Positions 1 through 64,000 of a stretch of 64,000 nucleotides of DNA are shown here, in pieces. The notes below the pieces were generated by a model that searched no databases, was not told the origin of the DNA, and worked only from the letters and a program-made list of their open reading frames with translations. How positions within the stretch are numbered: position 1 is the first letter of the stretch; every line of letters starts with the position of its first letter. The DNA is from an uncultured Prevotellaceae bacterium (GTDB lineage: Bacteria > Bacteroidota > Bacteroidia > Bacteroidales > Bacteroidaceae): assembly GCA_902778255.1 (NCBI GenBank), contig CACYXD010000006.1:144803-208802 (forward strand), in the 5' to 3' direction. The position numbers and the translations under genes were made by a program.

Positions 1-964
1 GCATGTTGCCACCCTGATTTAGGGCCTCATAAGCCATAGCCAGACAGCGGAACTTCTTCAGGTCGGGCTCGAAGAAGTCCAGATGTTGTGCAGCAAAGAG
101 GTCTAAGCGGTCTCCACTAAGTGATAATCTCTTGGGGAACGAGAAGGCGTACTGGATAGGCAGACGCATATCGGGCACACCGAGTTGAGCTTTTACGCTA
201 CCATCCATAAACTGCACAGCGCTGTGCACGATGCTCTGGGGATGAACCAATACCTGAATCTGCTTAGCTTCTACACCAAAGAGCCATTTTGCTTCAATCA
301 CCTCAAAACCTTTGTTCATCATGGAAGCCGAGTCGATGGTGATCTTCGCCCCCATATCCCAAGTTGGGTGACGCAGGGCATCTGCCTTGGTGACGTGGGC
401 AATCTCCTCCATAGATTTCAGGCGGAAAGGACCGCCTGATGCTGTGAGCAGAATTTTGTCGATGGGATTCTCGTCTTCACCTACCAATGACTGGAAGATG
501 GCAGAGTGCTCGCTGTCTACAGGCAGGATGGAACAACGGTTCTCGAGTGCCAACTGACAGATGAGTTCACCAGCTACGACCAGCGTCTCCTTGTTAGCCA
601 GACAGATGGTCTTATGGGCTTTGATGGCGTGGATGGTGGGACTCAGTCCTGCGAACCCGACCATAGCGGTGAGTACCATATCTATGGGACCAGCCTCTAC
701 AATCTCGTCGAGGGCGCGTGCACCAGCATACACCTTCACGTCAGGCATGTCGCTCATCAGTTGCTTCAGTTCGTCATAACGTGCCTCGTTGGCAATGACG
801 ATGGCTGCAGGCTTGAATTTATGAGCCTGTTTGGCCAGCAGTTCCACTTTATTATTAGCAGTCAGGCAATAGACCTCATAGAGGTCGCTATGCTCTTCTA
901 TCACTTCGAGGGCCTGTGTGCCGATACTTCCTGTAGAGCCAAGAATGGCTATTTGTTTTTTCAT
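1..964 (-). CDS. dxr: 1-deoxy-D-xylulose 5-phosphate reductoisomerase, truncated by the window edge
   Basis: Not in the ORF track; translated by hand. ATG at 964 gives MKKQIAILGSTGSIGTQALEV (Dxr NADPH-binding motif). The same frame at the left edge reads FRCLAMAYEALNQGGNM. The start overlaps the rimM stop (ATGA). Confidence 0.96.
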   Translation of the reverse strand, partial: MKKQIAILGSTGSIGTQALEVIEEHSDLYEVYCLTANNKVELLAKQAHKFKPAAIVIANEARYDELKQLMSDMPDVKVYAGARALDEIVEAGPIDMVLTAMVGFAGLSPTIHAIKAHKTICLANKETLVVAGELICQLALENRCSILPVDSEHSAIFQSLVGEDENPIDKILLTASGGPFRLKSMEEIAHVTKADALRHPTWDMGAKITIDSASMMNKGFEVIEAKWLFGVEAKQIQVLVHPQSIVHSAVQFMDGSVKAQLGVPDMRLPIQYAFSFPKRLSLSGDRLDLFAAQHLDFFEPDLKKFRCLAMAYEALNQGGNM

Positions 965-1470
965 AAGTCTAAGATGCCCTCAGGCAGGGCTATTGTAATC
1001 GTTTTGTTATCTTTGTCAATATCTGTTATCAGTTCCTCACTGGCAGGTATCAGTGTGCCTTCTTCCAGTTCGAAGAGGATGTTAAGGGTGCTTTCGTCGA
1101 CGCTGGCGATGGTGCCCACCTTCTTGTCTGTGCTGGCATCGATGATGTCGAAGCCTATGAGGAAAGAATAGGTGAGGACTTCCTCCTCGTCATCAACAAG
1201 GTCGCGTGGGAAATAGACGTCACAGTTGGTTAATTCGCGAGCACGATCCTGTGTCTCAATATCCTCGAACTTCACCAATGCGGTGCTGTCTGAGCGAAAG
1301 CGATATTCCTCCATGAAGAATGGCACTAGGATACCGTCAACCTCCAAGACAAGGTATTCTGCATCTACACGGTCGAACACGTCATCATCGAAATTGAACG
1401 ACACTTCGCCTTTGATGCCGTGTGCCTTTCCTATGCGACCAATCTTGTAGACCTCTTCCTTTTTTATCAT
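961..1470 (-). CDS. rimM: 16S rRNA processing protein RimM
   Basis: IGRIGKAHGIKGEV N-terminal motif, C-terminal PRC barrel ending LPEGILDL, 169 aa. Confidence 0.96.
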   Translation of the reverse strand: MIKKEEVYKIGRIGKAHGIKGEVSFNFDDDVFDRVDAEYLVLEVDGILVPFFMEEYRFRSDSTALVKFEDIETQDRARELTNCDVYFPRDLVDDEEEVLTYSFLIGFDIIDASTDKKVGTIASVDESTLNILFELEEGTLIPASEELITDIDKDNKTITIALPEGILDL

Positions 1471-1500
1471 GGGCTTAATGGGGGATGGGGATAATGAGCC

Positions 1501-2805
1501 TTAGGGGATACGAGTGATTTTTGCTCCCAGGGCATTCAGTCGGCCTTCGATGTCCTCGTAGCCGCGATCAATCTGCTCGATATTGTCAATACGGCTGGTG
1601 CCTTTCGCACTCATAGCAGCAATCAACAGAGCAATACCAGCACGGATGTCTGGGCTCGACATACGTCCACCACGCAGTTGTAGTTTGCGGTCATGGCCTA
1701 CTATCACAGCACGATGCGGGTCGCAGAGAATAATCTGTGCACCCATGTCAATAAGTTTGTCAACGAAGAACAGACGACTCTCGAACATCTTTTGGTGTAC
1801 CAATACGGAGCCACGAGCCTGTGTGGCTACGGTGATAAGTACAGACAATAGGTCGGGAGTCAGTCCTGGCCAGGGCGCATCAGCCAACGTCATTATGGTA
1901 CCATCGATAAACGATTGAATCTCGTAGTGACGCATACGGGGTATGAAAAGGTCATCGCCTTCTTCCTTGATCTTGATGCCCATACGGCGGAAGGTATTGG
2001 GAATGATGCCTAAGTCCTTGATAGCACAATTCTTGATGCGGATGCCATCGCCCACCATTGCTGCCATACCAATAAACGAGCCCACCTCAATCATATCGGG
2101 CAGGATGGTATGCTCTGTGCCGTTTAGGTGATCTACACCCTCGATGGTGAGTAGGTTCGAGGCGATGCCGCTGATGTGGGCACCCATCTTGTTCAGCATC
2201 TTACAGAGTTGCTGTAGGTATGGCTCACAGGCGGCGTTGTAAATAGTCGTTGTGCCTTTTGCCATCACAGCAGCCATTACGATATTGGCAGTACCTGTGA
2301 CAGATGCCTCGTCAAGTAACATATAGCAGCCCTTGAGCTGTTGGGCATAAATCTCATAAACGTCACGCTCAGCGACATGATGGAATTGTGCGCCTAGGCG
2401 TTCGAAGCCCAGGAAATGCGTATCCAGACGACGGCGTCCAATCTTGTCGCCACCAGGTTTGGCAATCGTAGCCTTGCCCATGCGAGCCAACAGCGGACCA
2501 ATCATCATGACCGATCCGCGTAACTGTGCACATTTCTGTACAAACTCATTGCTTTGCAGGTAGCCCAAATTCAGTTCGTCGGCTTGGAAAGTATAGGTGT
2601 TGCCGTCAGTGGTAACTTTCACCCCTACATCCTTGAGCAACTGGATGAGCGTCATCACATCCCTAATTTGCGGAATGTTATGGATAGTGACCTTCTCGCT
2701 GGTCAGTAGCGTTGCACAAATCACCTGCAGAGCCTCATTCTTGGCGCCCTGTGGCTGTATCTCTCCGCTTAATGGATGTCCTCCTTCAATAACAAATGCT
2801 GCCAT
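1501..2805 (-). CDS. murA: UDP-N-acetylglucosamine 1-carboxyvinyltransferase
   Basis: GAKNEAL, LRGS, GGDKIGRRRLDTH (Asp in place of the fosfomycin-target Cys), SPDIRAG and IDRGYE motifs. Confidence 0.97.
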   Translation of the reverse strand: MAAFVIEGGHPLSGEIQPQGAKNEALQVICATLLTSEKVTIHNIPQIRDVMTLIQLLKDVGVKVTTDGNTYTFQADELNLGYLQSNEFVQKCAQLRGSVMMIGPLLARMGKATIAKPGGDKIGRRRLDTHFLGFERLGAQFHHVAERDVYEIYAQQLKGCYMLLDEASVTGTANIVMAAVMAKGTTTIYNAACEPYLQQLCKMLNKMGAHISGIASNLLTIEGVDHLNGTEHTILPDMIEVGSFIGMAAMVGDGIRIKNCAIKDLGIIPNTFRRMGIKIKEEGDDLFIPRMRHYEIQSFIDGTIMTLADAPWPGLTPDLLSVLITVATQARGSVLVHQKMFESRLFFVDKLIDMGAQIILCDPHRAVIVGHDRKLQLRGGRMSSPDIRAGIALLIAAMSAKGTSRIDNIEQIDRGYEDIEGRLNALGAKITRIP

Positions 2806-3411
2806 TTATTTCTTTTTCTTTCCAGATGAACGTTTCGCTTGAGGTTCGTTTAGTTTGACACGCTCAAACGTGAAATGACTCAGGTCCAACTGTATGGCTC
2901 CATCGGTCATGCGCGCTATGTCATCGGCAACCTTCTCATCATCAATCGAACCATGCCCCCATTGTACAAGGTCGCGTTTCATCTGGTTGGCTGTCAAGCG
3001 GGTCAACTCATCGCGCTCACTGCCTTCTGGCATCTCTTTCAGTTTATTGAGCAGTTCATTGACCAGTCGTCCATAGTGACGCAGGTGAATACTCTCTTGT
3101 GGAAGTTGCATAGGCGCGGGCTTATTATGAAATTTCTCGGCTCCGCTGATGTCGTAGGGCCAGTCAATGTCCAGTTGCTTGTGACTCATGATATACAGAT
3201 GATCCCAAAGCGTTTGCTCGTAACCACTGTTTTCACGTATCTGTGGCACCTTTGTCTCCATCAGTTTGACGATAGACTTCGCGCAGCGCAGTCGTTCTGC
3301 TTTGTCGGGCAACGTGATGGCATAGTCAATCATACGCTGAATCTCGCGGCCATATTCTGGCATCAACAGCGGCTCGCGTTGTGTGTTGTAGTCTAAACCT
3401 TGTATGTTCAT
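2806..3411 (-). CDS. DUF4290-like conserved Bacteroidetes protein
   Basis: LDYNTQREPLLMPEYGREIQRMI and RHYGR motifs; lies between tsaB and murA. Confidence 0.8.
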   Translation of the reverse strand: MNIQGLDYNTQREPLLMPEYGREIQRMIDYAITLPDKAERLRCAKSIVKLMETKVPQIRENSGYEQTLWDHLYIMSHKQLDIDWPYDISGAEKFHNKPAPMQLPQESIHLRHYGRLVNELLNKLKEMPEGSERDELTRLTANQMKRDLVQWGHGSIDDEKVADDIARMTDGAIQLDLSHFTFERVKLNEPQAKRSSGKKKK

Positions 3412-3415
3412 AGTG

Positions 3416-4105
3416 TTAAATCAGTTTTTGGGGCATTTTTGCCACATAATCTTTCAGGTAGAAAGGTTCGAAATAAGCCACATCCTCAGTCTGTCCGTTC
3501 AGCAGGCGACGCTCTGCCAGAGGCTGCATCCATTTAGCCAGAGGCTTGATACCCTCGATAAGGTGAGCATTGGGGTGACTGATGGCCTCCATACATTTCG
3601 CAGCACCGTTGCCGAAGAAAAAAACGGGACGCTCATCCAACCACTGCTTGTAGGTATTGGTATCAACGATGTCAGCGCCTACAGGACGAACCTCATGAAG
3701 GGCACGATCGTAGATGCCGGCATAGACCTCCATGCGACGGGCGTCAATCATCGGACAGAGAAGAGCATTCTCTTCCACCATCTCGCGCAGCAGCACGGGC
3801 ACACATATCAGTTCAAGTGTGGGCACGGCGATGAGCTTCAGATTACGGCCATAGCAGATGCCTTTGGCCATAGAGACACCTATACGCAATCCTGTATATG
3901 AACCTGGGCCGCAACTCACGGCTACGGCATCAAATGGGATAGCGTGATTATCGGTAAACGAAAGTGCCTCATCAACCATTGAACCGAGTCTCTCGGCATG
4001 GTTTGGTCCACTGTGGTCTTCCTGTTGGAAAATCACGTGAGAATCTTCCGACACAGCCACTGAGCACACCTCGGTGCTGGTCTCTATATGGAGTATGCAC
4101 GACAT
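3416..4105 (-). CDS. tsaB: tRNA threonylcarbamoyladenosine biosynthesis protein TsaB
   Basis: ILHIETST, GPGSYTGLRIG and IDARRMEVY motifs. Confidence 0.96.
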   Translation of the reverse strand: MSCILHIETSTEVCSVAVSEDSHVIFQQEDHSGPNHAERLGSMVDEALSFTDNHAIPFDAVAVSCGPGSYTGLRIGVSMAKGICYGRNLKLIAVPTLELICVPVLLREMVEENALLCPMIDARRMEVYAGIYDRALHEVRPVGADIVDTNTYKQWLDERPVFFFGNGAAKCMEAISHPNAHLIEGIKPLAKWMQPLAERRLLNGQTEDVAYFEPFYLKDYVAKMPQKLI

Positions 4106-4194
4106 GTTATTGCCTTATAATATAATATGAATTGCAAAGGTACGCATTTTTCTTTAAAATTGCCGCTGCATTTATGATAAAAAAGGTGAAATGA

Positions 4195-7179
4195 CTACGG
4201 CAGTAATACGACACCTGTCTGCTTCTTTCCGTCCATCATCACTTTGAGGGGCTTATCGAAGCGCACATGACGCACATACTGTGTCTCTTCAATGGCAGGC
4301 ATTGTATCAAGTATGTCTTTCTGCATCACCCCATCGCCTGTGTAGGTGTTAATGGTGAAATAACCAACACCGAAAGATGTGAGGTTTTGAAAGAAGTGGG
4401 TGCCCTGCGAGGGATCAACATGGTAGTTCTTCAGTCCAGCTTCCACAATGACGCGGGCAGCTGAGATATGAGGCCATTTGACGGGAATGCCCAACCAGGG
4501 ATCACTGGAGCCCCATCGCCCCGGTCCTATCAGCACGTAGTTCCTGCCTTCATCTAGGAACTTACGGTTGATGCGTTCTATCTCACTGGCAATGGTGGGA
4601 TTGTTGGCTGCCGTGAAATTCTCGTCGGTCTTTACATATACCACATCGACCACATCTTCTGAGATACCATGCCCCAATGAGTTGTATGAACGCAACAGGC
4701 ACTGCTCGTCGGGTATCTTCTGCAAATCTTCATCAAGAACCTGCTTGGAGTCAACGATAGGACGAATCTGAAGCAGATAAAATTCACCAGTACGGTCGTT
4801 GTTTAAGTTACAGGCAAACTCTATCTCTACAGGGCGACGCATCTCCTCAGAACCATATTTCTGCGACATCTGCAGCAGTTCCGGCAAGGGGAAGATGCCC
4901 TGTTGCAACACACCACAGAAAGAGATAATTTTCCGACCACCCTCGTAGATGCCGTCGCGGATAACCTGATCCATGGGGTCGTAGGTGGAGGCAATATATG
5001 TGAGTGAGCCGTCGGCATCGGCCTGACGTACGCGCAGGCTCTTGATGTTAAATCCATCGTCCACCTTGAAATCATCGCCCACATGGCTCATATCCAGTGC
5101 ATAAAAGCGCGTCTGTGTGTCGCTTAATGCTGTCTCCATCTCACTGGTCTGCAGCACCTGATTTGGATGATAAGGCGACACCCGCAGCGTCTGGCCGCCA
5201 TCCACGATATATTTTCCAAGGCCTAAAGCTAACGAAGCGATACCTTCCTCGGCCGTCTCGTCGCCAATGGGATAGTAGTTCAGTGAACGCAATACCCCTG
5301 AGAATGTAGGATAGTAGAGCTCGCCATAGCGGTGCCCCACCACCTCCTGTAGGATGACGGCCATCTTCTCTTGGTCTATGACATTCTGCGTGGCTGTCAT
5401 ATAGGCCTTCGAGTCACGGTAATACACAGAGGCATAGACGCTCTTGATGGCACAGGCCAACATACGCAGCATCTGGTATTTGTCATCGAGCCAAGGTATC
5501 ATGTAGGTACTGTAGATGCCCGCAAACGGCTGATAGTGAGAGTCTTCAAGCAATGACGATGAGCGCACGGCGATTGGTGTCTTGATGGCATCGAAGAAGA
5601 TGAAGAAGTCCTCAATCAAATCATCGGGCAACTGTGCCTTGAGGAAGTGCTGGAGGATGACTTCATCTGGCGCATCGCTCAGGGCTATCGACCACAGGTT
5701 GTTATCATCCATGAAACGGTCGAAGAAGTCCGTACAGAGCACCACCGTCTTAGGAATCTGTACGGTGGCGTTGTCAAACTGGTTCAGTTCCGCATGACGC
5801 TTAATGATATTGTCAAGGAATGCCAGACCACGGCCCTTACCGCCCAGCGAACCCTCTCCAATACGGGCAAAGTGGGCGTAGCGGTCGAACTTCAGTCGGT
5901 CGAATACAGCCACCACACCGATATTTTTCATTCGTCGATACTGTACAATGGCATCGAAGATAATCTGGCGGTGGGCGTCCACATCCTGCAACTTATGCCA
6001 CGTGACATGTTTCAGGAACTGGCTCACGGGGAAGATAGCACGCGCACAGAGCCAGCGACTCATGTGGTTACGGCGTATATGGTGCATCAGCGAGTCGTGA
6101 GGAATTTTGAAAATGTTGTCCTGTAGCTCCTTCAGCGTCTTTACGCGTGCCACCTCTTCATGGGTCTCTGGATCACGAAATATGAAGTCACCAAAGCCTA
6201 GGTGCTCCTCAATCATCTTGCGCAGGTCCACATTGAATTTCTTCGAGTTCTTATCCAGAAAGTCAAAACCCTCGGCCCATGCCTTCTCGCGGTTTTGTAC
6301 CTCACTGCTCTCAAGGATCAATGGCACATATTCATCGTGCTGTCTGATTTCACGCAACAGTTTTAGGCCAGCCTCGGGGTCGCCCTCCTCAACATGGCTC
6401 AGGCGTCCTACGGGGGTGTTCAGCGGGAAACGGGTATCACTGATAACACCCAACGTGTTCTCGGCATATTTTTCGTATATCTGCATGGCTTCCTCGTAGT
6501 TCGTAGCTAGCACCACCTTAGGGCGTCCACGTTTACGCTGTGCGGCAGCATGTGGGTTCAAGGCCTCCGTGGAGAAATTCTTAGATTGTTGCAGGATATA
6601 ATTATAGAGGTTGGGTAGCACACTGGAATAGAAACGGATATTATCCTCCACCAGCAGAATCATCTGTACGCCCGCCTCTTCTATATCGTGCTCAATATTC
6701 ATCTTGTCCTCAATCAATTTGATGATTGACAAGATGAGGTTCGTGTTGCCCAACCAGCAGAACACATAGTCGAAGATGCTCATATCCTCATTTTGCATAC
6801 GCTTCGTGATACCATGTGAGAAAGGCGTCAACACCACGCAGGGCACCGATGGCTTGATGGACTTCACCTCGCGAGCCACGGTAAAAGCATCATTGTCGGC
6901 CGTGCCGGGCATACAAATCACCAAGTCGATATTTGTCTCATCGAGCACATGGCGAGCCTCTTCGGTGGTACTCACCTGTGTGAAGGTAGGCGGGTAGCGC
7001 ATACCTAATTCGGTATATTCATCAAAAATTTTTTCGTCCACACGCCCGTCATCCTCCAACATAAAGGCATCATAGGGGTTTGCTACGATCAACACATTGA
7101 AGATGCGGCGCGTCATCAGATTTACGAACGAGACATCCTTCAGATATAGGGTATTAAATTCCTGTGGTACGTTTGCCAT
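4195..7179 (-). CDS. Receiver-like domains fused to a PEP-synthase/PPDK-type ATP-grasp domain (PEP/pyruvate-binding domain protein)
   Basis: GEGSLGGKGRGLAF, AVRSSSLLEDSHYQPFAGIYST, MAVILQEVVG and EIEFA...YLLQIRPI (PPDK_N) motifs; receiver-like segments ILLVEDNIRFYS and VISDTRFP. Confidence 0.88.
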   Translation of the reverse strand: MANVPQEFNTLYLKDVSFVNLMTRRIFNVLIVANPYDAFMLEDDGRVDEKIFDEYTELGMRYPPTFTQVSTTEEARHVLDETNIDLVICMPGTADNDAFTVAREVKSIKPSVPCVVLTPFSHGITKRMQNEDMSIFDYVFCWLGNTNLILSIIKLIEDKMNIEHDIEEAGVQMILLVEDNIRFYSSVLPNLYNYILQQSKNFSTEALNPHAAAQRKRGRPKVVLATNYEEAMQIYEKYAENTLGVISDTRFPLNTPVGRLSHVEEGDPEAGLKLLREIRQHDEYVPLILESSEVQNREKAWAEGFDFLDKNSKKFNVDLRKMIEEHLGFGDFIFRDPETHEEVARVKTLKELQDNIFKIPHDSLMHHIRRNHMSRWLCARAIFPVSQFLKHVTWHKLQDVDAHRQIIFDAIVQYRRMKNIGVVAVFDRLKFDRYAHFARIGEGSLGGKGRGLAFLDNIIKRHAELNQFDNATVQIPKTVVLCTDFFDRFMDDNNLWSIALSDAPDEVILQHFLKAQLPDDLIEDFFIFFDAIKTPIAVRSSSLLEDSHYQPFAGIYSTYMIPWLDDKYQMLRMLACAIKSVYASVYYRDSKAYMTATQNVIDQEKMAVILQEVVGHRYGELYYPTFSGVLRSLNYYPIGDETAEEGIASLALGLGKYIVDGGQTLRVSPYHPNQVLQTSEMETALSDTQTRFYALDMSHVGDDFKVDDGFNIKSLRVRQADADGSLTYIASTYDPMDQVIRDGIYEGGRKIISFCGVLQQGIFPLPELLQMSQKYGSEEMRRPVEIEFACNLNNDRTGEFYLLQIRPIVDSKQVLDEDLQKIPDEQCLLRSYNSLGHGISEDVVDVVYVKTDENFTAANNPTIASEIERINRKFLDEGRNYVLIGPGRWGSSDPWLGIPVKWPHISAARVIVEAGLKNYHVDPSQGTHFFQNLTSFGVGYFTINTYTGDGVMQKDILDTMPAIEETQYVRHVRFDKPLKVMMDGKKQTGVVLLP

Positions 7180-7209
7180 TTGCTCTTTGCAATTTTAGGT
7201 TTGCGACTG

Positions 7210-7300
7210 CAAAGATACAACTTTAAATTAAGAATTAAGAATTAAGAATTAAGAATTTCCCCTTTTTTCTTGGAAGCTATCTTTTTTTTTTATACATTTG
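7210..7300. promoter_or_regulatory. Divergent Bacteroidetes -7 elements: TATCTTTG on minus (7210-7217) and TACATTTG on plus (7293-7300)
   Basis: Match TAnnTTTG and lie just upstream of the two divergent starts. Confidence 0.75.
7226..7257. repeat. Heptamer tandem repeat (AATTAAG)x4.5 in a divergent promoter region
   Basis: Four perfect copies plus AATT read directly. Confidence 0.95.
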
Positions 7301-7345
7301 CCATCGTTCTAATAACCTTACAGATTAACTTTAAAACATAAGACT

Positions 7346-8683
7346 ATGGAAGTTGAGAAAATTATGCAAGTCTTGGAACGTAAGCATCCGGGCGAGCTGG
7401 AGTACCTACAAGCAGTGCGCGAAGTGCTGGAGTCAATCAAGGATGTGTACAACCAGCATCCTGAGTTTGAGAAGGCAAAGATAGTAGAGCGTATCGTAGA
7501 ACCCGAGCGTATTACCACCTTCCGTGTGCCCTGGGTTGATGACAAGGGCGAGGTACAGGTGAATATTGGCTATCGTGTGCAATTCAACAGTGCCATCGGT
7601 CCGTATAAAGGTGGATTACGTTTCCACTCATCGGTGAACCTCTCTATTTTGAAGTTCCTCGGTTTTGAGCAGACCTTTAAGAATGCGTTGACCACACTGC
7701 CAATGGGCGGTGGAAAGGGTGGTAGTGATTTCTCTCCTAGGGGAAAGAGCGAAGCTGAGATTATGCGGTTTTGTCAGGCATTCATGATGGAACTGTATAA
7801 AGTCATCGGTCCCGATGTTGATGTGCCTGCCGGAGATATTGGTGTCGGTGGCCGTGAGATTGGCTACCTGTTTGGGATGTATAAGAAATTGACATCACAG
7901 TTCCATGGCGCAACCCTTACAGGTAAGGGCCTGGAGTGGGGTGGCAGTATCCTGCGTCCAGAGGCTACGGGTTATGGTGCCCTTTACTTCGTTCATCATA
8001 TGCTGGAGACCCACAACCTGGAAATCAAGGGCAAAACGGTGGCTCTATCTGGCTTTGGCAATGTGGCTTGGGGCGCTGCGAAGAAGGCAACCGAACTGGG
8101 GGCTAAGGTCATCACCATCAGTGGACCTGATGGCTATATCCTCGATGAGGCTGGACTGGATGCTGAGAAGATTGACTACCTGTTGGAACTACGTGCCAGT
8201 GGTAATGATATCTGCGCGCCATATGTTGAGGAGTTCCCTGAGGCAAGGTTCTTTGAGGGTAAGAAACCTTGGGAGGCTAAGGCTGATATCTATCTGCCAT
8301 GTGCTACCCAGAACGAACTCAATGGCGAGGATGCTGACCTTATCCTGGCTAACAAACCGCTGTGCGTGGCAGAGGTGTCAAATATGGGATGTACCGCTGA
8401 GGCTGTCAATAAGTTTATTGCAGCTGGCCAGTTGTTTGCTCCTGGCAAGGCGGTCAATGCTGGTGGTGTTGCCACTTCAGGCTTGGAGATGACTCAGAAC
8501 TCGATGCGTATCTCATGGACTGGCGAGGAGGTTGATCAGAAACTGCATCAGATCATGGCCGGTATCCATGAGCAGTGTGTGAAGTACGGCAAAGAAGGTA
8601 ATTACGTGAACTATGTGAAAGGAGCCAATGTGGCTGGCTTCATGAAAGTAGCCAAAGCCATGCTGGCTCAGGGAATCGTATAA
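7346..8683 (+). CDS. gdhA: NADP-specific glutamate dehydrogenase
   Basis: GPYKGGLRFH, LPMGGGKGGSDF, VPAGDIGVG, RPEATGYG and NAGGVATSGLE motifs. Confidence 0.97.
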   Translation: MEVEKIMQVLERKHPGELEYLQAVREVLESIKDVYNQHPEFEKAKIVERIVEPERITTFRVPWVDDKGEVQVNIGYRVQFNSAIGPYKGGLRFHSSVNLSILKFLGFEQTFKNALTTLPMGGGKGGSDFSPRGKSEAEIMRFCQAFMMELYKVIGPDVDVPAGDIGVGGREIGYLFGMYKKLTSQFHGATLTGKGLEWGGSILRPEATGYGALYFVHHMLETHNLEIKGKTVALSGFGNVAWGAAKKATELGAKVITISGPDGYILDEAGLDAEKIDYLLELRASGNDICAPYVEEFPEARFFEGKKPWEAKADIYLPCATQNELNGEDADLILANKPLCVAEVSNMGCTAEAVNKFIAAGQLFAPGKAVNAGGVATSGLEMTQNSMRISWTGEEVDQKLHQIMAGIHEQCVKYGKEGNYVNYVKGANVAGFMKVAKAMLAQGIV

Positions 8684-8691
8684 AGTATACC

Positions 8692-8749
8692 CCTACAGCA
8701 AAAAGAGTGAGAAGCGTTAATTGGCGCTTCTCACTCTTTTTGCTGTAGG
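8692..8749. terminator. Bidirectional intrinsic terminator, 25-bp perfect inverted repeat
   Basis: CCTACAGCAAAAAGAGTGAGAAGCG (8692-8716), 8-nt loop, exact reverse complement at 8725-8749, between convergent genes. Confidence 0.9.
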
Positions 8750-9388
8750 TACTGTAAACTCGCGTGTCTGCGATGTCACCTCCCTTAATCCTTGGGCCAC
8801 CCCTACACGCACAATGATTTCCCCGTCTTTTAGCCGGCTGTCGGCCAGAATGGTGGCAGTATAGCGTACCCCTTGGCGCGGACCAATGCTTTCTATCTTC
8901 AGGTTGGGTGAGATGTTAATGTGTTTGTTGCCCGTAGCATCTTCTACGAAAGGTCGCACATCGTAGATGGTGTTGTCGGATGTGTTCATGATCTCAAAGA
9001 TGACAGAGCATTCCTCTCCACGTGTCAAGACACCGTCACGCTGGGTCTCGGTAATCATGGCATGACGAATCTCCAAAACGGGCTCCTCACGAGTCATGAA
9101 TACGCGGTCATCCATGGGCTCATGGCGCTGTATGGAGGTCCGTTCCTCGTATTTGCGTTCCTCGGCATTGTCAATGGCGGAACCAATAGCAGCTCCTGCC
9201 ACCATGCCGCCTACCGTGCCGATAAGGGCTCCTGTATGATGGCCGCGCCATCCGCCAGTCAGACCTCCTATGGCAGAACCGATGACATGGCCGAACTGCC
9301 CACCCATATATGCACCCCCAGCAGTATTGCTCGTGCAACTGCTCATTGTGAGCAACACACCTAAAAACAGTATGATTCCTTTTTTCAT
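8717..9388 (-). CDS. Glycine-zipper lipoprotein with C-terminal Ig-like domain
   Basis: Likely start at 9388: MKKGIILFLGVLLTMSSC (lipobox), then GSAIGGLTGG...GALIGTVGGMVAGAAIG glycine zipper. Confidence 0.8.
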   Translation of the reverse strand: MKKGIILFLGVLLTMSSCTSNTAGGAYMGGQFGHVIGSAIGGLTGGWRGHHTGALIGTVGGMVAGAAIGSAIDNAEERKYEERTSIQRHEPMDDRVFMTREEPVLEIRHAMITETQRDGVLTRGEECSVIFEIMNTSDNTIYDVRPFVEDATGNKHINISPNLKIESIGPRQGVRYTATILADSRLKDGEIIVRVGVAQGLREVTSQTREFTVPTAKRVRSAN

Positions 9389-9441
9389 TTTTTTCCTGAT
9401 TTTATAGTTTTCATGCTGCAAATATAGGCTATTTTCTGCAA

Positions 9442-12012
9442 TTACTTGGAAGGATTTCCCCCATTTCTGCGTAGGGGAACCCCTATTAATAGCAATACCA
9501 GTAAGGTAATGATAGCCAGTGCAACATAAGCTAGCGTCTCAGTGGTATCCACTGATTTCGGGAAGAAACTGAGTATCACCTCATGGCGGCCAGCGTCAAT
9601 ATGTAGAGCACGTAGCACGTAGTTTACGCGTCCCAGTTCTACTTCCTTTCCATCAATGGTAGCAGTCCATTCCGGATAGAATATTTCCGAGAATACCAGC
9701 ACACCGCCCTTTGCGCTCTGCACATTATAGGTCAGCTGGTTGGGCTCGTAGGAGGTCAGTTCTATCGTTGAGGTGGAATCTTGAGCGATAGCTTCACCAA
9801 GCACTTGTTGGAATTGCTTGTCGGCCACTGCTTCATGACGCAGGTTTATCTGTCCTAGTGCATCCAGTTCCTGGTTGGCATTTTCTACGTATCTCACCTT
9901 GTCCACATACCAGGCATTACCGTAGGCATATGGGTTCTGCACCTCTATGTTCTGTTGGGCCAAGAGGAAATACTTGGTGTTGAGCATATTGAGCACGTTC
10001 CAGAGACTGTCACCGTTTATCTGAGTCAGATCACCGTAGAAGTCCTGTATAGACTTCTTGACCGTGTTCGTCTGTCTGGAGATATAACGCTCTATCAGTT
10101 CTTGATAACGGCGCAGCTTGGCGGCATGATAGCCTCCCACGCTCTTATGGTAATAAGAGGTCTCGTTCTCATTGAACACGTTGCCAGCCAAATTCAGCAC
10201 ACGGTAATAAAGTGTCGGATCGTCCTTGATTCGACGATCGGCCTCGGTCATCTGGCGAATCTGCTGACGCTCCACCTTCTTCACAAACTGCTTAGTGTCG
10301 TTGGGGTTCAAATAGCGGCGGTTCACTTGCCAAAGATCTGCCAGACAGATCACCAACAGCAGTCCCGCCATCATTCCAGTTTTCAACTTCTTGGCTTGAT
10401 AGAGCAACAGTACCAGCGTGCCAGCCACGATAAAGCCGAACGAACGCCAGCAGTCGGCAGTGAAGATGGACTGACGGGCACGGCTTAGACTCTCAAGGAA
10501 TGGGTTCAGGTCTGTAGGAGGCAACATCTGACTGAAATTAGCAACTTCAGCCTCTGTGTAGAAATTGAAGAACGTGGTAGGTGTCACAGCAAACAATAGG
10601 GCGATACCACCTGTTAGAGCGAAAGCGATGAGAATCTGAGGATTGAAGTTTTGGGTTTTGATCTTTGAGTCTTGAGAATTTTTTGTGATAACCAACTCCT
10701 TCAGTGCCAGCATTGCCATCAGTGGGATGGTGAACTCGGCAATGACGAGGATGGACTCCACGGCACGGAACTTCGCATACATCGGCACATAGTCGATGAA
10801 CAGATTGGTCAGTCCCATAAAGTTCTTGCCCCATGACAGCATGATGCTAAGGATAGTGGCTGCCAGCAATCCCCATGTCAGCGGGTTGCGATAGCAGATA
10901 AGTAAGCACAATACTGCCAGCATCAGTACGAAGGCGCCAACATAGACAGGTCCCATAGTACCATTTGCCCCTTCCTCCATGCTCTCTTCCCAGTATTGTG
11001 GCATCTGGTTGAACATGTAGCTGTAGGGAATCGACTGACCGTTGCCTAAGTTGAAATAGTGGGCATCACCCTCTTTCTTTACAGATTCGTTGTCACCCAA
11101 GGCATGCACCGAGGTGCCGCCCTTAGTGTTAGGTACCAAAAGGGTCCAGGTCTCACCGATGCCGTAGCTGTAGTCGGTGATATACGAGCGCTCGAGTCCG
11201 CTATTGGTCTGGTTCTCGGTGTTTGCTTTTACTAGTTCGCTCTTGCCACGCATCGTCTCTTTGGAGTATTGCCATGTGTGGTATAGATTTGATGCATTGA
11301 CCATGATGCCCAGCAGTCCGCCAATGACGCAGACTCCTAATGCCTTCCCTATGTGCAGATACTCTTTCTTGAGGAAAGCGTCTACGATAAAAGCTAGCAC
11401 CATCAACAAAATGACAAACAGATAATAGTAGGTCATCTGCACGTGGTTGGCATTAATCTCAAAAGCAGCAAAGATTGATGTAACCACTAGTCCCCACAGA
11501 TATTTCTTCCTGAAAGCTAGCACGACACCGCCTATCATCGGCGGCAGATAGGCCAGCGCCATCACCTTCCACAGGTGTCCAGCAGCAATGATAATCAGGA
11601 AATATGTGCTGAAAGCCCATAGGATAGAGCCAAGAGCCGCCAATTGCTGACGGAAGTCAAAAGCACGCAACAGAATATAGAAGCCCAACAGGTAAACAAA
11701 TAGATACCACACGTTGTCAGGTAGCCACAAGTGGTAGGCGTTCCCTATTGATGATAATATGTTAGTACTATCATACGCTGGCATTATCTGATAGGTTGGC
11801 ATTCCTGAGAACAGCGAGTTAGTCCATCGTGTATATTCGCCTGTACGATGTCGATACTGTACAGCCTCCTCGCCCATACCTACACCGGCAGAGATGTCGC
11901 CTTGGTTCAATACACGGTCTTCCATGTCGGCTGGATAGAAATAGGCAAATGCTAATACTGCAAAGAATATCACTGCCAACACATCGGGCAGCCATTGTTT
12001 GATGAATTTCAT
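9442..12012 (-). CDS. YfhO-family multi-pass membrane protein (putative GT-C glycosyltransferase)
   Basis: Many TM segments; RWTNSLFSGMPTYQ, YHKSVGGYHAAKLRRYQELIE and LVFSEIFYPEWTATIDG motifs; start taken at MKFIKQW. Confidence 0.85.
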   Translation of the reverse strand: MKFIKQWLPDVLAVIFFAVLAFAYFYPADMEDRVLNQGDISAGVGMGEEAVQYRHRTGEYTRWTNSLFSGMPTYQIMPAYDSTNILSSIGNAYHLWLPDNVWYLFVYLLGFYILLRAFDFRQQLAALGSILWAFSTYFLIIIAAGHLWKVMALAYLPPMIGGVVLAFRKKYLWGLVVTSIFAAFEINANHVQMTYYYLFVILLMVLAFIVDAFLKKEYLHIGKALGVCVIGGLLGIMVNASNLYHTWQYSKETMRGKSELVKANTENQTNSGLERSYITDYSYGIGETWTLLVPNTKGGTSVHALGDNESVKKEGDAHYFNLGNGQSIPYSYMFNQMPQYWEESMEEGANGTMGPVYVGAFVLMLAVLCLLICYRNPLTWGLLAATILSIMLSWGKNFMGLTNLFIDYVPMYAKFRAVESILVIAEFTIPLMAMLALKELVITKNSQDSKIKTQNFNPQILIAFALTGGIALLFAVTPTTFFNFYTEAEVANFSQMLPPTDLNPFLESLSRARQSIFTADCWRSFGFIVAGTLVLLLYQAKKLKTGMMAGLLLVICLADLWQVNRRYLNPNDTKQFVKKVERQQIRQMTEADRRIKDDPTLYYRVLNLAGNVFNENETSYYHKSVGGYHAAKLRRYQELIERYISRQTNTVKKSIQDFYGDLTQINGDSLWNVLNMLNTKYFLLAQQNIEVQNPYAYGNAWYVDKVRYVENANQELDALGQINLRHEAVADKQFQQVLGEAIAQDSTSTIELTSYEPNQLTYNVQSAKGGVLVFSEIFYPEWTATIDGKEVELGRVNYVLRALHIDAGRHEVILSFFPKSVDTTETLAYVALAIITLLVLLLIGVPLRRNGGNPSK

Positions 12013-12159
12013 AACTACTTGCAAGTTTTATTGTTTTGGCCGCAAAATTACGAATTATTTTCTTAAAGTGCAACACTATTCCATAAAAAACGCCGCTTAT
12101 GGTGTGTCAGAATAAAGAAATATGTGTAACTTTGCGACTTGAAACTAAATGATGACAGA

Positions 12160-13515
12160 ATGGAACCGATTAATGACCTCTTCTCGTTGCTCAGTTCGTG
12201 GCTGTGGGGATGGCCTATGGTGATACTCCTGCTGGGAACACATATATTCCTTACTTTCCGTTTGGGCGTGCCACAGCGTAAGCTATTCACGGGTATACGA
12301 CTCTCTGTGAAGAAAGACCCTGGTGCCAAAGGAGATGTGAGTCAGTTTGGCGCCCTAGCTACGGCTTTGGCTGCAACTATTGGCACGGGAAATATCGTGG
12401 GTGTGGCCACAGCTGTCGCTCTGGGTGGTCCGGGGGCGGTGCTCTGGTGCTGGCTCACGGGTATCTTCGGTATGGCTACGAAATATGCCGAGGGGCTATT
12501 GGCGGTGAAATATCGTGTAAAAGGCAGTAATGGTCATACCTATGGCGGGCCGATGTATGCTCTTGAACGCGGACTGAATATGAAATGGCTCGCCATTCTC
12601 TTTGCTGTGTTTACGGCGCTGGCTTCTTTTGGTATCGGCTGTACGGTGCAGGCCAACTCTATTGCCTTATTGGCTAGCGAGACATTCGGTATCCCTACAT
12701 GGGCAGTAGGCCTTTTCGTTTGTTTGCTTACGGCAGCCGTTATCTTAGGTGGCGTGAAGGCTATCGCCCGTGTGTGTACTATCTTTGTACCTTTTATGGC
12801 AGCCCTCTACGTCCTTGGCTGTATCGTTATCCTTATTATGAACAGCGGTTATGTGTGGCCTGCTGTGGAACTCATTGTGCAGTCGGCTTTCAACCCCTCT
12901 GCTGCAGGAGGCGGTTTTGTGGGCGCAACGGTGATGATGGCGGCACGTTATGGCATTGCCCGTGGTCTCTTCTCTAACGAGAGCGGCATGGGATCGGCTC
13001 CTATTGTAGCTGCGGCAGCTCAGACGCGCAATCCTGTGCGTCAGGCTCTGGTTTCGAGTACAGGTACATTCTGGGACACGGTGGTCATCTGTGCCCTCAC
13101 TGGTCTGGTGCTTGTCAGCAGTATATTGGCTTATCCGGATATCAGCTATGCCGATGGCGCTGCGCTTACCAAGGTCGCCTTTTCAAAGATTCCCTACGTA
13201 GGAGCCCCACTATTGACTTTTGGCATTCTTACCTTTGCTTTCAGTACCATCCTGGGGTGGAGCTACTATGGCGAGTGTGCTGTCAACTATATTGAGGCCA
13301 AGCGTTCCAATCGTTTTTATCGCATTCTGTATATCGTAGCTCTCTTCTTCGGGTCGATTATCAGTCTGGACATCATCTGGAACATAGCCGACTGCATGAA
13401 CGCTCTTATGACCATCCCCAATCTTGTTGCCCTATTGCTGCTCAGTGGGGTAGCTGCCCGTGAAACAAAAAAGTATCTCTGGAACAACCGATTGGATGAA
13501 GAGATGAAGGAATAG
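12160..13515 (+). CDS. Alanine/glycine:cation symporter (AGCS family)
   Basis: ALAATIGTGNIVGVA, GGPGAVLWCW and ARGLFSNESGMGS motifs. Confidence 0.95.
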   Translation: MEPINDLFSLLSSWLWGWPMVILLLGTHIFLTFRLGVPQRKLFTGIRLSVKKDPGAKGDVSQFGALATALAATIGTGNIVGVATAVALGGPGAVLWCWLTGIFGMATKYAEGLLAVKYRVKGSNGHTYGGPMYALERGLNMKWLAILFAVFTALASFGIGCTVQANSIALLASETFGIPTWAVGLFVCLLTAAVILGGVKAIARVCTIFVPFMAALYVLGCIVILIMNSGYVWPAVELIVQSAFNPSAAGGGFVGATVMMAARYGIARGLFSNESGMGSAPIVAAAAQTRNPVRQALVSSTGTFWDTVVICALTGLVLVSSILAYPDISYADGAALTKVAFSKIPYVGAPLLTFGILTFAFSTILGWSYYGECAVNYIEAKRSNRFYRILYIVALFFGSIISLDIIWNIADCMNALMTIPNLVALLLLSGVAARETKKYLWNNRLDEEMKE

Positions 13516-13522
13516 CGAGTTT

Positions 13523-15070
13523 TTATATTCCTCTCTCTGCCCAGTCTCCTCGGTCTAAACTGCGGTAGCCAATCGCTTCCGCAATATGCATAGACTGAAT
13601 CTGCTCACTGCTGGCAAGGTCGGCAATGGTGCGAGCCACCTTGAGAATTCGGCTATAGGCACGAGCTGAGAGTTTCAGACGTTCCATCGCCATGCGAAGC
13701 ATGTTGAGCGACTGGGCATCGGGCTCTGCAAACTGGTGGAGCATCTTCTCCGACATTTGAGCGTTGCAATGCACGCCTTTGAAGGGTTTGAAACGCTCTT
13801 CCTGTATCTTGCGGGCTGCAATGACGCGCTCACGTATGACGGCAGACGGTTCACCTGGCTGCATCTGCGAGAGCTGGGCAAACGGCACTGCCTGTATCTC
13901 GCAATGGATGTCTATACGGTCGAGTAAGGGGCCGCTGATTTTGTTCATGTAACGTTGAATCTGTCCAGGTGTGCAGACGCAGTGGTGTGTGGGGTCGCCA
14001 TAATAGCCGCAGGGACAGGGGTTCATGCTGGCTATCATCATAAAGCTACAAGGATATTCTACACTGTACTTCGCACGCGAGATACTGATCTTGCGGTCTT
14101 CCAACGGTTGGCGTAGCACTTCCAAAACGCTACGGCTTAGTTCCGGCATCTCATCTAGGAATAGCACACCATTGTGGGCCAGTGATATTTCACCAGGTTG
14201 CGGATTATTGCCGCCACCTACGAGAGCTACCTGTGAGATGGTATGATGAGGTGCACGGAATGGACGCTGGCTGATGAGACTGGTGTCGCGGTTCAGTTTG
14301 CCCGCCACACTGTGAATCTGTGTGGTCTCAAGACTCTCGGACAATGAAAGCGGTGGCAGAATCGATGGCAGACGTTTAGCCAACATGGACTTGCCGCTAC
14401 CTGGCGGACCAATCATAATGAGGTTATGACCGCCAGCAGCAGCCACCTCAAGAGCTCGCTTCACACTCTCTTGACCTTTGACGTCGGCGAAGTCAAACTC
14501 GAAATGATTCTGTTGCTCGAAGAACTCTTTGCGTGTATCAATGATGGTGGGTTGGAAAACCGTGTTGCCATTCAGAAATGATATGACATCGGCAAGCGAG
14601 TCCATGCCATAGACCTCCAGATTGTTAACGATTGCAGCTTCGCGGATATTCTGGCGGGGGACAATAAGTCCTTTGATCTTCTCGGCCTTGGCTTTAATGG
14701 CGATGGGCAGTGCACCACGTATGGGCTGTAGTGTACCGTCAAGTCCCAGTTCGCCCACCAGCATATAATCCGACAGACTGTCAGGCGTTACCTTACCTAT
14801 TGCTGCAAGAATGCCGATGGCTAACGGGAGGTCGTAGCCGGAACCTTCTTTCTTAATGTCGGCTGGCGACAGGTTGACGGTGATTTCCATCGTTGGAAAC
14901 TTATAACCATTGTTCAGCAGTGCAGCCTTGATTCGTTCATAACTTTCTTTGACGGCAGTATCTGCTAGTCCGGTAAGATGAAACTGTACACCGCGTGTCA
15001 TACTAATCTCGCAGGATACCGTTGTTACATCCAGTCCGTTGACAGCAGCGCAATATGTTTTTACAAGCAT
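13523..15070 (-). CDS. comM: YifB/ComM family Mg-chelatase-like AAA+ ATPase
   Basis: NLSPADIKKEGSGYDLPLA, Walker A GPPGSGKS, PGEISLAHNGVLFLDE and CPCGYYG motifs. Confidence 0.92.
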   Translation of the reverse strand: MLVKTYCAAVNGLDVTTVSCEISMTRGVQFHLTGLADTAVKESYERIKAALLNNGYKFPTMEITVNLSPADIKKEGSGYDLPLAIGILAAIGKVTPDSLSDYMLVGELGLDGTLQPIRGALPIAIKAKAEKIKGLIVPRQNIREAAIVNNLEVYGMDSLADVISFLNGNTVFQPTIIDTRKEFFEQQNHFEFDFADVKGQESVKRALEVAAAGGHNLIMIGPPGSGKSMLAKRLPSILPPLSLSESLETTQIHSVAGKLNRDTSLISQRPFRAPHHTISQVALVGGGNNPQPGEISLAHNGVLFLDEMPELSRSVLEVLRQPLEDRKISISRAKYSVEYPCSFMMIASMNPCPCGYYGDPTHHCVCTPGQIQRYMNKISGPLLDRIDIHCEIQAVPFAQLSQMQPGEPSAVIRERVIAARKIQEERFKPFKGVHCNAQMSEKMLHQFAEPDAQSLNMLRMAMERLKLSARAYSRILKVARTIADLASSEQIQSMHIAEAIGYRSLDRGDWAERGI

Positions 15071-15079
15071 AATATGACG

Positions 15080-16072
15080 TTAGAACAAAGATTCTATTTT
15101 ATCTTTCAGGTTTGCGGTGCTGAGTGTTCTCCCTACGATGTTGCCTTTCTTGTCGATGACGATATTGTCGGGGATGAACGTGATACCGAGGGTAGGGATG
15201 AGAGGGGATTCCCACATCATGCCATCACAGATGTTAGGCCATTTGATACTGTCGCGCTCAATGGTCTTTTTCCCCTCATATGGCGATGCATCCATGCAGA
15301 TGCTGACGATGCTGATGCTGTCATGATGCTCTTTGCGCCATTGGTTGAGCTTCTGCATCGTGTTTTGTGAGTCATAGCTCCATGACGACCATACTACGAT
15401 AACATTGGCTTGTTTGCAGAGCACGCTGTCAGTCACGGTGTTACCGTTAGTATCGGTAGCGGTGAAGTGGGGCAGCTTGCCTGTAGCGCCATGCTGTTTG
15501 ACACAGGACAGTCGTTGATATAATTGTAACAAGGGTATGCATGAAGGCCGTGCCTTATGCATCCTCTCGCATAGCTCAAAGGCTTTTGCATAGTCGGCAT
15601 CAACCGACAGGATAAAGAAACGCCTTAGCAGGTAGAGGGAGGCAGGCGACTCTGGATGTTCAAGGATAAACGCCTCGGCCTTTTCTTTTACTGCTGGTGG
15701 CATCATCTCCTTGGTCTGCAGGCGGAATCCTGTCATCAGCTCATTATTGTCTGATCCTGTAATCTCTGTCTCTTTCAGGTGTGACACATCGCCCTCGATT
15801 GTTACCCTGCTTCCAGGCTCTGCGATGATAGGCAGTTCCGAGTAGTTAGGAAATATCAAGGTGAGGATGGTGGTATCAGCGAGATCTGTGTCAAAAGTGA
15901 ACTGTCCGCTATTCAATAAGATAGTATCTTTGCGGCCTTGGTCGAGGTCACAAAGATACAGTTCTCCTTGGTTAATATTCTTAAACTTGCCTTCTAAGTG
16001 GAAGTGATTTCCCTTCTCACTGCATGATAGCAGGCATAAGAACAATATGATGAAAGGGCTGAGACGCTTCAT
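15080..16072 (-). CDS. DUF4369/TlpA-like thioredoxin-fold lipoprotein lacking CxxC
   Basis: Lipobox LCLLSC; TlpA-like C-terminus (LPHFTATDTNGNTVT, IPDNIVIDKKGNIVGR); WSSWSYDS in place of WAxWCxxC. Confidence 0.78.
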   Translation of the reverse strand: MKRLSPFIILFLCLLSCSEKGNHFHLEGKFKNINQGELYLCDLDQGRKDTILLNSGQFTFDTDLADTTILTLIFPNYSELPIIAEPGSRVTIEGDVSHLKETEITGSDNNELMTGFRLQTKEMMPPAVKEKAEAFILEHPESPASLYLLRRFFILSVDADYAKAFELCERMHKARPSCIPLLQLYQRLSCVKQHGATGKLPHFTATDTNGNTVTDSVLCKQANVIVVWSSWSYDSQNTMQKLNQWRKEHHDSISIVSICMDASPYEGKKTIERDSIKWPNICDGMMWESPLIPTLGITFIPDNIVIDKKGNIVGRTLSTANLKDKIESLF

Positions 16073-16087
16073 ACGTTCAGCATTCTT

Positions 16088-17776
16088 TTACTTGTTCATC
16101 TTGGTCAGCTCCAGGTCCTTGGCTGCATAGTCGGCCAATGAGGGATCTTTTTCAATGGCTTTCTTCAGTGCTTTGGCAGCCTCACTGTTATTACCAGTAC
16201 GAGCGTTCAGAATAGCACGCAGGTAGTCGGTGGTGGCATCGGCATTCTTCACGTTCTTCAGCGTAGTGGCGGCAGCCTGGTAGTTTTTGTTCAGTATCTG
16301 AGCCAGTGCTGCTGAGTTAGACTGGATGCGCCCGAAGTCCTGTTCTGCCTGAGCATACTTGCCCTGAGCCAGATGCAGGTTACCCAGCACCTCGTTCAGA
16401 CCATTGGCCTTGGCTCCCTTGGCGATATAGTTTTCTGCGCTCAGCATATCGCCCTGCTGAAGGGCCAGCATCCCCAAGTTGGCATTTGTCTCAGGTTGGT
16501 TGCGATCCAATTGCTGGGCTTTGTTAAGCCATTGCTTGGCCTCGTCGTAGTTGCCTTTAGCATATGCCAGACGAGCCAGATTGTTATAGGCGCGTGGGTC
16601 GTTCTTGTATATCTGAGTGGCTTTCTTGTAAGCAGCCTCAGCGCTGGCGGTGTCGTCATCATAAAGTGTGGCTCCATAGAGAATCTCCTCGACGCTCAGC
16701 TTGCTGGCATCATTCTTCATCTGGGCCAAGATCTGCTCATCGTCACGACCAATCAGCAGGTAGTTGATGGTCATGCGGGCACGGCGCAATTGAGGCAGGA
16801 TGCCGTCGGTCAGTTCACGGAAGGCAACCGAGATATTCTTGATCTGCTGCTCGCGCTCTTCAGGATCCTGATACATTGACAGAACGCGCAGGATGACATC
16901 TTTGTCCTGAATATCGCTGGCAGCCACCAGTTCCTGAAAACCTTCCCAGTCCTCTGCGGTGTATTTCGCATCTACGGGAGCATCCATCTTGACTTTCTTC
17001 ATCTCGCCCTGCAGGTAGTCGTTGGTCACGTCCTGACGCTTGTTGGCCAGTTTTTCGTTGAGCTCGTAGCCACCATCGGGTGAAGCGTAGGCAGATACCT
17101 CAATATTATCGAGTGCCATGCCTTCTTGATCAGCCATGATCTTACTGATCAGGCGTACAAACTCCTGTACTGAATTGTTTTGCAACTCACTCTTGCGCAA
17201 CTGTGCCTGTCCGATAAGGAACTGGATGTTGGCTTGCTGCTTCTGCTCAGAGATGCGCTGGAAGTTGTCTTCGGCCAGTGCGGCATTGGCTGAGGCCAGT
17301 GTGCGCTTATAGAGTTCCGATGTGGCAATGATACCTGTGGCAACTTTTACCTCGGGCACCTTCACGGTCTTCTTGCCTACCTTGGCATCGAAGACGAGAT
17401 ACATATCGCTTTGCTGCATCTCGGATGTATAAGGGAAGTTGGTTTTCATGGTGTAGTTACCACCTACGAGGTAAGAGATGGTCTGGTCGTTGCCCAGCAC
17501 CTTCTCGCCCTGGAAAGTAGCACCTTCGCCATTAACGGATTTCAGACCTTGAGGTGTTTGGTAGCGCAACTGTGGTGTCACTGTCACCACGGCCTTCTTC
17601 TTCATATATTTCTCTGGGAACATACCATTGACGGTAGCCGAAACCTGTCCGGCCTGAGTCTCCAAAGGATTAGGTGTTACCTTGAAATTGTCTTCTGAGA
17701 GTGCACCCAGCTTTCCTGAGCACGAAGTCAGTACCAGTGCGGTAGCCGACAAAAAAAGGAAATGAAATACTTTCAT
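16088..17776 (-). CDS. Lipoprotein with OmpA-like domain and C-terminal TPR repeats
   Basis: Lipobox LVLTSC; SAYASPDGGYELNEKLANKR (OmpA_C-like); TPR segments such as DPRAYNNLARLAYAKGNYDEAKQWL. Confidence 0.82.
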   Translation of the reverse strand: MKVFHFLFLSATALVLTSCSGKLGALSEDNFKVTPNPLETQAGQVSATVNGMFPEKYMKKKAVVTVTPQLRYQTPQGLKSVNGEGATFQGEKVLGNDQTISYLVGGNYTMKTNFPYTSEMQQSDMYLVFDAKVGKKTVKVPEVKVATGIIATSELYKRTLASANAALAEDNFQRISEQKQQANIQFLIGQAQLRKSELQNNSVQEFVRLISKIMADQEGMALDNIEVSAYASPDGGYELNEKLANKRQDVTNDYLQGEMKKVKMDAPVDAKYTAEDWEGFQELVAASDIQDKDVILRVLSMYQDPEEREQQIKNISVAFRELTDGILPQLRRARMTINYLLIGRDDEQILAQMKNDASKLSVEEILYGATLYDDDTASAEAAYKKATQIYKNDPRAYNNLARLAYAKGNYDEAKQWLNKAQQLDRNQPETNANLGMLALQQGDMLSAENYIAKGAKANGLNEVLGNLHLAQGKYAQAEQDFGRIQSNSAALAQILNKNYQAAATTLKNVKNADATTDYLRAILNARTGNNSEAAKALKKAIEKDPSLADYAAKDLELTKMNK

Positions 17777-17800
17777 GATAGGATTTTTGTTTTCAAGAAG

Positions 17801-17885
17801 TGCCGCGAGCGGGACTCGAACCCGCACAACCATTTCTGGTCAAGGGATTTTAAGTCCCTCGTGTCTACCATTCCACCATCGCGGC
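17801..17885 (-). tRNA. tRNA-Leu(TAA)
   Basis: Reverse complement GCCGCGATGGTGGAATGGTAGACACGAGGGACTTAAAATCCCTTGACCAGAAATGGTTGTGCGGGTTCGAGTCCCGCTCGCGGCA has acceptor stem, D arm, TAA anticodon, long variable arm and TTCGA loop; CCA not encoded. Confidence 0.97.
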
Positions 17886-17969
17886 AGCCGTTTTGTTGTG
17901 TGGCTTTTTCAAAAACCGATGCAAAGGTACTGCTATTTCTTGGAATATCCAAATTTCTTCAGTGTTTTT

Positions 17970-18527
17970 TCACGGATTCTGCACTGACAGGATGCCTCGT
18001 TCGGGATTATATGTCACACGCTTGTATTGTTCCAGTGTTTTTCCCTTGTCGCCGCTCTTCACTGTGCTATACTCGCTATAGATACTATAGACACGCTTGC
18101 ATTTGTCGCATTTCAGCTCCTGGGGATTGTCGGCCCATCTCAGCTCGTAGTTGAAATCGCAGTTAGGACATTGCAGGTCGTAGGCACAGAGTACCCCGCT
18201 ATAGGTGCGCCCGATGATGAGACCACGTTTCTGTCCCATAGTGTTATAGTTGATTTTCTCGTTGCCAATGGCATTCGATATAGTTAGGTCGAGGTCTGTT
18301 TGGTCGTAGGCCCCTTGATTGGGCGTCAGTTTCAAGTGATAGACACCCTTTTCAAGTACGGCCTTCACGATACAGAAGTTGCCGCCAGATCCAGCCACGG
18401 CACGTGTCAGTGCACTGGTGGGGTAAAGCGATGCCTGAAAGATGAAGTTGCAATACGTCGAACTGTATTGGTTGTCCACCTCACAGCCACAAAAGATCAG
18501 TAGGAGTAGCGGTAGCCAATTCTTCAC
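17970..18527 (-). CDS. Lipoprotein with Rieske-like Cys-rich C-terminal domain
   Basis: GTG start, lipobox IFCGC; AYDLQCPNC and LKCDKCKRVY motifs. Confidence 0.7.
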   Translation of the reverse strand: MKNWLPLLLLIFCGCEVDNQYSSTYCNFIFQASLYPTSALTRAVAGSGGNFCIVKAVLEKGVYHLKLTPNQGAYDQTDLDLTISNAIGNEKINYNTMGQKRGLIIGRTYSGVLCAYDLQCPNCDFNYELRWADNPQELKCDKCKRVYSIYSEYSTVKSGDKGKTLEQYKRVTYNPERGILSVQNP

Positions 18528-18538
18528 TCTTCACTTTT

Positions 18539-19873
18539 TTATTTTCCCAATAGTTTTGCTTCTGCTTGATGTACATTCTCGAAGGCAAAACCTTTAAGCA
18601 CACTTTGCATCAAGGCCTCGATGCGGTCGTTGCAGAGGTTGCCGATGGAGCCCTCGTGGGTATGATGGATATCCTTGTTGGGGGTGAACTTGCCAGCTTC
18701 AATGTCAAGGCCTACCTTCTTATAGGCATCGCGGAACGGCATACCTTCTGCAGCAAGGCGATTCACCTCTTCAACCGAGAACATCGGGTCGTAACGTGGA
18801 TCATCCAGGATATGGTCGTTTACCTCGATGCGGTTGATGATATAGGCCGTCATGCGCAGACAGTCTAGCAACTCGTCGAAAGCGGGCAGGAATACCTCTT
18901 TGATGATTTGCAGGTCGCGGAAATAGCCCACGGGCAGGTTGTTCATCATCAACGTGATCTGTTGAGGCAGACTCTGCAACTTATTCGACTTTGAACGGAT
19001 AAGCTCAAAGACATCGGGGTTCTTCTTATGTGGCATGATGCTGGAACCCGTGGTACACTCCTTGGGAAGTTTTACGAAACCGAAGTTCTGACAGTTGAAC
19101 ATGCAGGCATCGAAAGCCAACTTAGCCATAGTGCCCGCAATGGTGGCGATGGCGAAACCTACGTTACGCTCCATCTTGCCTCGTCCCATCTGTGCATAGA
19201 CCACGTTATAGTCCATTGAGTCGAAGCCCAATAGGTCGGTGGTCATCTGGCGATTCAAGGGGAATGATGAGCCATATCCTGCTGCCGAACCTAAGGGGTT
19301 GCGGTTGGTCATCTTGTAGGCTGCCTGCAGGAAGAGCATATCGTCGGCTAGGCTCTCGGCGTATGCACCAAACCACAAACCGAAACTGGAGGGCATGGCC
19401 ACCTGCAGATGTGTGTAGCCTGGCATCAGCACATCCTTATACTGGTTGCTCTTGGCAATAAGTTGGTCGAAGAGGTCTTTCACGGCCTCGGCCACCAACT
19501 GCAGTTGATGGCGGGTGAAGAGTTTCAAATCCACCAGCACCTGATCGTTGCGCGAACGGCCCGAATGAATCTTCTTTCCCATATCACCCAGTTTGCGGGT
19601 AAGCATCAGTTCCACTTGTGAGTGGACATCCTCGATGCCGTCCTCAATGACAAACTCGCCGCGCTGGGTCTGTTCGTAGATATTTCTTAACTCCTTCAGC
19701 AACACGGGCAACTCATCCTTGCCCAGCAGTCCGATGCTCTCGAGCATGGTGATGTGGGCCATAGAGCCCAGCACATCATATGGTGCCAAATAGAGGTCCA
19801 TCTCACGGTCTCGCCCTACGGTGAAGCGCTCTATTTCACTGTTTATCTCAAAGTTTTTTTCCCAGAGTTTCAT
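18539..19873 (-). CDS. argH: Argininosuccinate lyase
   Basis: IHSGRSRNDQV, MPGYTHLQVAMP and TGSSIMPHKKNPDVFE motifs. Confidence 0.97.
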   Translation of the reverse strand: MKLWEKNFEINSEIERFTVGRDREMDLYLAPYDVLGSMAHITMLESIGLLGKDELPVLLKELRNIYEQTQRGEFVIEDGIEDVHSQVELMLTRKLGDMGKKIHSGRSRNDQVLVDLKLFTRHQLQLVAEAVKDLFDQLIAKSNQYKDVLMPGYTHLQVAMPSSFGLWFGAYAESLADDMLFLQAAYKMTNRNPLGSAAGYGSSFPLNRQMTTDLLGFDSMDYNVVYAQMGRGKMERNVGFAIATIAGTMAKLAFDACMFNCQNFGFVKLPKECTTGSSIMPHKKNPDVFELIRSKSNKLQSLPQQITLMMNNLPVGYFRDLQIIKEVFLPAFDELLDCLRMTAYIINRIEVNDHILDDPRYDPMFSVEEVNRLAAEGMPFRDAYKKVGLDIEAGKFTPNKDIHHTHEGSIGNLCNDRIEALMQSVLKGFAFENVHQAEAKLLGK

Positions 19874-19973
19874 ATAATCGTCTTATTTTTTATACCTTTC
19901 TGATTTGAGGGACATTATCTTTTTGAATTCCTATACTCAATATACTACAGAGAATATAGGGGACAATTGATGG

Positions 19974-20507
19974 CTATTTGAGACATACAGTTTGCCTCAA
20001 CCTCTCATTTCTTTCTTTCCCATCTTTAATATTAAGAATTTCGCAAAGTTCTTTGGCACTTATACAGAGATGATTGGCAACGATAGCCTTTTCATAAAAG
20101 AAATTGAATTTTTCTTTTTCCTGATTCTTGAAACAGGGATCAAGATATGTTGTAGATCTGTGATGACTTAAATTGAAATGATCAATATCAGAAAAATGTA
20201 AAATCAGATATCCTGAAAATATTTTTTTTTGCTTTATATATTTCTCTGTTATAACTATGTTATATATTCCCTTTGAATATAACAGCCTTAAAACTACTAT
20301 GCAGAGAATATAAAGACCAACCATAGGAGTGCCTATATCGATTAGGCCAAAACCATCAATTTGTAATTCTGAAAATTCTAATTGATAATCGGTTAATATG
20401 AAAAAACAACCTATACCGATAATAAGTAGACCAAGAATGGCAAAGATAAGATTCTTTATATCAAGAATAATTTTCCTTGCAGAATGGTAGATGTGTATTT
20501 CCTCCAT
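19974..20507 (-). CDS. AT-rich hypothetical membrane protein with two TM helices
   Basis: 177-aa ORF, two hydrophobic segments, composition unlike the neighbours. Confidence 0.65.
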   Translation of the reverse strand: MEEIHIYHSARKIILDIKNLIFAILGLLIIGIGCFFILTDYQLEFSELQIDGFGLIDIGTPMVGLYILCIVVLRLLYSKGIYNIVITEKYIKQKKIFSGYLILHFSDIDHFNLSHHRSTTYLDPCFKNQEKEKFNFFYEKAIVANHLCISAKELCEILNIKDGKERNERLRQTVCLK

Positions 20508-20543
20508 AATTTAGTTGTTTAGTGACTGTAATATGCGTAAGGA

Positions 20544-20957
20544 TTATACGTATGGAACTTGCGCCAATGCGTCGGCTATCTTTTCTACGCCATCTTGGAT
20601 AGGGCCGCTCACCATAGCTGCCAGCATGAAGGGAATGTCGGCCTTTACGGTGACCTTCATCTTCGAGGTTGTCTCGTTGACGGGGAGTACCTGAATCCAG
20701 AGGTTGAAGGGCATAGGCGATTGCGTGGTCTCAAACTTCACGCACTTAGGCTCTTCACGCTCCACTATCTTCAAGGTGATTTGACCTACAGGATCCACGC
20801 TAATCGTTACAGAGTCCTGGTCGAACGAGAACTCCTTGAGTTTGTCCTGAGGGATGCGGTCGCGTACACGTTCCAGATTGCTCAGGTCACTGATATTGCG
20901 ATAAACAGCCTCCTGTGAATAAGGAATCTGCTTGATGCTACTTTCGAATTTCTTCAT
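20544..20957 (-). CDS. SRPBCC/START-fold protein
   Basis: Typical length and pattern (VYRNISDLSNL...EREEPKCVKF); adjacent to pyrE. Confidence 0.8.
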   Translation of the reverse strand: MKKFESSIKQIPYSQEAVYRNISDLSNLERVRDRIPQDKLKEFSFDQDSVTISVDPVGQITLKIVEREEPKCVKFETTQSPMPFNLWIQVLPVNETTSKMKVTVKADIPFMLAAMVSGPIQDGVEKIADALAQVPYV

Positions 20958-20980
20958 CTTTTTTACATATTACCAGTTTG

Positions 20981-21141
20981 AGACATAGTATCTTTTTTTA
21001 GACACAGTAACATATTAACATGTTTGTTTTTTTAAAGACATAGTAACATGTTAACATATTTTGGAGGAATAGTATAATAACTATTTGTTATTATGTTAAT
21101 GTGTCTTTTATTATTAATGTGTCTTTTTATCGTTACTGTGT
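20981..21141. repeat. Intergenic direct and inverted repeat cluster with GACAC / TTAACAT core
   Basis: 22-mers at 21000-21021 and 21036-21057 match at 20/22; TTAATGTGTCTTTT at 21096 and 21114, roughly inverted relative to them. Confidence 0.75.
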
Positions 21142-21152
21142 ATTCAAAACTA

Positions 21153-21788
21153 TTACTCTGTCTTTCCCCAAACGCTGGGATCCTTTCTCCATTCAGCCAG
21201 TACGGCCTTTTCTTCTTCCTTGATATAGCCTGTCTCGGCAGCCTGCTCCACTACAGCGTTGTAGTCGCTCAAGGTGATAAGTTTTACATTTGCCTCGCGG
21301 AAAGCCTCCTCTGCTACAGGGAAACCATACGTGAACGAAGCAACCATACCGATGACCTCTACACCATATTCGCGCAGAGCAGCTACAGCTTTCAGGGAAC
21401 TGCCACCAGTAGAGATCAGATCCTCTACCACGATAACTTTTGAGCCCTTCTTGATCTCACCTTCAACCTGATTGCCCATGCCGTGATCTTTCGGCTTTGG
21501 ACGAACATAGCAGTAGGGGAGACCTAGCTCCTCGGCAACCAGCGCACCTTGTGCGATAGCACCTGTGGCAACACCAGCCACCGCATCAGCCTCAGGGAAG
21601 TTTTCTTGGATGACATGGCAAAGTTCCAACTTTACAAAAGAGCGCAGACTGGGGTGCCCCAGTGTCTTGCGGTTGTCGGTATAAATAGGTGATTTCCAAC
21701 CGCTGGCCCATGTGAAAGGTTCGTTGGGCTGCAGTTTGATGGCCTTGATGTCCATCAGTTTCTGTGCGAATTGTTTCTTGATATCCAT
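21153..21788 (-). CDS. pyrE: Orotate phosphoribosyltransferase
   Basis: FTWASGWKSPIYTDNR and VVEDLISTGGSS (PRPP loop) motifs. Confidence 0.97.
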   Translation of the reverse strand: MDIKKQFAQKLMDIKAIKLQPNEPFTWASGWKSPIYTDNRKTLGHPSLRSFVKLELCHVIQENFPEADAVAGVATGAIAQGALVAEELGLPYCYVRPKPKDHGMGNQVEGEIKKGSKVIVVEDLISTGGSSLKAVAALREYGVEVIGMVASFTYGFPVAEEAFREANVKLITLSDYNAVVEQAAETGYIKEEEKAVLAEWRKDPSVWGKTE

Positions 21789-21830
21789 AACGCTATGTTG
21801 AATTTTGCGTGCAAAGGTAGTTATTTTTGA

Positions 21831-21870
21831 GGAGTTAATGGAGTTAAAGAAGTTAAAGAAGTTAAAGAAG
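21831..21870. repeat. Nonamer tandem repeat (G[AG]AGTTAA[AT])x4.5 upstream of the pyrE -7 element (21812-21819, minus)
   Basis: Read directly. Confidence 0.9.
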
Positions 21871-21884
21871 GTGTGTTTTGGCTT

Positions 21885-22586
21885 TTAGTCTTTTGTGTAG
21901 CCGATGGAGAGGACGCTGAGCTTGACACCTTCAGCTTTGGCCAGTTCCTGTCCGCAGGCGATGATGGTGGCACCAGTAGTCACAATGTCGTCAATAATCA
22001 GCAGGTGCTTGCCTTTTATCTTGTCTGCATCAATGAGTTGGAAGGCTTCTTTGACGTTCTCGCGGCGTTCCCAGGCGTTTTCCTGATGGGTCTGACTCTG
22101 AGTGAAGTGCTGGCGCTTGACAACCTTGTCGAAGATAGGCAGATGGGTGATATGACTGATGCCTTTTGCTACCTGCATACTCTGGTTGTACCCCCTCTGC
22201 CATTGGCGTTTACGTGTGATGGGGATGGGGACGATGGCATCGATATCATCGAAGAAACCCGTAGGTTGATGTCTCAGGGCTATTTGTTCACCGATATCCT
22301 CACCCAATAGTGACTGTCCGTGGTATTTCAGGTCGTAGATCATCTTGCTCGGATCAGAGTGCGAGCGATAGTAGAACCAGGCTGATGCTTTCTCGATGGG
22401 GAACTGCCCCCAGAAGAGGCGTGCCATCATGTTGTCGTAGGGCGACTCCAGAAAGGGCGTTTTCTCCAACTCATTATCGCAAGCGGCACAGAGCAATGCC
22501 TCTTGGGAATCTAACCTACCTCCGCAGATTGCGCATCGGCGAGGTGCAATCAGGTCCAGCAGACTAGTCCAAAAACTCGTCCTCAT
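21885..22586 (-). CDS. comF: ComF family protein (zinc finger plus phosphoribosyltransferase)
   Basis: CAICGG...CAAC, RQWQRGYNQS and LIIDDIVTTGATI motifs; start taken at MRTSFW. Confidence 0.92.
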   Translation of the reverse strand: MRTSFWTSLLDLIAPRRCAICGGRLDSQEALLCAACDNELEKTPFLESPYDNMMARLFWGQFPIEKASAWFYYRSHSDPSKMIYDLKYHGQSLLGEDIGEQIALRHQPTGFFDDIDAIVPIPITRKRQWQRGYNQSMQVAKGISHITHLPIFDKVVKRQHFTQSQTHQENAWERRENVKEAFQLIDADKIKGKHLLIIDDIVTTGATIIACGQELAKAEGVKLSVLSIGYTKD

Positions 22587-23052
22587 CTTCAACCTCAATA
22601 CATTGTTTGATGATGTCCATGGTGAAACCGCGTCCTATTGCATACTTGATCAGTTTCATCGTGGCCTCGTATTCGCTCTGGGCTTTAATGCTTTTGCGCT
22701 TCTGCTTGAGCATCGGTCGGAGAATCTTCAAGTATTCCTCGTCATCTACCTCATCGAGCAGGGGCTTACTGATGCTATCGTCAATACGTTTCATCCACAG
22801 CGCCTGTTCCACCTTGCGCCGTCCCCATTTGTTGTAGCGTATCTTGTCATAGATAAAAGCCCGAGCAAAGCGCTCGTCATCTACGTATCGTTCTTTTATC
22901 AGACGGTCCATCACTTCTGTCTGTTCTTCTTCGCTCACGCCCCACTGCCGCATCTTTTCCAGCACCTCTTGCTGACAATGTTCGCTGCGGGCGCAGAGGT
23001 CCGTGAGCTTCTGGTAGGCTTGTTGGCCTGTCATTTCCTTTTTTATAAGCAT
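22564..23052 (-). CDS. recX: Regulatory protein RecX
   Basis: LCARSEHC, YVDDERFARAF, KWGRRKVEQAL and AIGRGF motifs. Confidence 0.93.
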   Translation of the reverse strand: MLIKKEMTGQQAYQKLTDLCARSEHCQQEVLEKMRQWGVSEEEQTEVMDRLIKERYVDDERFARAFIYDKIRYNKWGRRKVEQALWMKRIDDSISKPLLDEVDDEEYLKILRPMLKQKRKSIKAQSEYEATMKLIKYAIGRGFTMDIIKQCIEVEDEDEFLD

Positions 23053-23063
23053 AGATATTTATA

Positions 23064-25184
23064 TTAATATCTCTCTACCTTTCGTAATACAGGAGAACAT
23101 TTCTCGCATATAGTCCAAGATGAAGACATTTTTTTTGGTGCCAACACTTTTTCTAATACTGTGCAAGTATGAAAAGGAGTTTTTCCAACTTCTTCTACCT
23201 TCTCTGGCAGTCTGATCCCTTGGAGTGAGATACACCTGAGAAAAGCATAGTCGTCAATCTTTTTTGTGTCATTAGGTAATATGATTGCGCACAATGAAGA
23301 ACAGTCGGCAAACATATGCTTACCTATTACATTCTTTTGACAGGTATAGTTCACCCAGTATGTGTTGTCATCCTTTCTGGTATAGAAAAGGCCATCCTGT
23401 TTAGATCCAATATCTGATTTAAAATGCTTCCATTCCTTTTCTGTCATAGTCTCAAATTTGTATTCCACCGTCCTTCTGTAATTACCATCTTGCTCCCAAT
23501 GAGTCCATCCTCCTGTGGCCTTTTCTGTTAGATATGTAGTCTTGTCGGATGTGATATAAGCATTGGCTAAGTTCAATTTTCTAAGTGAACCGCCATTCCA
23601 ACCAGAAAAAGATGGTGCGTCAAGTGTTCCTGCCATTTTTCGTAGTAGGATAATATCACTACTATAAAGTGGTCCGTTAATTATTAATGATGTAAGATTC
23701 TCTTTTTCCTCAATGCTGAGAACTTGGTCTAGTCTGCAATCCTTGGTGAGTGTTACTTCTTTCTCGAGCATCTCTTTCTGTGGTTCTATTCCGCAGACAA
23801 TCTCTTTGATGAGCAACAGGTTGTTAACCCCTTCAGGTAGTTGGTAGTTCCCCAATTTTAGACGGTAAAAGCCATTGTACGAACCACGCCATCCTAAGTT
23901 ATAATGAAAGAAGCCATCTTTATAGCCATCACAGATAAATGCGTGCCCGTTACAACTAACAATGCAAGGACGGTTGTTGTCTATCTCATAATAAAGTAAT
24001 GATTCGATGTTCTCTTCGTTCAGCAGAGATTCATAATAATAGGATAACTTCCCAGAATACTTAAGATTGTTGCATAGTACGGGCTTGATATTCCTTAAGT
24101 AGGCAGATGTCGCTTCGTTTTTAAACTCAGCATCAATAGCCAGTCCCAGAAATGTTATGAATTTTGCAAGGTTCACCATACCTGGTGTGCTGTCATTTCT
24201 GTTGTATTCCTTTTGGAAGCTGTCCCAAAGAATCTCTGAACTAGAAAAGTCTAGTTTGTAGATTTCTTTGTTTGAGACCTGGTAATATGTATGTGATTGT
24301 CCTTTGTTTGGCCATTTGTGGTAACTTGCAGCCATGGCAGTTGCCAAAGGTACACAGCCTGTAACTGTTTTCTTGCCATCAAGAGTGGGTGAGAATCTGT
24401 TATAAGGTTCATTTTGACCCCACATTTGTTGTCCAAGTAATGGAGCTATGGCTGTATGTTGAGGCTGGTAGGGTTTCTTTGTCTCAATAGCATTAACTCC
24501 TTTCGTTTTTAAAAGTGCTTCAATCTGCTTGTTATAAGGCTCTCTAATATATGCATAGTTTTTGCTTTTCTCGTAATTGAGTCCCATTATGGATTCTGTG
24601 CTATAGGCAAGGACAGGCAAGCCAACGACAGGCCACACATCTTTCTTAGCAACCAAACAGAATCCCTTATTATAAAGATTTTCAAACACCCAGAAGTGCT
24701 TGTTGCGCTCGGTTATGGTGAGACATAAAGAGTCGCTGTCCTTGCCTTGTTTTAATAAGAAATGGTGTGCATATGTCATTTCTTCACCATATACTTTGTT
24801 TTGTTGTATAAAAATGGTCTTCTTTGTTGATTTTACGACTTGATTACCTATGGTTACAGTCATTTCTGGCAACTCAAGATCTCCACAGAGTGATGTGACG
24901 TAAATGGCATTGGCTGTTAATTCGGAATAGGGCATGCCTTTTTTGTGTGAATAACTTACGCTTTTTAGAAAGAACCCTTTGTCCGATATGGGCCTGCTGC
25001 CCGCTTTCCATGAACTGGCTGTAAGTTTGTATGAAACAATGAATGGTTCCCCTTGTGTCACAGTATCGGGAACTTGGGCTATGAAACTTTTTACTTGGCT
25101 TGTTGGACTTGATGCGACAGAGTCGAGTATGCCGATGAACAGCATAAAAATACCCCATAAGATGATTCTTTTGTTCATGTTCAT
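23064..25184 (-). CDS. Secreted C10 (streptopain-like) cysteine peptidase with N-terminal Ig/BatD-like domain and C-terminal BspA-type LRRs
   Basis: Signal peptide; WGQNEPYN, TGCVP (Cys), GHAFICDGY (His) and YNLGW motifs; FADCSSLCAIILPNDTKKIDDYAF repeats; AT-rich. Confidence 0.88.
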   Translation of the reverse strand: MNMNKRIILWGIFMLFIGILDSVASSPTSQVKSFIAQVPDTVTQGEPFIVSYKLTASSWKAGSRPISDKGFFLKSVSYSHKKGMPYSELTANAIYVTSLCGDLELPEMTVTIGNQVVKSTKKTIFIQQNKVYGEEMTYAHHFLLKQGKDSDSLCLTITERNKHFWVFENLYNKGFCLVAKKDVWPVVGLPVLAYSTESIMGLNYEKSKNYAYIREPYNKQIEALLKTKGVNAIETKKPYQPQHTAIAPLLGQQMWGQNEPYNRFSPTLDGKKTVTGCVPLATAMAASYHKWPNKGQSHTYYQVSNKEIYKLDFSSSEILWDSFQKEYNRNDSTPGMVNLAKFITFLGLAIDAEFKNEATSAYLRNIKPVLCNNLKYSGKLSYYYESLLNEENIESLLYYEIDNNRPCIVSCNGHAFICDGYKDGFFHYNLGWRGSYNGFYRLKLGNYQLPEGVNNLLLIKEIVCGIEPQKEMLEKEVTLTKDCRLDQVLSIEEKENLTSLIINGPLYSSDIILLRKMAGTLDAPSFSGWNGGSLRKLNLANAYITSDKTTYLTEKATGGWTHWEQDGNYRRTVEYKFETMTEKEWKHFKSDIGSKQDGLFYTRKDDNTYWVNYTCQKNVIGKHMFADCSSLCAIILPNDTKKIDDYAFLRCISLQGIRLPEKVEEVGKTPFHTCTVLEKVLAPKKMSSSWTICEKCSPVLRKVERY

Positions 25185-25192
25185 TTCCGCTG

Positions 25193-26044
25193 TTAGTTCT
25201 TTATCTGTGACTTTGTGAATCTTTGCTTGCCGAACTGGTCGTTTCTGACCTCGGTATGTGAAAAACCTTCGTCGCTGAGCATCTGTAGCATCTCGTTGAC
25301 ATACAACGGGTTGATCTCGAAATAGAGGGCACCGCTGGGATTTAGAGCCTTTGCGGCATATCGGGCAATGGCGCGATAGAATAGTAGCGGGTCGTCATCG
25401 GGTACGAAGAGTGCCAGTTCTGGCTCGTGTTCCAGTACGTTACGCTCCATCGTTTCGCGCTCCTTATTGCAGATATATGGAGGATTGCTGACGATGAGGT
25501 CAAGACCCACCCCTAGCCCCTCCCTGTAAAGGAGGGGAGTGTTTAGTATATCCACCTTCTCGAATGACACTTGGACATTGGTACGCTTGGCATTCTCGGC
25601 AGCAATGCGCAGAGCATCATCTGAGATGTCCCATGCCATCACCTCTGCGTTGGGCAGTTCTGCTGCCAGCGTGCAGGCGATACATCCACTTCCAGTGCCA
25701 ATGTCGAGGATAGAGACGTTTCTTCCATTTTCCATCTTCCATCTTCCATCAACCATGATCCATCGACATAGCTCGTAGGTCTCTGGTCTTGGGATCAGCA
25801 CGCCAGGCTCCACATGAAAGGTCCTGCCACCGAAGTCCGCCTCACCTAAAATGTACTGAACAGGCTCACCCGTCAGCAGGCGTTGTTGCAAAATTTGCAT
25901 CTCTGCTTCATCACCTGTCTTTCCGCAAACCACGTCCGTCATGGAAAGCCCAAAGCGGACTTCCATCACCAAGCGGGCGACAGCTTTCGCCTCGCCCGCT
26001 TCGTAGATTGTTGTCAGTGGCTTCCAGAATTTTTCAAAGGTCAT
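25193..26044 (-). CDS. prmC: Release factor glutamine methyltransferase PrmC/HemK
   Basis: VLIPRPETYEL, ILDIGTGSGCIA and VSNPPY motifs. Confidence 0.96.
   Translation of the reverse strand: MTFEKFWKPLTTIYEAGEAKAVARLVMEVRFGLSMTDVVCGKTGDEAEMQILQQRLLTGEPVQYILGEADFGGRTFHVEPGVLIPRPETYELCRWIMVDGRWKMENGRNVSILDIGTGSGCIACTLAAELPNAEVMAWDISDDALRIAAENAKRTNVQVSFEKVDILNTPLLYREGLGVGLDLIVSNPPYICNKERETMERNVLEHEPELALFVPDDDPLLFYRAIARYAAKALNPSGALYFEINPLYVNEMLQMLSDEGFSHTEVRNDQFGKQRFTKSQIKN
25503..25542. repeat. REP-like GC hairpin element in frame within prmC
   Basis: CCCCTCC (25517-25523), 7-nt loop, GGAGGGG (25531-25537), preceded by ACCCACCCCTAGC; encodes NTPLLYREGLGVGL. Confidence 0.6.
25723..25764. repeat. 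In-frame heptamer repeat (consensus TTCCATC)x6 within prmC
   Basis: TTCCATT TTCCATC TTCCATC TTCCATC AACCATG ATCCATC = 42 nt = 14 codons. Confidence 0.85.
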
Positions 26045-26061
26045 TTTTCTTGAAAGGATAA

Positions 26062-27513
26062 TTATTCATCCTTTATAGGAGTCAGGCGAATCTCTGCGAT
26101 ACGCATGATTCTGTTATAAGTTCCTTTTCGTATTTCAACATTTGAAGTTCTCATGTCAAATATCAAGTCAGCACCAAAACCATCCATAAGATAACTATCA
26201 ACTACGAATGAGGTAGCCTCTGTAGCAGGAACTATTATCTGAGATTTTTCCCCCGTCTCAGGGTTGAGTGTAAGTACATCTGCGTTTGTTCCAGAATGGC
26301 TTCCAGAACTGGCAGAGATTCTGACTTTAGTAGGTCGAAGACTCACAGAATCCGCATCTGCATCAGTCTCTGGAGCAAAGTTAAACTGTAGTTTATACCG
26401 CACACCTGGCACCGCCTCATTGCTTCTATAGGTTACCCTGTAATTCGTTGTAGCAGTAGTTGGCAAGAAACGAGTATATTTTCCCCCGGGCACGCCCCAT
26501 TTTGCATCAACATCGGTTACGCTATCACAAGTGGCCAGATAAACAGAATCTCTATAGGAAGGATCCCATATCTTGTTGATATCAACCCGATTAAACGGAT
26601 CGATGACAATTTCACGATTGGCCATCCATGTATAGAACTCGTCGGGAATGCGGTTCAGACGGTAGCCTGTGCCATCGTCAAACGTCTCCGAGGTGATGTC
26701 AGCTGAAAGGTCAATGCACTTCCCCTCATCGGTAGCCCGCCATTTGTTCCACAAAGGTTCCATCTGCTGCCAAGTAGGGATGGAAACACTATCAGGAAAA
26801 TGGGCAGCGGCGAAGGCTTCCACGGCCTCTTTTGTTCCTTTGGGCTGAGAATAATAACCGAAATCCTCCATCACGCGCGGTACGCGGAAACTATGCTCAT
26901 CGCCATAGAATACCACATCCTTCTCCTTACCACCTTCACTGACCTTGCCTTCAGCAAAGATGCGGTAATAGTAGGTCTTTCCTTTTTCTAAAGAAGTGAC
27001 GATGCGGTTGGCTATGGTGTCGTTAGCCGTGATGAGCCAATTATTTTGGCCCTCCATAAAAAATAAAGACATCTTTGGGTACATAGCCGCACCAATGATT
27101 ATATATAGTTTACTATACTCTGAAGGACTTGTGACGTACCCTTTCTCCTTGCAGTTATCTACCGTCAATCCCGGCTCGGTACCCAGGATGACACCGTGGT
27201 GTGGGGCAAAATTGCTTGGTATGCGGTCTTCCCAACCGATACCTACTACATATTCTCCCTTTATTTTCCAGACTTCGCCGAGATTCCAGACCGTGCGATA
27301 ACCGATGTCGCTAAACGTTGAAGGAGGGGCACTTTCACTATTCTCATTGGCGACATATTCATAGAATTCTATAGAGGTCTTTTCTTTCACACCATTAGTG
27401 TAGCGCTTGGTGGTGCCATCCTTCATGTGCAGGATGGTTACGTCTTGTGCTGCAGCACCGATTCCGCAGGCCATAAAAGCCACGGCCAATAGTATATTCT
27501 TTGTTTTCATCAT
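26062..27513 (-). CDS. Secreted hypothetical protein with FN3-like segment
   Basis: Signal peptide ending AAA-Q; LEKGKTYYYRIFA...FYGDEHSF is FN3-like. Confidence 0.75.
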   Translation of the reverse strand: MMKTKNILLAVAFMACGIGAAAQDVTILHMKDGTTKRYTNGVKEKTSIEFYEYVANENSESAPPSTFSDIGYRTVWNLGEVWKIKGEYVVGIGWEDRIPSNFAPHHGVILGTEPGLTVDNCKEKGYVTSPSEYSKLYIIIGAAMYPKMSLFFMEGQNNWLITANDTIANRIVTSLEKGKTYYYRIFAEGKVSEGGKEKDVVFYGDEHSFRVPRVMEDFGYYSQPKGTKEAVEAFAAAHFPDSVSIPTWQQMEPLWNKWRATDEGKCIDLSADITSETFDDGTGYRLNRIPDEFYTWMANREIVIDPFNRVDINKIWDPSYRDSVYLATCDSVTDVDAKWGVPGGKYTRFLPTTATTNYRVTYRSNEAVPGVRYKLQFNFAPETDADADSVSLRPTKVRISASSGSHSGTNADVLTLNPETGEKSQIIVPATEATSFVVDSYLMDGFGADLIFDMRTSNVEIRKGTYNRIMRIAEIRLTPIKDE

Positions 27514-27531
27514 TTGTTTCCTCCTACATTT

Positions 27532-29358
27532 TTATTCTTCGGGTATCTCCTGATTATCATATACGAACTTGGGCACCAGCTCAAAATAGTCGAACTGAGC
27601 CTCGACATTGTAAGCAATGCTATCAGGCAGGTTTTCTATGCGCAAGTAGTTGTCGCTCTTGCCGTCAGAAATGATGCGCCCAAGTGGGTATCTCACACAA
27701 TTATTTATATTTGCAAAATTACCACCATTCCCGATTGTACACTCACGCGGACCTCTCATACATTTAGGAAATGTGGCAAAATAGTCGTTTTTAGCCAGCT
27801 CCCTGTAATCGGTAACACGCTGACTCCAGTCTTCGGTTTCTCCGCTCGATGGGTTTGTTCCAGTAAAATTACTTATTTTGTATTTTCCCCATGCGTAATA
27901 ATAGCCACGGTTCTCATAACTACTGAAGAAACTGGAATTCACTAAGAGCTGCTCTCCTGTTTTTAAATCACTCACAAGATATTTCCCGTCATCAGTTTTT
28001 ACAGCAGACAACATCGTCTTGGTCATATACTCGAGAATCTTTGGCTGGAAAGGCGCATCGTAAAAAGATAAGTCTGAACCATAATACACATATCTCATGA
28101 TAAGCGAATCTATTGTCACCTGGCCGTTCAAATAGATTCTGGCAGCGCCTCTACGTTCCTGTGTACAAATTCCCATTCTTACTTCCCATTCGCCTGCAGG
28201 TACGGGCGGCAATTTGATGGTCATGTCATAGTCGCCGAAGACGTTTATCTCATCGCCCTGCCATGACCAGTAATAATAATGTGCCCTGCGAGCTACTAGG
28301 CCGATGTGGTTTCTTGCTGTATCGCCCTTGATATTCTCCATGCCATCCCATTCATAGATGTAATTGCGTCCGTTCTTGGGGTTGGGGCTCTTGTCAGGCT
28401 GAGTCTCGCCGTTTCCGTCTTCCCTCAAATAATTACCACGCAGTTCATCGGCATTATTCATGATATCTGGCGAGAGGGTCTTGAAATCCACACGCCACAG
28501 TTCTGTACTTAGTACCTCTTCCTGGGTCTTCTTGCCGTAGGTCAGAAGGTCGTCAATATGGAAATAGTAGCCATTGAAACACTTATGGTCGAAGCCCTGC
28601 TCGCCATCAGTCAGAATCTTGGCGCCACGTATCTGTTTGCCGTATTTGTCCGCCCCATCTTTCAATCCTCTGCGGTTCAGGTAAAGACCTTTGTCATTGC
28701 CCATCGGATAGCTGCATTTCAATGCGGCATAGGGTATCAGCGTGCGATACCATGCCGACATATCAGCCAGGTTGGTATTTAGCCAGAAAGCACCTTGGGA
28801 TGTGTTATCGTATGCTGTCAGATACCAATAGGGTATGCCGCCTTTTAAGATATGATAGGCCACGAAGCGATTCAGCGAGTTGCGCCGGTCAGTAGAATTG
28901 CTTACAGAAGCATCCTCTGGATAGGCCTCATCATAGACCTGCTTGGCGTAGGCTTTCAACTGGTCCAGATTATTGATACCTTTAGCTGCAAACACAGAAT
29001 CGGTCTCGACAAACACGGTAAACTGCTTAAAACGGTTCTTTCTGTACCATCCCACCTCAGTGTGAACATTTGACTTATACTGATAATATCTACTATCTCC
29101 GTTGTAATTATCGTAAATATATGCCCGCAGACTATCTGCCAGCCCCGTCAGTTGCAGAGCCTGACTGAAGATCGTTGTCTTTGGGTCGTTGGCCAGTCGG
29201 CCTGGCAATAGTGACGCTTCAAACTGATCGTCCGCTTCATAAGTAATCTTCTCTATGTCATTGATGGATATAGGCATATCGTCATTAACGATGATATATT
29301 GTGCTGAGGCTGATGCACTGAGTGCTGCCGCAGCTATTGAGAGTAACATCTTTTTCAT
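27532..29358 (-). CDS. Secreted fasciclin (FAS1) domain protein
   Basis: FTVFVETDSVF (H1), FVAYHIL and NGYYFHIDDLL (H2) FAS1 motifs; signal peptide. Confidence 0.82.
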   Translation of the reverse strand: MKKMLLSIAAAALSASASAQYIIVNDDMPISINDIEKITYEADDQFEASLLPGRLANDPKTTIFSQALQLTGLADSLRAYIYDNYNGDSRYYQYKSNVHTEVGWYRKNRFKQFTVFVETDSVFAAKGINNLDQLKAYAKQVYDEAYPEDASVSNSTDRRNSLNRFVAYHILKGGIPYWYLTAYDNTSQGAFWLNTNLADMSAWYRTLIPYAALKCSYPMGNDKGLYLNRRGLKDGADKYGKQIRGAKILTDGEQGFDHKCFNGYYFHIDDLLTYGKKTQEEVLSTELWRVDFKTLSPDIMNNADELRGNYLREDGNGETQPDKSPNPKNGRNYIYEWDGMENIKGDTARNHIGLVARRAHYYYWSWQGDEINVFGDYDMTIKLPPVPAGEWEVRMGICTQERRGAARIYLNGQVTIDSLIMRYVYYGSDLSFYDAPFQPKILEYMTKTMLSAVKTDDGKYLVSDLKTGEQLLVNSSFFSSYENRGYYYAWGKYKISNFTGTNPSSGETEDWSQRVTDYRELAKNDYFATFPKCMRGPRECTIGNGGNFANINNCVRYPLGRIISDGKSDNYLRIENLPDSIAYNVEAQFDYFELVPKFVYDNQEIPEE

Positions 29359-29846
29359 GGCTTCATCAGTTTAAAGGTAAAACTCTTATTCACGCTCACC
29401 ATATAAACACCGCGCCTTTGCTGGCTCAGGTCAACGGTGGCTTCGCTCTCGTGACGACTAACGACGGCCTCCGCGCTCTTACCGTCAAGGCTATACACCT
29501 GAATGCGGTCAGTCGTCTGCAGGCCGCTGACGCTTACCACACCCTTGCGAGTCAGGTCAAAACGGATACGCGGCTCGTCACTCTGCACCTCTTCAATGGT
29601 GGTCAGGTCAGCCTTGTCAACCTTCAGATAGTCCACCTCGTCACGATTAAAAGACACACCATAATTACCATGAACCCACATTACGCCTTTCTCACAATAG
29701 ACTATGGGCTTCTCTAAAGGCAGAATGAACTGCATCTTGCTGCCGTCTTTCAGAAAGACATACAATGAAGACATTGTCTCTTCTGCCATTGCACATGTTG
29801 CCGTCATCCATAATAGCAACACCGAAAGGATTGTCTTTGCTTTCAT
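29355..29846 (-). CDS. Small secreted protein with T9SS type A C-terminal domain
   Basis: Signal peptide; IQVYSLDGK...DLSQQRRGVYMVSVNKSFTFKLMK is CTD-like. Confidence 0.78.
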   Translation of the reverse strand: MKAKTILSVLLLWMTATCAMAEETMSSLYVFLKDGSKMQFILPLEKPIVYCEKGVMWVHGNYGVSFNRDEVDYLKVDKADLTTIEEVQSDEPRIRFDLTRKGVVSVSGLQTTDRIQVYSLDGKSAEAVVSRHESEATVDLSQQRRGVYMVSVNKSFTFKLMKP

Positions 29847-29949
29847 GTTTCTTGTTGTCAGCCGGCTCCCCCTGCGGCATTATTAAAAAGGTTAGTATTG
29901 TTTGTTCGCCCTTTGAAGGACACTTGTTTGTGTAATGGGGAAGACATTG

Positions 29950-30078
29950 CAAAGATATGAATTATTCTGGATTAAAACAAATTTTGGCCATTATTTTTTT
30001 AATTCTGGCCAAAATTCAAAAAATTCTGGCCAAAATTTAAAATCGTATTGCTGATATGAAATAATAATCGTATCTTTG
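29950..30078. promoter_or_regulatory. Divergent promoters (minus: -7 at 29950-29957, -33 at 29978-29981; plus: -7 at 30071-30078) with three TGGCCA boxes at 21-bp spacing between them
   Basis: TATCTTTG on both strands; GGCC cores at 29986, 30007 and 30028. Confidence 0.75.
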
Positions 30079-30099
30079 CGGCAGTAAAAGATGACGTAA

Positions 30100-31083
30100 A
30101 TGATGATGACAACAGACGAGAGATATATGCGCCGCTGCCTGCAACTGGCGCAGAACGGGCGACAGAATGCGAAGCCCAATCCGATGGTGGGAGCTGTGAT
30201 TGTAGCATCCAACCCCCATCACCCATCACCCATCCCCCCAAGAATTATTGGCGAAGGCTATCATGTGCGTTGTGGACAGGGTCATGCCGAGGTGAATGCT
30301 TTTGCCAGTGTGCGTGCTGAGGATGAACCGCTGCTGAAGGAGGCCACGATGTATGTGTCGTTGGAGCCTTGCTCGCATTATGGCAAGACGCCGCCTTGTG
30401 CCGATTTGATCATCAAGAAAGGCGTGAAGCGTGTGGTGGTAGGCTGTATCGATGAGTTTGCCGAGGTGCAGGGCAGGGGCATCCAGAAACTGAGGGATGC
30501 CGGTATCGAGGTAACAGTAGGCGTACTTGAGAATGAGTGCAAGGCCTTGAATCGCCGTTTCTTCACCTTCCATCGTCTCTCGCGCCCGTACATTGTATTA
30601 AAGTGGGCACAGACGGCTAATGGCTTTATTGATGACAATGGAAAAACTTTAGCGATATCAACCCCCTTTACGCAGATGCTCTCGCATAAACTGCGTGCCG
30701 AGGAGGACGCCATCCTTGTGGGACGTGTGACCAATGAGCGTGAACATCCGCAGCTGACAGTACGGCAATGGGATGGTCCTAACCCTAAACGACTGGTCAT
30801 AGACCGTCAGCATCCGTTGAATATGGAGGTGCTCCATGCTCATCATATCCAGTCGCTTATCGTAGAAGGTGGCAGAAAGACGCTTGATTCTTTCCTCGAA
30901 CAAGGCTTGTGGGATGAGATACGGGTGGAAACGAATACCCGCTTGACGGTGAGTGGTGGAACAAGAGCGCCACAACTTCCAGCAGATGCAGAAGTCGTGG
31001 CGCAGCATGATTATGATGGTAATGTGATTATTTCCTACCGAAGTCAGCAGGCACCTCGCCCCATTTGCTGGTCTCCCACTTAA
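30100..31083 (+). CDS. ribD: Bifunctional riboflavin deaminase/reductase RibD
   Basis: PNPMVGAV, HAEVNA, LEPCSHYGKTPPC and LKWAQTANGFID motifs. Confidence 0.96.
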   Translation: MMMTTDERYMRRCLQLAQNGRQNAKPNPMVGAVIVASNPHHPSPIPPRIIGEGYHVRCGQGHAEVNAFASVRAEDEPLLKEATMYVSLEPCSHYGKTPPCADLIIKKGVKRVVVGCIDEFAEVQGRGIQKLRDAGIEVTVGVLENECKALNRRFFTFHRLSRPYIVLKWAQTANGFIDDNGKTLAISTPFTQMLSHKLRAEEDAILVGRVTNEREHPQLTVRQWDGPNPKRLVIDRQHPLNMEVLHAHHIQSLIVEGGRKTLDSFLEQGLWDEIRVETNTRLTVSGGTRAPQLPADAEVVAQHDYDGNVIISYRSQQAPRPICWSPT

Positions 31084-31486
31084 CAATGGGGTTGCGGAAG
31101 TTGTGTGTGCGCAGCCAGTTTTCGGCGCGCAGGATAATCTGATAGAGCGGCTCCGTCTCGGGGGTACGCTCTAATTTTGTCTTACATTGACGTTTTGAGA
31201 CCCAGAGAATGGCATTGTAAGAATCCGAATAGATGGTTTTATCATGCAAGCCCTTCTGCCAACAGAGCGCCAGGGCATGGACGATGGCCAGGAACTCACC
31301 AATATTGTTAGTGCCCTTCATAGGGCCAAAGTGGAATACCTGCGCACCTGTCTGCAAGTCGATAGCCTGATACTCCATAGGCCCAGGGTTGCCGCTGCAG
31401 GCTGCGTCCACAGCCCACGCGTCTGCCCTTACCTCCATGGGCAAGGGCAGTACGGTGTCGTGTCTATAGTCGGGAGGGTTTTGCAT
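31028..31486 (-). CDS. rnhA: Ribonuclease HI (Bacillus halodurans-like type, no viroplasmin domain)
   Basis: VDAACSGNPGPMEY, TNNIGEFLAIVHAL, IYSDS and KWETSKWGEVPADFGRK motifs. Confidence 0.92.
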   Translation of the reverse strand: MQNPPDYRHDTVLPLPMEVRADAWAVDAACSGNPGPMEYQAIDLQTGAQVFHFGPMKGTNNIGEFLAIVHALALCWQKGLHDKTIYSDSYNAILWVSKRQCKTKLERTPETEPLYQIILRAENWLRTHNFRNPIVKWETSKWGEVPADFGRK

Positions 31487-31524
31487 AGCTGTTTTGTATG
31501 TTGCGACTGCAGTCGCAACATACT

Positions 31525-33327
31525 TTACATGCGCTCGGGTACTTCGATGCCGAGTAGCCCCATACCGTTCTTGATAATCTTTGCCACGTTCTTAGCCAGC
31601 ATCAGACGCACAGCCTTCTTCTGCTCGTCTGGCTCGTTGAGAATAGAGAAGTCGTGGTAGAACTGGTTGAACACCTTCGTCAACTCGTAGCAGTAGTTAG
31701 CGATGCCAGAGGGAGAGTAGTCCTTACCGGCCTGCTCCACGGCTGCGCCAAACTCAGACATCTTCTGGATCAACTCGATTTCCTTGTCTGCGAGACTAGT
31801 TGAACTAGCGGGATTCGTCATACAAGGCGCCTTGCGGAGGATGCTGCGGATACGGGCATAGGTGTACTGGATGAAAGGACCTGTATTACCGTTGAAGTCG
31901 ATACTCTCCTCGGGGTTGAACAACATATTCTTACGAGCATCCACCTTCAGGATGAAGTACTTCAGGGCACCCATACCCACGATGCGGGCAATCTCACGGC
32001 GCTCCTCTTCCGTCATGTCGTCAAACTTACCCAGCTCCATCGAGGTCTTATAGGCATCCTCTACCATCAGTGCCATCAGGTCGTCAGCATCTACCACCGT
32101 TCCCTCACGGCTTTTCATCTTACCGTTAGGCAGTTCCACCATACCGTAAGAGAAGTGAACCAGCTCCTTGCCCCACTTGAAGCCCAGGCGATCCAGCAGG
32201 ATTGAGAGCACTTGGAAGTGATAGTTCTGCTCATTGCCTACCACGTATATCATCTTGTCGATGGGGTAGTCCTGGAAACGCATCTCGGCAGTACCGATGT
32301 CCTGCGTCATATAGACAGATGTGCCGTCAGAACGAAGCAACAGCTTCTGATCCAGACCTTCGTTGGTTAGGTCGGCCCAAACCGAATTGTCCTCGTGGCG
32401 CTCAAAGAGTCCCTTGGCGAGTCCTTCCTCCACCTTGGCCTTACCCTTCAGGTAGGTCTGACTCTCGTAGTAAATCTTATCGAAGCCAACGCCCATCTTC
32501 TTGTAGGTCTCATCGAAACCGGCATACACCCAGTTGTTCATTTTCTCCCACAGGGCGCGCACCTCAGGGTCGTTGTTCTCCCATTTTACTAGCATCTCGT
32601 GAGCCTCCTTGATGAGTGGAGCCTCCTGCTTAGCCTTCTCCTCAGCCTGCTCAGCGGGTAAACCGCTGGCCACATACTGGGCTGCCAGGGTCTTTACCTC
32701 CTCGCGGTAGTGCTTGTCGAAAGCCACGTAGTAGTCACCGATGAGATGGTCGCCTTTCTTGCCAGATGATTCGGGTGTCTCGCCGTTGCCGTACTTCAGC
32801 CAAGCCAGCATTGACTTACAGATATGAATACCGCGGTCGTTGACGATGTTGGTCTTCACCACCTTGTTGCCGTTGGCCTCCATAATCTGGGCCAGCGACC
32901 AACCCAGCAGGTTGTTGCGTACATGCCCCAGATGCAAGGGTTTGTTGGTGTTGGGGGAACTATACTCGATCATGACGAGGGGTGAACCCTCGTGCACAGG
33001 CTTCATGCCGAAGCGGTCGTCCTGATCGATGGCCTGCAGCAACTGCAGCCAGGCGCCCTCGCCTATGCTCAGGTTCAGGAATCCCTTTACTACATTGAAC
33101 TTCTCCACGGCCGAACAGTTATCGACCAGATACTGACCAATCTCCTGAGCCGTCTGCTCGGGTGATTTCTTGGCAGCCTTTACAAATGGGAAAACTACCA
33201 AAGTCAGGTTTCCCTCAAACTCGCTGCGTGTCTTCTGCAGCTGCAACATCTTTTCGTTTGCCTCCATGCCGTAGAGCGCCTTCACGGCCTCGCCTGCGGC
33301 TTGACTTATCAGTGTCTCGATATTCAT
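31525..33327 (-). CDS. argS: Arginine--tRNA ligase
   Basis: EYSSPNTNKPLHLGH (HIGH), KMKSREG and GNTGPFIQYTYARI motifs. Confidence 0.97.
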   Translation of the reverse strand: MNIETLISQAAGEAVKALYGMEANEKMLQLQKTRSEFEGNLTLVVFPFVKAAKKSPEQTAQEIGQYLVDNCSAVEKFNVVKGFLNLSIGEGAWLQLLQAIDQDDRFGMKPVHEGSPLVMIEYSSPNTNKPLHLGHVRNNLLGWSLAQIMEANGNKVVKTNIVNDRGIHICKSMLAWLKYGNGETPESSGKKGDHLIGDYYVAFDKHYREEVKTLAAQYVASGLPAEQAEEKAKQEAPLIKEAHEMLVKWENNDPEVRALWEKMNNWVYAGFDETYKKMGVGFDKIYYESQTYLKGKAKVEEGLAKGLFERHEDNSVWADLTNEGLDQKLLLRSDGTSVYMTQDIGTAEMRFQDYPIDKMIYVVGNEQNYHFQVLSILLDRLGFKWGKELVHFSYGMVELPNGKMKSREGTVVDADDLMALMVEDAYKTSMELGKFDDMTEEERREIARIVGMGALKYFILKVDARKNMLFNPEESIDFNGNTGPFIQYTYARIRSILRKAPCMTNPASSTSLADKEIELIQKMSEFGAAVEQAGKDYSPSGIANYCYELTKVFNQFYHDFSILNEPDEQKKAVRLMLAKNVAKIIKNGMGLLGIEVPERM

Positions 33328-33528
33328 ATACCTCTTTATATACATTATTTGGGGTGCAAAGGTACGAATAAGTGAGCGAAATACAAAAGGAAAACTTGTT
33401 TTTCTTCTGATTTCCGAACGAAAGTACCTTCGAGAAAGTCAAAGGTACAAATAAAACGCGAAAAAGTATCTGTGTTTCAAAGAAACTTTGTAATTTTGCA
33501 CCCCAATTGTTTAAAAAGGTAAATTTGT

Positions 33529-35022
33529 ATGCTTATGAAGAAAATTACTCTTATGTTTTTGATGGCCTTGATGACCATTATGACTTATGCCGCAGAGACG
33601 GTGGTAACACCTCCTACTTCTATCGAAGCAGAGACCTGGTATCTCAGCTGTTTCGGTGAGTATGACTATGATGCAGAAGTGAAGGTTGTTATTGACGGCA
33701 GCGACATGTATGTCCAGGGCTTGGGTTTTGAAATACTGCCTGATGCCTGGGTGAAAGGTACCATTGCCAATGGTAAGGTGACCTTTGCCAAGGGTCAGTA
33801 TATGGGTGAGGCTTCCGACTATTATGGTGACTATGACCTGTATCTTACTGGCTACGACTACAAGGCAGGAAGTATGTGTGACCTGGTGTTCGATTATGAT
33901 CAGGCAAACGGACTGTTGACAACCTCTCTTCTCCTTGTGCTCAATGCTTCTCCTGACGAATTGGACTATATGGAGTATTATAGCGATTTACAGATCAGCA
34001 AGACTGCTCCAGAATTGCCTACTGCCATAGAGGCTCCTGCAGGTCTGGTTACTGAGGAATATCTGGTGACAACGACTGCGATTGAGGAAGATGATGAGAC
34101 TGGAGAAGAAGTAAAAAAGGCAACCTCGTTTAATGTGTTGGTGGGCTTTGATGGCAATGATGTGTATGTCAACGGACTGGTAAACGGCTTTGACGGATGG
34201 GCAAAGGGCACGCTGAGTGCTGACGGAAAGACTATCACTTTCCCCGTCAACCAATACCTGGGGTCAGAGGAATACCTTTATTCAACATACGATTACTTCT
34301 TTACTGCCGCCAATGAGAAAGACGAGATGGTTGGGGTCGTTCTCAATTATGATGCCACAAATAAAATCATGACCACCAATCAGACGATATATGTCAATGG
34401 CAGTCGTCACGACCTGTATTATTATTATATATATGAGGGCATGACGATGACAAGGATGGTGGAGAAGGCAGCCACTCCTGCTACTCCTGCTATCACTAAA
34501 TTCGCCTATCAGAGCACGCTGCAGTACGGATATATCACGCTTAACATCCCTCTTACCGATGTTGAGGGCAATCCCTTGTTGAGTAGCAAGCTGTACTACC
34601 AGATCATGGTTGAGGATAAGGAAGGCAAGGTGGCTCCGCTGACGTTCTCTAAAGACCTGTACGAGGATCTGGAAGGAGATATGACAACCATCCCTTATAA
34701 TCATTATGATTATGACATTTCTAATACCTTCATCTATCTGTGCAGTACCCTTGATGAGGTCTCAAATTGGAAGCAGATAGGTGTCAAGTCCATCTATACT
34801 GGTAATGGCGAGACCCATGAGTCAGAGATAGGCTGGTGTACAGTTGTGATTAGCGATGATATGGTGTATGACGGTATTGCCGCTACCAAGGCACAGCCCG
34901 TGAGTGTCAGCTATGTTGACATGGCTGGCCGTCGCGTCAGTGGTACACAAAAAGGTCTGCTCATCCGCCAGGAGCGTATGGCCGATGGCTCTGTAAAGAA
35001 TGTGAAGGTGGTTCGCAAGTAA
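33529..35022 (+). CDS. Secreted acidic protein with two internal repeat domains and a Prevotella-type T9SS CTD
   Basis: Signal peptide; duplicated motif V(V)xxDGxDxYVxGL...W(V/A)KGT...(V/I)TFxxxQYxG; C-terminus YVDMAGRRVSGTQKGLLI...KVVRK. Confidence 0.8.
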   Translation: MLMKKITLMFLMALMTIMTYAAETVVTPPTSIEAETWYLSCFGEYDYDAEVKVVIDGSDMYVQGLGFEILPDAWVKGTIANGKVTFAKGQYMGEASDYYGDYDLYLTGYDYKAGSMCDLVFDYDQANGLLTTSLLLVLNASPDELDYMEYYSDLQISKTAPELPTAIEAPAGLVTEEYLVTTTAIEEDDETGEEVKKATSFNVLVGFDGNDVYVNGLVNGFDGWAKGTLSADGKTITFPVNQYLGSEEYLYSTYDYFFTAANEKDEMVGVVLNYDATNKIMTTNQTIYVNGSRHDLYYYYIYEGMTMTRMVEKAATPATPAITKFAYQSTLQYGYITLNIPLTDVEGNPLLSSKLYYQIMVEDKEGKVAPLTFSKDLYEDLEGDMTTIPYNHYDYDISNTFIYLCSTLDEVSNWKQIGVKSIYTGNGETHESEIGWCTVVISDDMVYDGIAATKAQPVSVSYVDMAGRRVSGTQKGLLIRQERMADGSVKNVKVVRK

Positions 35023-35031
35023 GGCTTATCT

Positions 35032-35700
35032 TTACTTACGCCCGATAATCTTATCGACAATGGCGCTTGCTTCCTCTCTTGTAAATGGCGCAGAGAGGGA
35101 TGCGGCGCCATTTTCGATTTCCATATTGACACGTGGCACGCTAAGGGCGTGGTTGTCGAGGACGATGGCAATATACTTGCCAATGTTCTGACGGGTCATT
35201 GTGGCCCACTGCTTGGTGTCTTTCTCGCTGAACTGCAATGAGATGACAGCGTGACCAGCAAAGGTCTCGTCGGAAACATAGAGGTCGTCAAGTGTGGGGC
35301 TCCACAATGACCGGTCCTCATTCATATTGACAAGATAGACGGCGTAAATCTCGCCCTCCTCTTCGGGCACGTCGGCCTTAAATTGATTAAGCATCACGCA
35401 GCAGTCTTCGGGCAATGCCATACGTACTGAGTCCGTGCGCATAGCTTCCATGAAGCGCGCTGTATCAGCCACGGCCACGAAGCCTACCATCGGCTGATTG
35501 GCGAAAGCCGTACGGAAACTGCTTTCGGGGGCGTGCTTGGCTATCACAGAGATGTACTCGCCTGCGTCATAGATTTCATGGATAGAGATGGCGCTCTTGG
35601 CGGGTTGCTGCAAATGCTCAATTGTGGTCTCGGCCTTTTTGGTTTGCGTGCATGCCACGAATGCGATGGATGCCAGCAGGATTGTTGTCAGTTTTTTCAT
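35032..35700 (-). CDS. Lipoprotein with SecD/SecF periplasmic head-like domain
   Basis: Lipobox AFVAC; ISLQFSEKDTKQWATMTRQNIGKYIAIVLDNHALSVPRVNMEIENG resembles the SecD P1 head. Confidence 0.75.
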   Translation of the reverse strand: MKKLTTILLASIAFVACTQTKKAETTIEHLQQPAKSAISIHEIYDAGEYISVIAKHAPESSFRTAFANQPMVGFVAVADTARFMEAMRTDSVRMALPEDCCVMLNQFKADVPEEEGEIYAVYLVNMNEDRSLWSPTLDDLYVSDETFAGHAVISLQFSEKDTKQWATMTRQNIGKYIAIVLDNHALSVPRVNMEIENGAASLSAPFTREEASAIVDKIIGRK

Positions 35701-35800
35701 ATTGCTCGTTTTTGGTTTTGGTGGCAAAGATAGGGATAAATTGATAATAAAACAAGCGATGGAAAGTTAAAAGTGTTAAATAAATATAAATCAATACTTT

Positions 35801-35832
35801 ATTTCTCATTCCTCATTCCTCATTTCTCATTT
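35801..35832. repeat. Heptamer repeat (ATT[TC]CTC)x4 upstream of the rplM -7 element TACCTTTG (35839-35846)
   Basis: Read directly. Confidence 0.9.
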
Positions 35833-35849
35833 AATTAGTACCTTTGCAG

Positions 35850-35998
35850 TCCGATTATTGGGGGGAGGGTCTTAGACTCCCCGTGAGCGTCGTGTAAATA
35901 GTGACTATCTTTGGCCGGATGGCACGGTTTGTGAATCGGCGTTCAGCAACAACAATTATTAGGTAAAAAACTGTTTTTTAGTAAATTTAAACGAAGAA
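35850..35998 (+). promoter_or_regulatory. Candidate structured ribosomal-protein leader upstream of rplM
   Basis: About 150-nt 5' UTR with GGGGAG/CTCCCC stem (35862-35882); position fits the described L13-Bacteroidia leader, but the match is not verified. Confidence 0.45.
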
Positions 35999-36460
35999 AT
36001 GAACACTTTAAGTTACAAGACCGTCTCGATTAACAAGGAGACAGCCAAGAAGGAGTGGGTCGTTATCGATGCTACCGATCAGGTAGTGGGTCGTCTCGCT
36101 TCAAAGGTCGCCAAACTGATTCGCGGTAAGTATAAGCCCAGCTTCACTCCGCACGTAGATTGCGGCGACAATGTCATTATTATCAATGCAGCCAAGATTA
36201 AGTTCACCGGCAAGAAGGAAACAGACAAGGTTTACACCCGTTATACGGGCTATCCTGGTGGTCAGCGCTTCAACACTCCCGCTGAACTGCGCAAGAAGCC
36301 TTTCGGCGTAGAGCGTATTCTCCGTCACGCTGTGAAGGGTATGCTGCCAAAGGGTCCCCTCGGACGCAGCCTGCTGAACAACCTCTATGTATATGAGGGA
36401 ACAGAACACAAGCACGAGGCACAGCAGCCAAAGGCTATTGATATTAACTTGTATAAATAA
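35999..36460 (+). CDS. rplM: 50S ribosomal protein L13
   Basis: WVVIDA, GRLAS, GKYKPSFTPHVDCGD and TGYPGG motifs. Confidence 0.98.
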   Translation: MNTLSYKTVSINKETAKKEWVVIDATDQVVGRLASKVAKLIRGKYKPSFTPHVDCGDNVIIINAAKIKFTGKKETDKVYTRYTGYPGGQRFNTPAELRKKPFGVERILRHAVKGMLPKGPLGRSLLNNLYVYEGTEHKHEAQQPKAIDINLYK

Positions 36461-36470
36461 TTGAATAGAG

Positions 36471-36857
36471 ATGGAAGTAATTAACGCAATAGGTCGTCGT
36501 AAGAGCTCAGTGGCTCGCGTATATCTGTCAGAGGGTACTGGCAAGATCACGATCAATAAGAAGGACTTAACCGAATATTTCCCCTCAGCCATCCTGCAGT
36601 ACGTGGTAAAGCAGCCTCTGAACCTGCTGGAGTGCGCCGAGAAGTACGACATCAAGGTTAACCTCGACGGTGGTGGTTTCACCGGTCAGAGCCAGGCTCT
36701 GCGTCTCGCTATCGCCCGCGCTTTGGTAAAGATTAACGAGGCCGACAAGAAGGCATTGAAGGATCAGGGCTTCCTGACACGTGATAGCCGTGAGGTTGAG
36801 CGTAAGAAGCCAGGTCGTCCCAAGGCACGTCGTCGCTTCCAGTTCAGTAAGCGTTAA
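36471..36857 (+). CDS. rpsI: 30S ribosomal protein S9
   Basis: GRRKSSVARV, GGGFTGQ and ARRRFQFSKR motifs. Confidence 0.98.
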   Translation: MEVINAIGRRKSSVARVYLSEGTGKITINKKDLTEYFPSAILQYVVKQPLNLLECAEKYDIKVNLDGGGFTGQSQALRLAIARALVKINEADKKALKDQGFLTRDSREVERKKPGRPKARRRFQFSKR

Positions 36858-37006
36858 TCCAACTGGACTACGTTTAGTATCTAAACTGGCGGGACTCTTC
36901 CTGGGATTACCTAGGGCAGCCTAGGACCTCCTAGAATTGACTACCCTCCAGCTGATCTAACAAAGATTAAAAAGAAAGTAAACAACAAAATTAAAGAAAC
37001 AAAAAA

Positions 37007-37846
37007 ATGGCAAGAACAAATTTTGAACAGTTGCTGCAGGCTGGCTGCCACTTCGGCCACCTGAAGCGTAAGTGGAACCCCGCCATGGCTCCCTACATCT
37101 ACACTGAGCGTAATGGTATTCACATCATCGACCTCCACAAGACCGTGGTTAAGATCGACGATGCAGCAGAGGCTTTGAAGAACATTGCTCGCCAGGGTAA
37201 GAAAATCCTCTTCGTAGGTACTAAGAAACAGACTAAGGAAGTGATTGCCGAGAAGGCAACAAGCGTTAATATGCCTTATGTGATCGAGCGCTGGCCCGGT
37301 GGTATGCTCACCAACTTCCCCACCATCCGCAAGGCAGTGAAGAAGATGGCTAATATCGATAAACTCATGCAGGACGGTACCTTTGGTAACCTGTCAAAGC
37401 GCGAGCTGCTGCAGATCACCCGTCAGCGTGCTAAGCTGGAGAAGAACCTCGGTTCTATCGCCGACCTGACCCGTCTGCCAAGCGCCCTGTTCGTCATCGA
37501 CGTGATGAAGGAGAACATCGCCGTGAAGGAGGCTAACCGCCTGGGTATCCCCGTGTTCGGTGTTGTTGATACCAACAGCGATCCTAAGAACATCGACTAC
37601 ATCATCCCCGCCAACGACGATGCTAAGGACAGCGTAGAGGTAATCCTCAATGCTTGCTGCACCGCTATCGCCGAGGGTCTCGAGGAGCGTAAGGCTGAGA
37701 AGGCTGACGAGAAGGCTGCTGAGGCTCAGGCTGAGGCAGAGGTCGTAGAGGCAAAGCCCAAGCGCACCCGCAAGGCTCGCAAGGAAGAGGCTCCCGCTGA
37801 GGAGGCTGCTCCCGTAGCTGAGGAGGCTGCTCCCGCCGCTGAGTAA
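37007..37846 (+). CDS. rpsB: 30S ribosomal protein S2
   Basis: GCHFGH, WNPAM, RWPGGMLTNF and IPANDD motifs. Confidence 0.98.
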   Translation: MARTNFEQLLQAGCHFGHLKRKWNPAMAPYIYTERNGIHIIDLHKTVVKIDDAAEALKNIARQGKKILFVGTKKQTKEVIAEKATSVNMPYVIERWPGGMLTNFPTIRKAVKKMANIDKLMQDGTFGNLSKRELLQITRQRAKLEKNLGSIADLTRLPSALFVIDVMKENIAVKEANRLGIPVFGVVDTNSDPKNIDYIIPANDDAKDSVEVILNACCTAIAEGLEERKAEKADEKAAEAQAEAEVVEAKPKRTRKARKEEAPAEEAAPVAEEAAPAAE

Positions 37847-37881
37847 TTAATAATTAAGCATTAAATTAAGAATTAAAGAAA

Positions 37882-38877
37882 ATGGCAATTTCAATTGACG
37901 ATATCAAAAAGCTGCGCGCTATGACTGGCGCTGGTCTGGCTGACGTAAAGAAGGCCCTGACCGAGGCAGAGGGTGATTTCGACCGTGCTAAGGAGCTGCT
38001 CCGCGAGCGTGGCCTGGCTATCGCTGCCAAGCGCTCTGACCGCGAGACCTCTAACGGTTGCGTACTGACTAAGGTGGAGAATGGCTTCGCTGCCATCATC
38101 GCCCTGAAGTGTGAGACCGACTTCGTGGCCAATGGTGCTGACTTCATCGCCCTGACCCAGAGCATCCTTGATGCTGCTGTAGCCAACAAGTGCAAGACCA
38201 TCGAGGAGGTGCAGAACCTCAATATCAACGGTCAGACCGCTCAGGAGGCTGTTACACAGCGTTCAGGTATCACTGGCGAGAAGATGGAGCTCGATGGCTA
38301 CCAGATTCTCGAGGGTGCCAACATCGAGGCTTACGACCACATGGGCAAGCACACCCTGTGCACCATGGTTCAGACCAACAAGGAGAATGCTGAGGTAGGT
38401 CACAAGCTGGCTATGCAGGTGGCTGCCATGAAGCCCGTGGCTCTGAATGCAGAGGCTGTAGATCAGAAGATTCTTGACGAGGAGTACAAGACCGCCGTTG
38501 AGAAGACCAAGCTCGAGCAGGTTGAGAAGTTCGTAGAGATGAAGCTCAAGAAGGCTGGCATCAACCCCAACCTCGTTGACTCTGAGGATCACATCGAGAG
38601 CAACATGGCTAAGGGCTGGCTCACTCAGGAGCAGGCTGACGAGGCTCGCAAGCTCATCGAGGCTGCTAAGGCTGAGGGTGAGGCTCAGCTGAAGATGCCT
38701 ATGATCGAGAACATCGCCAAGGGTCGTGTGAACAAGTTCCTGAAGGAGAACTGTCTGGTTGACCAGGAGTTCCAGTTCGGTGACGGCGACAAGGCTACCG
38801 TAGCCCAGTGGGTGAAGGCTCAGGACAAGGAGCTCGACATCACTGCTTTCCGTCGCTTCACACTTGCTGCAGAGTAA
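37882..38877 (+). CDS. tsf: Elongation factor Ts
   Basis: IKKLRAMTGAG, CETDFVA and AMQVAAMKP motifs. Confidence 0.98.
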   Translation: MAISIDDIKKLRAMTGAGLADVKKALTEAEGDFDRAKELLRERGLAIAAKRSDRETSNGCVLTKVENGFAAIIALKCETDFVANGADFIALTQSILDAAVANKCKTIEEVQNLNINGQTAQEAVTQRSGITGEKMELDGYQILEGANIEAYDHMGKHTLCTMVQTNKENAEVGHKLAMQVAAMKPVALNAEAVDQKILDEEYKTAVEKTKLEQVEKFVEMKLKKAGINPNLVDSEDHIESNMAKGWLTQEQADEARKLIEAAKAEGEAQLKMPMIENIAKGRVNKFLKENCLVDQEFQFGDGDKATVAQWVKAQDKELDITAFRRFTLAAE

Positions 38878-38901
38878 TAATAACTCACAAAACCTTTATA
38901 C

Positions 38902-38943
38902 AAGAGATCGGCATTGCCTTACGGGCATTGCCGATCTCTTTTT
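38902..38943 (+). terminator. Intrinsic terminator after tsf
   Basis: AAGAGATCGGCA / TGCCGATCTCTT arms followed by T residues. Confidence 0.88.
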
Positions 38944-38982
38944 GTGTGAACAGCAAACGCAACCTAAAGAAACTGCATACGG

Positions 38983-39080
38983 ATCGAGAGCTAATGGTTC
39001 GAGGGGGAGGAGCACGTCGTTCGCGGGTGACGAGCACGCCGTTCGCGGGCCGCGAACCCCTAGCTCTTGGGTCGCGAACC
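38983..39080. repeat. 22-bp-period REP-like element with direct and inverted units
   Basis: GTTCG(A/C)GGG at 38997, 39019 and 39041; inverted CGCGAAC at 39051 and 39073. Confidence 0.75.
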
Positions 39081-39103
39081 GGCACTTCTCATTTTTTTAC
39101 CCT

Positions 39104-39913
39104 TTAGTCATCTATCACCTCTGGGTCGGGTAGGTTTCGGTCCATATCGCTGTAAGCGCCTTTCAGGTCAGCGTTGGTGATGCTAAACTCACGACAGAGG
39201 GGGCGGTCTTTGTCTGTCAGGCTATGGCGGAACAGCCATTCGTAGGTGCGTTTTAGGTAGAAGGCACGAGCCAGGGCACCGTGGTTGGCACCAGGAAGCC
39301 AGTCGTAGCGCAGACGGCTGTCGTTATGGGCATCCTCAAGGGCTTTCACCACCCGCTTCGACTCCTTGATGCCTACGGCCTTGTCGGCTGTGCCATGAAG
39401 TATCCAGAGGGGCAGTTGCCCTAAGCCCTGCAGGTCTTTCAGCGTTGAGCCACCGCAGAGCGCCATCGCTGCTGCCACCTTCTCAGGATAGGTGCCGGCA
39501 AAGTCGAGCGTGCCATAGCCCCCCAGGCTCATACCCAACACATAGACGCGGGTGCTGTCGGCAGGATAGTTCTTCAGCGTCCATTCCAGCACATCGTTGA
39601 TCTTCTTTGGGTTCCACGCTCCTCCAGGGTTCTGGGGCACGATGACCAATGCAGGTATCTCGCGGCCTCGTACGATGGCATCCAGCGGACCATAGCGGCG
39701 CGAGCGGTTCAGGTCGCGACTACACAGACTGGCTCCGTGTAGGAAGATGACCACGGGTGTCTGCTCCTGCGAGAAATAATAGTCCTCAGGGGTGTAGATC
39801 CAGAAGTCGTATCCCCCTGGTATCACCTTGCGGTTGGCTATCAGGAAGTCGTATTGTGCCGAGATGTTCAGGCAGCTCAGCCATACGATTAGTAATATTC
39901 CAATGCGTTTCAT
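39104..39913 (-). CDS. Secreted alpha/beta hydrolase (phospholipase/carboxylesterase or predicted peptidase)
   Basis: VIFLHGA, YVLGMSLGGYGT (GxSxG) and WILHGTADKAV motifs; signal peptide. Confidence 0.88.
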   Translation of the reverse strand: MKRIGILLIVWLSCLNISAQYDFLIANRKVIPGGYDFWIYTPEDYYFSQEQTPVVIFLHGASLCSRDLNRSRRYGPLDAIVRGREIPALVIVPQNPGGAWNPKKINDVLEWTLKNYPADSTRVYVLGMSLGGYGTLDFAGTYPEKVAAAMALCGGSTLKDLQGLGQLPLWILHGTADKAVGIKESKRVVKALEDAHNDSRLRYDWLPGANHGALARAFYLKRTYEWLFRHSLTDKDRPLCREFSITNADLKGAYSDMDRNLPDPEVIDD

Positions 39914-39997
39914 GCCTGCAAAAGTACGCATTTTCCCTGAAATGTTTGCTCAAATCAAGTAAAAATGTTAGTTTTGTAGGCTCAAAACGAAAAAGAT

Positions 39998-40615
39998 ATG
40001 AAGATATTTGCAGTAGGAATGAACTACGCACTGCACAATAAAGAGTTGGATGGTGCGTTATATAAACCAGAGAAACCCGTGATTTTCACGAAAGCCGACT
40101 CGGCATTGCTGAAGGACGGAAAGCCGTTTTTTATACCCGACTGGTCGCAGCGGGTGGACTATGAGGCCGAGATGGTGGTGCGTATCTGCCGATTGGGGAA
40201 GGGTATCCCCACGCGCTTTGCCCATCGTTACTACGATGCGGTGACCGTGGGCATCGACTTCACGGCACGCGACTGGCAGGAGGAGGCTCGTAAGAACGGT
40301 CAGCCGTGGGAGATCTGCAAGGGATTTGATGGCTCGGCTGTGATTGGAGAGTGGGTCGAGAAAGAAAAATTCCGTGATGTGCAGGCTCTGCATTTCCATC
40401 TGGATGTGAACGGACAGACGGTGCAGGAGGGTTGTACGAGCGATATGCTCTACAAAGTGGATGAGCTGATTAGCTATATTTCGACCTATTTCACGCTGAA
40501 AACGGGCGATCTGCTCTATACGGGAACCCCTGTGGGCGTAGGTCCTGTCCATATTGATGACCATCTGGAAGGCTGGCTGGAAGACAGGAAAGTGTTGGAT
40601 TTTAACTGTAAGTGA
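39998..40615 (+). CDS. Fumarylacetoacetate hydrolase family protein
   Basis: VGMNYALH, VDYEAE, GIDFTARD and LYTGTPVGVGPV motifs. Confidence 0.94.
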   Translation: MKIFAVGMNYALHNKELDGALYKPEKPVIFTKADSALLKDGKPFFIPDWSQRVDYEAEMVVRICRLGKGIPTRFAHRYYDAVTVGIDFTARDWQEEARKNGQPWEICKGFDGSAVIGEWVEKEKFRDVQALHFHLDVNGQTVQEGCTSDMLYKVDELISYISTYFTLKTGDLLYTGTPVGVGPVHIDDHLEGWLEDRKVLDFNCK

Positions 40616-43600
40616 AAAGATATCTGATAGTAAGCATAGGGCTACTGCTGAGTGTGATGCTTCACGCACAGCAGTTTGTCAACCTGACTGCAGAACAGGT
40701 CAGGATAGACTCTCTGTTGCCTTATGTAAACTATTCTTGGCCCTTGGGTGAAAACTATGCCGACTCAGTCTATGAGGTGAGCATTGCCTATCCGGAGTTT
40801 CTGGATATGGAAGAAGCTGACATAAAACGCTACCAAGGTATTACGGACGAAGCTTTGCCGGAACTGCCAGAGATACAGCAGTACGTAGGCGTTTCACGCA
40901 AAAAGGGTACGCTTTATGCCCAGTTCGTTCCCCTTGTCTTTCGTGACGGGAAATACCAGAAACTGGTTAGCTTCCAGTTAAAGGTAAAAGCATCTGCTGT
41001 GGCAGCAGCCCGTCGCGTTGCATCTTCTATGGATAATCGCTATGCTACCCATTCGGTGTTGGCTACTGGTCAGTGGGCAAAGATCCGGGTGTCGGAATCG
41101 GGTGTCTATCATCTGACGGATGCCTTGGTGCGTAAGGCGGGCTTCTCGAATTCTAAGAAGGTGAAGGTCTATGGCTATGGTGGTGCGCTGCAGCCGGAGA
41201 CGTTGACGGCAGACTATCTTGCGGAGACGGATGACCTCAAGGAAATACCTACCTATACGGTCAACGGCAAACGACTGTTTTATGCTGTGGGACCTGTCAG
41301 TTGGTCGTCAAACAACACCCTTGTCCGTACTCGTAATCCTTATTCTGAATATGGTTATTATTTCCTGACCGAGAGCGATGGCGAACCGCTCACGGCCGAC
41401 AGCGCCACATTCTGCAGTTCGTTCTACCCCAGTCCTGACGATTATCATGACCTCTATGAGGTAGATGACTATGCCTGGTATCATGGCGGACGCAATCTCT
41501 ATGAAAGTCAGAAACTGGAACAGGGCGTCAATCGTACCATCACCCTGCCTGGCATCACCAGTAGTGGGGCGCAGTTGAATGTCAACCTGTCGTTTGATGC
41601 CACCTTTCAGGCCACGATAGCCTTTAACGGGGTGCAGATAGGTACGCTGAAGCCCACGGGCGTGGTGAACAGCAGTGGTACGCTGAGTGATGGCAATGCC
41701 GTTGCTGCACAGACAGATTGGACCTTTACCCTGCCTGACTCGCTTTGTAGTGATACTAAGAACACGCTCACCCTTCGTATGACGAGCGGCAGTGAGGTGC
41801 GCATCGACTATATCTCTTTGTGCTACACAGCGCCAAAGCCGCTGGCCAACCTTGCCACGGCATCGCTCCCCGTTCCGGAATACCTATATCGTATCACCAA
41901 TCAGGATCATCATGCCGACTCGGCCGTGGATATGGTCATCATTATACCAACCTCGCAAAAAGTGCTGTCAGAGGCCCAGCGTCTGCAGACCCTCCATGAG
42001 ACCTACGACAGTCTGCGTGTCAGGATAGTACCTGCCGATGAACTCTATAATGAGTTTTCCAGTGGCACACCTGATGCCAATGCCTACCGCCGCTATATGA
42101 AGATGCTTTACGACAGGGCAGAGACCGAGGCCGACCAGCCCCGCTTCCTGTTGCTCTTCGGCGATGGTGCCTGGGACAACCGTATGCTGTCCAGTGGCTG
42201 GCGCAGCTTGTCGCCCGACGACTTCCTGCTCTGTTACGAGAGCGAGAACTCGTTCAGTACTACGAAATGCTACGTCACGGATGATTATTACTGTCTGCTC
42301 GACGATGATGAAGGCAATATTTTGAAGGACAAATTTGATGCAGCAGTAGGCCGTTTGTCAGCCCGTACGGCCGATGAGGCCAAGATACTGGTTGACAAGA
42401 TTTATGCCTATCGTACCAATGCCTATGCCGGTGCCTGGCAGAACACTCTTTGCTTCTTGGGTGACGATGGTGACCAGAATCGCCACATGAAAGATGCTGA
42501 GGCCGTGGTGGCGCAGGTGCAGAACAGCTACTCCGGCTATCATATCAAGAAGATATATTGGGATGCCTATACACGTGTGACCTCATCAACGGGTAATAGC
42601 TTCCCCGATGTGACACGGCTTATCAAGCAGCAGTTGCAGACGGGTGCCCTGGTGATGAACTACTCTGGTCATGGCGGTCCTGCCCTGATGTCGCACGAGG
42701 CGGTGATGCGTATCACCGATTTCGCCGAGGCATCATCATTGCGCCTGCCCTTGTGGATTACGGCCTCTTGCGACATTATGCCTTTCGATGGCTTGAGCGA
42801 TAATATCGGCGAGACGGCGATGATGAACAAGAAGGGCGGCTCCATTGCCTTCTATGGTACTACCCGTACGGTCTATGCCACTTATAACCGTCCGCAGAAC
42901 CAAGCGTTTATGAAATATGTGCTGGGTAGTAAGAATGGACGCAGGCTCACCATAGGTGAGGCAGGCTATCTGGCCAAGAACGATTTTACGTCGGGTTCTA
43001 CCGAGATGCTGACCAATAAGCTGCAGTATGCCCTTCTGGGTGACCCTGCACTGGTGCTGGCTGCTCCCACGCAGCAGGTAGTCGTTGACAGCATCAATGG
43101 ACAGGCCGTATCGGCAGGCACTCAGCAGCTGAAGGCAGGCTCATGCGTCACTGTGAGCGGTCATCTGGAGGGACATTCGGACTTCAATGGGGTGGTCACC
43201 CTGACCGTTCTTGACAAGGAAGAGACGATCGTGGGCAAACAGAACGACCCGCAGGAGACGCAGGAGGCTCTCACGTTCATTGACCGTCCCAACACCATCT
43301 ACAGCGGTAGCGACAGCATCCGCAGCGGCCGCTTCTCCATCTCCTTTGCCGTGCCTAGGGATATCAGCTATTCTGATAAGACAGGTCTTTTCCTTGTCTA
43401 TGCCATCAACAACGAGAAAACACTCACGGCTCATGGTGAGAACGAGAACTTTAAGCTATCTGGTACTGAGAGTCTGGTGAACGATGGGGTGGGTCCCTCT
43501 ATCTATTGCTACCTGAACAGTGAGTCGTTTGTCAATGGCGGTACGGTGAATGCCACACCCTATTTCTATGCCGAGTTGACTGATAAGGACGGCATCAATG

Positions 43601-44145
43601 TGTCGGGGGGCGGCATCGGGCATGACCTGGAACTGATCATCGACAACGATATCAACACTACTTATACGCTGAATGACCGCTTTCAATATGACTTTGGCAA
43701 CTATCGCCAAGGTTCTGTCGATTATGTGTTGCCAGAACTGACGGATGGTCCCCATACTTTGCTCTTCCGTGCATGGGATGCCCAGAACAACTCATCGGTG
43801 GCTGAACTATCGTTTGTAGTCAATGCCAAACAGCAGCCCAGCATGGGCAATGTGGTGTGTACCAAGAACCCTGCCACCACCTCCACCCGCTTTGTCATTA
43901 CCCATGACCGTACAGGCAGCGAGATGGATGTGGAACTTGAGATATTCGACACTTCTGGCCGCAAATTGTGGGGAAAAACGGAGACGGGCATTCCTACCGA
44001 TAATACTTATTCCATTGACTGGGATCTTACGGCTGGCAACGGCAGTAGACTGCGCACAGGCATCTATCTCTATCGGGTGCTGATTAGTAGTAATGGCAGC
44101 AGCCAGGCCTCGCAAGCCAAGAAATTGATTATCCTGGGGCAATAA
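40612..44145 (+). CDS. porU: Type IX secretion system sortase PorU
   Basis: C25 gingipain-like domain with NYSGHG and TASC catalytic motifs; LLLFGDGAWDNR; C-terminal CTD; followed by porV. Confidence 0.93.
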   Translation: MKRYLIVSIGLLLSVMLHAQQFVNLTAEQVRIDSLLPYVNYSWPLGENYADSVYEVSIAYPEFLDMEEADIKRYQGITDEALPELPEIQQYVGVSRKKGTLYAQFVPLVFRDGKYQKLVSFQLKVKASAVAAARRVASSMDNRYATHSVLATGQWAKIRVSESGVYHLTDALVRKAGFSNSKKVKVYGYGGALQPETLTADYLAETDDLKEIPTYTVNGKRLFYAVGPVSWSSNNTLVRTRNPYSEYGYYFLTESDGEPLTADSATFCSSFYPSPDDYHDLYEVDDYAWYHGGRNLYESQKLEQGVNRTITLPGITSSGAQLNVNLSFDATFQATIAFNGVQIGTLKPTGVVNSSGTLSDGNAVAAQTDWTFTLPDSLCSDTKNTLTLRMTSGSEVRIDYISLCYTAPKPLANLATASLPVPEYLYRITNQDHHADSAVDMVIIIPTSQKVLSEAQRLQTLHETYDSLRVRIVPADELYNEFSSGTPDANAYRRYMKMLYDRAETEADQPRFLLLFGDGAWDNRMLSSGWRSLSPDDFLLCYESENSFSTTKCYVTDDYYCLLDDDEGNILKDKFDAAVGRLSARTADEAKILVDKIYAYRTNAYAGAWQNTLCFLGDDGDQNRHMKDAEAVVAQVQNSYSGYHIKKIYWDAYTRVTSSTGNSFPDVTRLIKQQLQTGALVMNYSGHGGPALMSHEAVMRITDFAEASSLRLPLWITASCDIMPFDGLSDNIGETAMMNKKGGSIAFYGTTRTVYATYNRPQNQAFMKYVLGSKNGRRLTIGEAGYLAKNDFTSGSTEMLTNKLQYALLGDPALVLAAPTQQVVVDSINGQAVSAGTQQLKAGSCVTVSGHLEGHSDFNGVVTLTVLDKEETIVGKQNDPQETQEALTFIDRPNTIYSGSDSIRSGRFSISFAVPRDISYSDKTGLFLVYAINNEKTLTAHGENENFKLSGTESLVNDGVGPSIYCYLNSESFVNGGTVNATPYFYAELTDKDGINVSGGGIGHDLELIIDNDINTTYTLNDRFQYDFGNYRQGSVDYVLPELTDGPHTLLFRAWDAQNNSSVAELSFVVNAKQQPSMGNVVCTKNPATTSTRFVITHDRTGSEMDVELEIFDTSGRKLWGKTETGIPTDNTYSIDWDLTAGNGSRLRTGIYLYRVLISSNGSSQASQAKKLIILGQ

Positions 44146-44220
44146 TAAAGCTTTTATTTCGTTATTATTTTGTCGCGATATTTCGATATGGCGATGTTTC
44201 GATATAACGACAATAAGAGA

Positions 44221-45423
44221 ATGAAAACAAAGAAACTGCTTTTAGCACTTGGCTGCAGCCTGATGTCCCTCGCATCTTTTGCGCAGGATAAGACTACCAC
44301 GTTCAATCCCGTGGAACATGCGGTCATCTCGCAGACGATAGCCCCTGATGCCCGTGCCGCTGGTATGGGTGATGTGGGTGTAGCCACAGATCCTGACGTC
44401 AACTCACAATATTGGAACTTGGCTAAGTACCCCTTTTGTATCAGTCGTGCAGGCATAGCACTCAACTATACCCCATGGTTGCGCCAGTTGGTCAACGATA
44501 TCGACCTGGCCTATGTGGCAGGCTATTATCGTATTGGCGACTATGGCGCCCTTTCCGGATCACTGCGCTATTTCTCGCTGGGCGAGGTCTATACCGATGC
44601 CGAGGGTTTGGATGAGTCGATGACGGTAAAGCCCTACGAGATGGCACTCGACGTGGCTTACTCACGTATGCTGAGTGAGACCTTTTCACTGGGTGTCGGT
44701 CTGCGCTGGATTTATAGTGACCTGCGCTACGACTATTTCAGCGAGGGCTCTAAACCAGCTTCTGCCTTTGCGGCTGATATCGCCATGTATTATAACAACT
44801 ATGTGATGCTGGGCAACCGTGAATGTCAGCTGGGCTTAGGTGCCACGGCTACGAATATCGGTAGTAAGATTTCGTTCTATGGCGATGACGAGAGCCAGTT
44901 TATCCCAGCCAACCTGCGTGTAGGTGCCTCGCTGATGGTGCCTGTTGACGAGTACAACCGCTTCTCTCTGGCTTTCGATGCCAACAAGCTGTTGGTGCCT
45001 ACGGTGCCTACGATGCAGCAGTATATCGATGACCGTCTGGGAGGTGATGCCACTGCCTATCATGAGGGTGAGTATCAGCAGTATGTGCGCGAGGAGTACA
45101 GCGATATGTCAAGTATCAAGGGTATCTTCAAGAGCTTTAGTGATGCCCCTGGTGGCTTTAAGGAGGAAATGGAAGAGATACAGTGGAGCGTTGGTGCCGA
45201 GTATGTTTATAACGAACAGTTCTCGCTGCGTGCGGGTTATCATCATGAGAGTGAGTCGAAGGGTAATCGTAAGTACTTCACCGTGGGCGGCGGCTTCCGC
45301 ATGAACGTCTTCTCGCTTGATGTGGGCTACGTCATCTCTACGGCCCAGAGCAATCCTCTTGACCAGACTCTGCGCTTCACCCTGGCGTTTGACATGGATG
45401 GTTTGAAAGATCTTTTTAAATAA
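44221..45423 (+). CDS. porV: Type IX secretion system outer membrane shuttle PorV
   Basis: IAPDARAAGMGDVGVATDPD, YTPWLRQLVNDI and SLRAGYHHE motifs; ends LRFTLAFD. Confidence 0.93.
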   Translation: MKTKKLLLALGCSLMSLASFAQDKTTTFNPVEHAVISQTIAPDARAAGMGDVGVATDPDVNSQYWNLAKYPFCISRAGIALNYTPWLRQLVNDIDLAYVAGYYRIGDYGALSGSLRYFSLGEVYTDAEGLDESMTVKPYEMALDVAYSRMLSETFSLGVGLRWIYSDLRYDYFSEGSKPASAFAADIAMYYNNYVMLGNRECQLGLGATATNIGSKISFYGDDESQFIPANLRVGASLMVPVDEYNRFSLAFDANKLLVPTVPTMQQYIDDRLGGDATAYHEGEYQQYVREEYSDMSSIKGIFKSFSDAPGGFKEEMEEIQWSVGAEYVYNEQFSLRAGYHHESESKGNRKYFTVGGGFRMNVFSLDVGYVISTAQSNPLDQTLRFTLAFDMDGLKDLFK

Positions 45424-45462
45424 TCATCGAAATTTCGATACCTCGAAAAAAAAGGAATCATT

Positions 45463-45936
45463 ATGATAAGAGTAGGAATGGGCTATGACGTCCATCAGTT
45501 AGTAGAGGGCCGCGACCTGTGGATGGGCGGCATCAAGTTGGAACATACAATGGGACTGCTTGGCCACAGCGACGCCGACGTGTTGATACATGCTATCTGT
45601 GACGCCATCTTGGGTGCCGCCAATATGCGTGACATAGGTTATCACTTCCCTGATACTTCGGCCGAGACCGATGGTATGGACAGTAAGATTATCCTCAAGA
45701 AGACCATCGAACTCATTGCCACCAAGGGCTATCATCTGGTGAATATCGATGCTACCATCTGTGCCGAGAAACCTAAGATGAATCCACATATCCCTGAGAT
45801 GCAGCAGTGTATGGCTCGTGTCATCGGCTGTGATCCCGATCAGATATCTATCAAAGCCACAACGACTGAGAAACTCGGCTTCACGGGTCGCCAAGAAGGT
45901 ATATCTGCTTATGCTGTAGCGCTGATAGAGAAATAA
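45463..45936 (+). CDS. ispF: 2-C-methyl-D-erythritol 2,4-cyclodiphosphate synthase
   Basis: GMGYDVH, GHSDADVLIHA and KATTTEKLGFTGR motifs. Confidence 0.98.
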   Translation: MIRVGMGYDVHQLVEGRDLWMGGIKLEHTMGLLGHSDADVLIHAICDAILGAANMRDIGYHFPDTSAETDGMDSKIILKKTIELIATKGYHLVNIDATICAEKPKMNPHIPEMQQCMARVIGCDPDQISIKATTTEKLGFTGRQEGISAYAVALIEK

Positions 45937-45939
45937 ATC

Positions 45940-47484
45940 TTACCTAAGAAGGCTTCCCATCTCCTTCTTGATGACCTTATCATAGCCGTAAAGGTCAGAT
46001 AATGACTCCATCTTACCTGTTTCCGGATTGGGAAATGTTGTGAAATAGAGTATATAGACGGGCATCTTTGGCGATACAGCCTGGTAAGATACCAAACGAT
46101 AAGGGTGGGGATCGTCCTTATGCGTTTTTAGATAATCCTTGCCGCGTTTGGTCTTAGGCGGGATGTCCATAGAAATACGCATCTGCTCCAGTTTCCATTC
46201 AGTAGCTTCTGGCAAGAGGAAACAGGCTAGTTCAAAGGGCTTTTGAACTCGAACGCAACCGTGTGAGACCGTGCGTCGTTCCCTGTTGAAGGCACTACGA
46301 TTGTTGGTGTCGTGAAGATAGATGGAGAAATTGTTGGGAAAACGGAATACGATGCGGCCTAAAGAGTTGCGAGGTCCGCTTTTCTGTACCACGCGGAGTT
46401 GGCCACTTTTCAGTTCTGCGCTACTCACTGACTTGACATCCAGCGTGTCGTTGGTCGAACGGTCAACGATGCTGTAGTCGTTACGGGCGAAATAGACAGA
46501 GTCACCGGCATGTGGGGCCACCTCGGCTTTGATGATATTATGCGGAATAATCCATTCCGGATTCACTTGCATATAGTTGATCTCGCTGCAGAGCAATGGC
46601 GTCTTATGTGTGAACGAACCGCAACAGATGCGCATGGGAACAACGGAATCGGGGCATGTGGCCCATAGCTGTTGTGACGGGATGTTGACGATAATACAGC
46701 GCTCATCGGCAGATGGCTGTTTGATCTGCCAACGGCAACGCTCCATATTGACAGCAGTCTTGACATGTTCGGCCACATCGATTGTATCGGTGATGTGTTG
46801 CCTGAGGGCTTGATAGATGTGACCTTTGGGCTTCGATGCTTTTAGGAATTCTATTCTGTCGTCTGACAATAGCACCTGAAGCGACTCGTCATAGTTGGGC
46901 GCTTTTATCTCATAATCAAACAGTCGGGCATACTCTCTGGGATTGGTGGAGCCGCTTTTATGGTCCATGTTGTTAAGATAGCGTGCAGGACGGGTGAAAC
47001 CATAACGCTGTCCTGTTGAGAAACGTACAAAGACTTTCGAGAGGAGGTAGTCCAACTGTGGCAGCACCTCATTGATGTCACGTCCTATAGAGTCAAAGGC
47101 CAATTGGTGTACGACATCAAGATTGGCTGCAATCTGAGGAATATAGAAAGCTGTTGTGTCAAGTCCGTTCAGAGGAAGTTCGTGACGGAGGTAGCTGAGC
47201 AGGGAGTCAGCATCGGACGATACCCCCATATTGGTGTACCAGATAGGTTCATGATGTTGCCTATAATAATCCTTTACAGTTATGTCGGCCAACCACTTAG
47301 AGGTGTCACTGTTCAGTTCTTGCTGGAGATTGGCAGCACATTGCGTGGTGTCTATTGCCTCCTCATACTGTCCAAAGGCAGATAAAGCCCCTTCTGCCAG
47401 TGACTGTCCGTTATTAATACACCCCATGAAGAAGGTGAGGACAGAAAGAAAAATAACCATATGAAGCGATTGTGATGGTTTCAT
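45940..47484 (-). CDS. L,D-transpeptidase (YcbB/LdtD-like), probable lipoprotein
   Basis: NMERCRW, VNIPS, NPEWIIP and IYLHDT...SHGCVRV catalytic motifs. Confidence 0.92.
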   Translation of the reverse strand: MKPSQSLHMVIFLSVLTFFMGCINNGQSLAEGALSAFGQYEEAIDTTQCAANLQQELNSDTSKWLADITVKDYYRQHHEPIWYTNMGVSSDADSLLSYLRHELPLNGLDTTAFYIPQIAANLDVVHQLAFDSIGRDINEVLPQLDYLLSKVFVRFSTGQRYGFTRPARYLNNMDHKSGSTNPREYARLFDYEIKAPNYDESLQVLLSDDRIEFLKASKPKGHIYQALRQHITDTIDVAEHVKTAVNMERCRWQIKQPSADERCIIVNIPSQQLWATCPDSVVPMRICCGSFTHKTPLLCSEINYMQVNPEWIIPHNIIKAEVAPHAGDSVYFARNDYSIVDRSTNDTLDVKSVSSAELKSGQLRVVQKSGPRNSLGRIVFRFPNNFSIYLHDTNNRSAFNRERRTVSHGCVRVQKPFELACFLLPEATEWKLEQMRISMDIPPKTKRGKDYLKTHKDDPHPYRLVSYQAVSPKMPVYILYFTTFPNPETGKMESLSDLYGYDKVIKKEMGSLLR

Positions 47485-47582
47485 AATGCAAATATACGCT
47501 CTTTTGTTGTTATTACCAAGTTTCTGCTCCAAAAAGTTGGATCTGTTCCTTGTTTTTTTTATGAAATGAGCGGATAATATAT

Positions 47583-47619
47583 AAAAAAGTCCGCTGCAAC
47601 TCTCGCGAGCAACAGCGGA
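47583..47619 (-). terminator. Intrinsic terminator of the candidate sRNA
   Basis: Stem 47590-47596 / 47613-47619, then T6 on the minus strand. Confidence 0.8.
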
Positions 47620-47817
47620 ACAAGCCTATGTTTAACTAAAAATCCTTTTTCTAAAAGAAATTTTCAGTCCACAAGGACTAAAAATTTGAAAGTTTAAAGG
47701 GAGCTTCACAGCGACCTCCTGTTATCCTACAGTTGAAAACTTTCTTTTTTACCAATAACTAAAAACCTAAAACTATAAATATTACTACTAACCTAAAACA
47801 ATCTATTAACCTTTTGA
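47583..47817 (-). ncRNA. Candidate intergenic small RNA, U-rich
   Basis: -7 TACCTTTG at 47823-47830 (minus); no ORF; internal hairpins; ends in TCCGCTG/CAGCGGA hairpin plus U6. Confidence 0.55.
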
Positions 47818-47953
47818 CGATGCAAAGGTACGACGATCATGTCCCCACAAGTTTTTTAATCTGTTTTGGTCAAAAAAACACCATCTTCTTGATTTAGGTC
47901 AAGTAGTGTGTGCGCAAACAACGCGTTTTTTTCGTTTTTTTGAAAAATATTTT

Positions 47954-47980
47954 TCAATTCTCAATTCTCAATTCTCAATT
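47954..47980. repeat. Heptamer repeat (TCAATTC)x3.9 upstream of -7 TACCTTTG (47987-47994)
   Basis: Read directly. Confidence 0.92.
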
Positions 47981-48002
47981 ATTTCGTACCTTTGTAAATG
48001 CA

Positions 48003-49277
48003 ATGAAAGTACTGATAGTAAATACAAGTGAACAGACGGGTGGGGCAGCTGTGGCCGCCAATCGACTGATGGCTGCTCTTAACAACCATGGAGTGAAGAC
48101 CAAGATGCTGGTAGGCCGCAAGGATACCGATAATATCTGTGTGGTGGAAACGAAGGGTAAATTCAGTAAACGCTGGCATTTCCTCTGGGAGCGGCTGGTC
48201 ATCTTTTTCCATCTGCATTTCAAGCGTGAGCATTTGTTTGAGATTGATATAGCCAATAGTGGCACAGACATCACCATGTTGCGTGAGTTTAAGGAGGCGG
48301 ATGTCATCCATCTGCATTGGATTAACCAAGGAATGCTGTCACTGAAGGGTATCCGCAAGATCCTTCGTTCTGGCAAACCTGTGGTATGGACGATGCATGA
48401 CATGTGGCCTGCCACAGCCATTTGTCACTATGCCCGCAACTGCAAGTACTATTGCAGCAAATGCGACAAATGTCCGCTGTTACCGGGCAGTTCGGCTCAC
48501 AATTTGGCAGCAAAGGTATGGCAGCGCAAAAAAAACTTGCTGGAACATGCCGACAACCTGTCGTTTGTTACATGCAGTCGTTGGCTTGAGGGCGAAGCAA
48601 AGAAGAGCGCCTTGCTCTGCACACAAAGCATTAGCAGCATACCCAATGCCATTGACACCCGCATCTACAGTCCACAGAACAAGACCGAGGCACGACAGAA
48701 GGCAGGCCTGCCCACCGAAGGGCGCATCATACTATTCGTGTCGCAGCGCGTGACCGACGAACGCAAAGGCATCGGCTATTTTATCGAAGCCATTGCAAAA
48801 ATCGTCACGCTCTACCCCGCTCTGAAAGACAACACTACGGTGGCCATTCTGGGTGGCCATGCAGACGAGGTGGCCGGAAGACTGGCAATGCCTGCCCACG
48901 CATTGGGCTATGTGAGCAACGAGCAAGCCATTGTCAACATCTACAATGCCGCCGATGTGTTTGTTACACCGTCGCTTGAAGACAATCTGCCCAACACCAT
49001 CATGGAAGCACTGGCTTGCGGTGTGCCCTGCGTGGGGTTCCGCGTGGGCGGCATACCCGAGATGATTGACCATCAGAAAAACGGCTATGTAGCGGCACTC
49101 CGCGACAGCAACGACCTGGCAAATGGCATAGGCTGGATACTCTGCGAGGCCGACGGCGAAGCGCTGCATCATCATGCCGTGCGAAAAGTGATGCAGAACT
49201 ATTCACAAGCCAGTGTGGCCTTGCACTATACAGAGATTTATCAACAGGCTATCGCCAAAAAGCATTTCTGCCTATGA
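48003..49277 (+). CDS. GT4 glycosyltransferase, WcaC-like
   Basis: TGGAAVAANRL, IHLHWI, WTMHDMW and PSLEDNLPNTIMEALACG motifs. Confidence 0.92.
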   Translation: MKVLIVNTSEQTGGAAVAANRLMAALNNHGVKTKMLVGRKDTDNICVVETKGKFSKRWHFLWERLVIFFHLHFKREHLFEIDIANSGTDITMLREFKEADVIHLHWINQGMLSLKGIRKILRSGKPVVWTMHDMWPATAICHYARNCKYYCSKCDKCPLLPGSSAHNLAAKVWQRKKNLLEHADNLSFVTCSRWLEGEAKKSALLCTQSISSIPNAIDTRIYSPQNKTEARQKAGLPTEGRIILFVSQRVTDERKGIGYFIEAIAKIVTLYPALKDNTTVAILGGHADEVAGRLAMPAHALGYVSNEQAIVNIYNAADVFVTPSLEDNLPNTIMEALACGVPCVGFRVGGIPEMIDHQKNGYVAALRDSNDLANGIGWILCEADGEALHHHAVRKVMQNYSQASVALHYTEIYQQAIAKKHFCL

Positions 49278-49852
49278 ATCCTTTTGCACAAGCAGTCATC
49301 CTCACTGCCTCTACGCTGCGCATGATACCGCATATAGCACTCTATCTGCTACATCGCCGACAGATTGATGCCGATTTGGAAAAATATTCTAGCGACGGAC
49401 GAGGTCTTGGAGCCTTCATTAAGGTGTGCACACGCCAGCGCGTGTTTCGCAATCTGTTCTACTATCGCCTGGGTGAATACCGCTCGGTGTTCATCAAATG
49501 GCTGCTACCACCAGAGTCCACACTCAACATCTGGTGCCCACAGATAGGACCTGGCTGTCATTTCGAGCACAACTATGCCACCTATCTCAATGCCGAGCGC
49601 ATAGGCTCTGATTTCTACTGTCTGCAACTGGTGACGCTGGGCAACGACACCCAGATGCGCCGTCCTGTCATAGGCAATCATGTCAGCATCTACACGGGTG
49701 CCGTAGTGTTTGGTGGCATCACCATTGGTGACAATGTAACTATCGGGGCCAACTGTGTGATACGCAAGGATGTGCCAGCCAACTGTACGGTAGTTGGCAA
49801 CCCTGCTGTTATCGTGTGTAAGGACGGCATGAAAACCCACATTGAATTATGA
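49274..49852 (+). CDS. Serine-acetyltransferase-like left-handed beta-helix O-acetyltransferase (WcaB-like)
   Basis: Hexapeptide repeats PVIGNHVSIYTGAVVFGGITIGDNVTIGANCVIRKDVP. Confidence 0.85.
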   Translation: MNPFAQAVILTASTLRMIPHIALYLLHRRQIDADLEKYSSDGRGLGAFIKVCTRQRVFRNLFYYRLGEYRSVFIKWLLPPESTLNIWCPQIGPGCHFEHNYATYLNAERIGSDFYCLQLVTLGNDTQMRRPVIGNHVSIYTGAVVFGGITIGDNVTIGANCVIRKDVPANCTVVGNPAVIVCKDGMKTHIEL

Positions 49853-50634
49853 TACGATTCACCATCATCACCATTACTTATAATGCAGAGGCTGTTGTAG
49901 AACGCACGCTGCAAAGCGTGATGCGTCAGACCTACGAGGGTGTGGAACACCTGATTATCGACGGAGCCTCAAAAGATGGTACGATAGATTTGGCCGAGGC
50001 CTATAAACAGCAGTCGGATATCTCTGAGAACGGGCATAAAGTCATCATCAAGTCGGAACCAGATCATGGCATCTATGATGCGATGAACAAGGGTTTGACG
50101 CAGGCTTATGGTGACTACGTGGTCTATATGAATGCCGGTGACTTCTTTCCGCAGGATGATACGCTGGAACAGATTGTACACCGCTGTAAACTGACAGAGT
50201 ATCCTTCTGAAGCTTTGCCTGGCGTGCTCTATGGTAATACGGACATTGTAGATAATGAGGGTCGTTTTCTGCATCCCCGCAGACTACAACCACCAGTCCA
50301 ACTCACTTGGCGCTCGTTCCGACAGGGAATGCTGGTATGTCATCAGGCCTTCTATGCCCGTACTGATATAGCCAAGAATTTGCAATACGATACTCGTTAT
50401 AAGTATTCTGCCGATGTCGATTGGTGTATACGTGTGATGCGTGAGACGGAGCGCATGGGCTTACCTTTATATAATATAAATATGGTGGTGGCCAACTATA
50501 CCGAGGAGGGAGCGACGACCAAGAATCACAGAACCTCGCTTAGAGAGCGCTTTGACGTGATGCGACGGCATTACGGACTGCTTTCAACGGTAGTGATGCA
50601 TGTGTGGTTTGTGTTTAGGAGTAAAAGGAGTTAA
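49849..50634 (+). CDS. GT2 glycosyltransferase, WcaE-like
   Basis: IITITYNA, IIDGASKDGT, GIYDAMNKG, MNAGD and CHQAFY motifs. Confidence 0.93.
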   Translation: MIRFTIITITYNAEAVVERTLQSVMRQTYEGVEHLIIDGASKDGTIDLAEAYKQQSDISENGHKVIIKSEPDHGIYDAMNKGLTQAYGDYVVYMNAGDFFPQDDTLEQIVHRCKLTEYPSEALPGVLYGNTDIVDNEGRFLHPRRLQPPVQLTWRSFRQGMLVCHQAFYARTDIAKNLQYDTRYKYSADVDWCIRVMRETERMGLPLYNINMVVANYTEEGATTKNHRTSLRERFDVMRRHYGLLSTVVMHVWFVFRSKRS

Positions 50635-50662
50635 GAAGTTAAAAAGTTAAGACGATAGATAT

Positions 50663-53086
50663 ATGAGACTACAGTTTAACGTGGAATACCGTACTGGATT
50701 CGGTGAACATCTGACATTGAACCTGATGGCAGAAGACGGACGGGTGGAGCGTCATAATATGCAGACGCTCGATGGTCTGCACTGGCAGTTGGAAATGACC
50801 TGTCTGAAAGGGAGTGGTACCTATATGGACTACTATTATAGCGTGATGCGTGGCGACAAGGAAATGCGTCATGAGTGGCTGGTGGAACCCCACCGACTGG
50901 AACTGGCTGCCGTGAAAGGTGCCTATTATACTGTCTGTGACCACTGGATTGACATGCCAGAGGACAGTTATATGTACTCATCGGCTTTTACCGACTGCGT
51001 GATGGCCCGTGAGCGGCACTTGAGTACCAAAACGGAATTCATACATACCATCCGTTTGAAGGTGCGTGCCCCGCAGTTACGCAATGGCGAGCGACTTGCT
51101 TTGGTAGGTTCTGTAGATTATTTAGGCTGCTGGGATTGTTCCAAGGCGTTGCCTATGGCTGAACATGAGTGTCATGAGTGGGTGGTCAGTCTGGATGCCG
51201 ATCGCCTGCCGGCATATACGGAATATAAGTTCGTGATACTGCCTTCTGATGCGAATTGCGCACTGAGCGTGATCTGGGAGAACAGTCAGAACCGTGTGCT
51301 GACAAAGCCCGAAATGGTCGATGGTCAGGTGGTGGTCTATGAGCTGCAGCAGGCCTGGTTCTCTATTCCCTTGTGGAAAGGTGCCGGCACGGTGATTCCC
51401 GTCTTCTCGTTGCGCAGTGAGGGCAGTTTCGGCGTGGGCGACTTCGGTGACTTGAAGATGATGGTTGACTGGTGCGCCAAGACCCGTCAGAGCATCCTGC
51501 AAATACTACCTATCAATGATACCGTGATGGCGCGCACATGGCAGGACTCATATCCCTATAATGCCATCAGTATCTATGCCTTACATCCACAATATATGGA
51601 CCTGCGCCAGCTGCCTGCCATCAAGGATGAGACCCTGCGCCTGAAATATGAAAAGCTGCGCCAGGAACTGAATGCGCTGTCTCAGATTGACTATGAGCGC
51701 ATGAGTGAGGCGAAGATGGACTACTTGCAGATTATCTTCAATCAGGAGCGTGCCAGCGTGAAACGCCGTGCCGACTATAAGAAGTTCTTTGAGGATAACC
51801 GAGAGTGGCTGGAACCATACGCTCGCTTCTGTTTTTACCGCGATAAGTTCGGCACCGCCGTCTTTTCTAATTGGCCAGAGAAACTGCCAAAGCCCGAGCA
51901 AAAAGTGCTCGACTTCTGGTATTTCGTGCAGTATCATCTGGACAAGCAGATGCATGAGGTACATGCCCATGCAAGAAAAAAGCATGTCATCCTCAAGGGT
52001 GATATTCCCATCGGTATCAGTCGTGATGGTGTGGAGGCATGGGTGGAACCGCGCTTCTTCAACCTCAACGGACAGGCCGGCGCACCGCCCGATGCCTTCT
52101 GTGAGGATGGGCAGAACTGGGGATTCCCCACCTACAACTGGGATGAGATGCAGAAAGACGGTTGTCAGTGGTGGGTGCGCCGCTTCCGTAAGATGGCTGA
52201 GTATTTCGATGCCTATCGTATAGACCATGTACTGGGTTTCTTCCGTATCTGGGAAATTCCCGTGCCTGAGAAGAGCGGACTCTACGGACAGTTCCAGCCA
52301 GCGCTCCCAATGACGCGTGAGGAGGTGGAGACCTATGGCGTGCCTTTTTTGGAAGACCTCTTCCTGGAAGATCATAAGCGCAAGAATGTATGGCATCCGC
52401 GGATCAATGCCACTAAATTGGAAGCTTTTGAACAGTTCTCGGAAGATGAGAAATGGCGTTTCTGGAGTCTTTATGATGATTATTTCTATCGTCGTAATAA
52501 CCAGTTCTGGTATAATGAGGCAATGAAGAAGCTACCTCGCCTGACCGAGGCTACACGTATGCTGGTGTGTGCTGAGGATCTGGGTATGGTACCCGAATGT
52601 GTGTCGTGGGTGATGAACGACCTGCGTATTCTCTCGCTCGAGATACAGACCATGCCCAAGGAGTATGGTGTACGCTTCGGACATTTGCAGCGTAATCCTT
52701 ATCGTTCTGTCTGTACCTTCTCCACACACGATATGCCCACGTTGCGTCAGTGGTGGGACGAAGATGAAGAGCGCGCTCAGGACTATTACCAAAACGTGTT
52801 GCACATGGAGGGTGAAGCTCCTCATCCATTGCCAGGAAGGCTGGCCCGTGAGATCCTGTCGCGCCACCTGCTCTCACCGTCAATGCTCTGTCTGATGTCG
52901 TTCCAGGATTGGATAGCTATTGATGAAGAACTGCGCTTGCCCGATCCGAATGCCGAGCGTATCAATATCCCTGCCAATCCTCGTCATTACTGGCGATATC
53001 GTATGCATCTGGATATAGAACAACTGCTCAAGGCTGATGCCTTCAATCACGAGGTGAGGCTGTTGATACAGCAAGGAAATAGATAG
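50663..53086 (+). CDS. malQ: 4-alpha-glucanotransferase (GH77) with N-terminal CBM20 domains
   Basis: IPVFSLRS, QILPIND, KGDIPIG, RIDHVLGFFRIW, AEDLG and RINIP motifs. Confidence 0.95.
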   Translation: MRLQFNVEYRTGFGEHLTLNLMAEDGRVERHNMQTLDGLHWQLEMTCLKGSGTYMDYYYSVMRGDKEMRHEWLVEPHRLELAAVKGAYYTVCDHWIDMPEDSYMYSSAFTDCVMARERHLSTKTEFIHTIRLKVRAPQLRNGERLALVGSVDYLGCWDCSKALPMAEHECHEWVVSLDADRLPAYTEYKFVILPSDANCALSVIWENSQNRVLTKPEMVDGQVVVYELQQAWFSIPLWKGAGTVIPVFSLRSEGSFGVGDFGDLKMMVDWCAKTRQSILQILPINDTVMARTWQDSYPYNAISIYALHPQYMDLRQLPAIKDETLRLKYEKLRQELNALSQIDYERMSEAKMDYLQIIFNQERASVKRRADYKKFFEDNREWLEPYARFCFYRDKFGTAVFSNWPEKLPKPEQKVLDFWYFVQYHLDKQMHEVHAHARKKHVILKGDIPIGISRDGVEAWVEPRFFNLNGQAGAPPDAFCEDGQNWGFPTYNWDEMQKDGCQWWVRRFRKMAEYFDAYRIDHVLGFFRIWEIPVPEKSGLYGQFQPALPMTREEVETYGVPFLEDLFLEDHKRKNVWHPRINATKLEAFEQFSEDEKWRFWSLYDDYFYRRNNQFWYNEAMKKLPRLTEATRMLVCAEDLGMVPECVSWVMNDLRILSLEIQTMPKEYGVRFGHLQRNPYRSVCTFSTHDMPTLRQWWDEDEERAQDYYQNVLHMEGEAPHPLPGRLAREILSRHLLSPSMLCLMSFQDWIAIDEELRLPDPNAERINIPANPRHYWRYRMHLDIEQLLKADAFNHEVRLLIQQGNR

Positions 53087-53090
53087 TAAA

Positions 53091-53130
53091 GCGAAATGAG
53101 AAATGAGGGCCTCCTCATTTCTCATTTCGC
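53091..53130. terminator. Bidirectional terminator, 18-bp perfect inverted repeat
   Basis: GCGAAATGAGAAATGAGG, GCCT loop, CCTCATTTCTCATTTCGC, between convergent genes. Confidence 0.9.
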
Positions 53131-54186
53131 TTATTTCTTATCATTTAGTCTTAGCAGTCGCTTGTATTCCTTCTTGGTAAGCCGCATGAAGGAACCATGC
53201 TGAGGAGCCGTCACGCCCTCGATATCTACGGGCTCGTGGAAATTGCGCAAGTTCTCATCAGCCTTGCAGATGCGGTAGTGCTTGGGGCGGTCACTATATT
53301 GGATATAGGCAACACGCCAGGTGTTGTCACCAATGAGTTGGAAGGCACTGGAACCCTCACATTTCTTCTTACCCTCAAACGAAACATAGTCGTCCTCAAT
53401 GGGCTCGCCCCAGCCGTAGGTCAGGTGGTCGCTGGTAGCAGTATAGATACCAGGCTTGCCACCCTCCTTCTTAATGAGCATATGGTATTTGCCGTCGCTC
53501 AGCAGGTTGATGTCGGCATCGATGGTGGCATAGCCCCAGTCAAACAGCAGTTTGGGCTGGGTCAACTTAGTAAAGGTCTTGTCGGCATACGAGTAGTACA
53601 TACGGTCGTATTTCTCTTCAGTGCGGTTCCACATGGAGTAGTAAATCATGTAGCCGCCCTTGTCGCCATTCTTCCATACGTAATTGGGATCCCAGAAAAT
53701 CTGCGGCGCCCACACGCGGTTGATGGTGCTCCAATCCTTATAGACACTCTCTGCCTCAGGATTAGAGAAGATGCTTGCACCCTTGCGATAGTCGAAACTG
53801 ACGCTCTCCCAGTGAATCAGATCCTTGCTGGTCAGTAGGTCGATGCCGTAGTTGTCCCAGTCACTTAGTTTATTCAGTGTCTTGGTCATCGCATTGTTCA
53901 TGTCGGTGGTCACCATCACGTAGCCCTTGCCGTTCCATGCCCTGCAGATATAGGCATCTCTTTGGCCGCCCTCGATGCGGGCGTGCTCCTTAGGATCCAT
54001 CACGGGATCGCCTCCCAGAATATCCTCATAGTGATAGCCGTCGCGGCTCACGGCGAAGGCTGTCCACTGTCCCTTGTCACTCATGTGACAGTACAAATAA
54101 CCATAGTCGCCCTTCTGCGGGTTCTGGGCCGTTGCGGTGAGTACAGCTATCGTCAGTGCTGCCAATGTCATGAAAAACTTCCTCAT
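53131..54186 (-). CDS. Secreted GH43-like five-bladed beta-propeller glycoside hydrolase
   Basis: QRDAYI, VWAPQIFWD, TIDADI, CEGSS and QHGSF motifs; signal peptide. Confidence 0.85.
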   Translation of the reverse strand: MRKFFMTLAALTIAVLTATAQNPQKGDYGYLYCHMSDKGQWTAFAVSRDGYHYEDILGGDPVMDPKEHARIEGGQRDAYICRAWNGKGYVMVTTDMNNAMTKTLNKLSDWDNYGIDLLTSKDLIHWESVSFDYRKGASIFSNPEAESVYKDWSTINRVWAPQIFWDPNYVWKNGDKGGYMIYYSMWNRTEEKYDRMYYSYADKTFTKLTQPKLLFDWGYATIDADINLLSDGKYHMLIKKEGGKPGIYTATSDHLTYGWGEPIEDDYVSFEGKKKCEGSSAFQLIGDNTWRVAYIQYSDRPKHYRICKADENLRNFHEPVDIEGVTAPQHGSFMRLTKKEYKRLLRLNDKK

Positions 54187-54320
54187 TATATAACTTTTTG
54201 CTTGCAAAGATAGGACTTTTCTAACGATTAGCCAAAATTATTTATGATTTATAATTTATAATTCACAATTATTTTCTACCTTTGTACACAAGAAACAACA
54301 TTACTAATTAAAACAATAAA

Positions 54321-56297
54321 ATGATGACTACTGTAAAGACCCTATTGACGACCCTTCTGATGGTCGCAACAGCGTGCCCAGTAATGGCGCAGAAAAAGAA
54401 AGCCGTTGTGGAACAGCCCAAAGATCCCAACGAGATGGTGGCTTATCTCTTTACTTATTTTAATAGCAACGACCCCAAGGACGAGCAGATATGCTATGCC
54501 CTGAGTGACGATGGTTATAACTACACGCCGCTGAATATGGGTATGCCTGTCATTGAGAGCGACACTATCGCTTTTACCCAGTGTGTGCGCGACCCGCATA
54601 TCCTGCGCGGTGAGGATGGCAAGACATTCTATATGGTGGTTACGGATATGCGTTCCAGTCTGGGTTGGAGCAGCAACCGCGGTATGGTATTGCTGAAGAG
54701 TACCGACCTGGTGAACTGGCAGCACTCTGCCATCAACTTCCCCACACGCTATACGAAGACATGGAAGAACGTGATCCGTGTGTGGGCACCTGAGACTATC
54801 TACGACCGCAAGGCTGGCAAATATATGGTGTTCTATTCTCTGCGCACCAGCGATGCGAAGTCGTACGACAAGATTTACTATCAGTATGCCAACAAGGACT
54901 TTACAGACTTGGAGGGTGAACCTCAGTGGATGTTTGACGCAGGCAATGCCACTATCGACGGCGACATTGTCTATAATGATGCCGATGGACTCTATCATCT
55001 GTTCTATAAACAGGAGTCGGGTAGGGGCATCTATCAGGCCGTGGCCAAGAACCTGACCGACAAGTGGCAGATGATCGATGGTAATGTGGAGCAGACCAAG
55101 GAGGCTGTAGAGGGTGTTGGTGTGTGCAAGGCCATCGATGGCAAGTCATGGATAATCATGTACGACTGCTACGGCAATGGTCATTATCAGTTCTGTAAGT
55201 CGGAAGACCTGAAAACCTTCAAGTTCGTGCAGAACACCGAGATGAAGGGTAAGTTTACCCCCCGTCACGGCACCATCATCCCTATCACCCGTGCTGAGAA
55301 AGAACGTCTGCTTAAGGCTTTCCCTAACTACAAACAGCCTATTCTCTCTGGCTTCCATGCCGACCCTGAGGTGCTCTATTCCAACAAGACGAAGAAATAC
55401 TATATTTATAGCACCACCGACGGCACACCTGGCTGGGGTGGTCATGACTTCAGCGTTTTCTCATCCGAGAACCTCATTGACTGGAAAGATGAAGGAAAGA
55501 TGCTCGACGTGAAGGGCGATCAGGTGAAATGGGCAACGGGTAATGCATGGGCTCCCTGTATCATAGAGAAAAAAGTGGGAAAGGCTTATAAGTATTTCTT
55601 CTATTTCTCTGCTCATAACCCTAAGAGCAACCGTAAAGAGATTGGTGTGGCTGTAAGCGATAGCCCTACAGGGCCTTTTGTGGATAGTGGTGCACCTATC
55701 ATCACCGATGCCGACCGTCCCAAGGAGGCTCGTGGCGGACAGGCTATCGATGTGGATGTTTTCCAGGATCCTAAGACCGGTAAGTACTATCTCTACTGGG
55801 GTAATGGTTTTATGGCTGGTGCCGAGCTCAATGACGATATGCTCTCTGTGAAGAAAGAAACCATCACCCACATGACACCAAAGGGTGGCAACCTGCAGAC
55901 ATGGGCTTTCCGTGAGGGTGCTTACGTGTTCTGTCGCAAGGGCACGTACTATTTTATGTGGAGTGTTGACGATACGGGTTCACCCAACTATCATGTATGC
56001 TATGGCACGGCAAAATCGCCCCTCAGCCCCATCACTATTGATGAGCAGAACTATATGGTTATCAAGCAAAAGCCTGAGGACCATATCTACGGCACCGCTC
56101 ACAACTCCGTGCTCCAGATTCCCGGCAAGGACGAATGGTACATCGTTTACCACCGCATCAACAAGAACTTCATCCGCCACGAACCAGGCATCCATCGCGA
56201 AGTCTGCATTGACCGCATGACGTTCGATAAGCAAGGGCGTATTATTCCCGTTGTGCCTACGCTCAATGGTCCTGAACCACTTGCAGCAAAGAAATAA
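54321..56297 (+). CDS. Secreted tandem GH43 glycoside hydrolase with two propeller domains
   Basis: Domain 1: RDPHI, WAPE, IDGDI, EGVG, RHGT. Domain 2: HADPE, WAP, IDVDVF, REG, HNSV. Confidence 0.9.
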   Translation: MMTTVKTLLTTLLMVATACPVMAQKKKAVVEQPKDPNEMVAYLFTYFNSNDPKDEQICYALSDDGYNYTPLNMGMPVIESDTIAFTQCVRDPHILRGEDGKTFYMVVTDMRSSLGWSSNRGMVLLKSTDLVNWQHSAINFPTRYTKTWKNVIRVWAPETIYDRKAGKYMVFYSLRTSDAKSYDKIYYQYANKDFTDLEGEPQWMFDAGNATIDGDIVYNDADGLYHLFYKQESGRGIYQAVAKNLTDKWQMIDGNVEQTKEAVEGVGVCKAIDGKSWIIMYDCYGNGHYQFCKSEDLKTFKFVQNTEMKGKFTPRHGTIIPITRAEKERLLKAFPNYKQPILSGFHADPEVLYSNKTKKYYIYSTTDGTPGWGGHDFSVFSSENLIDWKDEGKMLDVKGDQVKWATGNAWAPCIIEKKVGKAYKYFFYFSAHNPKSNRKEIGVAVSDSPTGPFVDSGAPIITDADRPKEARGGQAIDVDVFQDPKTGKYYLYWGNGFMAGAELNDDMLSVKKETITHMTPKGGNLQTWAFREGAYVFCRKGTYYFMWSVDDTGSPNYHVCYGTAKSPLSPITIDEQNYMVIKQKPEDHIYGTAHNSVLQIPGKDEWYIVYHRINKNFIRHEPGIHREVCIDRMTFDKQGRIIPVVPTLNGPEPLAAKK

Positions 56298-56310
56298 CAC
56301 TTTTCTGCTA

Positions 56311-56568
56311 ACACTTAACATTGCAAAAACGCAATGCACTTATTATAAGACACTTAAGTCTTATTTTAGCACAAAAAGCCCTAACATAACACTTAACATA
56401 GAGTTAACATAGACTTAACATTCATTCGTCAGCAAAAAAAGCGAAAGACAAAATTTGAGGTATCTCCTCATGTTAACTCTATGTTAAGTCTATGTTAAGT
56501 GTTGAAACTATGTTTTCCTTTCTAAAGTATTCAAAATGAAGACTTTACGTTCTGGCCATGTTAAGTCT
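56311..56568. repeat. Inverted arrays of an 11-bp unit (A[CG]A[CG]TTAACAT)
   Basis: Three units at 56389-56421, three inverted at 56470-56502, single outer units at 56311 and (inverted) 56558. Confidence 0.88.
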
Positions 56569-56624
56569 TGCGTAAAGACAATACTTTTGCAGAATAAATA
56601 AGGAAATGCATTCTTGATACGTAG

Positions 56625-56720
56625 TTCTATTCCCACGCAGGGACTCTATTGCTCCCAGCGTGGAACTGAATAGGTCTCAACGTGGGACTATATCGTTTCC
56701 AACGTGGGAGCAAAATAGAA
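56625..56720. repeat. 22-bp-period degenerate tandem repeat with terminal inverted repeats
   Basis: GG(G/A)A ends at 56640, 56662, 56684 and 56706; TTCTATT / AATAGAA termini. Confidence 0.8.
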
Positions 56721-56734
56721 ATCAAAATATTTCT

Positions 56735-56774
56735 GCCGAAAGTTTTGCGCTTTCGGCTTTTTTGTTTACCTTTG
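56735..56774 (+). promoter_or_regulatory. Promoter (-33 TTTG 56744-56747, -7 TACCTTTG 56767-56774) overlapping a terminator-like hairpin
   Basis: 19-bp spacer; hairpin GCCGAAAG / CTTTCGGC at 56735-56757 followed by T6. Confidence 0.75.
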
Positions 56775-56778
56775 CCCT

Positions 56779-57030
56779 GTCGTTCGGAGAAATGGACGAT
56801 GACATTGAGGAGAGCTATTAAGCTTTGACCCGTCTGAGAATCTGCAAAATTCAAAGTTGTATGGGAAAAAGTCTGAAAGGCTGCTTCTCCTGTAGTAGTA
56901 TATATACTGCTCACTCAGCTATGGAGTCAGCTTACATATATACCTGCAGGTGTGAGCTGATTTTCATTCTTTATACAACGGGTATTGCAGAACCTTCAGA
57001 CAAGGAATGTCGAGAAGGCTCACACCCTTT
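56779..57030 (+). ncRNA. Candidate structured RNA or long leader upstream of the BspA-like gene
   Basis: Nested complementary helices read by eye (see findings). Confidence 0.55.
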
Positions 57031-57071
57031 GTATATAAACGTAATTGTTTCTTTCTTTAAATATCGTTTAC

Positions 57072-58754
57072 ATGAATACAAGGAAATTATTCTCATTAAT
57101 TGTTTCATTTTTTTGCATAATGAAACTAAGTGCTGCCACGTTCACCTATAATGGAATTAACTACGAATTAAATGATCAGACGTTCACGGCTAGTGTTGTA
57201 CGAGGTTACTATTCGGGAGATATTGTTATACCTTCTAATATTACAAAGACATATATTTATACGGTGACTAGCATAGGCAGAAATGCATTTGAGGGCTGTA
57301 CGTATTTAAAATCTGTATCAATAGCGAATACTGTGACTTCAATAGGTGATTATGCTTTTCAGAATTGCACAATGCTAAGCTCAATAATAGTACCTAATAA
57401 CGTCACGAAGATTGGCTACAATTCTTTTAGGGGCTGTACAGGTTTAACGACCGTATCTTTAGGAACTAGTGTAACTACTATCGATGAATTTGCTTTTTTT
57501 GATTGTAGAGCTTTGACATCCATCACGTTTCCAAATAGCGTGACAAGTATTGGAAGATGGGCGTTTTATGGTTGTGATGCTTTAACTAATGTTGTGATTC
57601 CAAGCAGTGTCGTTAGTGTTGGAGGTGGAGCTTTTTCTCGCTGTCTCTCAATAAGTGTGGATTCTAAGAACAAGAATCTTGACTCTAGAAATCATTGCAA
57701 TGCTATTATAGAAACGGGATCAAATAAGCTTTTGGTTGGTTGTGCAAATACTATCATCCCCGATGATATTTCGTCTATTGGTAATTATGCATTTGACGGA
57801 TGTATTGGAATGGTCAATATTAATATACCGACCAGTGTTACAACTATCGGAATAAGCGCATTTGAAGGATGTGCAGGTTTAAAAACTATCATAATTCCAG
57901 GGAATGTAAACAAAGTAGACCAATGGGCTTTTCGAGATTGTACATCCCTTGAATCTGTTGTTATAAAAAAAGGCGTAACAAGTATTTACCAATATGCTTT
58001 TAATGGATGTTCAAGTCTATTATCAGTAACAATTGAAATCGACACACCTCCTTCCATTTCAACAGGAACTTTTTCTAATAGTTCAAACGCTACGCTATAT
58101 GTCCCTGTTGGCAGCAAATCGGCATACGAAGCTGCAACCTGCTGGCAAGATTTCAAGGAGATTGTGGAGATGGCAGATGAAATTACTATTGGCGCAGCAG
58201 GAATGGGAACCTACTGCAGCACACACGCACTGGACTTTTCTGGTACTGACGACGTCAAGGCTTATATTGTTTCTTCCTTCAAACCAAGTACTGGTGAAGT
58301 GACTCTGACACGCATTACTGACGTTCCAGCCAATACAGGAATTGTAGTGAAAGGCAATGCTGATACCTATACACTTCCTTGGGGACCTGGCGAAACCATT
58401 GTGTCGAATATGTTGGTTGGCGTAACGGAGAACACAGTACTGAATAAGGTAAATGGTGACTACACTAACTATATTCTTGCTAAAAAGAGTGGAAATCTCG
58501 GTTTCTATGCTGTTAGTGATGGTTCTACGCTGAGTGCAGGAAAGGCTTATCTGCCTCTGCCAACGGTAAGTCTGCCAAGTAGCGCAGGTGCTCGTGGAAT
58601 GGCACTAATCTTTGATGATGAGACAACGGAGATAGTTGATGTGCATAGTAAGATGCAGAATGCAAGTGGCATCTACAACCTGCAAGGTCAGCGCATCGAA
58701 AATCCCCAAAAGGGACTACACATCGTAAACGGGAAAAAGATTATGATTAAATAA
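57072..58754 (+). CDS. BspA-type leucine-rich repeat surface protein with Prevotella-type T9SS CTD
   Basis: Many VTxIGxxAFxxCxxLxxVxIPxS repeats; C-terminus GIYNLQGQRIENPQKGLHIVNGKKIMIK; signal peptide from MNTRK. Confidence 0.92.
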   Translation: MNTRKLFSLIVSFFCIMKLSAATFTYNGINYELNDQTFTASVVRGYYSGDIVIPSNITKTYIYTVTSIGRNAFEGCTYLKSVSIANTVTSIGDYAFQNCTMLSSIIVPNNVTKIGYNSFRGCTGLTTVSLGTSVTTIDEFAFFDCRALTSITFPNSVTSIGRWAFYGCDALTNVVIPSSVVSVGGGAFSRCLSISVDSKNKNLDSRNHCNAIIETGSNKLLVGCANTIIPDDISSIGNYAFDGCIGMVNINIPTSVTTIGISAFEGCAGLKTIIIPGNVNKVDQWAFRDCTSLESVVIKKGVTSIYQYAFNGCSSLLSVTIEIDTPPSISTGTFSNSSNATLYVPVGSKSAYEAATCWQDFKEIVEMADEITIGAAGMGTYCSTHALDFSGTDDVKAYIVSSFKPSTGEVTLTRITDVPANTGIVVKGNADTYTLPWGPGETIVSNMLVGVTENTVLNKVNGDYTNYILAKKSGNLGFYAVSDGSTLSAGKAYLPLPTVSLPSSAGARGMALIFDDETTEIVDVHSKMQNASGIYNLQGQRIENPQKGLHIVNGKKIMIK

Positions 58755-58765
58755 TAAGACGAACT

Positions 58766-58930
58766 ATGAAAAAGAAAAAATATACAATGCCACAAACGGT
58801 GGTGGTAAAGGTTGACACTCAATCCCCCATAGTAACGTCACAGTTTGACGTAACCGTCAACGATCCTGAGGAAGATGTTGATGCAGGAGAAGCCCTGTCA
58901 AGACGAAATGACTTCTTTTGGGATGAATAA
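58766..58930 (+). CDS. 54-aa small peptide, not in the ORF track
   Basis: MKKKKYTMPQTVVVKVDTQSPIVTSQFDVTVNDPEEDVDAGEALSRRNDFFWDE; starts 11 bp after the LRR gene stop. Confidence 0.75.
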   Translation: MKKKKYTMPQTVVVKVDTQSPIVTSQFDVTVNDPEEDVDAGEALSRRNDFFWDE

Positions 58931-59004
58931 AATCAGGTATTAGTGGGGACTCATAGGTAATTATGTGACATTTGATTCATGTCCATATATAAAGTAAATC
59001 TTAC

Positions 59005-59044
59005 AAGCCGCATCAGAGATGAGCAATTCTATCTGATGCGGCTT
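59005..59044 (+). terminator. Hairpin terminator candidate after the LRR gene and peptide
   Basis: AAGCCGCATCAGA / TCTGATGCGGCTT, 13-bp inverted repeat; weak U tract. Confidence 0.65.
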
Positions 59045-59152
59045 CTATAGGTGAATGGGACTGATGAGGCTGAAAAAATCCAAATAAAGTTTGGCTTTTT
59101 ACTCGTTTAATCGTATCTTTGTAGGCGATATGGCAAATAAACAGGTGAGATT

Positions 59153-59788
59153 ATGAAAAGGGTGACATTGTTATTTGTAATAGTTTTTGCTTCTGTGATG
59201 GCAAATGCACAGACGTACACGAACCTATATCCAAAGGAGATGAATCGTTTGGCACAGAAGTGGGTAAAGAAAGGCTGTTGGCGCAATGGCTTCACAAAGG
59301 CTGATCCAGCACCAACGGTGAACAAGATGGAGTTTTATATTCAGTATAACCGTAACCAGGAACAATGGCAGGCTGTCTTCAAATGGCTACAAGAGACTGA
59401 CCTGCTGGCGATACCCGCTGGACGTACACCGATTCCAGGTACGTCACTAACTGTGAATGTGGAGGATGGAGAAAACTGGTGCTCACAAGATGACTTGCGG
59501 AATGGTAAGGGCAGCGAGAGTCATCGCCAAAAAATTGACTTCATGTACGTGGTTGATGGCACTGAGGGGTTCTGTCTATTGGATCACGAGACCTCACGTC
59601 CACTTGCGGATTATAAGCCTGACCGTCTGGAATACGCATTCGAGTACAATCGCCTGCAACAGTTTACGTCTGTTCCTGGCACATTCAACATTATGTTCCC
59701 TTGTGACTGGCATGTGGCAAAGGTAAAGACCACAGCCCCAAGCCAAAGACTTCGTGTGTTGGTAATTAAGATAGATTATATGCTATAA
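59153..59788 (+). CDS. YhcH/YjgK/YiaL (DUF386) family protein with signal peptide
   Basis: ESHRQKIDFMYVVDGTE, FNIMFPCDWH and VLVIKI motifs. Confidence 0.85.
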   Translation: MKRVTLLFVIVFASVMANAQTYTNLYPKEMNRLAQKWVKKGCWRNGFTKADPAPTVNKMEFYIQYNRNQEQWQAVFKWLQETDLLAIPAGRTPIPGTSLTVNVEDGENWCSQDDLRNGKGSESHRQKIDFMYVVDGTEGFCLLDHETSRPLADYKPDRLEYAFEYNRLQQFTSVPGTFNIMFPCDWHVAKVKTTAPSQRLRVLVIKIDYML

Positions 59789-60099
59789 TTGTTTGCACCA
59801 TAGAATGATATGATTGTTGAAATAAAGGAGGCTGGTTTGCAAGTTGTGACTCCAGTCGCTCGATCTGTTGACTCCAGTCGCAATTTGCCATTGAGCGTTG
59901 ATAAAGTAAGGAAGGGGTATATTTTACTACAACAATTATGGCTATGTCTTGTTCAAATCGCCACCCGCCATACTTCTACCTCGGGGTAAATCTGATGAAT
60001 CTTCAGCACCTCATCCGACCATCTATGACCATAGTTATTTTGGAAATTGCAAAATGTCTTTGCATTTTTCAAGATTATTAGTACCTTTGTAGGCGAAAT

Positions 60100-61290
60100 A
60101 TGACGATTCAGTTCTTTTATAACGAAGGAGAGGCCACGCTGAGACTTAGCGGACGACTGGATACTGCAACTTCAGCAAAGACCAACAGTGACATAGAACA
60201 GCTGTTGGACTCTGCTGGTGCCATCCGACAGCTCACCGTAGATGCCGGACCGCTGGAGTATATCTCGAGTTCCGGCCTCCGCATCCTGTTGATGCTGGCA
60301 AAGCGCTATAAAGATTTCAGGATTACGGACGTGAATCCCCAGGTCTACGATGTGCTCAATATGACTGGCTTCACAAAAATGATGACTGTAGAACGGGCTC
60401 TGCGCCAACTGAGCATCGAAGGGTGTGAGTTGATAGGCGTAGGTGGCGTGGGAACCGTCTACCGACTTGATGATGACACGATTATCAAGGTGTTTCGTGA
60501 AGGAACGACGATGGGCGAGGTGAGCAAGGAGATAACGATGTCGAAGGAGGCTTTCGTGATGGGTATGCCCACTGCCATCTCGTTTGATGTGGTCAAGGTA
60601 GGCAGTCAATACGGATTGGTGTACGAGCTATTGCAAGCCCAAACCCTGAGTGCCTGTCTGAAGCAATCACCCGAACGGGTGGATGAACTTGCTCGTAAAT
60701 ATGCCGACCTGTTCCGCCAGATGCATCATATCCAGGTGCCAGCCAGCAGTTGTGTGCCAAATGCCTTGGAACATGAGCGCAGTCAGGTGCTGCATATTCG
60801 TCGCTATTTCCCCCAGGAGAAGATAGACTTCTTGCTGCAAATCCTTGATGCCATTCCCAGCGGCAACAGTCTGCTGCACCTGGATCTTCAAGCCAAGAAC
60901 GCAATGATACAGAATGGCGAACTGATGCTTATCGATATGGGAGAGGTGGGCTATGGACATCCCATCCTCGATTTGGCACATGCTTATTCTGCCATGGTGA
61001 CTTTGGTGGGCGACTACGAAAAGATTATTGGAATACCACGCGAACTGGGCACAGAACTATGGAACCACGCCATCGATTATTATTTCGAGGGACTGCCTAC
61101 CGACGTGGTTGCTCTGCGCAAGGAACAGATAAAAGCGGTATCTTGTGTCAGGAACTTCAGTTGGCTGGCCCTTAGCGACTCGTTTCCTGAGGATGTCATC
61201 AACGAATGTAAGACACTCTTCGACGAACGTGTCGGCAAGCATCGCGACCAGCTCCTTGCAGTCTGCCAAACCCTGAAGGACTGGCAATAA
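60100..61290 (+). CDS. STAS (anti-sigma antagonist) domain fused to an APH-like phosphotransferase
   Basis: LSGRLDT and YISSSGLRILL (STAS); GVGGVGTVY, IIKVF, HLDLQAKN and LIDMG (kinase). Confidence 0.88.
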   Translation: MTIQFFYNEGEATLRLSGRLDTATSAKTNSDIEQLLDSAGAIRQLTVDAGPLEYISSSGLRILLMLAKRYKDFRITDVNPQVYDVLNMTGFTKMMTVERALRQLSIEGCELIGVGGVGTVYRLDDDTIIKVFREGTTMGEVSKEITMSKEAFVMGMPTAISFDVVKVGSQYGLVYELLQAQTLSACLKQSPERVDELARKYADLFRQMHHIQVPASSCVPNALEHERSQVLHIRRYFPQEKIDFLLQILDAIPSGNSLLHLDLQAKNAMIQNGELMLIDMGEVGYGHPILDLAHAYSAMVTLVGDYEKIIGIPRELGTELWNHAIDYYFEGLPTDVVALRKEQIKAVSCVRNFSWLALSDSFPEDVINECKTLFDERVGKHRDQLLAVCQTLKDWQ

Positions 61291-61308
61291 CACTATCACA
61301 AAAAAATA

Positions 61309-61338
61309 TTTCGACCACAAAATATCTTGTGGTCGAAA
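61309..61338. terminator. Hairpin between convergent genes
   Basis: TTTCGACCACAA / TTGTGGTCGAAA, 12-bp inverted repeat with 6-nt loop. Confidence 0.7.
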
Positions 61339-61365
61339 CTATAAAACTACGTAGCCGTATTTCAA

Positions 61366-62220
61366 TTACTTTGTCTCTGGAGCTTCACCAATCAACTCCA
61401 TGAACTCATCGAGTTTCGGAGTGATGATGATCTGGGTGCGGCGGTTACGCTGCTTGCCCACCTCAGTGTCGTTGCTCTGGAGAGGATTGTACTCACCACG
61501 GCCACCGGCTGTGAGACGCTTGGGATCAACGCCATACTTATTCTGCAAAGCCTGAACAACACTTGATGCACGCAAGCAAGAGAGGTCCCAGTTGTTGCGG
61601 ATGTTGGGCTTAGAAATGGGCACATTATCAGTGTTGCCCTCAATCAGCACGTCGTAGTCCTTATAGTCGGTGATAATCTTCGCAATCTTCGACAGCGTCT
61701 CGGCGGCACGGTCGTTAATCTCGTAAGAGCCACTCTTATAAAGCATATTGTCGGCCAGTGAGATATAGACAACGCCCTTCAGTACTTGTACGTCAACCTC
61801 TTTCATCTCCTCTTTTGAGAGTGAGCGGGTCAGGTTGTTGGTCAGCACCATGTTCAGTGAGTCGCTCTTCGACTTCACCTCCACCAGGTGACGGATGTAC
61901 TGGTTTGACTCGTTGATCTGGTCAACCAGTTTCTCAATAGAGATATTGTTCTGAGAAGCATTGCTCAGACTCTTGTCGAGCGACTCCTGCAGCTTTGAAT
62001 ACTTCTGCTCAGATGCTTTCAGCGCCTGCTGCATCCCGCGTAGCTGCTCCTCCAGTGAGGTGATACGTGCGTTCTTTCCAGCCAGGTCTTCCTTGGTGGT
62101 TAGAAGAGTTGAGGTCAGCGACTTATTCTCATCGCGACAGCCCTGAAGTTCCTTTTTGCTGGCACAGCTGCTCAGCAGTATGGCAGCCGTAGCTGCAAAC
62201 AAAATTACATTCTTTTTCAT
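61366..62220 (-). CDS. OmpA/MotB family lipoprotein with coiled coil
   Basis: Lipobox LLSSC; IEGNTDNVP, NWDLSCLRASSV and NRRTQI motifs. Confidence 0.92.
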   Translation of the reverse strand: MKKNVILFAATAAILLSSCASKKELQGCRDENKSLTSTLLTTKEDLAGKNARITSLEEQLRGMQQALKASEQKYSKLQESLDKSLSNASQNNISIEKLVDQINESNQYIRHLVEVKSKSDSLNMVLTNNLTRSLSKEEMKEVDVQVLKGVVYISLADNMLYKSGSYEINDRAAETLSKIAKIITDYKDYDVLIEGNTDNVPISKPNIRNNWDLSCLRASSVVQALQNKYGVDPKRLTAGGRGEYNPLQSNDTEVGKQRNRRTQIIITPKLDEFMELIGEAPETK

Positions 62221-62355
62221 AATCATTCTTTTTGAGTTAGTGAAAAATCGGGTGCAAATATACTGAGTTGACGTGTAAAACAATCAAAAGTAAGGCGGAA
62301 TTATGGTATTTTAATTTTTTTTTTGTACCTTTGCCACCCAAATATAATACGTATT

Positions 62356-63662
62356 ATGGGAAATTTAGTTGCAATCGTAGGACGGCCTAACGTGGGCAAG
62401 TCCACACTTTTTAATCGATTGACCAATAGTCGTTCGTGAGCGATGAGGCTGGCACGACGCGCGACCGTCAGTATGGAAAGTGCGAATGGACAGGGCATGA
62501 GTTCTCCGTGGTCGATACAGGCGGATGGGTGGTCAATAGTGACGACATCTTTGAGGAGGAAATCCGTAAACAGGTGATTATAGCTACGGAAGAGGCCGAT
62601 CTGGTGCTCTTCCTCTGTGATATCAAGAATGGCGTAACCGACTGGGATATGGACGTGGCGCAGATTCTGCGCAAGGCGAAGTTGCCCGTGCTATTGGTAG
62701 CCAACAAGGCCGACGACAACAAGGATACCTACGGACAGTATGAGTTCTATAAACTGGGTCTGGGCGATCCCTATTGTATCAGTGCTGCTACTGGTAGTGG
62801 TACGGGCGATCTGCTGGATAAGATACTGGAGCTGTTACCCAAGAAGGAGAAGGATGATTTGGAGGAAGGTATCCCCCGCTTTGCCGTGGTGGGACGCCCT
62901 AACGCCGGTAAGTCGAGCCTTATCAATGCATTCATCGGCGAGGACCGTAATATCGTGACCGATATCGCCGGTACCACACGCGATAGTATTTATACCCGCT
63001 ATGATAAGTTCGGTTTTGACTTCTATCTGGTTGATACTGCCGGTATCCGCCGTAAGAACAAGGTCTCTGAGGACTTGGAGTTCTATAGCGTGATGCGCTC
63101 TATCCGTGCCATTGAGAACAGTGATGTGTGCATTCTGATGATTGATGCTACCCGTGGTATCGAGGCCCAGGATATGAATATCTTCCAGCTGATTCAGAAG
63201 AATAATAAGTCGCTTGTGGTTGTAGTCAACAAGTGGGACCTCGTAGAAGATAAGTCGCAGATTGTCATCAAGACCTTCGAGGAAGCTATCCGCAAGCGTA
63301 TGGCTCCCTTTGTGGACTTCCCCATCATCTTCGCTTCTGCGCTCACCAAGCAGCGTATCTTCAGGGTGCTTGAGACGGCTAAGGAGGTATATCTGAACCG
63401 TAAGGCCCGCATCGGAACTACGAAACTCAACGAGGTGATGCTGCCTATCATCGAGGCCACGCCGCCCCCCTCCATCAAGGGTAAGTATATCAAGATTAAG
63501 TACGTCAGTCAGGTGCCAGACACGCAGATCCCCACCTTCGTGTTCTATGCCAACCTGCCTCAGTATATTAAGGAGCCCTATCGCCGTTTCTTGGAGAACC
63601 AGATCCGCCAGCACTGGACGCTGACAGGTTCACCCATCAACGTGTTTATCCGCCAGAAGTGA
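62356..63662 (+). pseudogene. der: Ribosome biogenesis GTPase Der/EngA with an apparent frameshift near codon 27 (real lesion or assembly error)
   Basis: 62356 [26 protein letters not shown] stops at TGA 62437-62439; the rest ([11 protein letters not shown]...) is in another frame from 62436. Confidence 0.85.
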
Positions 63663-64000
63663 TGAGAAGGATAGGGTTGATGGGGCTAATAGGCCTGATG
63701 GGTCTGATTTGCCTGATGGGCTGTAAGGAGGCTTCGCGCGAGGAAAAGGCAATGGAGGCTGCCCAGGAATATTATGCTGCTCTAATCCAAGGCGACTATC
63801 AGTCTTTCCTTGACGGACGTGCTCACATGGACAGCATTCCCGACAGTTTTCGTGAGCAGCTGTTAGTGTCGTACAAGCAGTTTGTACGTCAGCAGGAGGA
63901 GACTCATCAAGGCATAGTGAGTTTTGTGCCAACGCGTGTGGAAGACGATTCCCTTCTTCAGGTGATGAAGGTCTTCATGATGGTCAACTATGCTGACAGT
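63662..64000 (+). CDS. Hypothetical lipoprotein, truncated by the window edge
   Basis: ATG overlaps the der stop; MRRIGLMGLIGLMGLICLMGC lipobox; frame open to the window end. Confidence 0.75.
   Translation, partial: MRRIGLMGLIGLMGLICLMGCKEASREEKAMEAAQEYYAALIQGDYQSFLDGRAHMDSIPDSFREQLLVSYKQFVRQQEETHQGIVSFVPTRVEDDSLLQVMKVFMMVNYADS

Follow-up and report, generated by a model that had tools for sequence, protein, structure and literature searches.

The intergenic region studied here opens after a GH43 gene that ends at position 56297 of the window, by which we mean the whole 64,000-nucleotide stretch of DNA that was analysed, and it holds a promoter and a structured leader RNA ahead of a gene for a BspA-type leucine-rich-repeat protein. 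This gene (57072..58754, + strand, starting with the ATG at 57072) encodes a protein of 560 amino acids with a signal-like sequence at its N-terminus and a match to PF13306 (LRR_5) at E 2e-69. The promoter (56744..56774, +), as read from the sequence, consists of a -33 element TTTG at 56744-56747, a 19-nt spacer and a -7 element TACCTTTG at 56767-56774; this is the Bacteroidetes -33/-7 consensus, as the original prediction had stated. Transcription is predicted to start near 56780, and the BspA-type gene is presumably co-transcribed with the leader RNA, which would make up the first ~290 nt of its mRNA. A terminator-like hairpin, GCCGAAAG...CTTTCGGC followed by a T run (56735..56766, +; 9-bp stem with 5 G-C pairs), overlaps the promoter spacer and belongs to a promoter cassette of ~40 nt that recurs before unrelated genes. 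Copies of the cassette at 56725-56774, comprising the hairpin and the consensus -33/-7, were seen over 30-40 nt at 90-100% identity before unrelated genes of the same genome and of many other species, for instance ahead of the ORF starting at position 1540 of locus L002. Two other repeats lie further upstream. The first, at 56388-56503, is a 34-nt inverted repeat, 94% complementary, with a 48-nt loop and units of the TTAACATAGA type; it has related copies on two further contigs of this genome and is probably a small palindromic dispersed repeat. At 56628-56718 four motifs of the CGTGGGA/TCCCACG type form two nested hairpin-like inverted repeats, with a 77% identical copy on another contig and weaker copies in two other species.

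Folding of positions 56779-57030 (+) with RNAfold gave -82 kcal/mol compared with a mean of -62.5 kcal/mol (sd 4.9) for dinucleotide shuffles, corresponding to a z score of -3.96 with 0 of 200 shuffles as good, and the minus strand of the region folds less well (-69.9 kcal/mol, z -3.2). For comparative analysis a covariance model built from 8 copies was used to align 71 full copies from rumen Prevotella. The modelled partners pair in 93.1% of the alignment cells, against 82.0% in column shuffles and 36-50% (~40%) when the partners are slid, and 45 of the 76 pairs show double-sided changes (579 cells; 0 of 500 shuffles as high). G-U and U-G pairs outnumber A-C and C-A pairs by 534:123, an excess indicating that it is the + strand which folds. 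The folding z score, the covarying pairs and the G-U asymmetry thus bear out the suggestion that the RNA is under structural selection. On this comparative evidence 56779-57035 (+) is a genuine, strongly conserved folded RNA of ~260 nt, made up of a 5' hairpin and a long rod.

All helices of the original prediction are present and lie within one base of where it had placed them; the small corrections concern GTATATAT, which starts at 56898 and not 56897, and the 5' hairpin, which is 56779-56800. Support is best for this 5' hairpin, for the lower rod, in which 56832-56862 pairs with 56973-57001, and for the upper rod with its apex. The 5' hairpin P1 (56779..56800, +) is variable in sequence with its pairing kept, and all 4 of its 4 modelled pairs change on both sides. 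It is followed by segment A (56807..56826, +), with the conserved GAGGAGAGC and a small AGAGC/GCUUU hairpin, which may pair either with segment D to close the rod or with segment B in the alternative fold described below; comparative support for these pairings is weak. The 5' arm of the lower rod (56832..56862, +; GUCUGAG, UCUGCAA, AUUC and GUUGUAU) is the most conserved core of the family and faces the 3' arm (56973..57001, +; AUACAAC, GGGU, UUGCAGA and UUCAGAC) in helices 6-8, where double changes were found in 6 of 7, 2 of 11 and 6 of 7 pairs respectively. Segment B, GCUGCUUCUCC (56880..56890, +), shows mostly C/U changes opposite invariant G (helix 10). The upper rod and apex (56889..56950, +; helices 10-14) contain CCUGUAG/CUGCAGG, GUAUAUAU/AUAUAUAC and an apical hairpin; this part varies in length, and the apex is absent in three copies (L029, L092 and L112). 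Next comes the hub, or segment C, an invariant GGUGUGAGCUGA (56949..56960, +), and directly 3' of it an invariant U-rich run, UUUUCAUUCUUU (56961..56972, +); the 12 nt after the hub hold 7-9 U in 70 of the 71 copies. The unit ends with segment D, GGCUCACACC, and a U-rich tail, CUUUGUAUAU (57017..57036, +). One proposed element did not stand, namely the closing pair GACATT/AATGTC, for which 75% of cells pair with zero compensatory changes. An alternative pairing of GGAGAG in the 5' part with UUCUCC was likewise rejected, having an A-C mismatch in half of the copies.

BLAST against related genomes showed that the similarity begins at the -7 box and ends at ~57032, with unrelated flanks. A pattern scan of species-representative genomes found 72 loci, nearly all in rumen Prevotella or Prevotellaceae metagenome-assembled genomes, and a covariance-model search placed the leader RNA in 49 of 151 species of the genus, with 1-3 copies each, and at the family level in 17 of 35 sampled genera. 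The model matches the window at 56773-57042 with 280 bits; as this is among the best scores, the window copy is taken to be intact. Some variants (L116-L125) are short, 130-160 nt, and consist of no more than the lower-rod core with a reduced apex. The family appears to be new. In a cmscan of 55500-58500 and of seven divergent loci, no Rfam 15 family matched the leader RNA at E up to 1, in line with the predicted absence from Rfam, and our literature search found no description of it. The remaining matches in the window were weak and lay off the leader RNA; one to RT-11 at 56458-56583 was dismissed as chance-level, its 21.8 bits falling far short of the gathering score, 143.5. In another genus a DUF805b RNA motif (Rfam RF02914; L107 2642-2676) scored 42 bits, above the gathering score, ~900 nt downstream of a leader copy. 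The leader RNA resembles 6S RNA in being rod-like, ~200 nt long and furnished with conserved internal loops, but it has no Rfam 6S match, and 6S is a single-copy housekeeping RNA of nearly all genomes whereas the present RNA is patchy, occurs in 1-3 copies and heads a gene. It shares with ROOL, GOLLD and raiA a complex conserved structure and a first sighting in rumen and gut bacteria; unlike these it is smaller, keeps a fixed leader position and does not match their models.

A TAnnTTTG box lies directly upstream of the RNA, at the equivalent position, in 63 of the 71 copies, and 59 of the 71 loci have a same-strand gene within 260 nt downstream (median gap 34 nt, typically 20-60 nt). Only 2 of these 59 gaps contain a TAnnTTTG box. 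Since the gap almost never carries a promoter of its own, the RNA is taken to be a 5' leader, which supports the proposed long regulatory leader; it sits, as an attenuator does, between a promoter and the first same-strand gene. The genes that follow are very diverse. BspA-type LRR genes are the commonest, with 14 of 56 downstream neighbours, and the others encode lipoproteins, TerB-like and SPFH-GYF proteins, PvuRts1I/SRA and other restriction enzymes, GIY-YIG, Sel1 repeat and WG repeat proteins and many proteins of no known family. The BspA-type gene of the window thus belongs to the commonest kind of cargo, and the idea of an element-borne RNA that has come to drive a surface-protein gene finds no support; nor does the suggested link with Bacteroidales tyrosine integrases, as no integrase family occurs among the 56 downstream and 40 upstream neighbours.

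The RNA might instead be a stand-alone stable small RNA of ~255 nt that stops with the U-rich tail behind 57027 or is cut out of the 5' UTR by processing. It would then act in trans and might, for instance, sequester a protein on its conserved rod. In favour of this are a promoter of its own, a 5' hairpin that could protect it, pairing of its 5' and 3' ends and a U-rich run after the last helix, and the rod core, which is retained in the short variants, is extremely conserved as would be expected of a protein-binding surface. We nevertheless consider this unlikely, because the RNA is oriented toward a nearby gene without its own promoter box, because its presence and copy number are patchy and because the promoter and RNA can be duplicated together before a second operon: in one complete genome a 469-bp unit, comprising the whole intergenic region and the RNA, stands ahead of two operons at 98% identity. 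Least credible of the readings that we weighed is that the region serves as a retron-type msr/msd template or is coding, be it for a leader peptide or as an ORF of ~100 amino acids. The long imperfect hairpin does recall a retron msd, and in other copies an ATG after an additional upstream strand (see below) opens frames of up to 135 codons. Yet the likeness to a retron is superficial, with no reverse transcriptase beside any copy examined and no such family among 96 neighbouring proteins or the window genes around the RNA, and the ORFs range from 14 to 135 codons without a conserved end and are matched by no spanning frame in the window copy.

How could such a leader act? The hub faces segment B in the rod and is also complementary to GCUCACAC (57019-57026) within segment D, with which GGUGUGAGC (56949-56957) can form a long-range helix. 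With wider sampling this hub:D helix comprises 10 bp, is 98.4% paired and has 4 pairs with double changes, a level reached in 0-1 of 500 shuffles. On the Prevotella-only alignment it was no better than shuffles, because there is nearly no variation there; additional compensated variants occur in other genera. Support for A:B and hub:B pairing was weak in the comparative data, for hub:B also in the wider family. When the 3' domain is folded alone it adopts the hub:D hairpin in 70 of 71 copies, with energies of -25 to -32 kcal/mol. This hairpin spans 80 nt and is followed by the U-rich tail, whose richness is modest (median 5 U in 9 nt). The window sequence folds into the rod at -82.7 kcal/mol and into the split fold, in which the two halves fold separately, at -77.7 kcal/mol (-48.7 plus -29.0), a gap of 5 kcal/mol, and the median gap over 70 copies is 5.3 kcal/mol. 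Splitting is locally cheapest at the hub boundary, yet it costs only 5-14 kcal/mol anywhere along the RNA. The near-equal energies of the two modelled folds are therefore suggestive of a switch and not decisive.

These data suggest that the leader could be a two-state gate on the downstream gene. In the rod fold the hub would be hidden by its pairing with segment B, and the 3' strand would be closed up with the 5' strand. The split fold would have the 5' half folded on itself and the hub paired with the 3' strand, giving an 80-nt hairpin of about -29 kcal/mol with a U-rich tail, the look of an intrinsic terminator. A protein or another factor that shifts the balance would then decide whether RNA polymerase gains access to the gene. 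Two folds ~5 kcal/mol apart, one of them with a hairpin and a U-rich tail, suggest an attenuator-like arrangement, and we think that the leader probably works as such a gate on gene expression, the mechanism being read from predicted structures.

Alternatively the rod and the hub:D helix could coexist in a single static pseudoknot; with a small ligand or a protein bound to it, this fold would act on the stability or translation of the mRNA and not on termination. Both the lower rod and hub:D covary, the weakly supported part of the rod being the one that uses the hub (hub:B); the intervening loops of 15 and 16 nt are long enough, and the invariant unpaired stretches could make a binding pocket. 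On the other hand the cargo genes share no pathway that would point to a ligand, as would be expected for a riboswitch, and the region of the start codon is unconserved and unpaired in every predicted fold. We regard a static pseudoknot of this kind as quite improbable and prefer the two-state gate.

A gate of this kind would have precedents. Protein-dependent terminator/antiterminator leaders include pyr of Bacillus subtilis, controlled by PyrR, and the bgl/sac leaders, controlled by BglG/SacY/LicT, whose RNA binding is set by phosphorylation. Like these, the present leader is long and lies between promoter and first gene, one of its strands would have mutually exclusive partners, one fold presents a hairpin and a U-rich run, and a regulator gene and a kinase are found near many loci. 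It differs in having no sequence or Rfam relationship to them, in being far larger with its 170-nt rod, in heading mutually unrelated genes and in that the nearby protein has an XRE-like, DNA-binding look and is not of the PRD or PyrR type. Closer in phylogeny, the capsular-polysaccharide loci of Bacteroides have 5' leaders under antitermination by UpxY, a NusG-like protein. The two cases share the phylum, a long 5' UTR before surface-structure genes and, if our reading holds, control after initiation; they differ in that no UpxY-like gene is adjacent to the leader RNA and that its conserved fold is common to many loci whereas UpxY-controlled leaders are locus-specific.

About half of the copies carry a fuller module, in which an A run and a strand such as UCAGCUCACA lie just upstream of the proximal promoter. 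This strand is perfectly complementary to the hub and covaries with it from genus to genus (TCAG/CTGA, AACG/CGTT, ATGG/CCAT, AGTC/GACT and ...CCCAC/GTGGG...). In a MAFFT alignment (A10) the resulting 12-bp helix is 95.3% paired versus 86.2% when shuffled, with double changes at 9 pairs and in 49 cells; the sequences were partly picked for having the upstream complement, which inflates these statistics somewhat. In 34 of 38 copies the strand is preceded, at a distance of 10-25 nt, by a second TAnnTTTG box, and direct repeats AAAGGAM..AAAWGGAM, 11 nt apart, stand 25-30 nt before the second box in 25 of 33 loci versus 1 control region. The box and the repeats suggest that the strand is probably transcribed, from what would be a regulated upstream promoter, and that its helix with the hub would be an RNA helix. 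In locus L069 the upstream strand reads GAAGGCTCACACC, resembling segment D and not the usual upstream strand, a hint that a duplication may link the upstream strand to the 3' end of the RNA.

An inverted repeat around a promoter could also be read at the DNA level, as an invertible promoter between the upstream strand and the hub or as a MITE-like palindromic repeat. The covarying repeat of these other copies, its arms ~235 bp apart, does enclose the promoter, and the unit is multi-copy with unrelated flanks; as in Bacteroidales invertons, a short inverted repeat brackets a promoter before surface-protein genes. In metagenome contigs, however, the inverted junction was found 0 times against at least 120 for the normal junction, there is no recombinase among the neighbours, the right-hand repeat lies inside the covarying RNA, and both the excess of G-U pairs and the compensatory changes all along the rod speak for RNA. 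The window copy moreover lacks any upstream repeat, and we consider a DNA-level element very improbable.

The fuller module has a protein side as well. A gene for a 185-aa protein occurs within 3 kb upstream in 30 of the 71 loci, usually divergent and 40-130 nt from the RNA, and in 26 of these 30 a membrane Hanks-type Ser/Thr kinase is also present. Across 151 genomes both RNA and protein were found in 40, the RNA only in 9, the protein only in 36 and neither in 66, counts that carry no test statistic and come from related genomes. The 185-aa protein has the motif TLKRxWGY and belongs to no Pfam, NCBIfam or PADLOC family; an Atlas search returned only clusters of hypothetical proteins. Its AlphaFold model (pLDDT 86.7) shows a five-helix N-terminal domain and a small C-terminal beta-barrel. 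Residues 1-86 gave recurrent weak matches to XRE-type HTH domains with VIA-align (Z 4-5), and a Foldseek search of the PDB with the barrel gave weak Sm-like matches only. Fusions of the N-terminal domain with PvuRts1I/SRA-type nuclease and helicase-type proteins also occur (L057:539-1471; AlphaFold DB clusters), and at some loci the gene immediately downstream of the RNA encodes this domain.

As we picture it, the full module would add three parts to the leader: an upstream promoter with a direct-repeat operator, the hub-complementary strand and the kinase/185-aa gene pair. For the window copy neither the upstream strand nor the operator nor a second promoter was found. The sole homologue of the 185-aa protein in this genome is a 191-aa protein of the TLKRxWGY family, 37% identical, encoded with a Hanks kinase on another contig (L098, contig 1, ~208400-210400). 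That pair is divergent from a gene for a secreted protein; the promoter of this gene bears a different operator, two AATGGGCTGRAATGGAC repeats, and is followed by no leader RNA. Any tie between the window copy and that regulator is therefore hypothetical. The window copy is thus a cut-down form, in which the consensus promoter, probably unregulated, stands directly before the leader and the BspA gene.

Taken together our results point to a best explanation that we consider fairly probable when all its parts are taken as one: the window RNA would be one copy of an uncatalogued 5' leader RNA family of Prevotella and related genera, the leader would serve as a two-state gate, and the window would hold the cut-down form of the module. 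For the fuller copies we can go further only tentatively. There the RNA may serve a so far undescribed regulon for signalling as its portable cis element; in this regulon the kinase and the XRE-like protein would act on the operator and upstream promoter; transcripts from the upstream promoter would carry the strand that captures the hub and those from the inner promoter would not, and the choice of promoter would thereby set the fate of the leader and the expression of whichever accessory surface or defence gene has had the cassette copied before it. We put this forward as a possibility that is on balance doubtful.

Prevotella are dominant bacteria of the rumen and gut, and to our knowledge the control of their genes after initiation is almost unstudied. 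In at least 17 genera the leader RNA described here heads many accessory genes with roles at the cell surface, in envelope stress or against phage. Its covariation is unusually clear, its hub has several conserved partners and in many genomes it lies alongside a kinase and an uncharacterised regulator. It is a good candidate for a new Rfam family, and it offers a testable way into the switching of variable surface and defence genes.
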